Part shown: positions 1 through 22,926 of the stretch, one piece after another | Layout of the letters: each line of letters starts with the position of its first letter | Numbering within the stretch: position 1 is the first letter of the stretch | IMG/VR virus record: IMGVR_UViG_3300037067_026316 | Origin: an uncultured virus (IMG/VR IMGVR_UViG_3300037067_026316) | Lineage: Duplodnaviria > Heunggongvirae > Uroviricota > Caudoviricetes | Reading direction: 5' to 3' (one strand) | DNA length: 22,926 bases | Program-made: the position numbers and the translations under genes | The notes under the pieces: generated by a model | Databases searched by the model: none | Seen by the model: only the letters and a program-made list of their open reading frames with translations | Told to the model about the DNA's origin: nothing

Positions 1-837
1 AGGGACGGATATTCCATTTTGGGATATCCATCCTCTATTATCTCATTAAATCCTTACGGCAGGGGCTGCAATTATAATTGCCTATATTGCCATCAGAGAT
101 ATTGTATAAAAGGAAATGGTGTTGCTGCTGATGAAAATACTTTCCTAGAAAAACTAGAGAGGGGACTGGAAGGAAAGTTAATGAAAAAAGCTTTTCAAAA
201 TCAAAATTGGCTTTTCATAGGTGACCGTACAGAATGCTTTGGTCCCTTTGAGGAACAATATAAACTTTCATTAAAAGCTATGAAGTTGTTAAATAAATAT
301 AATTATAGATATGGAATAATGACAAAATCCAATTTGGTAGGCACGGACCAATATATAAAACAATTAAGAAAGAATACAGAATTACAAATATCAGTAAGTA
401 CTCCAATAGATTATTGCAGTAGAATAATGGAACAAGGGGCTCCTACTACTAGCCAAAGATTAAAGGTAGCTGGAATAATTAAAAATTTAGGATTCAATGT
501 AGTAATAAGAGTTGAACCAGTTTTTCCAGATAGACCTGACTATTTTTATAGTTTTGGAAGAAATCAAAGGTCAGCATCAAAATTTGTATATTGGAATAAT
601 ACTTTAATATATCAAATATTCGATAGAGGTGTAAGAGATATAATAGTCCATATGCTGCAGGCTCATTGGCCTATGTTCTCAGAAATAAAAAAAGCATTTG
701 AATTTGATTTAAGGCCTTTTTATAAAGAGAATGGTACAATGATTCCTTATTATTCTATATTAGAGAAAGATTATTATTACAATCAAATAAAGTCATTAGC
801 AGAGCGCTATAAAATACATGCAACAATCATAAGTTAA
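1..837 (+). CDS. Radical SAM protein, spore photoproduct lyase (SplB)-like family; probably 5'-truncated
   Basis: SLNPYGRGCNYNCLYC gives the CxxxCxxC motif in an NPY-GC context. TKS, ISVST, EQGAPTTSQRL and RVEPVFP are typical of SPL-like radical SAMs. The frame is open back to base 1 and the track's start at 19 is a TTG. Confidence 0.75.
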   Translation, partial: RDGYSILGYPSSIISLNPYGRGCNYNCLYCHQRYCIKGNGVAADENTFLEKLERGLEGKLMKKAFQNQNWLFIGDRTECFGPFEEQYKLSLKAMKLLNKYNYRYGIMTKSNLVGTDQYIKQLRKNTELQISVSTPIDYCSRIMEQGAPTTSQRLKVAGIIKNLGFNVVIRVEPVFPDRPDYFYSFGRNQRSASKFVYWNNTLIYQIFDRGVRDIIVHMLQAHWPMFSEIKKAFEFDLRPFYKENGTMIPYYSILEKDYYYNQIKSLAERYKIHATIIS

Positions 838-873
838 GCTTTTATACTATAGCAGCATAATTAGATGCTATAG
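833..873 (+). promoter_or_regulatory. Archaeal-type promoter P1 with CTATAG-N15-CTATAG operator-like motif
   Basis: TTTATA (841-846) followed by CTATAG at 847 and 868. Here these form the inverted repeat CTATAGCA-N11-TGCTATAG. Same geometry as the motifs at 2143, 7811 and 21082. Confidence 0.65.
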
Positions 874-888
874 GAGAAAAGATAACGA

Positions 889-1014
889 ATGGCTGAAGAA
901 GATTATATTTTTGCTAAACCAGTAATTCCCGCTATTGGAACATGTACAAAAATAAAGAGCATCAGATGTTTTATCAAGGGAAACATCTTAAAAGAATGGG
1001 GCCTTATAAAATGA
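889..1014 (+). CDS. Small hypothetical protein, 41 aa (MAEEDYIFAKPVIPAIG...), not in the ORF track
   Basis: First ATG after P1 and a GGAG. Its TGA overlaps the next ATG (ATGA at 1011-1014). Confidence 0.5.
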   Translation: MAEEDYIFAKPVIPAIGTCTKIKSIRCFIKGNILKEWGLIK

Positions 1015-1364
1015 AAGAACAAACTTGCTTTAACTGCAGGTATGCAGACGTATATCCCGGAACTCCGGATGTATTCTATCTACCTAATGGAGACCCTGGT
1101 TATCCTGGAGACCCTCCAGAGGCAATGTGTACAGATCCTTTAGCTTCCTTTTTAAAGGAGGAATACGAAGACTTGATAGATATATATCAGCATCTAATAA
1201 GATCTCTATTTAGAAAAGAATTCGAACTAGAAGACAAAGGATTCTTAAAACTAAGCGCTTCTCAACTATGTCGAATAGAGAATAATCTAAATGTAGAACT
1301 TGATTTTGCTATCTATTGTCCTATGTATGAGTACGATAGAAAAAAAAGACGTAGAATACTATGA
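1011..1364 (+). CDS. Hypothetical Cys-containing viral protein
   Basis: Track ORF 942-1364. The start was moved to ATG 1011 (MKEQTCFNC) because of ATGA coupling. CxxC near the N-terminus and YCPMY near the C-terminus. Confidence 0.6.
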   Translation: MKEQTCFNCRYADVYPGTPDVFYLPNGDPGYPGDPPEAMCTDPLASFLKEEYEDLIDIYQHLIRSLFRKEFELEDKGFLKLSASQLCRIENNLNVELDFAIYCPMYEYDRKKRRRIL

Positions 1365-1418
1365 TAGTGAAATATGCAAAGACTGCGAATGCATATCTTG
1401 CCAGTTGAAGAGGTGACG

Positions 1419-1748
1419 ATGAATAATATAATATGGTCTTTTACCCCTTTTTCAATAGATGAATTAAGTCCATATATTAACTGGAATTCAATAAAAAGAA
1501 AAAGATACTTTTATATAAGAGAAAATAAAAAAGATAGCAGTTTACATCTTAGAATTGCAACTCTAAAATCTTGCGGACAGAAGATCTCCATGGATTTAAA
1601 TCATAAGTATCTAAATATAAGCAATCTTGAACTAGCTGAATCGGTTGCTATGTCAAAGATAAATGGAGATTCATATAAAAATGACCATAGTATAAATAAA
1701 AGAATAAAAACAGCTTTAGAAAAAGCGTTAAAAGAGAATCTAATATAG
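1419..1748 (+). CDS. Hypothetical protein
   Basis: Track ORF 1374-1748. A GAGGTG RBS precedes ATG 1419. Confidence 0.6.
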   Translation: MNNIIWSFTPFSIDELSPYINWNSIKRKRYFYIRENKKDSSLHLRIATLKSCGQKISMDLNHKYLNISNLELAESVAMSKINGDSYKNDHSINKRIKTALEKALKENLI

Positions 1749-1759
1749 CCGGAGGAAAA

Positions 1760-1921
1760 ATGAGCCCTGATGAAGAAGAGCTAAAACGCTACAGAGAACA
1801 TATAAATAAAATATTAGATTTCAGCAACAACCAAAATGCGCAAATTTATCCAGTAGTAATTCCAGATAGTAAAAAATATCAATATTTATGGTGCAAATGG
1901 AGCATAGAGAGGAAAGAATGA
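1760..1921 (+). CDS. Small hypothetical protein, 53 aa (MSPDEEELKRYREH...), not in the ORF track
   Basis: GGAGG RBS at 1751-1755. The stop overlaps the next start (ATGA 1918-1921). Confidence 0.6.
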   Translation: MSPDEEELKRYREHINKILDFSNNQNAQIYPVVIPDSKKYQYLWCKWSIERKE

Positions 1922-2124
1922 CCGTGATTGATGAGATCAAAGAATCGCAGGATAAATTTAAGCTAGCATACTTATTAGATCCTAGACACCGATGCTCTAC
2001 ATGCGGAGGATTAGGAAATGTAATAAGAGAATACTGGGATCTTAGCCATGAATTAAAAATAATATATGAATGTTGCCCTGATTGTCTCGGGCAAGGTAAT
2101 ATTTGGAAGGTGAAATGGAAATGA
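1918..2124 (+). CDS. Small protein with DnaJ-type CxxCxGxG zinc-finger repeats
   Basis: CSTCGGLG and CPDCLGQG. Start taken from the ATGA overlap. Confidence 0.65.
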   Translation: MTVIDEIKESQDKFKLAYLLDPRHRCSTCGGLGNVIREYWDLSHELKIIYECCPDCLGQGNIWKVKWK

Positions 2125-2142
2125 GTACTAAAGTATAACAGG

Positions 2143-2183
2143 GAAAAGTTTATTAACTATAGGCTACACTATTCTTACTATAG
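2143..2183 (+). promoter_or_regulatory. Promoter P2 (BRE-TATA plus CTATAG-N15-CTATAG)
   Basis: GAAAAG-TTTATTAA, then CTATAG at 2157 and 2178. Confidence 0.7.
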
Positions 2184-2211
2184 CGATAAGATAAAAGGCG
2201 GGATAGGAAAA

Positions 2212-2733
2212 ATGAGAAAATTGTCTATGCTGCTGTTGTGGATTGTTCTCATAATCCATATGGCTGCTGCTGCAGAAGATCTAAAGGATATCCAAGTCTA
2301 CGCTAAGTACTACGCAAAGTATTCTATGGATAACCAAGATGCATTAGATGATTATCTAAATATTTCCTTCTTGCTGAAAGATGAAGGCAAGAATATCGCT
2401 ATAGATGGCAATTTTGTCATAATGGTAACGACAGATCGCGGGTTTATCTATGCTAAGGAGGTAGGATCTTTAAAATCATCTGATTTTGTAAAAAAAGTAA
2501 TAAGATGGCCTACAGATCAAGAGATAACGACCACAACTATAAGATCTCCTGAAATAAGCATCAATGGATCTAAATTCATTAATATAGAAATAAACAAAAC
2601 AAATGGAAAATACGAGAATCTAGGGCATAAAGCTCCCTATGGATCAGGAACAGTATCCATTGTATTTACAGATCAAGAAGGAACTCGATTTGTAGGAGAA
2701 TCTCGTATTCAATTCAGGGGTCCAAAGTACTAA
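2212..2733 (+). CDS. Secreted/surface hypothetical protein
   Basis: N-terminal MRK, hydrophobic stretch and AAA signal peptide. The stop codon directly abuts the GGYNN array. Confidence 0.7.
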   Translation: MRKLSMLLLWIVLIIHMAAAAEDLKDIQVYAKYYAKYSMDNQDALDDYLNISFLLKDEGKNIAIDGNFVIMVTTDRGFIYAKEVGSLKSSDFVKKVIRWPTDQEITTTTIRSPEISINGSKFINIEINKTNGKYENLGHKAPYGSGTVSIVFTDQEGTRFVGESRIQFRGPKY

Positions 2734-2935
2734 GGCAAGGTTCAAGGCGAGGCCGGGCGGGGCTAGGCAGGGCATGGGCTTGGCAAGGCAGGGCTGGGCT
2801 TGGCAAGGCAGGGCCGGGCCGGGCAGGGCATGGCTTGGCAAGGCAAGGTTCAAGGCGCGGCCAAGCTAGGCAAGGCAGGGCAGGGCTTGGCAAGGCAGGG
2901 CTTGGCAAGGCAAGGCAAGGTTCGAGGCGTGGTGT
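2734..2935 (+). repeat. GGY-NN pentamer array 1 (putative guide-RNA-like ncRNA array)
   Basis: Parsed by hand into 36 pentamers (34 GGCNN, 1 GGTNN, 1 AGCTA), 3 GGTTCRA heptamers (2739, 2847, 2919) and one extra G (2776), totalling 202 nt. It is a GC-rich island in an AT-rich genome. Confidence 0.9.
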
Positions 2936-2979
2936 TATCATTTAAAAAGATAAAAACAAGTTAGAGGAGATGAAAAGAA

Positions 2980-3498
2980 ATGAGATCGATAGAAGCAATA
3001 GTTGCTATAGCCCTTTGCACGGCTATAGTTTGGCCTGTATGTATAGCCGCCGATTTCAACTCTGTAACATGGAGTACAGGAGATGGTATAACGGTGACAG
3101 AATATACCATAATTGGCGGGAAGCTGACAACTTCAGAGAAATGGCTGAAAGCTTCGGATGGAACAGTACTTTATGAAGGCAACTATCGGAATGGTGGACA
3201 GGTCCAATGGTCTGTGCTTCCTCCTAAGAAGCCTACAAGCATGTTTGACAATACGCCACAAGTATTCCAGCAGTCTATAAGCTTCTCTGGATTCCCAAAT
3301 AATTATGGACCTACTACCACCTGGGGAAGTTCTACAACTTCAGGCAGTGGAGGATCTTCCTTAGAAGCTTATAACAACTTTATATCAAAACCCATAGGCA
3401 GAGATTCAAGCAGTAGCAGCAATTCATTTACAGATAAATTCAATGCCTTTGGTGCAAAGTATGGAGGATCAAGCTTTAAACCTCTAAGCTTTAGCTAA
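2980..3498 (+). CDS. Secreted hypothetical protein with Ser/Gly/Thr-rich C-terminal half
   Basis: Signal peptide MRSIEAIVAIALCTAIVWPVCIA and a low-complexity S/G/T tail. Confidence 0.65.
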   Translation: MRSIEAIVAIALCTAIVWPVCIAADFNSVTWSTGDGITVTEYTIIGGKLTTSEKWLKASDGTVLYEGNYRNGGQVQWSVLPPKKPTSMFDNTPQVFQQSISFSGFPNNYGPTTTWGSSTTSGSGGSSLEAYNNFISKPIGRDSSSSSNSFTDKFNAFGAKYGGSSFKPLSFS

Positions 3499-3524
3499 GA
3501 AGGAGAGAATAATTCTCTTCTTCT
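3498..3524 (+). terminator. Short hairpin after the secreted-protein gene, possible terminator or processing site
   Basis: AGAAGGAGAGAAT / ATTCTCTTCTTCT inverted repeat with one G-U pair. Confidence 0.35.
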
Positions 3525-3543
3525 CTATTATTCCGAGGTTTTC

Positions 3544-3825
3544 ATGAAAGGACCTGCTGCAGAAGCAATAAAACTAGCTACAAAAAGAGCCAAACGCAAA
3601 TTTATTAGATGCCAGGGCAAAGGCGGGATATGCCCTAATCCTGCAAGTCAACAGACAGACAGAATACCTGGGGCCTATTGTGATTTTTGCAAACTGGAAG
3701 TAGATAGAACCATTCAACGGATGAGAGAATATGTAGAAGAAAATAATCTAATAGACCACGATGCTGTAGTTAAGAAGTTAAAATCAATGGGGTTTATAGT
3801 AAACAGGATAAAGGTTAAAAAATGA
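3544..3825 (+). CDS. Hypothetical Cys4 zinc-binding protein
   Basis: GAGG RBS. C-x6-C ... YCDFC. Confidence 0.6.
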   Translation: MKGPAAEAIKLATKRAKRKFIRCQGKGGICPNPASQQTDRIPGAYCDFCKLEVDRTIQRMREYVEENNLIDHDAVVKKLKSMGFIVNRIKVKK

Positions 3826-3989
3826 TCTGCTCTGTAAATGACTGTAACAAGGAAGCAACAGTAAGGTTCAGACCTTTAGGGAATATTCCTCTCTGCGAAG
3901 GGCACCGTAAGGAAATTTATGAGGTTAGGGAAAAAGCTTACCGTAAACATAACATTTTTCAAGTTGAAAATGTACAAGATAACATGTAG
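3822..3989 (+). CDS. Small C3H zinc-finger protein, 55 aa (MICSVNDCNKEA...LCEGH), not in the ORF track
   Basis: ATGA overlap with the upstream gene. C-x4-C ... LCxxH motif. Confidence 0.65.
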   Translation: MICSVNDCNKEATVRFRPLGNIPLCEGHRKEIYEVREKAYRKHNIFQVENVQDNM

Positions 3990-4180
3990 AGAGACCTGAT
4001 CTCTCTAAAGTTTAAGACTATGAAGCTAAGGCCATCCTCTCCCTTTTACCTTCCTGCTGGTCTTGGCTTCAAGAAATTTTTAGATACATAGTTATGATCT
4101 ACAAGACAAAAATTTTTACGAACAAAGAAAAATAGTTTAATTCAAGATAATAAATAGGTCTTCTGATATTGATTTCAAGA

Positions 4181-4200
4181 CCGGAAGGTTTAAGCATATA
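4181..4200 (+). promoter_or_regulatory. Putative BRE-TATA promoter of nrdD
   Basis: CCGGAAGG-TTTAAG about 50 nt upstream of the ATG. GAGGT RBS before 4241. Confidence 0.4.
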
Positions 4201-4240
4201 TAGAACAAAGAGCTGAATTCAAATAGAATAGAGGTATTAT

Positions 4241-7200
4241 ATGAAATCTAACAAATATTTAGAAGGACTTATTCGCGGCCTTCAGGAAAGAACTAAATGT
4301 TCTATGGATCTTTTTGGCATTGAGCCTATAGATCATGCTGAAGCAGAAAAAGTTGTAAAAATTGCTATGAAAGTTGCTGATCAATTACCATTTCTAGACA
4401 TAAACGAACAACTAGAGAATGAATTAATCTGTCAAACTTTAAGAAGTAGAGGACATGAAGAATATGCAAACATTTATAGTATGGTAGGAATACCAGTAGA
4501 AAATCTAATAAATACAATAACAGGTAACGGTTTTGAAGCAAGAGAGAATGCAAATTTACAAAACAATGCTGAAACATCGCATAAAAAGGGTGCAGATGAT
4601 TTATTTAAAAAATTCTATTTGAAACTTTTACCAATTAAAATTAAAGAAATGCATGAAAATGGAGATCTACATATTCATGATTTAGAATATTTTGGAACCA
4701 GGCCCTTCTGCATTCCAGATAATGAAATAGTTCTTAGAAGGAGAGATGGTAATGTACAGATAGCAGCACCAAGTACATGTCAGGTAGGCGATGAACTACA
4801 TACTAACGACGGATGGAACACTATTAAATTCATCACCAAAAGGCAATACAAGGGTGACTTGATAACTATTAGTACTGCCAACGGCGGAACGGTCACAACT
4901 ACGCCAGAGCACCGCATACCTACAACAAAAGGTATCAAACCTTGTAGCGATCTTATATTAAAAGATGAATTAATATCTACTAATGAAGATCATCATCTTC
5001 AAGGAAAAGAAGAAATATCAGAGATAGAAGCGCTATTCTTAGGAACCTACATAGCTGATGGACATTCTATAGGACGTTCTGATATTGGCTATCAAGTCAT
5101 AATATCTGACGATTCTCCTATATCTGAAAAAATAGTAAAAGATTTAGCTGCAAAAAGAGGATATAACTTATGCATTTCAAAGATACCTCATAAATGCCCT
5201 CAGTATATTATCTGCAGAAAGGAGCTGTATTCCGAATTAGTTGATAAATACGGCATCAATACAGGTGCTTTAAATAAATCTCTTCCAAAGAATATCTTCA
5301 ATATGCCCTTAGAAAGACAAAAAGATATCATAGCTGCTATGTTTCATGGCGATGGCGGTGTTTTTTACCAACCTAAAAAATCAAGCATAACAATTAATTA
5401 TACTACTATATCAAGAACGCTAATGAAACAACTTGGATTGTGGCTTACTCTAAACGGGATATCATTTAGAGTAAAGAAAAAAATGGTATCTGATGGTAGT
5501 AAATATTATATCAATTCTCAACTTATTAATTCACGGCATACTATCTACATAATACGCATAAATCGCGATGGACTAAAGAAGCTAAAGTTCTTAGGGAAAC
5601 AAAAAGAGCATGTAGAAAAGTATCTGTCAAATATCAATCAAATTCAACGCAAACCAAAGAAGAATAATATCATCTCAATAGAAAAAAATCAATTTGAGGG
5701 GAATGTTTACGACTTTGGTTTAGAAGGAGCTAATGATGATCCTCTAAAACATCAATTCTTAGCCGGAACGGGTGTAGTAATCAACAATTGCATGGACTGG
5801 GATCTACGCTATTTCCTCTACTATGGATTAATGCCTGATGGAAATGGAACTAAAGCTTCCGTGAGTGGGCCTGCAATGCATCCTGAAGTAGCCGTTCTAC
5901 ATGCAGTAAAAGTTTTAGGCAGCGCTCAGACAAACTTTGCCGGAGGACAAGGCTATTATAATTTCTTAACATTTTTAGCTCCTTATTTTCATCATTTACC
6001 CTACAAAAAGATAAAACAACTAATGCAAATGTTCGTTTTTGAGATGACTCAAATGATGGTTGCTCGCGGCGGCCAATTGGTCTTCTCTTCGGTGCAACTA
6101 TCTCCTGGGGTCCCTAGATTATGGAAGGATAAGCCTGTTGTAGCGTTTGGGAAATGCTTTGATGGCAAGAAAGAAAAAAGATGGGAGTATGGAGATCTGG
6201 AAGCTGAAGTAAGGCTAATGTTCATGGCTCTAATGGAAGTGCTCCTTCAAGGAGATTATTGGAACAAACCATTCAACTTCCCTAAACCTGAAATAGTACT
6301 TGATAAAGAATTTGTAGATAATATGAATGCAGAGTCTCCTTCTATCGATTCTTGTTATGAAATTGACAAACTACCAACATTTTATGATCTTTACCTTAAA
6401 GCGTTTGAATTATCAGCTAATACAGGCTCTCCTTACTTTGATAATTGCATACCAGATTATCGTAGCCCGATGGGTGGAGAAGGTATAGCTTGTTATCAAT
6501 GTTGTAGCTATAGATTTTCAACTTCAATAGAAGCTGATCCAGATTTTAGAGACAAACTTAACTTCAAAGAAGGCGCTCATTTTTCAATGGGTAGCTTCCA
6601 AGTAGTAACAATTAACATTCCAAGAATAGCATACAAATCAAAAGATTTAGATGAATGTATAGTAAACATCAAAAAAATGATGAAAGAATCAATGCAGATC
6701 TTCTATGCTAAGGCGTATTGGATGAATAAAATGAAAGAAAGCAATCGGATGCCCTTCATTTCTCAAAGACCCCATAATCCAGCCTGTAAGACATTAAAAG
6801 GCCCTGAGGCTGCAGATCTATCATCTCTAACATATATCTTCGGTATAGTAGGCTTAGAAGAAGCCGTACAGAGCCTTTCATGCATGAAGATGGAAGATTC
6901 TATTGAGGCATGGGAAATAGGCCTTACTATTGTCTCTGAGATGGAAGGCTATCTAGAAGAGCTGGAAAAAGAAAGTGGTTTTATACTGGCAATAGCCCGG
7001 ACTCCAGCAGAGACTGTAGCCGGAAGGTTTGCAGCCCTTGATCTGATGAATGAAGAAATAGTTTATCAAGCTATGGATGTTATAAAAGGAGATGTTGCAG
7101 GTTGCCTAGCAAAGATACATGCCTTTGGAGATAAAAGCACAGATCAACCGGTCTACTATACTAATGGTACTCATATACCAGTATCCGCTACTATATCTTT

Positions 7201-7543
7201 AGGAAAGAAAGCTGAAAGGGAAGGAGCATTTTTCCCCATATTAAGCGGCGGGAATATTATGCACATATTCCTAGGAGAGGAAACTCCTAACCCTGAGGCA
7301 CTAATGAGTTTTGCGCTTAAATTAGCTAGAGAGACTCCAGTAGGCTATTTTTGCTTTACCAGGGACTTTACTATCTGTCTCGATTGTGATAGAATATCTG
7401 CAGGGTTAAAAAATGAATGCCCCTTATGCAGGTCAGATAGGATAGACCACATCAGTAGAGTAACAGGATATAATCAAGCAGTTAGCGGCTGGAACAACGC
7501 AAAACAGCAAGAACTAAAGGATAGAATAAGATATACTTTGTAA
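4241..7543 (+). CDS. nrdD: Anaerobic (class III) ribonucleoside-triphosphate reductase, intein-containing
   Basis: ENAN, GDLHIHDLEY, QTNFAGGQG, FPKP, finger loop YQCCSYRF, RTPAET, YYTNGTH, GGNIMH, Zn site CLDC..CPLC and glycyl-radical loop SRVTGY. Confidence 0.95.
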   Translation: MKSNKYLEGLIRGLQERTKCSMDLFGIEPIDHAEAEKVVKIAMKVADQLPFLDINEQLENELICQTLRSRGHEEYANIYSMVGIPVENLINTITGNGFEARENANLQNNAETSHKKGADDLFKKFYLKLLPIKIKEMHENGDLHIHDLEYFGTRPFCIPDNEIVLRRRDGNVQIAAPSTCQVGDELHTNDGWNTIKFITKRQYKGDLITISTANGGTVTTTPEHRIPTTKGIKPCSDLILKDELISTNEDHHLQGKEEISEIEALFLGTYIADGHSIGRSDIGYQVIISDDSPISEKIVKDLAAKRGYNLCISKIPHKCPQYIICRKELYSELVDKYGINTGALNKSLPKNIFNMPLERQKDIIAAMFHGDGGVFYQPKKSSITINYTTISRTLMKQLGLWLTLNGISFRVKKKMVSDGSKYYINSQLINSRHTIYIIRINRDGLKKLKFLGKQKEHVEKYLSNINQIQRKPKKNNIISIEKNQFEGNVYDFGLEGANDDPLKHQFLAGTGVVINNCMDWDLRYFLYYGLMPDGNGTKASVSGPAMHPEVAVLHAVKVLGSAQTNFAGGQGYYNFLTFLAPYFHHLPYKKIKQLMQMFVFEMTQMMVARGGQLVFSSVQLSPGVPRLWKDKPVVAFGKCFDGKKEKRWEYGDLEAEVRLMFMALMEVLLQGDYWNKPFNFPKPEIVLDKEFVDNMNAESPSIDSCYEIDKLPTFYDLYLKAFELSANTGSPYFDNCIPDYRSPMGGEGIACYQCCSYRFSTSIEADPDFRDKLNFKEGAHFSMGSFQVVTINIPRIAYKSKDLDECIVNIKKMMKESMQIFYAKAYWMNKMKESNRMPFISQRPHNPACKTLKGPEAADLSSLTYIFGIVGLEEAVQSLSCMKMEDSIEAWEIGLTIVSEMEGYLEELEKESGFILAIARTPAETVAGRFAALDLMNEEIVYQAMDVIKGDVAGCLAKIHAFGDKSTDQPVYYTNGTHIPVSATISLGKKAEREGAFFPILSGGNIMHIFLGEETPNPEALMSFALKLARETPVGYFCFTRDFTICLDCDRISAGLKNECPLCRSDRIDHISRVTGYNQAVSGWNNAKQQELKDRIRYTL
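4709..5788 (+). mobile_element. Intein with LAGLIDADG homing endonuclease in NrdD (360 aa)
   Basis: Begins CIPDNE after TRPF. Block B TTTPEHRI, LAGLIDADG motifs FLGTYIADG and IIAAMFHGDG, block F VYDFGL. Ends VINN with +1 Cys. Excision restores TRPF-CMDWDLRYF. Confidence 0.92.
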
Positions 7544-7559
7544 GCTTTAAAAGTGAGGT

Positions 7560-7793
7560 TTGTATATGTTAAATAAAATTAAAAGTATATTAGGGAACCT
7601 TCCTCCAAAGAAGGTTCCTAGGTCATGTCAAACTTGCCAAAATTGGAAAGCAGATTTTGAAATTAGTAGTTATGGAATTTGTAATATAAAATATGATAGA
7701 TTTACTATACTCAAAATTCCATTAACTGAATCAATAACTGTATTCAACCATGAATGCGATGAAGAGAGAAGATATAGACCTATTGATCAATAG
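7560..7793 (+). CDS. Small Cys-rich hypothetical protein
   Basis: RSCQTCQNW...GIC...HEC. A GTGAGGT RBS suggests the real start is the ATG at about 7566. Confidence 0.6.
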   Translation: MYMLNKIKSILGNLPPKKVPRSCQTCQNWKADFEISSYGICNIKYDRFTILKIPLTESITVFNHECDEERRYRPIDQ

Positions 7794-7810
7794 GTCTTTT
7801 CTTTTAAACC

Positions 7811-7851
7811 GAAAGCCTTTTTAACTATAACAGCAATATAAATTACTATAG
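7811..7851 (+). promoter_or_regulatory. Promoter P3 (BRE-TATA plus CTATAA-N15-CTATAG)
   Basis: GAAAGCC-TTTTTAA, then CTATAA at 7825 and CTATAG at 7846. Confidence 0.7.
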
Positions 7852-7858
7852 CATTAGG

Positions 7859-8722
7859 ATGTTAAATATGATGATAGATGAAAAACCCATTAGACCATCA
7901 TATAATACTTATTTTATGGATATATGTAAGGTAGTAGCCACAAGATCAACCTGTATAAGGCACCATGTAGGAGCTATCATTACAAAAAATAAAAGAATAT
8001 TATCAACCGGATACAATGGTGCTCCTGCTGGTTTACATCATTGCATCGATATTGGATGTCCTAGAAAAGATATGCCTTCAGGCACTATGCATGAGTTATG
8101 TAGAGCTGTCCATGCAGAACAAAACGCTATTATTCAAGCAGCCTTACACGGAATATCTATAGAGGGAGCAACTCTCTATTGCACCCATCAACCATGTATT
8201 CTCTGCTCAAAAATGATTATTAACTCTGGAATTGTTGAAGTAGTTTATGAAGAAGAATATAACGAGAAATCTGGTCTAAAAATGCTTAGAGAAGCCGGGA
8301 TAAAAATATTACAGTATAAAAAATATGAAGAATTAGATAAAATAGAGATGGATATACATGAATATAAGATGAATAATATGAAATCTTCCTGCAACTTATA
8401 TAAAAAATCAACATTAGAAATAATAGAATTTAGTCATAATCATAATAATCAAGAAGGGCTTTATACTCATTCTCATTCTTTTTCTATAAATGAAACTAAT
8501 AACCATCAGTATACAGATCCTATATTAATAGATTTAGATCCTTCTATACCAGGTCCACAAGATAAACACCCTAACCTATTTCTTCAAACCGTTGTAAACC
8601 ATCATTATGTTTCACAAGATTTACATCATAAAAATGAATATAACAAAGGTATGCTTGATTGTCAGAATGTACCTATACCTGCATGGAAAAGAATAGAAAT
8701 AAGAAAAATAAAAGAGGTTTAA
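7859..8722 (+). CDS. dCMP deaminase (ComEB-like) with His-rich C-terminal extension
   Basis: RSTC..HVGA, TGYNGAP, HAEQNAI and PCILC zinc-deaminase motifs. About 130 extra residues follow the deaminase domain. Confidence 0.9.
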   Translation: MLNMMIDEKPIRPSYNTYFMDICKVVATRSTCIRHHVGAIITKNKRILSTGYNGAPAGLHHCIDIGCPRKDMPSGTMHELCRAVHAEQNAIIQAALHGISIEGATLYCTHQPCILCSKMIINSGIVEVVYEEEYNEKSGLKMLREAGIKILQYKKYEELDKIEMDIHEYKMNNMKSSCNLYKKSTLEIIEFSHNHNNQEGLYTHSHSFSINETNNHQYTDPILIDLDPSIPGPQDKHPNLFLQTVVNHHYVSQDLHHKNEYNKGMLDCQNVPIPAWKRIEIRKIKEV

Positions 8723-8725
8723 AAA

Positions 8726-9181
8726 ATGAAAATTCCCATACCTGGTAATATAAGAAAAGCAAAAGTAGAAATTTTTTTAGGCAAAAGACTAGCAGATACC
8801 TATATAGCTATAGACGATAAGCCGTTGCCATATAGAAGTATTATTATTTATCAACTAGTTGATAAAACATACGTCTTCTTGGAAAGAGTATGCGATTATT
8901 CCGGGAATTGTACAGAGAAACTACTTTTAAATCCAATTGAGGAAAATATTGCAGCATTTCCGTTGATAGTTCGAACTACAAAAGATAACCTAGAATTCTT
9001 CTCCAAGACAGATATGCCAAATAATATAGAAACAGTTTTATGTTCAATAATTGAAGACCAAAAGAAAGAGATAGAAGATCTAAAAGCTACTATTAATAAA
9101 CTATCTAGAAATCTATGTTCTAATGAAGATAAAGATATCCTTGATTTACTAAATACATTGAAAAAGAGTAGAAAATGGTAA
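8726..9181 (+). CDS. Hypothetical protein with C-terminal coiled coil
   Basis: GAGG RBS, operonic spacing, heptad pattern in IEDQKKEIEDLKATINKL. Confidence 0.65.
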   Translation: MKIPIPGNIRKAKVEIFLGKRLADTYIAIDDKPLPYRSIIIYQLVDKTYVFLERVCDYSGNCTEKLLLNPIEENIAAFPLIVRTTKDNLEFFSKTDMPNNIETVLCSIIEDQKKEIEDLKATINKLSRNLCSNEDKDILDLLNTLKKSRKW

Positions 9182-9327
9182 ATCCTGACACTCCTTGTGT
9201 AAAGTGCGGGAAGCCTGGGGCATATTGGTATAGCTTCAAGGTATGTTTGTGTCCGGAACATGGCCGTGAGGCTGCAAACAAGAGAGAACAGAGGCTTCCG
9301 TGGAATGTAAGTAAAGAGAAAGAATAG
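9175..9327 (+). CDS. Small C3H zinc-finger protein, 50 aa (MVNPDTPCVKCGKPG...LCPEH), not in the ORF track
   Basis: CxxC ... LCxxH. Fills the gap between flanking + strand genes. Confidence 0.6.
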   Translation: MVNPDTPCVKCGKPGAYWYSFKVCLCPEHGREAANKREQRLPWNVSKEKE

Positions 9328-9342
9328 AAGAGAGATGTTACT

Positions 9343-9645
9343 ATGACAAAGCTTACTAAAGAAGAAGTCCGACAAATGCTAATAAACTGGTTGAATAAAA
9401 ATGAGGGATTTGGAGATAATACAAGTGCTTTGCTAACAAGATTTATTGAAAAAGAAAAAATATGTCCGGAAGTAGTTATTGAAATAGCAGAAGAGATGGC
9501 AAAAGAATATTTCAGACTAGATGATGGTAGAATTATAATGCCTTATAAACAAAAAATAAATATATTTTTATCAGAACAATTTTCTGATGAACTTAGAGCT
9601 CATCGCACATTTCATACCGGAGGTATACTATGTCCGAAAATTTAA
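9343..9645 (+). CDS. Hypothetical protein
   Basis: 100-aa ORF, last gene of the + strand run, convergent with the next gene. Confidence 0.6.
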   Translation: MTKLTKEEVRQMLINWLNKNEGFGDNTSALLTRFIEKEKICPEVVIEIAEEMAKEYFRLDDGRIIMPYKQKINIFLSEQFSDELRAHRTFHTGGILCPKI

Positions 9646-9671
9646 AATAAAAAAATAAAATGTTTATATTT

Positions 9672-10157
9672 TTATCTGATAGTAGTTCGGCCTCCAGCTC
9701 CCAGCTTTACAGGAGTAATCTTCTTCTGTTCCGGCTTATTATCTTTCCACCAAAGCCGCATCATAAGGACAACAGCAATACCATCTGTACCAAACTCATC
9801 TTCCCATGCCTGAAGAGTATAGAACTTCTTCAAGTTATTGGGAGCTACCAGTAGGATACCTCTTCCTGCATATGCATTCTGCAGGAAATTTATGGTTAGC
9901 TCATCCTTAATAAATCCAATTACATTATCATATTTCTTCTGAGGATCGTATGGAATCTCTGCAGGCCCGTCTTCCGTATCAACTACAATTGATTTGATAA
10001 GGTTAGTAAATCCCAAATATGGGCTCGCGATCCTTATCTGAGATGGCATAGAAGCTGTTTCAGGCGGGAACTTACACAATCCAGCAAGAAAATCTTCTTC
10101 TCCTTCTTCTCCTTCCCCTACTTCCATTTCAATTTCATTAATTTCATTTGTCGGCAT
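9672..10157 (-). CDS. Hypothetical protein with acidic N-terminus
   Basis: Track ORF 9672-10202. GAGGAAGG precedes ATG 10157 (MPTNE). Confidence 0.65.
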   Translation of the reverse strand: MPTNEINEIEMEVGEGEEGEEDFLAGLCKFPPETASMPSQIRIASPYLGFTNLIKSIVVDTEDGPAEIPYDPQKKYDNVIGFIKDELTINFLQNAYAGRGILLVAPNNLKKFYTLQAWEDEFGTDGIAVVLMMRLWWKDNKPEQKKITPVKLGAGGRTTIR

Positions 10158-10167
10158 ATTTCCTTCC

Positions 10168-10539
10168 TCACATAAACTGATTTGCATAGGAGGTATATCC
10201 ATGCTTCCAACTGCCTATTGCTTGGCTGCTGATGAATGAAAGCCATGAGCAATTGCTGTGTAAAAGAATAGATTTACTCTCCTCCTCTTTTTCTCCTTCC
10301 TTCTGAATAAAATCAGTATCTTTCAACTCCATCCTTACATAGTCTGGATTGCTCCAAAATTCTCTTACAACCATTATAGAGTCTTCTGACGCTGTTTTTA
10401 TTTCTATATGCTTTGATATCTTTTTTTCATTATCTGGAAAATTGTTACTATCAAAGCTTGAAGAAAGGATGTTACTAGTAGCGATTATCACTACCAGCAA
10501 CAGTATTCTCTTCATGATAATTCCTTTCCCTCTCCTCAT
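10168..10539 (-). CDS. Secreted hypothetical protein
   Basis: MKRILLLVVIIAT signal peptide. The real start is probably the second Met. Confidence 0.55.
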   Translation of the reverse strand: MRRGKGIIMKRILLLVVIIATSNILSSSFDSNNFPDNEKKISKHIEIKTASEDSIMVVREFWSNPDYVRMELKDTDFIQKEGEKEEESKSILLHSNCSWLSFISSQAIGSWKHGYTSYANQFM

Positions 10540-10558
10540 CTATGCCTGTCTTTTTGTT

Positions 10559-11287
10559 TCAAACACAAGGTAACCAATCTACGCTTATAGCGCCGCAAGT
10601 AGAGTTGCCCCATAGCTGAATGAACTTGTTAATAGCAAAGACTCCAGTCAAATCATCTACTGATCTACCATACTCAGCATGGCGGCCTTTAAGCAATCTA
10701 TCAGGTTCAGGATTTCTAGATATCCATCCAATGTGAGCAGTACCTATTACATTGCTGTTAATGTTCGCTTCAAGGACTCCAGTGCAGCAGTTCTCTACAC
10801 AAGCATTGTCATACCCTCTAGTCTTTATCTCAGTAGTTCTCTGCAGGTGCTCAGCATGGGAATACATCTCAGTAAGAACGGCTCCTATCCTATAATTCTG
10901 TACACATAGCTTGTCTACCCATTTTGCATCATAGGTGCCGGTCTGATATGAGATAGGCATATACTCAAACTCAGCATCTTTGGTAAAGTTAATGTAATCC
11001 ATTCCACAGATATTAGGGTAGGTACAATTCATCTTAGCTCCATCCCTATCGAGCTGCCGCTCAACTTCCAATTCAGTATTAAGCGTGATTACATTACCAG
11101 AACCAGCAACTTTTTCAACCAACTTCTGACCCTTGAATCCAGTCTGAGTTTGAACAATCTTCTCCTGTTCAAGATATCCAACTCCTTTTATACTAGACTT
11201 TTCATACATATAATTAGATGCTCCGGAGATGCTTATCCCGATAGTAAAAAGGGATAGCAAAACCAGAATCATAAGCAATTTCCTCAT
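10559..11287 (-). CDS. Secreted Cys-containing hypothetical protein
   Basis: GGAGATGAG RBS, signal peptide MRKLLMILVLLSLF, eight Cys in the mature part. Confidence 0.75.
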   Translation of the reverse strand: MRKLLMILVLLSLFTIGISISGASNYMYEKSSIKGVGYLEQEKIVQTQTGFKGQKLVEKVAGSGNVITLNTELEVERQLDRDGAKMNCTYPNICGMDYINFTKDAEFEYMPISYQTGTYDAKWVDKLCVQNYRIGAVLTEMYSHAEHLQRTTEIKTRGYDNACVENCCTGVLEANINSNVIGTAHIGWISRNPEPDRLLKGRHAEYGRSVDDLTGVFAINKFIQLWGNSTCGAISVDWLPCV

Positions 11288-11418
11288 CTATCTCATCTCC
11301 TTTCTCTTATTTACTTCTGATTGAAAAGAGCTTATGATATTTATTCTTTGTTAAATCGTCTATTGCCGAAAGGCAATAGATACTAGTTTCGTCTATTTAT
11401 AAAGGACGAAAATCTATT

Positions 11419-11450
11419 TATACAGGATAACAGTACTGTTATCCTGTATA
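11419..11450. promoter_or_regulatory. Perfect 32-bp palindrome overlapping a TATA box in a divergent intergenic region
   Basis: TATACAGGATAACAGTACTGTTATCCTGTATA equals its own reverse complement. It overlaps TTTATA at 11417-11422. Confidence 0.75.
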
Positions 11451-11474
11451 TTTCAAATTTCAAGGAGGATTTGC

Positions 11475-12002
11475 ATGAACGTATCGATGAGAATGGCATC
11501 TACATATATTGGAGGAGCGGCATTAAAGTCTAAGCTCTTGGATGAGGCAGTTAATTTTGTACTAGCTGCAGGGAACTTAGGATCAATGAAGCTTATTAAG
11601 GAGCTTTCTTTAACTCCTGAAGAAGATGGAATGGAAACTAAATACAGACTTCAAATAGAAGGTTTAACGTATCCAATGGATGATGATATATACTCAAAGA
11701 CATTAGATAGCATTTCAAAGCTATGGATTCCATCAGTTGTAGGATCATATACAATTCCAGTTATAAATCTCTTACCAGATAACAACTTTGAGATACCTAT
11801 AGGTAAATGCGTCTTCTGTGACCTGATCGCTCTGCAGAAGATAACCAGGCTAGCAAAAACTTGTACTACGATTTTCATGGAAATAGATGCAAAAAGCATT
11901 GAGATTAGAGGGTGCAACTTTCACTACTCTCTAGGAACAATTAGACGAAAATGGGAAAAAGATGCTATAATACTCCGACAAGTGGAGAAGATGTACAAAT
12001 AG
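11475..12002 (+). CDS. Hypothetical protein
   Basis: AGGAGG RBS, 175 aa, no recognised motif. Confidence 0.7.
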   Translation: MNVSMRMASTYIGGAALKSKLLDEAVNFVLAAGNLGSMKLIKELSLTPEEDGMETKYRLQIEGLTYPMDDDIYSKTLDSISKLWIPSVVGSYTIPVINLLPDNNFEIPIGKCVFCDLIALQKITRLAKTCTTIFMEIDAKSIEIRGCNFHYSLGTIRRKWEKDAIILRQVEKMYK

Positions 12003-12014
12003 GGATGATTTACC

Positions 12015-12608
12015 ATGAGAACGTTAACGAAAGAACAAACTGATATCATCAATGAACAGTTGAGCAGAGCTCAAGCTGTTCATATAGAACAAGATGGAAG
12101 TATTATAATTAAAGAAGGAAATGAAATAAAGCCTTTAGGTAATTGTATAGGTTCGTATATATTTTTAAGATATTTAAAACCTTCAGACTTTGAAGCAGAA
12201 TTTGCAAAAACACTTTCTCTTAGAGAAGAAAACTACAAGACCGCCTTACTACAATTTTGTACAGAAAAGATACAAAAATTAGAGAGTCTAACTAAAGAAC
12301 AAAGTGAATCTATAAGCCCTTTGCTAAATAGTGCTAAATATGTCCTTATAGAACATGATGGGAAGATCACTATTAAGGATCATATGAATTGTTTTATATG
12401 TATCTATAAAAAGAAAGATTTTGATTTAAAAGAGGTAAAAAATCTAGTAGATAACGGCGATTTAGAGCGTCTAGCTACAGAATTCAGCCATATACAGATA
12501 ATAAAAGATTTACCAGATTTATTAAAGAGTCTTATAAAACAGATAAATCAGCAAGACATTAGGATCAAGGGTTTAGAAGGACAACTTTACTTATTAGGAG
12601 GCGGATAA
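12015..12608 (+). CDS. Hypothetical protein with an internal duplication
   Basis: LTKEQTDII..L..A..V.IEQDGSIIIKE is repeated as LTKEQSESI..L..A..V.IEHDGKITIKD. C-terminal coiled coil. Confidence 0.7.
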   Translation: MRTLTKEQTDIINEQLSRAQAVHIEQDGSIIIKEGNEIKPLGNCIGSYIFLRYLKPSDFEAEFAKTLSLREENYKTALLQFCTEKIQKLESLTKEQSESISPLLNSAKYVLIEHDGKITIKDHMNCFICIYKKKDFDLKEVKNLVDNGDLERLATEFSHIQIIKDLPDLLKSLIKQINQQDIRIKGLEGQLYLLGGG

Positions 12609-12609
12609 A

Positions 12610-13059
12610 ATGGCAATAGATGGTAAGGTAGATTTCCAAAGATTCAGAAGGGCTTTTAGCCTAGCAATGGCTAATGAATTCGATGTAGACCCTTTAGTAC
12701 AAGATGCAGCAAAGAAGGAAATTGTCAACCAAATGCCCATGCTAATGAAGGAGCTGAATAGATTTAGAAAGATGGAAAAGCTTAGAAAGAATGAAAGGGA
12801 CAATATGGTACATGGGGCAATCAACGTAGGTTCGTACAAGATTCCCTTGATGATACCTCAAGAAGAACAGCTAGAACAGGGAGAGACATTTTTTTTCGGA
12901 AAACTAGCTCTTGTCGACTTCATTAACGACGATCAGGGTAATATCGATCAATGTAATATAATTCTAAATGATATAGAAATTAAAGACATAGAGAAGGCAA
13001 AAGCGCTAGAAGATAAAGTAGTAAGTGTAAAGATAAGAGAGTACATAAAAAGGAGGTAG
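12610..13059 (+). CDS. Hypothetical protein
   Basis: GGAGG RBS, operonic. Confidence 0.7.
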   Translation: MAIDGKVDFQRFRRAFSLAMANEFDVDPLVQDAAKKEIVNQMPMLMKELNRFRKMEKLRKNERDNMVHGAINVGSYKIPLMIPQEEQLEQGETFFFGKLALVDFINDDQGNIDQCNIILNDIEIKDIEKAKALEDKVVSVKIREYIKRR

Positions 13060-13064
13060 TATAA

Positions 13065-13352
13065 ATGAATAACGATAAAAACAAATATCTAACTGAAGAG
13101 AGGATAAATGAATGCCTTATAGATATATATAATATTATATATCAAAAGGTTAACGATGGAAAGCTCGGATGGTATTCTCCTATCGAATTAGCAGAATTTA
13201 TTGATATATTTATTGATGCAACGGGAATTGAAAAGAGCGATAAAAAGCCTTTGGATGCTTTTCTATATGGAGTAATATTTACAATGGAACTTATTAATCA
13301 AGCAAATAGAAAAGATAATAAGCCTGACGAAAGCAAGAGATGCTTGAATTAA
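13065..13352 (+). CDS. Hypothetical protein
   Basis: AGGAGGT RBS. Followed by a T8 run (13355-13362), a likely archaeal terminator. Confidence 0.65.
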   Translation: MNNDKNKYLTEERINECLIDIYNIIYQKVNDGKLGWYSPIELAEFIDIFIDATGIEKSDKKPLDAFLYGVIFTMELINQANRKDNKPDESKRCLN

Positions 13353-13468
13353 TATTTTTTTTGAATGTGTCAAAGGTTAAAATGAAAAAATATAGGATAT
13401 ATTTTGATAAAATGGGTAAAACGATGAATTTTGTAAAAACGAGAATATTCCTTGTTAAGCATTGAAAA

Positions 13469-13534
13469 GGCTGAGATAAAGCTGAGAAAAAGTTAAGATA
13501 AGACTAAGAAAGGAATAAGATAGGACTGAGAAAA
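13469..13534 (+). repeat. Six imperfect 11-bp tandem repeats (iteron-like)
   Basis: GGCTGAGATAA AGCTGAGAAAA AGTTAAGATAA GACTAAGAAAG GAATAAGATAG GACTGAGAAAA. Confidence 0.55.
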
Positions 13535-13756
13535 TAAGAAGAAGATGGAATACACATAAAATAATAAAAAACTATCTATGTGAATGAAGAATCAAACTAA
13601 AAAATGTAAGATAGATATTGAGTTAGAACTGAATAGAAAAAGTTAGGAAGCTCGTAAAATGCCCGTAAATCAACGATCTCTCTGGAAGGTAGAGGGTTGC
13701 CCGGAAAAAGGGAAGAAATGCCCGGAAAGAAAGGATAGGATGGTAAGGAGAAGGTT

Positions 13757-16225
13757 ATGATGGACATAGAGAAGGTCAATAAATCAACTACAGATCAGAT
13801 AGCTAATTTGCCAGAGATAAGAATACCACAGAACTTGCAAAAACCCGAGTTTCGGTTTGTTAAACTCATAATGTGGGAAAAGAAGGCTTTTGAGCCTGGT
13901 TGGACTCGTACAACAAACTATACTCATGATGCTATAGGGCTGCGGAACTGGTTAGCTAAAGGCGGAAACTATGGAGTGAGTACAGGGATAGGCGGGCTTC
14001 TGGTAGTGGATATCGATAATGTAGCACGAATGGAAGAGCTGGGAATTCTGGAGAGAATGCCGGAGACCTATACAGTACGAACCAGGAGCGGAGGGCTTCA
14101 TTTCTACTATATATGCAATGATTTTGATAAAAAAAGGATAATGTATGATCTGGTAAAGACTCAAACTTACGTAAGCGGCGGGAAAGAGTCTCAGGGATAC
14201 ATGCACCTGGGGGAAATGCAATGGATGGGGCAACAGGTAGTAGGGCCTACATCCCGGTATAGGGAAATAGGAGAAGATTCTTCAGTAAGAATACAAATCT
14301 GGAAGGAAGAAAATCTTTCAGCAATAAGAGAAATTAGTTTTTCTGAAATAATGAATGTGTTCACTAGCAAAGTCCGTTTTAGCAGAAAATTAGAAAATCC
14401 AGCAACTGAAGAGGATGATATAGAAAGTATGGAGAAAGCAGAAAAAACAAGAGTAGGAAAGATAAAAAGAACTCAAAAAAGTTCCAGAATTGAGCCTCTT
14501 AAGATAGGATGGTTGGATAAGATTAAAATAGCTGATATAGCGCTGCCGAATCCTATAATAAAGAGCGATCCTAATGGGTCTGGAGAAATTCAGGGTGGGC
14601 ATCCTTTACATGGATCAGATAATGGACTTAATTTTTCTGTAAATGTGAAAAAGAATATCTGGCATTGCTTTAGGGATGATAGCGGTGGAGGGCCTCTTGA
14701 ACTAGTAGCTATGATGAATGGCTTAATTGAGTGTGGAGAGGCTGGCAGAGGCTGCCTGCTAAAAAGAGAAGGGCTATTACAGAAGACCATAGAACTCTTA
14801 ATCAACAAGTATGACATAGATCCTAAAGAAATTCCTTATGAAATCAGAGAAGGAAAAGCAACAGAGATTAAGATTTCTCGCGTAAAAAGAATTGTAGAGT
14901 CTGTTGCAGAATATATGAATATAATAACCCTTTCTGCAAGTGAAAAGAGTTTAATTTATCAGGATGGGGTCTATAAAGAAGCTCCAAATTTAATCTTGAA
15001 AAGTTTTTGTCTATCACTTGGAGCAATGACCAATAACATGAGATCTGAATGTCTGGAAATGCTAAAAGCATCTACTGTAGTAGATGAAAGGGATATGGAT
15101 AATGATCCTTTTGCGATTTGTGTAGAGAATGGAATCTTATCAATTAACCCGGAAACATGGGAAATAACTTTGCTTCCTCATGATCCCAATTACATGAATA
15201 TGATAAAACTTCCAATATCATATGTTCCTGATAGCAATTGTCCTAAGATTAAGGAATTTATTAAAGATTTGTTTATAACAAATATGTGCCCTATTTGCCA
15301 TAAAGCTATTGATGGAGATATATGCGAAAAATGCAGAATTAAAGGAGTAGAAATCGGATATAATTCTATTCTTACTGTAGAGGAGCTTTTTGGATATTTG
15401 ATATTTAAGAGGCATTTTATCCATAAAGCTTTTCTATTTGTAGGAGCAGGAAGAAATGGAAAGAGTACGCTTCTAGGACTCATGAGGAGTTTTCTTGGAG
15501 ATGAAAATGTAACATCAATTCCTATTCAGAAGTTAGAGGATCGATTTACTCCTTCGGAACTGTTTGGGAAGCTGGCAAATATCAGTGGGGATATCTCCAC
15601 TGAAGCTTTAAAACATACAGAAAGATTTAAAGAAATAACAGGAGAAGACTTTTTGTTGGTAGAGAAAAAATTTCAGCATCCCTTTCCAATGGTAAATATA
15701 GCAAAACAAATATTTACCGGAAACCAAGTGCCGAAGACAGGAGATGGAAGTTATGGATTTTATTCACGGTTTATTATTCTTAATTTTCTGAAAAGATTCG
15801 ATTTCGAACCTGGAGCTGACAAAGCTCCAAACCCGAATTTACTGAGAGATCTTACATCTCCGGAAGAGATGAGCGGATTGTTAAACCTAGCATTGGATAG
15901 GCTAAAGGATTTAGTGGCTAATAACAAATTTACAGGAGCCTTAAGCGTATCGGAAACATCAGAAATGTTTGAAGAGTTATCGAATCCTGAAGATGTAATC
16001 AGGCAATTCTATGGAGAGTGCTTGGTTCCTCAGCCTAATGGGTTTGTAGGAACTTTAGAGTTAGATCAAAAGTTTCAAGAGTGGACAAAGATATATGGGT
16101 ATAAACCTATATATATAAACATATTTATTAAGCTCTTGAAAAAAATGTACCATTTGAGGAGCATGAGGAAGAATATAAATGGGCACTACATAACGGTTTT
16201 ACTAGGTATTGAAATGCAGAAATAA
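13757..16225 (+). CDS. Primase-helicase: bifunctional Prim-Pol N-terminus, Zn-finger-like domain, D5/P4-family SF3 helicase
   Basis: NYGVSTG..LLVVDID and TVRTRSGGLHFYY (Prim-Pol). HPLHGS..NFSVN..WHCF..GGG (CHC2-like). ICVENGIL (D5_N). Walker A GAGRNGKST, LFGKLANISGD, FKEITGED, IFTGN and arginine finger SRF. Confidence 0.9.
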   Translation: MMDIEKVNKSTTDQIANLPEIRIPQNLQKPEFRFVKLIMWEKKAFEPGWTRTTNYTHDAIGLRNWLAKGGNYGVSTGIGGLLVVDIDNVARMEELGILERMPETYTVRTRSGGLHFYYICNDFDKKRIMYDLVKTQTYVSGGKESQGYMHLGEMQWMGQQVVGPTSRYREIGEDSSVRIQIWKEENLSAIREISFSEIMNVFTSKVRFSRKLENPATEEDDIESMEKAEKTRVGKIKRTQKSSRIEPLKIGWLDKIKIADIALPNPIIKSDPNGSGEIQGGHPLHGSDNGLNFSVNVKKNIWHCFRDDSGGGPLELVAMMNGLIECGEAGRGCLLKREGLLQKTIELLINKYDIDPKEIPYEIREGKATEIKISRVKRIVESVAEYMNIITLSASEKSLIYQDGVYKEAPNLILKSFCLSLGAMTNNMRSECLEMLKASTVVDERDMDNDPFAICVENGILSINPETWEITLLPHDPNYMNMIKLPISYVPDSNCPKIKEFIKDLFITNMCPICHKAIDGDICEKCRIKGVEIGYNSILTVEELFGYLIFKRHFIHKAFLFVGAGRNGKSTLLGLMRSFLGDENVTSIPIQKLEDRFTPSELFGKLANISGDISTEALKHTERFKEITGEDFLLVEKKFQHPFPMVNIAKQIFTGNQVPKTGDGSYGFYSRFIILNFLKRFDFEPGADKAPNPNLLRDLTSPEEMSGLLNLALDRLKDLVANNKFTGALSVSETSEMFEELSNPEDVIRQFYGECLVPQPNGFVGTLELDQKFQEWTKIYGYKPIYINIFIKLLKKMYHLRSMRKNINGHYITVLLGIEMQK

Positions 16226-16643
16226 AATTTGTAATAAGATATATAGATATCAAGAGAGCGTTATACAGGGTAATATCGTTATCGGTCGCAGGGTCTAGAG
16301 AAATGCAAAACGCAAAAAAATGGCTCCTAATGTCGATTTGCCGTTTTTTTCTAACTACTCTTTCTCTCTTTATTCCATAAAAAAAAAAAAATAGGATAGG
16401 AGGGAAAAAGGTGTTTGCTGTTTGACCATTTTAGATAGTAGCGGGTTGAAAATGAATTTATTTTACATGTTAATCCCTGTGAGGCACACTGAAAATACCC
16501 TGTATATGGCGCTAGATAGCGAAAGCAAAAATCATTAAAATGAATACTTTTTAATGCTAAATCTATGAAAATGATTAATTCTTTGATATCAATTACAAAT
16601 CAGAAAAAGATATAAGTTAAGATATCAAAGGGGTAGTTATAGG

Positions 16644-16988
16644 GTGGTATTTATAGTACAGATTGATCCTGCAAGTATTACAGAAGATAATGTAGCTTCT
16701 GTTTTAGGGGCATTGGTAGTAGAAATCCAAAACATGAATAACAAAATTGACGAAAAAATGGATATAACTAATAGGACTATTGACGAAAAAATTGGGAATT
16801 TATCAGGGAGGCTTATTGTTATTGAAAATACTTTAAGAGAGCACGAAAATATGTTTTGGGGACCATTTAGATTCTCACGTTGCGATTTATTTCCTTTTAT
16901 ATGGAGACATAAATGGTTATTGTTATTATTGTGGACGTTATTATCTGTATGGGTTAGTGCTATTGATTATGTAGTAAAAAGCTTATAG
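16644..16988 (+). CDS. Small membrane protein (coiled coil plus C-terminal transmembrane helix)
   Basis: WLLLLLWTLLSVWVSAI hydrophobic segment preceded by a coiled coil. Start uncertain. Confidence 0.6.
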   Translation: MVFIVQIDPASITEDNVASVLGALVVEIQNMNNKIDEKMDITNRTIDEKIGNLSGRLIVIENTLREHENMFWGPFRFSRCDLFPFIWRHKWLLLLLWTLLSVWVSAIDYVVKSL

Positions 16989-17083
16989 GAGCTGAATAAC
17001 TGAAGAGAGGAAGAGTTAATTACTATAAACATAAGCCATACAAGAAGAGGAGACAGATTAGTAAAATATCTGCTGCAGGAAGA

Positions 17084-17584
17084 GTGAATCATATGAGAGG
17101 CAATACTTTTGAAAGAGATATGGTAAAGGCTTACAATGTATTTTTTAGGGAGAGAAAAATAAAAGGTTATGCATATAGGTTAAAACAATACAAGTATACT
17201 AGACAACTTATTGATATATTGGTTGATAGTCCTTTTCAAGAATACTATCAGGCAGTTGAATGCAAAAGCATAAAGATAACAAAAGGCAAGAATAACATCA
17301 ATTTTCACAGTTATTTTTCGGAGGGACAACTAGAAAATGAATATAGATTTATAGATTTAACAGGAAGAAGAGGAATACTTGCAGTGGAGCTTAGACATAC
17401 GCCAGATAGCTATATAGGGAAAAGAGGAGTTAGAGGAGGATGTTCAAAGGTATGGAGGGAAGCTTATTTAGTACCATTTGAATATGTATGGGAAGTATAT
17501 TTATCTGGAGCTAGATCGTTATCAGTAGATGAGGTAAGGGCTTTTCCTAACATAAAGAGGGAAAAATCGTTATATAGGTTATAG
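17084..17584 (+). CDS. PD-(D/E)xK nuclease, Holliday junction resolvase (Hjc/RecU-like)
   Basis: GNTFER, DILVD, AVECKS and downstream Q (SEGQL). Confidence 0.75.
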   Translation: MNHMRGNTFERDMVKAYNVFFRERKIKGYAYRLKQYKYTRQLIDILVDSPFQEYYQAVECKSIKITKGKNNINFHSYFSEGQLENEYRFIDLTGRRGILAVELRHTPDSYIGKRGVRGGCSKVWREAYLVPFEYVWEVYLSGARSLSVDEVRAFPNIKREKSLYRL

Positions 17585-17844
17585 ATTTTGCAAATTGTTT
17601 TATTATATCTTTACATTTTGTTTTTTATTAATTATTTTAATTTTGATAAAATGATTAGAATATGAGTGAAAAGTAGAGATAGTTGTGTAGTTGTATGTTT
17701 TAGAATTCATTTATCATAGAAATAGTAAAGAACTTATAGAAGAATATAAAATATAGTGATAGATGTTAAGGACGGTCAAAGTGAAAAAAGTATGGAGGTT
17801 TATGAAAATCTATATAGATTTTTGGACGGATCTGAGTAACATAT

Positions 17845-18018
17845 TATAATTGTACATATATAATTTGTAATACTATGCTTGCTTGATAGCGTTTGTTACA
17901 TAAATATATGGATGAGTATAAGAAAGTATATATGGCAGATAAAATGAGGCTAAATATATTCGTATAATAGTACAAATATAATTTGTAATACTATGGTTGC
18001 TTGATAGCGTTTGTTACA
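17845..18018 (+). repeat. Two 56-bp direct repeats (17845-17900 and 17963-18018), 53/56 identical
   Basis: TATAATwGTACAwATATAATTTGTAATACTATGsTTGCTTGATAGCGTTTGTTACA, period 118 bp. Confidence 0.85.
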
Positions 18019-18029
18019 GAGGTATATAG

Positions 18030-18530
18030 ATGGCTAGAAGAAAGCATATAAGGCATGTGGTTGAGGGTAGTGGGCTGGCAAGTTTAATCTTGGAATATCC
18101 CCAGGGATCAGAGCCTGCAACTATCGCTCAATGGCTGAATGAATCATATGGAACTGAATTCACTAGAGCTCATATAGAGGGCTTTCTACTAAGGGCTAGG
18201 AAACCAGGATATAAAGAAGCAATCCTGAGGTCGGAGATTGCTGAGACAGAGCACGTATTATCTAACTCAATAGATACGTTGGATGATATTATCGAGGATG
18301 CAAAATCTGTAGGCCCGAATTTTAGAAAGGATACATGTCAGATCCAGATTAATGCTATACTTGCCATGGGGAAGCTAATCAAGGATCGACGACTATATCT
18401 TAAAGAGCGCTTAAAGCTCTATGAGCTGCAGCAGTCTAAAGGGGATGTAGACATAGATCTTACGCCGTATCCACCAGAGATAGATATTAATGGTGAAACT
18501 CCACCACCGCTTAATCCAGAGATGCTATAG
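18030..18530 (+). CDS. Helical protein with N-terminal HTH-like segment, candidate terminase small subunit
   Basis: GAGGT RBS. ATIAQWLNESYGTEFTRAHI is HTH-like and is followed by long helices. It is the last convincing gene before terL, so the assignment is positional. Confidence 0.45.
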   Translation: MARRKHIRHVVEGSGLASLILEYPQGSEPATIAQWLNESYGTEFTRAHIEGFLLRARKPGYKEAILRSEIAETEHVLSNSIDTLDDIIEDAKSVGPNFRKDTCQIQINAILAMGKLIKDRRLYLKERLKLYELQQSKGDVDIDLTPYPPEIDINGETPPPLNPEML

Positions 18531-18917
18531 TTTTAATAATATGAATGTTATATATGTACGTATATGGGTGAGGTATACTACGTATAACTTATAGGCTCTT
18601 ATGCCTTTGACATAGTAGCTTATAAGTTATAACATTTTTATAAATATGTTTTCGGCTCGATAACCATAGGTGTACGCGGTGGGAAATGGTGTTATCGTGA
18701 ATCGATAGCAGTAGACTAAAGGAATCGCTATGAGAGAGTTGATCAAGTACAATTGTGTTTGATTCTATAGACTATGGAATAGCGAGGTTGCCAGAAGTGC
18801 TTTTAGGGTGCTTTTGCCTTTAAATCATAGCTGTAGGAATTGGTACATATAACTTATAGATAATGACCTCGGGAATTGGTATGTTTTAGTAGATATTAAA
18901 AAACAATTGATATCAGT

Positions 18918-18963
18918 AGACTTAAATTAGTTCGTTGCTAAAACAATGAACTAATTTAAGTCT
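18918..18963. other. Long hairpin / inverted repeat in the intergenic region upstream of terL
   Basis: AGACTTAAATTAGTTC / GAACTAATTTAAGTCT are perfect 16-bp arms, extendable to 20 bp with one G-U pair, leaving a 6-nt loop. Confidence 0.75.
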
Positions 18964-19494
18964 TGCAATTTTATTGAGAGGCTGGAGGATTAAAGGCCTT
19001 GGGAACAGGCTGCTATTTTATCTGATCTTCTGCAGGAGACCGGAGTATGGTATATTCGACAGCAGTAGACGGCACGAATCGAAATACCAGCACCGGGAGG
19101 GGTTTTTTAGTAAGACAAAGATATGGTGGGGTGGGGAGTCCTGAGGGGTACAAAAATCCTACATACATCTTTAGAAAATAGACTAATACTATATAAATAC
19201 TTATATTATAGTACACATCTACAACTAGTTATAGCTTTTTGAAGAGTTGAAAAAAGGAAGGACTTAAATTTGTATGTCATAAAAGATGGTTATGTGACGT
19301 ATAAAGGATTTTGTGTGTTATAGATTACTCATAAAGGAAGTATATAGAAAAAAATAAAATGTATATAGTGCTATATATTTTTTAAATTATATGTTTATTT
19401 CTGTAGTTATTATATAACAACAAAAATTTTTACTAAATTTTTAATATTTTTCAAACTCATATAGATTACATTTACTATACTATATCTATGAGAA

Positions 19495-21081
19495 ATGTTA
19501 TATAGAAAGAGCTTAGATCAAACATCAGGAAGGACAATGAAACTGAAGTTTGAAAGAAAAGAGTTATCGCTCATAGGTCGTTATCTAGCAAGGCCATTGA
19601 AAAAAGAGGAAGTAGAGGCCTTACAGTGGACCTATGATAGTTTTGCATATTTTACATATACTATTTATAAATGGGCTGTACAAAGGCATTTTGAAGAATT
19701 TGTTGGTGGACAATTTATAATTGATGAATGCAATTTCCTGCAGAACAACGATAAGACAATAACAGTAGAACCAAGAGCTCATTGGAAGAGCATGAGGTTT
19801 TATGCTTATCTAATGTGGAGGCTTTGGAAGAATAGGTATGATAGAAGGAATATAAGATCATCTTATTTTTCTTATAGAAAGACGCTAGCAGAAGAGCACG
19901 TTCAAACATTAAAGTATCTTGTTGGAGACTCTATTCTTCCTATCCTGGGAATGGTAGATGAAAAGGGAAGAGCGGATACATTAGCAAGATTTACATGGGA
20001 TTCCCACAGGCCTATGAGTGACCGTAAGAGGTTTATGGTTAAGCCTCATGGTCTCCTTGAGTTCTCAAGAGGCACTCATACTGAGATTGTACTTGTGGAT
20101 GATCCTCTTAAAGATGATTCTGATCCTAATGCAAGGACTAATGTCTGGCGAATTAATTCTATATTTGTCTCTGTAGTGATGAATATTCCTACCAGGGATG
20201 GAGTTTTACATGTAGTAGGAACTCCTCAAACAGAGGATGATTTTTTATTTGATAAGAATATTCAGAAAGAATTTAAAACTAGAGTAAAACCTGCTATATA
20301 TGTTGAGAATGGAGAGGAGAAAGCTCTATGGCCTGAGATGTTTCCCCTAGATCTTCTAAAAAAGATGAGGGAAAGCCGGAAGATAAAGCTGAAAGGCGGT
20401 GTGGTCTCAACCTTCGAGCAAGAATATATGTGCGCTCCCAGGGCTGCAGCATTTTCTTACTTTGACCATGAGCTATGCCAAAGATGTATAGATATATCTC
20501 TCCACAACAACGACTTTTTCAGCATAGGGGTTAAGTGGAGGCCATTCGCTGGAAGATATTGCATAGCAGGATATGACCCTGGCAAAAGGGTTAATCCAGG
20601 TCATTTTTCAGTTCTTGAAGTCTATGGAGGTCATTATACTCAACTTCTCAGCAAGTGGTTCGACCATGTAGATTATGCATCTGTAGGAGAAGTGGGATAC
20701 TCTCAATTTTCCTATATTAATAAAGCTAGAGAAAAATTGCATATTACTTCTATTATGGCAGATAATACTAGAGGAGAGCTTACTACTGCAGAAGAAAGAA
20801 AGATCATTCCGGGTTTGGTTTGTGTTTCCATCACCCCTAGAAAGAAAATGGAAATGGCACAGGCTATCGATTCTGCGATGACTGATAGAGTTCTACATCT
20901 TGTAGATGATGCAAGGCAAACCAGACAGCTCATGGGCATTCAGCAGGATCTGACTTGTGCGAGCACTTCTGAAGGCCATGGAGAGCCGTTAACTACCATA
21001 GGATTGCCCCTTTCTACTTTATATTTCAAGCAGGGGCTTCTAGGAGCTAGGAGAGGGAGTTATCTCATAAAGCTTCATTAA
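19495..21081 (+). CDS. terL: Terminase large subunit
   Basis: Walker A variant PRAHWKS, Walker B IVLVDDP, coupling motif VVGTP, LWPE, FEQEYMC, RNase H-like nuclease AGYDPG. The start may be the second Met. Confidence 0.85.
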   Translation: MLYRKSLDQTSGRTMKLKFERKELSLIGRYLARPLKKEEVEALQWTYDSFAYFTYTIYKWAVQRHFEEFVGGQFIIDECNFLQNNDKTITVEPRAHWKSMRFYAYLMWRLWKNRYDRRNIRSSYFSYRKTLAEEHVQTLKYLVGDSILPILGMVDEKGRADTLARFTWDSHRPMSDRKRFMVKPHGLLEFSRGTHTEIVLVDDPLKDDSDPNARTNVWRINSIFVSVVMNIPTRDGVLHVVGTPQTEDDFLFDKNIQKEFKTRVKPAIYVENGEEKALWPEMFPLDLLKKMRESRKIKLKGGVVSTFEQEYMCAPRAAAFSYFDHELCQRCIDISLHNNDFFSIGVKWRPFAGRYCIAGYDPGKRVNPGHFSVLEVYGGHYTQLLSKWFDHVDYASVGEVGYSQFSYINKAREKLHITSIMADNTRGELTTAEERKIIPGLVCVSITPRKKMEMAQAIDSAMTDRVLHLVDDARQTRQLMGIQQDLTCASTSEGHGEPLTTIGLPLSTLYFKQGLLGARRGSYLIKLH

Positions 21082-21122
21082 GAAAGTTATTTATACTATA
21101 ACTACGCTTTAGTCTCCTATAA
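21082..21122 (+). promoter_or_regulatory. Promoter P4 (BRE-TATA plus CTATAA-N15-CTATAA) of the RAMP-like operon
   Basis: GAAAGTTA-TTTATA, then CTATAA at 21096 and 21117. AGGAGA RBS before 21146. Confidence 0.7.
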
Positions 21123-21145
21123 CAAACAAAGGAGATGAACAAGGT

Positions 21146-21835
21146 ATGGCTTTCAAGAAAGAGAATGAGATCCCTGATAATGGGTATATAGATCTGCAGA
21201 TTGCGGCACCAATAAAGTATATTGTGAGCATTGTAGGACAATCAGATATTCTATTTAATCGAATGATAGATCAATCTGAGACTCCTGCAGAAGGAGTTTT
21301 AAACGGAAGTAAAAAGAGTGCAATTACAAAGGACAAAGCAGAAGTTGAGAGGCAGATCTGGAGGGAGAAGGCATACTTCAGACCAGAGAGTGAAGTTCTG
21401 TATATCCCAGGAGAGAACATTCATCAATGCATGGTAGATGGGGCTTCCTACTGGGGTATGACTATACCAGGTAGAGGAAAGACTCAGTATACAGGAGTGG
21501 TAAAGGCTGGAGTTATTTGCCAGGATATAAGCCTTGCAACATTGGATAGCGAAGGAAACTACGTTGAAGCAACAAAGGCTGATCTGGTTAGCTTCGGAAG
21601 GTCTGTGAATGGTACTCCTACTAAAGGAAAAGGAAGTAAGGTTTATAGAATCCGTCCTTCGCTGGAAAGCTGGAATGGAACATTCCTAATGACAGTTATA
21701 GATGCCCGTCTTACTCCTCAGATTTTGAGAACAATAGTCTCATATGCAGGCCTATATAGGGGTCTAGGGGATTGGAGGCCTAACCATGGGCGCTTTGAGC
21801 TGGAGCACCTGGGAGAAGTTATGGGTAAGGCATAA
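21146..21835 (+). CDS. Stand-alone RAMP/Cas7-like protein (putative RNA-guided effector)
   Basis: First strand IVSIVGQSDILFN. LYIPGENIHQCMVDGA resembles the RAMP YIPGSSxKG motif. RIRPSLESW-x-GTF strand. C-terminal Gly-rich loop AGLYRGLGDWRPNHGRF. Confidence 0.75.
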   Translation: MAFKKENEIPDNGYIDLQIAAPIKYIVSIVGQSDILFNRMIDQSETPAEGVLNGSKKSAITKDKAEVERQIWREKAYFRPESEVLYIPGENIHQCMVDGASYWGMTIPGRGKTQYTGVVKAGVICQDISLATLDSEGNYVEATKADLVSFGRSVNGTPTKGKGSKVYRIRPSLESWNGTFLMTVIDARLTPQILRTIVSYAGLYRGLGDWRPNHGRFELEHLGEVMGKA

Positions 21836-21863
21836 GCTGCCCATACCTTTTTAGGTGGTTTTT

Positions 21864-22646
21864 ATGAAAGAGTTGTCTTCGGCAGATACCAAAGAGCTTG
21901 TTAATTTGTATATTGAAGAGCTCGGACAGACTGGAACGGCTAGAAAGCTTACAGAACTTGGATATAGGAGCCCTGAAGGTTCTTCAATTTTACAAGCACA
22001 TATACATAAAATTATGCATGGAGCAAATATTTGCCTTTTAGCTCCTGAGAAAGAGCAGCAACTTAAGGATGTTATAGAAAGTAAAGAACAAACTCAGATA
22101 GATATTTGGGCTCCTTATGATCCATTCATCCCTAATAAGCGTATAAGGAGTCCACAAGATATCATAGAAGATGCTGCAAATTGGATAAATGATGTGGTTT
22201 GTAAAGTTAAGATGTATGGAGAAGTTCCTAAAGGAGAAATACAATTTACTCATATCTTAATGTCAAATCTTCTTGAGGTGAATTATATTCCTGGTAGAGT
22301 AAATAGAGTCTACTATGACTTTGTAACTGATCTTAGGGTAGTTTTGATGAAAAAGTATGGTATTTCTCTTAGGACCTTAAGATTTAGGTGTTCAGCTAAT
22401 GGGGAGACTGGCGGCTATGCTGTAGAGACTAGAGGGCAATTTTCTTATGTAAGTCAGCTTTTGGATAAGATGGTTAGTTATGGGTCTCGCGCATCGATGT
22501 ATATATCTCAAATAGAGGCACGGCAATTGGAAATTCAAGATCCTCAACTTAAGGAGAGAATTCAAAGAATTAGGCCTCAGCTTCTTGGTATGAATGAAAA
22601 ACTAGGGACTTCTAGGATACGTATCGGCAAGAGGGAGAATTTATGA
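21864..22646 (+). CDS. Hypothetical protein with N-terminal HTH-like domain, co-operonic with the RAMP-like gene
   Basis: AGGTGG RBS before ATG 21864 (track start 21855). TARKLTELGYRSPEG resembles the DNA-binding helix motif of recombinase/HTH domains. Confidence 0.6.
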   Translation: MKELSSADTKELVNLYIEELGQTGTARKLTELGYRSPEGSSILQAHIHKIMHGANICLLAPEKEQQLKDVIESKEQTQIDIWAPYDPFIPNKRIRSPQDIIEDAANWINDVVCKVKMYGEVPKGEIQFTHILMSNLLEVNYIPGRVNRVYYDFVTDLRVVLMKKYGISLRTLRFRCSANGETGGYAVETRGQFSYVSQLLDKMVSYGSRASMYISQIEARQLEIQDPQLKERIQRIRPQLLGMNEKLGTSRIRIGKRENL

Positions 22647-22846
22647 GAAAATCAAGTGTAAAGTTAGAGCTTAATGGTGAGGAAAGGTTGTTGTTTACTA
22701 AACCTAGATTAAGACAAATTGATAGCAATGGACGGGTATTTGTGTCTAAGAATTATGTTGGCAAAGAGGTTCTAATGTTGTTAATTGATCCTATAGATGA
22801 GGATTTTAAGAACTTCAATCCTATAGCGAAGACTTACATCTTGTGA
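22643..22846 (+). CDS. Small AbrB/DUF2080-like swapped-hairpin DNA-binding protein
   Basis: RQIDSNGRVFVSKNYVGKEVLMLL. ATGA-coupled to the upstream gene. Confidence 0.6.
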   Translation: MRKSSVKLELNGEERLLFTKPRLRQIDSNGRVFVSKNYVGKEVLMLLIDPIDEDFKNFNPIAKTYIL

Positions 22847-22862
22847 ATAAAGTTAAAATAAA

Positions 22863-22926
22863 GGCAAGGCAAGGTTCAAGGCCTGGCATGGCTAGGCTAG
22901 GCAGGGCAAGGCAAGGCAAGGCAAGG
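22863..22926 (+). repeat. GGY-NN pentamer array 2 (truncated by the window end)
   Basis: GGCAA GGCAA GGTTCAA GGCCT GGCAT GGCTA GGCTA GGCAG GGCAA GGCAA GGCAA GGCAA GG. Same delimiter as array 1. Confidence 0.88.

Follow-up and report, generated by a model that had tools for sequence, protein, structure and literature searches.

The closest described relatives of the locus analysed here are the VIPR systems, reported in four preprints (bioRxiv 10.64898/2026.04.26.720920, 10.64898/2026.04.26.720927, 10.64898/2026.10.15.759431 and 10.64898/2026.10.21.760802), beyond which our literature searches found no VIPR work. According to the accessible text of these preprints, the VIPR system of phage SUSP1 has one Vipr protomer per pentamer, as determined by cryo-EM (bioRxiv 10.64898/2026.04.26.720927). 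The NN bases pair with the DNA target, with every third base skipped (bioRxiv 10.64898/2026.04.26.720920, 10.64898/2026.04.26.720927), and competing elements are silenced transcriptionally (bioRxiv 10.64898/2026.04.26.720920, 10.64898/2026.04.26.720927, 10.64898/2026.10.15.759431). The legend of fig. S18 in Yoon et al. 2026 (bioRxiv 10.64898/2026.04.26.720920) further describes staggered, tail-less, processed vrRNA arrays whose guides overlap by 1 nt. In its accessible text, the VIPR literature is silent on how tail-less arrays are cut into guides and on how guides arise.

A VIPR locus at the end of a virus record

The window, that is, the whole 22,926-nt stretch of DNA that was analysed, forms the terminal 22.9 kb of an uncultured-virus record of 84,926 nt (IMG/VR IMGVR_UViG_3300037067_026316; here C1), in which terminase, primase and tail genes are present. 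The ends of the record are repeated: C1:3-4383 corresponds to C1:80549-84926 over 4,381 nt at 99.3%, and the match is exact over the final 4,269 nt. The two copies (window 18500-19000; C1:3-114 versus 80549-80657) diverge in their first 114 nt and are identical thereafter. The host is likely Methanothrix, because a 242-aa protein with a signal-peptide-like start, encoded at window 10559-11287 on the minus strand and found in 21 IMG/VR loci, is 76-77% identical to Methanothrix proteins.

At the right-hand end of the window, vipr is followed by a 263-aa ORF, a 67-aa ORF and array 2:

21146..21835, plus strand: vipr, 229 aa, RAMP fold
21855..22646, plus strand: candidate accessory (vap) gene, 263 aa, with a sub-threshold match only, to the Recombinase DNA-binding family
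22643..22846, plus strand: 67-aa ORF between the vap candidate and array 2, no family match
22863..22926, plus strand: VIPR guide array 2, consisting of two lead pentamers, a delimiter at 22873-22879 and further pentamers, ending at the window edge

The product of ORF 21146-21835 had no Pfam match, and 15 homologs of it were found. A profile of this protein and its homologs matched SUSP1 Vipr (PDB 36pp_D) with E=1.1e-22, and tblastn with the protein recovered the SUSP1 gene directly, at about 26% protein identity. The predicted model (mean pLDDT 74) matched the Csm3/Cmr RAMPs with a Z of 12.2 and an rmsd of 2.9-3.6. Residues R170, D209, W210 and R211 were invariant in 16 of 16 sequences and align with R138, D177, W178 and R179 of SUSP1 Vipr, which according to the accessible text contact the GGY bases (bioRxiv 10.64898/2026.04.26.720927). 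A homolog of the vap candidate (69%) adjoins vipr in L081, the closest relative of the locus (75% Vipr identity).

By the definition given in bioRxiv 10.64898/2026.04.26.720920, the arrays and vipr form a VIPR system. Known Viprs are small RAMPs with an RRM core, a thumb and a G-loop, and the protein here is homologous to them by profile match, fold and invariant residues; the arrays are intergenic YNNGG (GGY/NN) tandem repeats with variable NN, which in VIPR systems number about 9-16 per guide; and the locus is minimal and lies in a virus record, with vipr and an accessory gene and without a CRISPR-cas operon. No cas1, cas2 or cas6 was recognised among the tested ORFs of the window. Like the type II VIPR of SUSP1 (PDB 36pp), as far as the accessible text describes it, the locus has a homologous Vipr with the same RNA-binding residues, guides of 9-16 pentamers, an accessory gene 3' of vipr and arrays that flank these genes. 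In contrast, SUSP1 guides are spaced by at least 60 nt and carry a pseudoknot tail, whereas the excess here is 2 nt; the SUSP1 Vipr, at its low identity, lies on another branch of the tree, and the host here is likely archaeal. The structured ~40-nt 3' tail per guide that marks type II systems is absent, and the units abut via a 7-nt step.

Guide arrays interrupted by a 7-nt step

Array 1 begins immediately 3' of the stop codon of ORF 2212-2733, 18 kb from vipr:

2734..2935, plus strand: VIPR guide array 1, consisting of a lead pentamer, two units, a closing heptamer and two trailing pentamers
2739..2745, plus strand: delimiter 1, GGTTCAA, 6 nt past the stop codon of ORF 2212-2733
2746..2846, plus strand: body of unit 1, 20 pentamers, with one 6-nt step at 2771-2776
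2847..2853, plus strand: delimiter 2, GGTTCAA
2854..2918, plus strand: body of unit 2, 13 pentamers (one degenerate), the last three GGCAA
2919..2925, plus strand: delimiter 3, GGTTCGA, which closes array 1

A preliminary description of this DNA had reported a 17-mer pattern at 2732, 2840, 2912 (in a G variant) and 22866. All four occurrences are exact and lie on the plus strand, and the pattern is absent from the minus strand. The heptamer GGTTCRA within it had been said to shift the 5-nt register by +2, and the heptamers at 2739, 2847, 2919 and 22873 are indeed 7-nt steps in the GGY/NN lattice. The unit lengths of 108 and 72 nt had also been given correctly; what had gone unmentioned is the 6-nt step in the 108-nt unit, whose extra base is missing from contigs of two of four sequencing runs, where the unit measures 107 nt (7 + 20 x 5). 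One array-1 contig from other runs skips 46 nt of unit 1. The units of the window hold 11, 14 and 21 dinucleotides (NN), unit 1 with its 21 lying above the usual range, and the arrays show internal duplication with a 20-nt period.

Array 2 reaches the window edge within a run of (GGCAA)4GG, after which a further GGTTCRA had been predicted. Read through the first copy of the terminal repeat, GGTTCAA starts four bases past the edge (C1:4387, window-equivalent 22930), as expected, and closes a 57-nt unit. A third array-2 delimiter, again GGTTCAA, lies at C1:4462 and is followed by three decayed pentamers, so that all six heptamers in the window virus read GGTTCRA. L082, which was assembled independently and encodes an identical Vipr, agrees in flanks, delimiters and closure, but with 12 pentamers versus 10 and other dinucleotides. 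A contig of run X1 spans array 2 at the length of the record; those of X5, X6 and X7 are one pentamer longer, judged from coordinates. The first unit of array 2 varies among strains by whole pentamers (57, 62 and 67 nt) while the delimiters are kept. Downstream of array 2, about 400 nt past the window edge, L082:8111-8181 matches the Rfam DUF3800-X RNA at 58.5 bits (gathering score 38.2).

Conservation of the register break in homologous arrays

The preliminary description had made its case depend on finding such a delimiter in homologous arrays as well; the register break was found there, with a clade-specific sequence. The close set comprised 23 loci, L088 being left out as a duplicate of L004, and was searched with the first two G's fixed. 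Strict register breaks were present in 13 of these loci and numbered 52, 47 of them 7 nt long and five 6 nt long. Among the 47 breaks of 7 nt, position 3 was T in 22, A in 22 and C in three, position 4 was T and position 5 a pyrimidine in all 47, and positions 6-7 were variable. A regularity of this kind is not a chance effect. The pentamer preceding the break, locally GGCAA, also varies among homologs. The idea of the 17-mer or GGTTCRA as a fixed conserved element therefore did not survive: homologs in the close loci keep only GG-[T/A/C]-T-Y, and the 17-mer is the window lineage's version of a shorter signal. A stricter delimiter pattern, with AA before and RA after, had no match in IMG/VR, which agrees with a lineage-specific 17-mer.

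Scanning IMG/VR for the break itself yielded 22 loci from 19 contigs. In 18 of them a Vipr homolog lies no more than 2.5 kb away, and the scan contributed the further forms GGAAC, GGAGC and GGACC. Across 147 closed units of the wider set, the openers were GGTTC (47), GGATC (42), GGAAC (15), GGATT (14), GGTTT (9) and others. What is invariant is the +2 step, namely GG, two extra bases ([T/A]-x), then YNN, and the varied linker sequence argues against a single sequence-specific cutter.

The linker forms were compared with a FastTree of 167 Viprs, which is to be read as clustering only because kin share linker labels. The clade of the window Vipr has 18 rows with a support of 99: nine GGTTY, two GGANY, four with a single break and three unlabelled. 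A second clade carries GGANY in 10 of its 11 rows, and 9-nt linkers mark 10 of the 11 rows of a third; SUSP1 Vipr falls outside all three. The 9-nt linkers (L029, L045, L051, L065, L078, L157 and relatives) are of a GG-R-W-W-T-Y-NN type and shift the register by -1. Within L081, the stretch 1659-2018 contains repeated 6-nt steps inside units together with duplicated units. These steps are perhaps tolerated bulges, and because they recur, not every register slip is a delimiter.

Judged from the legend of fig. S18, the published staggered arrays resemble those described here in their GGY/NN pentamers, their Vipr RAMP, the lack of tails and the way in which the end of one guide adjoins the start of the next. 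They differ in having a 1-nt overlap where the window has a +2 step, and the two fit only if guides are read in different registers. The 1-nt overlap does fit directly the 9-nt (-1) linkers of the other Vipr clade, which are probably the published 1-nt staggered form. On the strength of that legend, the concept of staggered arrays, which could also cover the +2 break, is probably already known.

A fragment of another virus in array 2

The 75-nt unit between the second and third delimiters of array 2 is not pentameric, with two pentamers followed by a foreign stretch:

C1:4404-4457, window-equivalent 22947-23000, and L082:7812-7865: 54-nt foreign fragment, antisense to a baseplate gene

When searched against 50,697 phage records, the fragment matched Caudoviricetes sp. 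vir525 (BK063673.1; host Methanosarcinales) with 94.4% identity and E=5e-15. It lies antisense to the vir525 baseplate gene, of which it covers roughly codons 30-47, and its three differences leave the translation unchanged. The baseplate proteins of the window virus and vir525 share only 33% identity, and apart from the reverse-transcriptase region the two viruses have no DNA match besides the fragment. It was not found in plasmids, nor by an exact 22-mer in IMG/VR. An assembly chimera was rejected, as individual contigs of X5, X6 and X7 run from one flank through the insert into the other with no other letters. In X1, X6 and X7, further contigs carry the stretch with 0-3 differences and run on into sequence like that of vir525, which shows that these samples contained a vir525-like virus. 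The position of the fragment is unlikely to be due to chance because the arrays make up about 0.4% of the genome, although this is a single case that was noticed post hoc. A screen of the fetched loci for similar inserts returned mostly structured spacers or coding flanks and no second case; it also missed the known one.

The fragment may have been left behind by recombination, may serve as a contiguous antisense guide or may be an intermediate of acquisition, and could hint at the way in which sequence enters VIPR arrays. It identifies a probable competitor among the viruses of methanogens and opens the question of acquisition to testing. A wider proposal is that the delimiter-bounded unit serves both processing and acquisition, the fragment being either the raw intermediate of a gapped guide or a second, contiguous antisense kind of guide. 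We consider this unlikely; if true, it would be the first trace of a gain of target information by VIPR arrays and a bridge to CRISPR-like spacers. Setting the vir525 fragment aside, the locus is an ordinary VIPR member with a well-defined array grammar.

The heptamer family and a contiguous foreign insert occur neither in the main text nor in the methods or legends of bioRxiv 10.64898/2026.04.26.720920, whose figures and Data S1-S4 may bear on both; 'GGTTC' is absent from the text of its supplement. The accessible text of bioRxiv 10.64898/2026.10.15.759431 contains no 'stagger', 'processing' or 'GGTTC', and the heptamer family and the contiguous insert do not appear in the accessible text of that preprint or of 10.64898/2026.04.26.720927 and 10.64898/2026.10.21.760802.

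Units as guide-sized blocks and their proposed processing

Closed units from 20 close sources hold 9-16 NN in 63 of 72 cases, which matches the published vrRNA range, and some are long (17-22 NN). As the preliminary description had noted for the window, variability is highest just after the delimiter: over these 72 units it amounts to 3.7 bits at the first three positions and falls to 3.0, 2.6 and 2.4 at the last three. In 32 loci, 15 of which had been chosen for an internal break, the break opens 34 of 41 arrays versus 4 of 41 control windows; at array 3' ends the signal is weak, with 25 of 41 versus 15 of 41 looser controls. The break lies 1-18 nt past the vipr stop codon in 11 of 25 hand-picked loci, a distance too short for a promoter, and the arrays likely belong to an upstream mRNA, from which they would have to be excised. 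A scan for promoters of the sigma-70 (non-archaeal) type and for terminators stayed at chance level. No conserved fold was found at the delimiter (z -2.9, 0.2, -1.7 and 0.4, with differing structures), and no stable fold 3' of the last delimiter of array 2 (z 0.39).

CRISPR direct repeats are 23-50 nt long, are processed by Cas6 and flank unique contiguous spacers, in systems with a RAMP-family effector. The delimiter had been proposed as their functional analogue, and the likeness holds in part: a constant element, found with a RAMP-family effector, brackets variable guides and likely sets their ends, splits the arrays into guide-sized units, recurs and often opens arrays. It does not extend to the element itself, which has seven bases versus 23-50, varies by clade, forms no stable hairpin and accompanies a gapped code. 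The conserved core is 5 nt, and the DNA between delimiters is pentameric save for the one unit with the 54-nt foreign piece. In the hammerhead-interspersed VIPR arrays, as described in the accessible text on fig. S19 of bioRxiv 10.64898/2026.04.26.720920, guide ends are likewise set by a signal built into the array between the guides. The window arrays, unlike those, have no ribozyme-sized spacer, and Rfam found no ribozyme in L082:7500-8300.

From these sequence patterns we think it probable that the +2 break, which separates guide-sized units, ends the Vipr filament and that the precursor RNA is cut there into single guides. The array would be transcribed within the upstream mRNA. Two extra bases could not be bridged by Vipr protomers, and each unit would acquire a separate filament; the short linker, mostly A/U-containing, would lie exposed and be cut, either by a host nuclease or by Vipr, each unit giving one guide. 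The structured 3' tail of SUSP1 guides would be replaced by the break together with the last two or three pentamers, whose diversity is low. Once free, guides would steer Vipr against competing Methanothrix viruses, whose genes it would silence, and the rival-virus fragment in array 2 may point to one such competitor. Against this reading stand the null target searches described below, which weigh most and leave an end of pairing at the break a supposition, as well as the weak 3'-end signal, the variable linker sequence, the long units (unit 1 of the window among them) and the 6-nt steps of L081. The clade-specific 7-nt break offers a parsing rule for the guides of many arrays and, if the inferred role is true, would make it possible to multiplex VIPR guides compactly, with two bases spent on each.

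Other readings of the break were weighed against this one. It is rather unlikely, in our judgement, that the break bounds filaments and does no more, the array staying one long, uncut RNA on which several independent Vipr filaments have their own targets. A linker whose sequence varies while its length is constant within a clade would suit such a role, as would the absence of a conserved hairpin at the delimiter, and one protomer per pentamer makes a register break a natural stop. However, a break at the array start after a stop codon would be needless, since the repeats simply begin there, and is better explained by a release site; the published staggered arrays, moreover, are described as processed. 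The delimiter and the near-constant pentamers before it could also have their main role in the DNA itself, providing homology arms or sites of recombination for the gain, loss or swap of units and the entry of foreign DNA. Low diversity in the last 2-3 pentamers, units duplicated within the L081 and L083 arrays, length variants of whole pentamers, and a rival-virus fragment between two delimiters that is the genome's only short vir525 match outside the reverse-transcriptase region are in keeping with this. Yet there is one captured fragment, with no second clear case in a screen that also missed the known one, and its junctions lie 10 and 4 nt away from the heptamers, not at them. A mainly DNA-level role appears quite improbable to us, and it would be compatible with processing.

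The consensus of the tRNA T-loop resembles GGTTCRA, and the heptamer might mimic it and recruit RNase P or Z. All six copies in the window virus fit, and L036 and L039 carry structured spacers between guides with a GTTCGA-like loop. Among the 47 homologous heptamers, however, just eight have A at position 7 and 22 have A at position 3; no closing stem is predicted, and ARAGORN found no tRNA in L082, L036, L039 or L021. T-loop mimicry, very improbable in our view, was rejected on the variation of the homologous heptamers and the ARAGORN negatives. The structured spacers just mentioned (L036:4793-4885 and L039:9841-9900) lie between VIPR guides and are without an ARAGORN tRNA despite their T-loop-like motif. 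Neutral slippage, leaving a functionless scar propagated by unit duplication, would agree with the internal duplications of 20-nt period and the strain length variants. It leaves unexplained a 7-nt step with conserved positions 4-5 at loci whose Viprs are only 38-75% identical, as well as the regular spacing and the presence at array starts, and we consider such a scar very improbable.

Search for guide targets

Guides were compared with candidate targets under different numbers of skipped bases, and in the collections covered no unit had a target above control level. A 1-nt skip performed no better than 0 or 2 nt, either with 81 units against 4.5 Mb or with 140 units against 5.2 Mb. Unit 2 of the window gave no hit in an exact scan of IMG/VR and none among 21 virus records with 3 mismatches allowed. 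A seed scan with unit 1 gave 14 matches; on extension, 13 of them agreed at 2-9 of 24 bases, whereas L310 reached 14 of 24. L310 was rejected as a target: it is the best of 14, and the skipped base coincides with codon position 2 of its long ORF. Guides of the window, L081 and L082 stood at control level against 1.3 Mb of Methanothrix-virus-like loci, vir525 and baseplate regions, and because of the result for the baseplate regions the 54-nt fragment is not regarded as the target of a present guide. Homolog guides hit one of 133 genomes versus one control, and 0 of 36 in two further scans.

Other features of the virus record

Several features of the record lie apart from the arrays. An anaerobic ribonucleotide reductase gene at window 4241-7543 contains an intein with a LAGLIDADG domain, and a 22-nt tandem repeat of 3.1 copies occupies the intergenic stretch 13474-13542 upstream of the primase gene. 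The record has a 100-N gap at C1:24827-24926. The reverse transcriptase region at C1:17399-18826 is 66% identical to its vir525 counterpart, and a repeat pair of 82% identity lies in tail-type genes at C1:15334-15589 and 23665-23920. Together, the reverse transcriptase region and the tail-type repeat pair are likely a diversity-generating retroelement.

Follow-up and report, generated by a model that had tools for sequence, protein, structure and literature searches.

A probable vrRNA guide array of a VIPR system, located 18 kb from the vipr gene of an uncultured tailed virus

What is the role of a stretch of viral DNA in which a nearly fixed triplet is repeated dozens of times, each copy followed by two variable bases? 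The question is raised by positions 2734-2935 of an AT-rich tailed-virus genome from an uncultured virus (IMG/VR record IMGVR_UViG_3300037067_026316), of which the whole stretch of 22,926 nucleotides was analyzed and is referred to here as the window. A sequence-only reading of this DNA had interpreted the array as a guide locus acting in trans with a distant RAMP-like gene. We consider it very probable that the array is a vrRNA guide array of a tailed-phage VIPR system, which would be read from the plus strand as two guides, coated by Vipr and used to silence a rival element. This interpretation is based on the homology of the Vipr protein, the linkage of gene and array recovered in a blind scan, the delimiter architecture of the clade, the variability of the proximal array in an otherwise identical contig and the match to the published system.

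VIPR (Viral Interference Programmable Repeat) consists of a stand-alone RAMP protein, Vipr, and of vrRNAs of about 100 nt, in which 9-16 YNNGG repeats are capped by an invariant 3' tail; these RNAs were demonstrated by small-RNA sequencing and by co-purification with Vipr, in phage SUSP1 and in a prophage of P. fulva (10.64898/2026.04.26.720920). According to the same preprint, the NN dinucleotides guide binding to double-stranded DNA with one target base skipped and no PAM, by which satellites and rival prophages are silenced at the level of transcription. It distinguishes seven types, the SUSP1 and P. fulva systems belonging to type II, and six vap accessory genes; it also describes staggered tail-less arrays, arrays interspersed with hammerheads, systems with a single vrRNA, and vrRNAs on either side of vipr (10.64898/2026.04.26.720920). 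Structures of the Vipr filament and of the R-loop triplex have been described (10.64898/2026.04.26.720927), as has the competition between phages and satellites, in which satellites redirect phage VIPR to decoy sites by means of solo vrRNAs (10.64898/2026.10.15.759431), and 99 period-5 VIPR-like clusters have been recovered from intergenic sequence (10.64898/2026.10.21.760802). The kind of element discussed here is already reported in these 2026 bioRxiv preprints and its basic identity is not new; worth a note are the variant features, namely the 18-kb distance from vipr, the tail-less units bounded by GGTTC and a Block A expanded by duplication.

Parsed in register, the 202-nt stretch from 2734 to 2935 contains 39 units, of which 35 are pentamers, one is a 6-mer and three are heptamers. 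The 6-mer, GGCATG, has an extra G at 2776; with this unit counted in the pentamer register, the array holds 36 GGY-NN units, the number given in the sequence-only reading. The heptamers have the consensus GGTTCRA (GGTTCAA at 2739 and 2847, GGTTCGA at 2919) and divide the array, which is on the plus strand throughout, into five parts. A leader of one GGCAA and the first GGTTCAA delimiter (2734..2745), a start that is also seen at a second array near the 3' end of the window, is followed by the 20 GGC-NN units of Block A (2746..2846, candidate vrRNA 1), in which the 6-mer lies. A GGTTCAA delimiter (2847..2853), identified both from the parsing and from relatives, separates Block A from the 13 units of Block B (2854..2918, candidate vrRNA 2). 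The terminal GGTTCGA delimiter is followed by GGCGT GGTGT (2919..2935), similar to the endings in contigs L263 and L268; beyond it, a spacer rich in A and T leads to the ribosome-binding site that serves an ORF at 2980-3498. The dinucleotides of Block A read GA CG GG TA AG AT(+G) TT AA AG TG TT AA AG CG CG AG AT TT AA AA, and those of Block B, in which one scaffold is degenerate (AGC), read GC CA TA AA AG AG TT AA AG TT AA AA AA; both lists are identical to those in the earlier reading.

The near-invariance that had been claimed for positions 1-3, and the variability of positions 4-5, were borne out by the composition of the 36 units. Position 1 is G in 35 units and A in one, position 2 is always G, and position 3 is C in 35 units and T in one, so that a pyrimidine is found at this position in 36 of 36 units. 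The entropies are 0.18, 0 and 0.18 bit at positions 1-3, as compared to 1.72 and 1.70 bit at positions 4 and 5. A vrRNA is recognized by at least four tandem YNNGG/GGYNN units in which GGY is conserved and NN varies, a pattern that the array shows over 36 units. Tandem Repeats Finder (TRF) detected a period of 5 with 36.8 copies (2732-2920), overlaid by a period of 20 with 8.4 copies; it also detected another period-5 array, at 22861-22926, that is cut by the window end. The pattern GGCNNGGCNNGGCNNGGC had 27 matches in the window, all on the plus strand and all within one of the two arrays, versus none in 100 dinucleotide shuffles. The GC content is 0.65 at 2700-2899 versus 0.32-0.38 in the upstream flank.

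Readings of the array as something other than a guide locus were also tried. A coding function was rejected, as the frame of the upstream ORF meets a TAG 10 codons beyond its stop; for the array of about 950 nt in the related contig L019, overlapping ORFs occur in all frames and no single frame covers the array. The likeness of GGTTCRA to a tRNA T-loop was likewise set aside: the window contains no tRNA, and 115 of the 116 viral-contig matches of the 15-mer GGCAAGGTTCRAGGC, which spans the delimiter, have no array. Rfam families, the hammerhead included, were not detected in the window or in seven related loci; no family matched the arrays, and L118 and L143 contain no hammerhead match. The naked RNA of 2734-2935 was predicted to fold at -88.1 kcal/mol versus -77.1 kcal/mol in shuffles (z -3.5), despite a strong skew of G over C; no inference is drawn from this fold, because RNA coated by Vipr is not expected to retain it.

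The RAMP-like gene that had been placed about 18 kb from the array is located at 21146..21835 on the plus strand, and its start is 18.2 kb downstream. It encodes a minimal RAMP protein of 229 amino acids that is predicted to bind GGY/NN repeat RNA, as indicated by phrog_4652, PDB 36pp_D and the modeled fold. A profile of the 30-member family that includes the window protein matched PDB 36pp_D, annotated as 'SUSP1 Vipr protein', with an E-value of 7.9e-39 over 194 of 211 profile positions, chain D of 36pp being one solved structure matched by this profile; the window protein alone matched the same chain in phmmer with an E-value of 1e-5 over its last 62 residues. The AlphaFold2 model (pLDDT 83.3, pTM 0.81) was most similar in Foldseek to the backbone subunits Cmr4, Csm3 and type VII Cas7 (E ~1e-6), with 98 PDB chains at E<=0.001. 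An ungapped pairwise alignment places R170, D209, W210 and R211 of the window protein on R138, D177, W178 and R179 of SUSP1 Vipr; SUSP1 H17 is outside the aligned C-terminal region. In SUSP1, R138 of the thumb and D177, W178 and R179 of the G-loop contact G1, G2 and Y3 of GGY (10.64898/2026.04.26.720927). In the 30-member alignment R211 is invariant and R170 is conserved in at least 90% of the members; W176 is also invariant but is aligned to none of these four SUSP1 residues. Because of the profile and direct matches to 36pp, the Cas7-like fold and the aligned residues that hold GG, we identify the RAMP-like gene, by homology and modeling, as vipr, the product being a member of the Vipr family of single-RRM RAMPs with a glycine-rich loop and a thumb, with a modeled fold like that of Cas7/Csm3/Cmr4.

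Two small ORFs on the plus strand separate vipr from the second, proximal array. These ORFs, of 263 amino acids (21855-22646) and 67 amino acids (22643-22846), are in the position expected for vap genes and are candidate accessory genes. Neither had a match in Pfam or PHROG, and an Atlas search with the first gave no usable match; the 263-aa ORF is kept in the relative L258 with 69% identity over 186 aa. The proximal vrRNA array (22863..22926, plus strand) begins about 1 kb 3' of vipr with GGCAA GGCAA GGTTCAA and continues with at least nine units until it is cut by the window end. The proximal and the distal array are both on the vipr strand.

The association of such arrays with the gene family was examined by a blind scan of viral contigs for (GGCNN)6GGC, which returned at least 138 stretches. 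An HMM was built in three rounds from the ORFs adjoining the arrays, the seed clue being a C-terminus similar to that of the window ORF 21146-21835. Among the matches listed, a family member was found in 81 loci. Flanking sequence of up to 4 kb was included for 70 distinct contigs; in 52 of these a family ORF is present within 4 kb, and in 51 of the 52 it is on the same strand as the array (contig L166 is the exception). The array usually starts 0-60 nt past the stop of the gene, and is sometimes located just upstream of it or beyond one more small gene; the remaining 18 contigs have no family ORF within reach of the flank. In the control set, the 116 loci from the GGCAAGGTTCRAGGC scan, both gene and array were found in L019 only. 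This 150-kb viral contig has a GGTTC-delimited array (2946-3925) directly past the vipr stop, in which many scaffolds are degenerate (TGC, GGT, AGC), and a terminator-like hairpin is located 3' of the array. In two further loci, runs of about 13 pentamer units alternate with a conserved element of about 55 nt (L118, minus-strand array at 3081-3626) or a conserved hairpin of about 37 nt (L143, 3286-3570); these interspersed elements are probably structured vrRNA tails.

The strand linkage bears on the hypothesis that the array acts as a field of iterons in double-stranded DNA, for packaging, replication origin function or transcription control. Such a field would account for a short GC-rich repeat island in AT-rich intergenic surroundings and for a second copy downstream of the terminase region. 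However, a site in double-stranded DNA need not follow the strand of a RAMP gene, as the arrays do in the listed contigs. The partner is moreover an RNA-binding RAMP, a homologue of which co-purifies with such RNAs (10.64898/2026.04.26.720920), and by established geometry a 5-bp period places successive sites on opposite faces of B-DNA. Taken together, we consider this hypothesis very unlikely. Given the gene linkage and the PDB match, we also dropped several other candidate identities, namely an iteron field for packaging or replication origin, an element acting as G-quadruplex or terminator, and an RNA ring like that of TRAP. A separate candidate for a replication-origin iteron field is a 22-nt direct repeat of 3.1 copies with 11-nt sub-repeats (13474-13542), located in a 400-nt gap upstream of the primase-helicase gene.

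Closer relatives of the window protein were found in viral and metagenome contigs, with identities of 75% (L258), 47% (L255), 42% (L267) and 40% (L268), and in genome bins, where three loci encode Vipr proteins with 44, 44 and 38% identity. All seven have an array beside the gene and on its strand that is cut by GGTTC, and GGTTC delimiters were common to all 11 relatives' arrays examined. Lengths between delimiters were measured for 55 segments in 14 arrays. The length is 2 mod 5 for 47 of the 55 segments, which corresponds to NN plus whole pentamers, and 42 of the 44 segments of at least 42 nt contain 8-15 units. The two outliers are the upstream array of L255, with 19.4 units, and Block A of the window, with 20.2 units in this measure. 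Block A, with about twice the usual unit count of the clade, may have arisen by expansion or fusion. The unit that precedes the delimiter is mostly GGCAA or GGCAT, and the two bases after GGTTC vary, so that by its sequence the delimiter looks like a repeat in which the pyrimidine slot reads TTC. The conserved boundary (GGCAA)2-4-GGTTC-NN is common to the window and its relatives, with no long structured tail. Since the delimiters recur in all of these arrays, the division of the distal array into two units, as the sequence-only reading had proposed, is a reasonable interpretation on comparative grounds. The string GGTTC is absent from the main text of 10.64898/2026.04.26.720920 and of 10.64898/2026.10.15.759431 and from the supplement that was searched; the GGTTC-bounded arrays may correspond to the "staggered arrays" of Fig. 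S18 in the former, which is known from its legend.

The dinucleotides of the distal array are of low variety. Blocks A and B use 11 distinct NN among 33 units, AA, AG and TT making up 21 of the 33. The series TT-AA-AG/AA occurs five times, on account of which a contribution from slippage duplication had been anticipated; this caveat stands. Block A contains adjacent four-unit copies (TT AA AG TG, then TT AA AG CG) and Block B two adjacent copies of AG TT AA. These patterns are compatible with in-register duplications of 15-20 nt.

Comparison with near-identical genomes revealed variation within the arrays. In the 2,998 nt that come before the proximal array, contig L262 and the window show no differences; L262 contains a complete 12-unit version of this array. 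The dinucleotides of this array are CT AT TA TA AG AA AA AA AA... in the window and CT AC AT AT TA AG AC AA AA AA AA AA, followed by GGTTCAA, in L262. In the in-register alignment 9 of 47 columns differ, each of them at an NN position, and the two arrays are also unlike in unit content. The proximal array is therefore the variable spot of an otherwise identical 3-kb region. As regards the comparison of related genomes that had been proposed as a check on the guide interpretation, any GGCNN arrays that are aligned in register would differ only at NN, and the alignment by itself therefore leaves substitution of NN unseparated from gain or loss of units. About 300 nt past the 3' end of the window, just 3' of the proximal array, L262 contains the Rfam motif DUF3800-X RNA (3394-3464; 58.5 bits versus a gathering score of 38.2).

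For the distal array, metagenome contig L270 is 100% identical to the window at 2755-5928, including that part of the array. Logan contigs from four DNA runs match both flanks without differences; all of them end within the array and none extends across it, and many other Logan pieces derive from the arrays of other organisms. One contig of 138 nt (run X5, depth 5.3) joins 2774 to 2821, an in-register deletion of the 46 nt at 2775-2820. The deleted segment corresponds to nine units and the extra G, and its loss would leave a regular Block A of 11 units; as it comes from a single contig of low depth, we take this variant as no more than a lead. Another contig, of 125 nt and depth 2, lacks one base at 2775.

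In-register duplications, which appear as the period-20 row of TRF, and the 46-nt in-register deletion are also what one would expect of a functionless pentanucleotide microsatellite that arose by neutral slippage. We nevertheless regard this explanation as scarcely credible. A constant triplet followed by a variable dinucleotide is unlike slippage decay, as the sequence-only reading had argued, and the same pattern recurs beside the same gene family. Moreover, the delimiter architecture and the gene family persist at protein identities of 38-75% and at locus GC contents from 0.42 to 0.64.

The genomic position of the array suggests how a VIPR guide array might be expressed. It begins at 2734, the base after the TAA stop (2731-2733) of a 173-aa ORF (2212..2733, plus strand), in agreement with the claim that the array starts exactly at a stop codon. 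Because the stop directly abuts the array, the latter is probably a 3' UTR or co-transcript of this ORF. No sigma-70-like promoter was found on the plus strand between ORF and array, and a plus-strand scan for promoters and terminators beside the distal array gave nothing, although the promoter type of the host may differ. There was no RNA run among the public sequencing runs that matched the stretch. ORF 2212-2733 has an N-terminus similar to a signal peptide and no family match; ORF 2980-3498, downstream of the array, likewise has a hydrophobic signal-peptide-like N-terminus and no family match. Used as a query against viral contigs, ORF 2980-3498 had no relative and hence gave no orthologous distal locus.

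Elsewhere the window encodes an anaerobic ribonucleotide reductase NrdD with an intein (4241-7543), a dCMP deaminase (7859-8722), a PrimPol-D5 primase-helicase (13757-16225) and a large terminase (19495-21081). The NrdD intein carries a LAGLIDADG homing-endonuclease domain. The terminase matches Bacteroides phages at only 28% identity, other matches being metagenome proteins, and the bins that carry Vipr relatives are labelled Pelotomaculum, Saccharibacteria and Holophagaceae. TRF detected no CRISPR array (direct repeats of 25-40 nt with unique spacers) in the window, and the sole RAMP is the stand-alone Vipr, with no other cas genes.

Targets were searched for according to the rule of the VIPR preprints, which is a match of at least 80% of the NN positions under a 1-nt skip. 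In a scan of the window against its own guides, for which the arrays were masked, skips of 0-3 were allowed and each guide was shuffled 200 times, nothing exceeded the shuffled null. The 24 guides from clade relatives also remained within the shuffled-guide null when compared to the window. In IMG/VR, four gapped 18-base seeds from Blocks A and B gave one match each, which is approximately the chance level by our own estimate. On extension, agreement rose to 25-26 of 40 positions (62-65%) with Block A and to 19 of 26 with Block B; for one sub-guide it was 23 of 28 positions, 18 of which were forced by the seed. Target enrichment over shuffled controls, which had been proposed as a check, was not observed in the window, whether with its own guides or with the 24 clade guides, and the four IMG/VR seeds stayed at about the estimated chance level.

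The lack of a target in these searches would fit a degenerate or decoy array, perhaps transcribed and bound by Vipr with no specific DNA target, which could serve as a sponge or regulator of its own or a rival Vipr or could have originated as a copy of the proximal array that is now in decay. The low-complexity dinucleotides with their internal duplications of 15-20 nt would agree with this, as would the irregular Block A with its extra G and 20 units, and solo vrRNAs of satellites are reported to redirect VIPR (10.64898/2026.10.15.759431). However, the scaffold is near-perfect, with G in 35 of 36 units, G in 36 of 36 and a pyrimidine in 36 of 36, the intact delimiters speak against decay, and the array is 100% identical in the second assembly, L270. 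The missing target is in itself weak evidence, because the search was limited to seeds in IMG/VR and to local DNA. We therefore judge a decoy to be improbable.

For a functional VIPR guide array, the transcription, processing, loading and silencing steps can be outlined by analogy with the work on SUSP1 and P. fulva. The array would most likely be transcribed from the plus strand as the tail of the transcript of ORF 2212-2733, and the RNA would be cut or bounded at the GGTTC-NN units to give one guide RNA with 20 repeats and another with 13. As in SUSP1, Vipr protomers encoded at 21146-21835 would polymerise on the RNA, one per repeat, flipping out and holding each GGY and presenting the NN dinucleotides. 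The NN string would then recognize double-stranded DNA by gapped pairing (NN, one base skipped, NN, and onward in this way), and the resulting R-loop triplex may block transcription of a competing mobile element, again by analogy to SUSP1. A guide locus for the distant RAMP-like gene, as the sequence-only reading had suggested, is supported, since this gene belongs to the Vipr family and arrays of this kind are the guide RNAs demonstrated for SUSP1 and P. fulva (10.64898/2026.04.26.720920).

A more far-reaching reading, which we put forward as possible though rather doubtful, joins a distinct GGTTC-delimited vrRNA architecture with scattered passenger arrays and guides born by duplication. Here, the 7-nt GG-TTC-NN, a repeat with a pyrimidine slot two bases wider, would set the guide boundary, and VIPR-positive phages would place additional arrays at a great distance from vipr, carried as passengers at the 3' side of unrelated genes. 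New guides would originate when 3-4 units are duplicated in register and changes of NN follow, a primitive way of diversifying guides that needs no cassettes. This reading would explain the 20 units of Block A, the 11-unit deletion variant and the differing units of genomes that are otherwise identical.

VIPR, which has been reported only recently, is a form of RNA-guided DNA recognition with a non-contiguous code and a proposed ancestor of the CRISPR RAMPs. The window adds an environmental phage with a Vipr distant from that of SUSP1, tail-less arrays bounded by GGTTC and a second array 18 kb away. It bears on how the ends of vrRNAs are set without a pseudoknot tail, on the expression of guides with unrelated transcription units and on changes in the guide repertoire between near-identical genomes.

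In comparison with the SUSP1 and P. fulva systems, the window shares a virus-borne minimal RAMP with a D-W-R G-loop and a thumb arginine, GGY/NN pentamers on the gene strand in arrays that are located past stops in long intergenic regions, and dinucleotides that are hypervariable among close relatives. It differs from SUSP1 in that a pairwise search detects identity between the Vipr proteins in the C-terminal 62 residues only, and in that its array lacks the pseudoknot tail of about 40 nt, the units being bounded instead by 7-nt GG-TTC-NN elements. The 20 repeats of Block A exceed the 9-16 reported for published VIPR, and the distal array is 18 kb from vipr, unlike published arrays that flank the gene. 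The absence of an adjacent vipr is a feature shared with the solo or orphan vrRNAs reported in satellites and VIPR-null phages (10.64898/2026.10.15.759431). In contrast to these, the genome of the window itself encodes vipr, 18 kb off, and the distal array is therefore better described as dispersed than as orphan. As for the Cas7/Csm3/Cmr4 backbone of class 1 CRISPR systems, the likeness is in the fold of Vipr, in the use of one protomer per RNA repeat and in base flipping induced by the thumb. Unlike class 1 CRISPR, the window has no CRISPR repeats or spacers and no other cas genes, and the guide is non-contiguous, with a period of 5 nt and 2 informative bases as compared to 6 nt and 5 informative bases in class 1 CRISPR.
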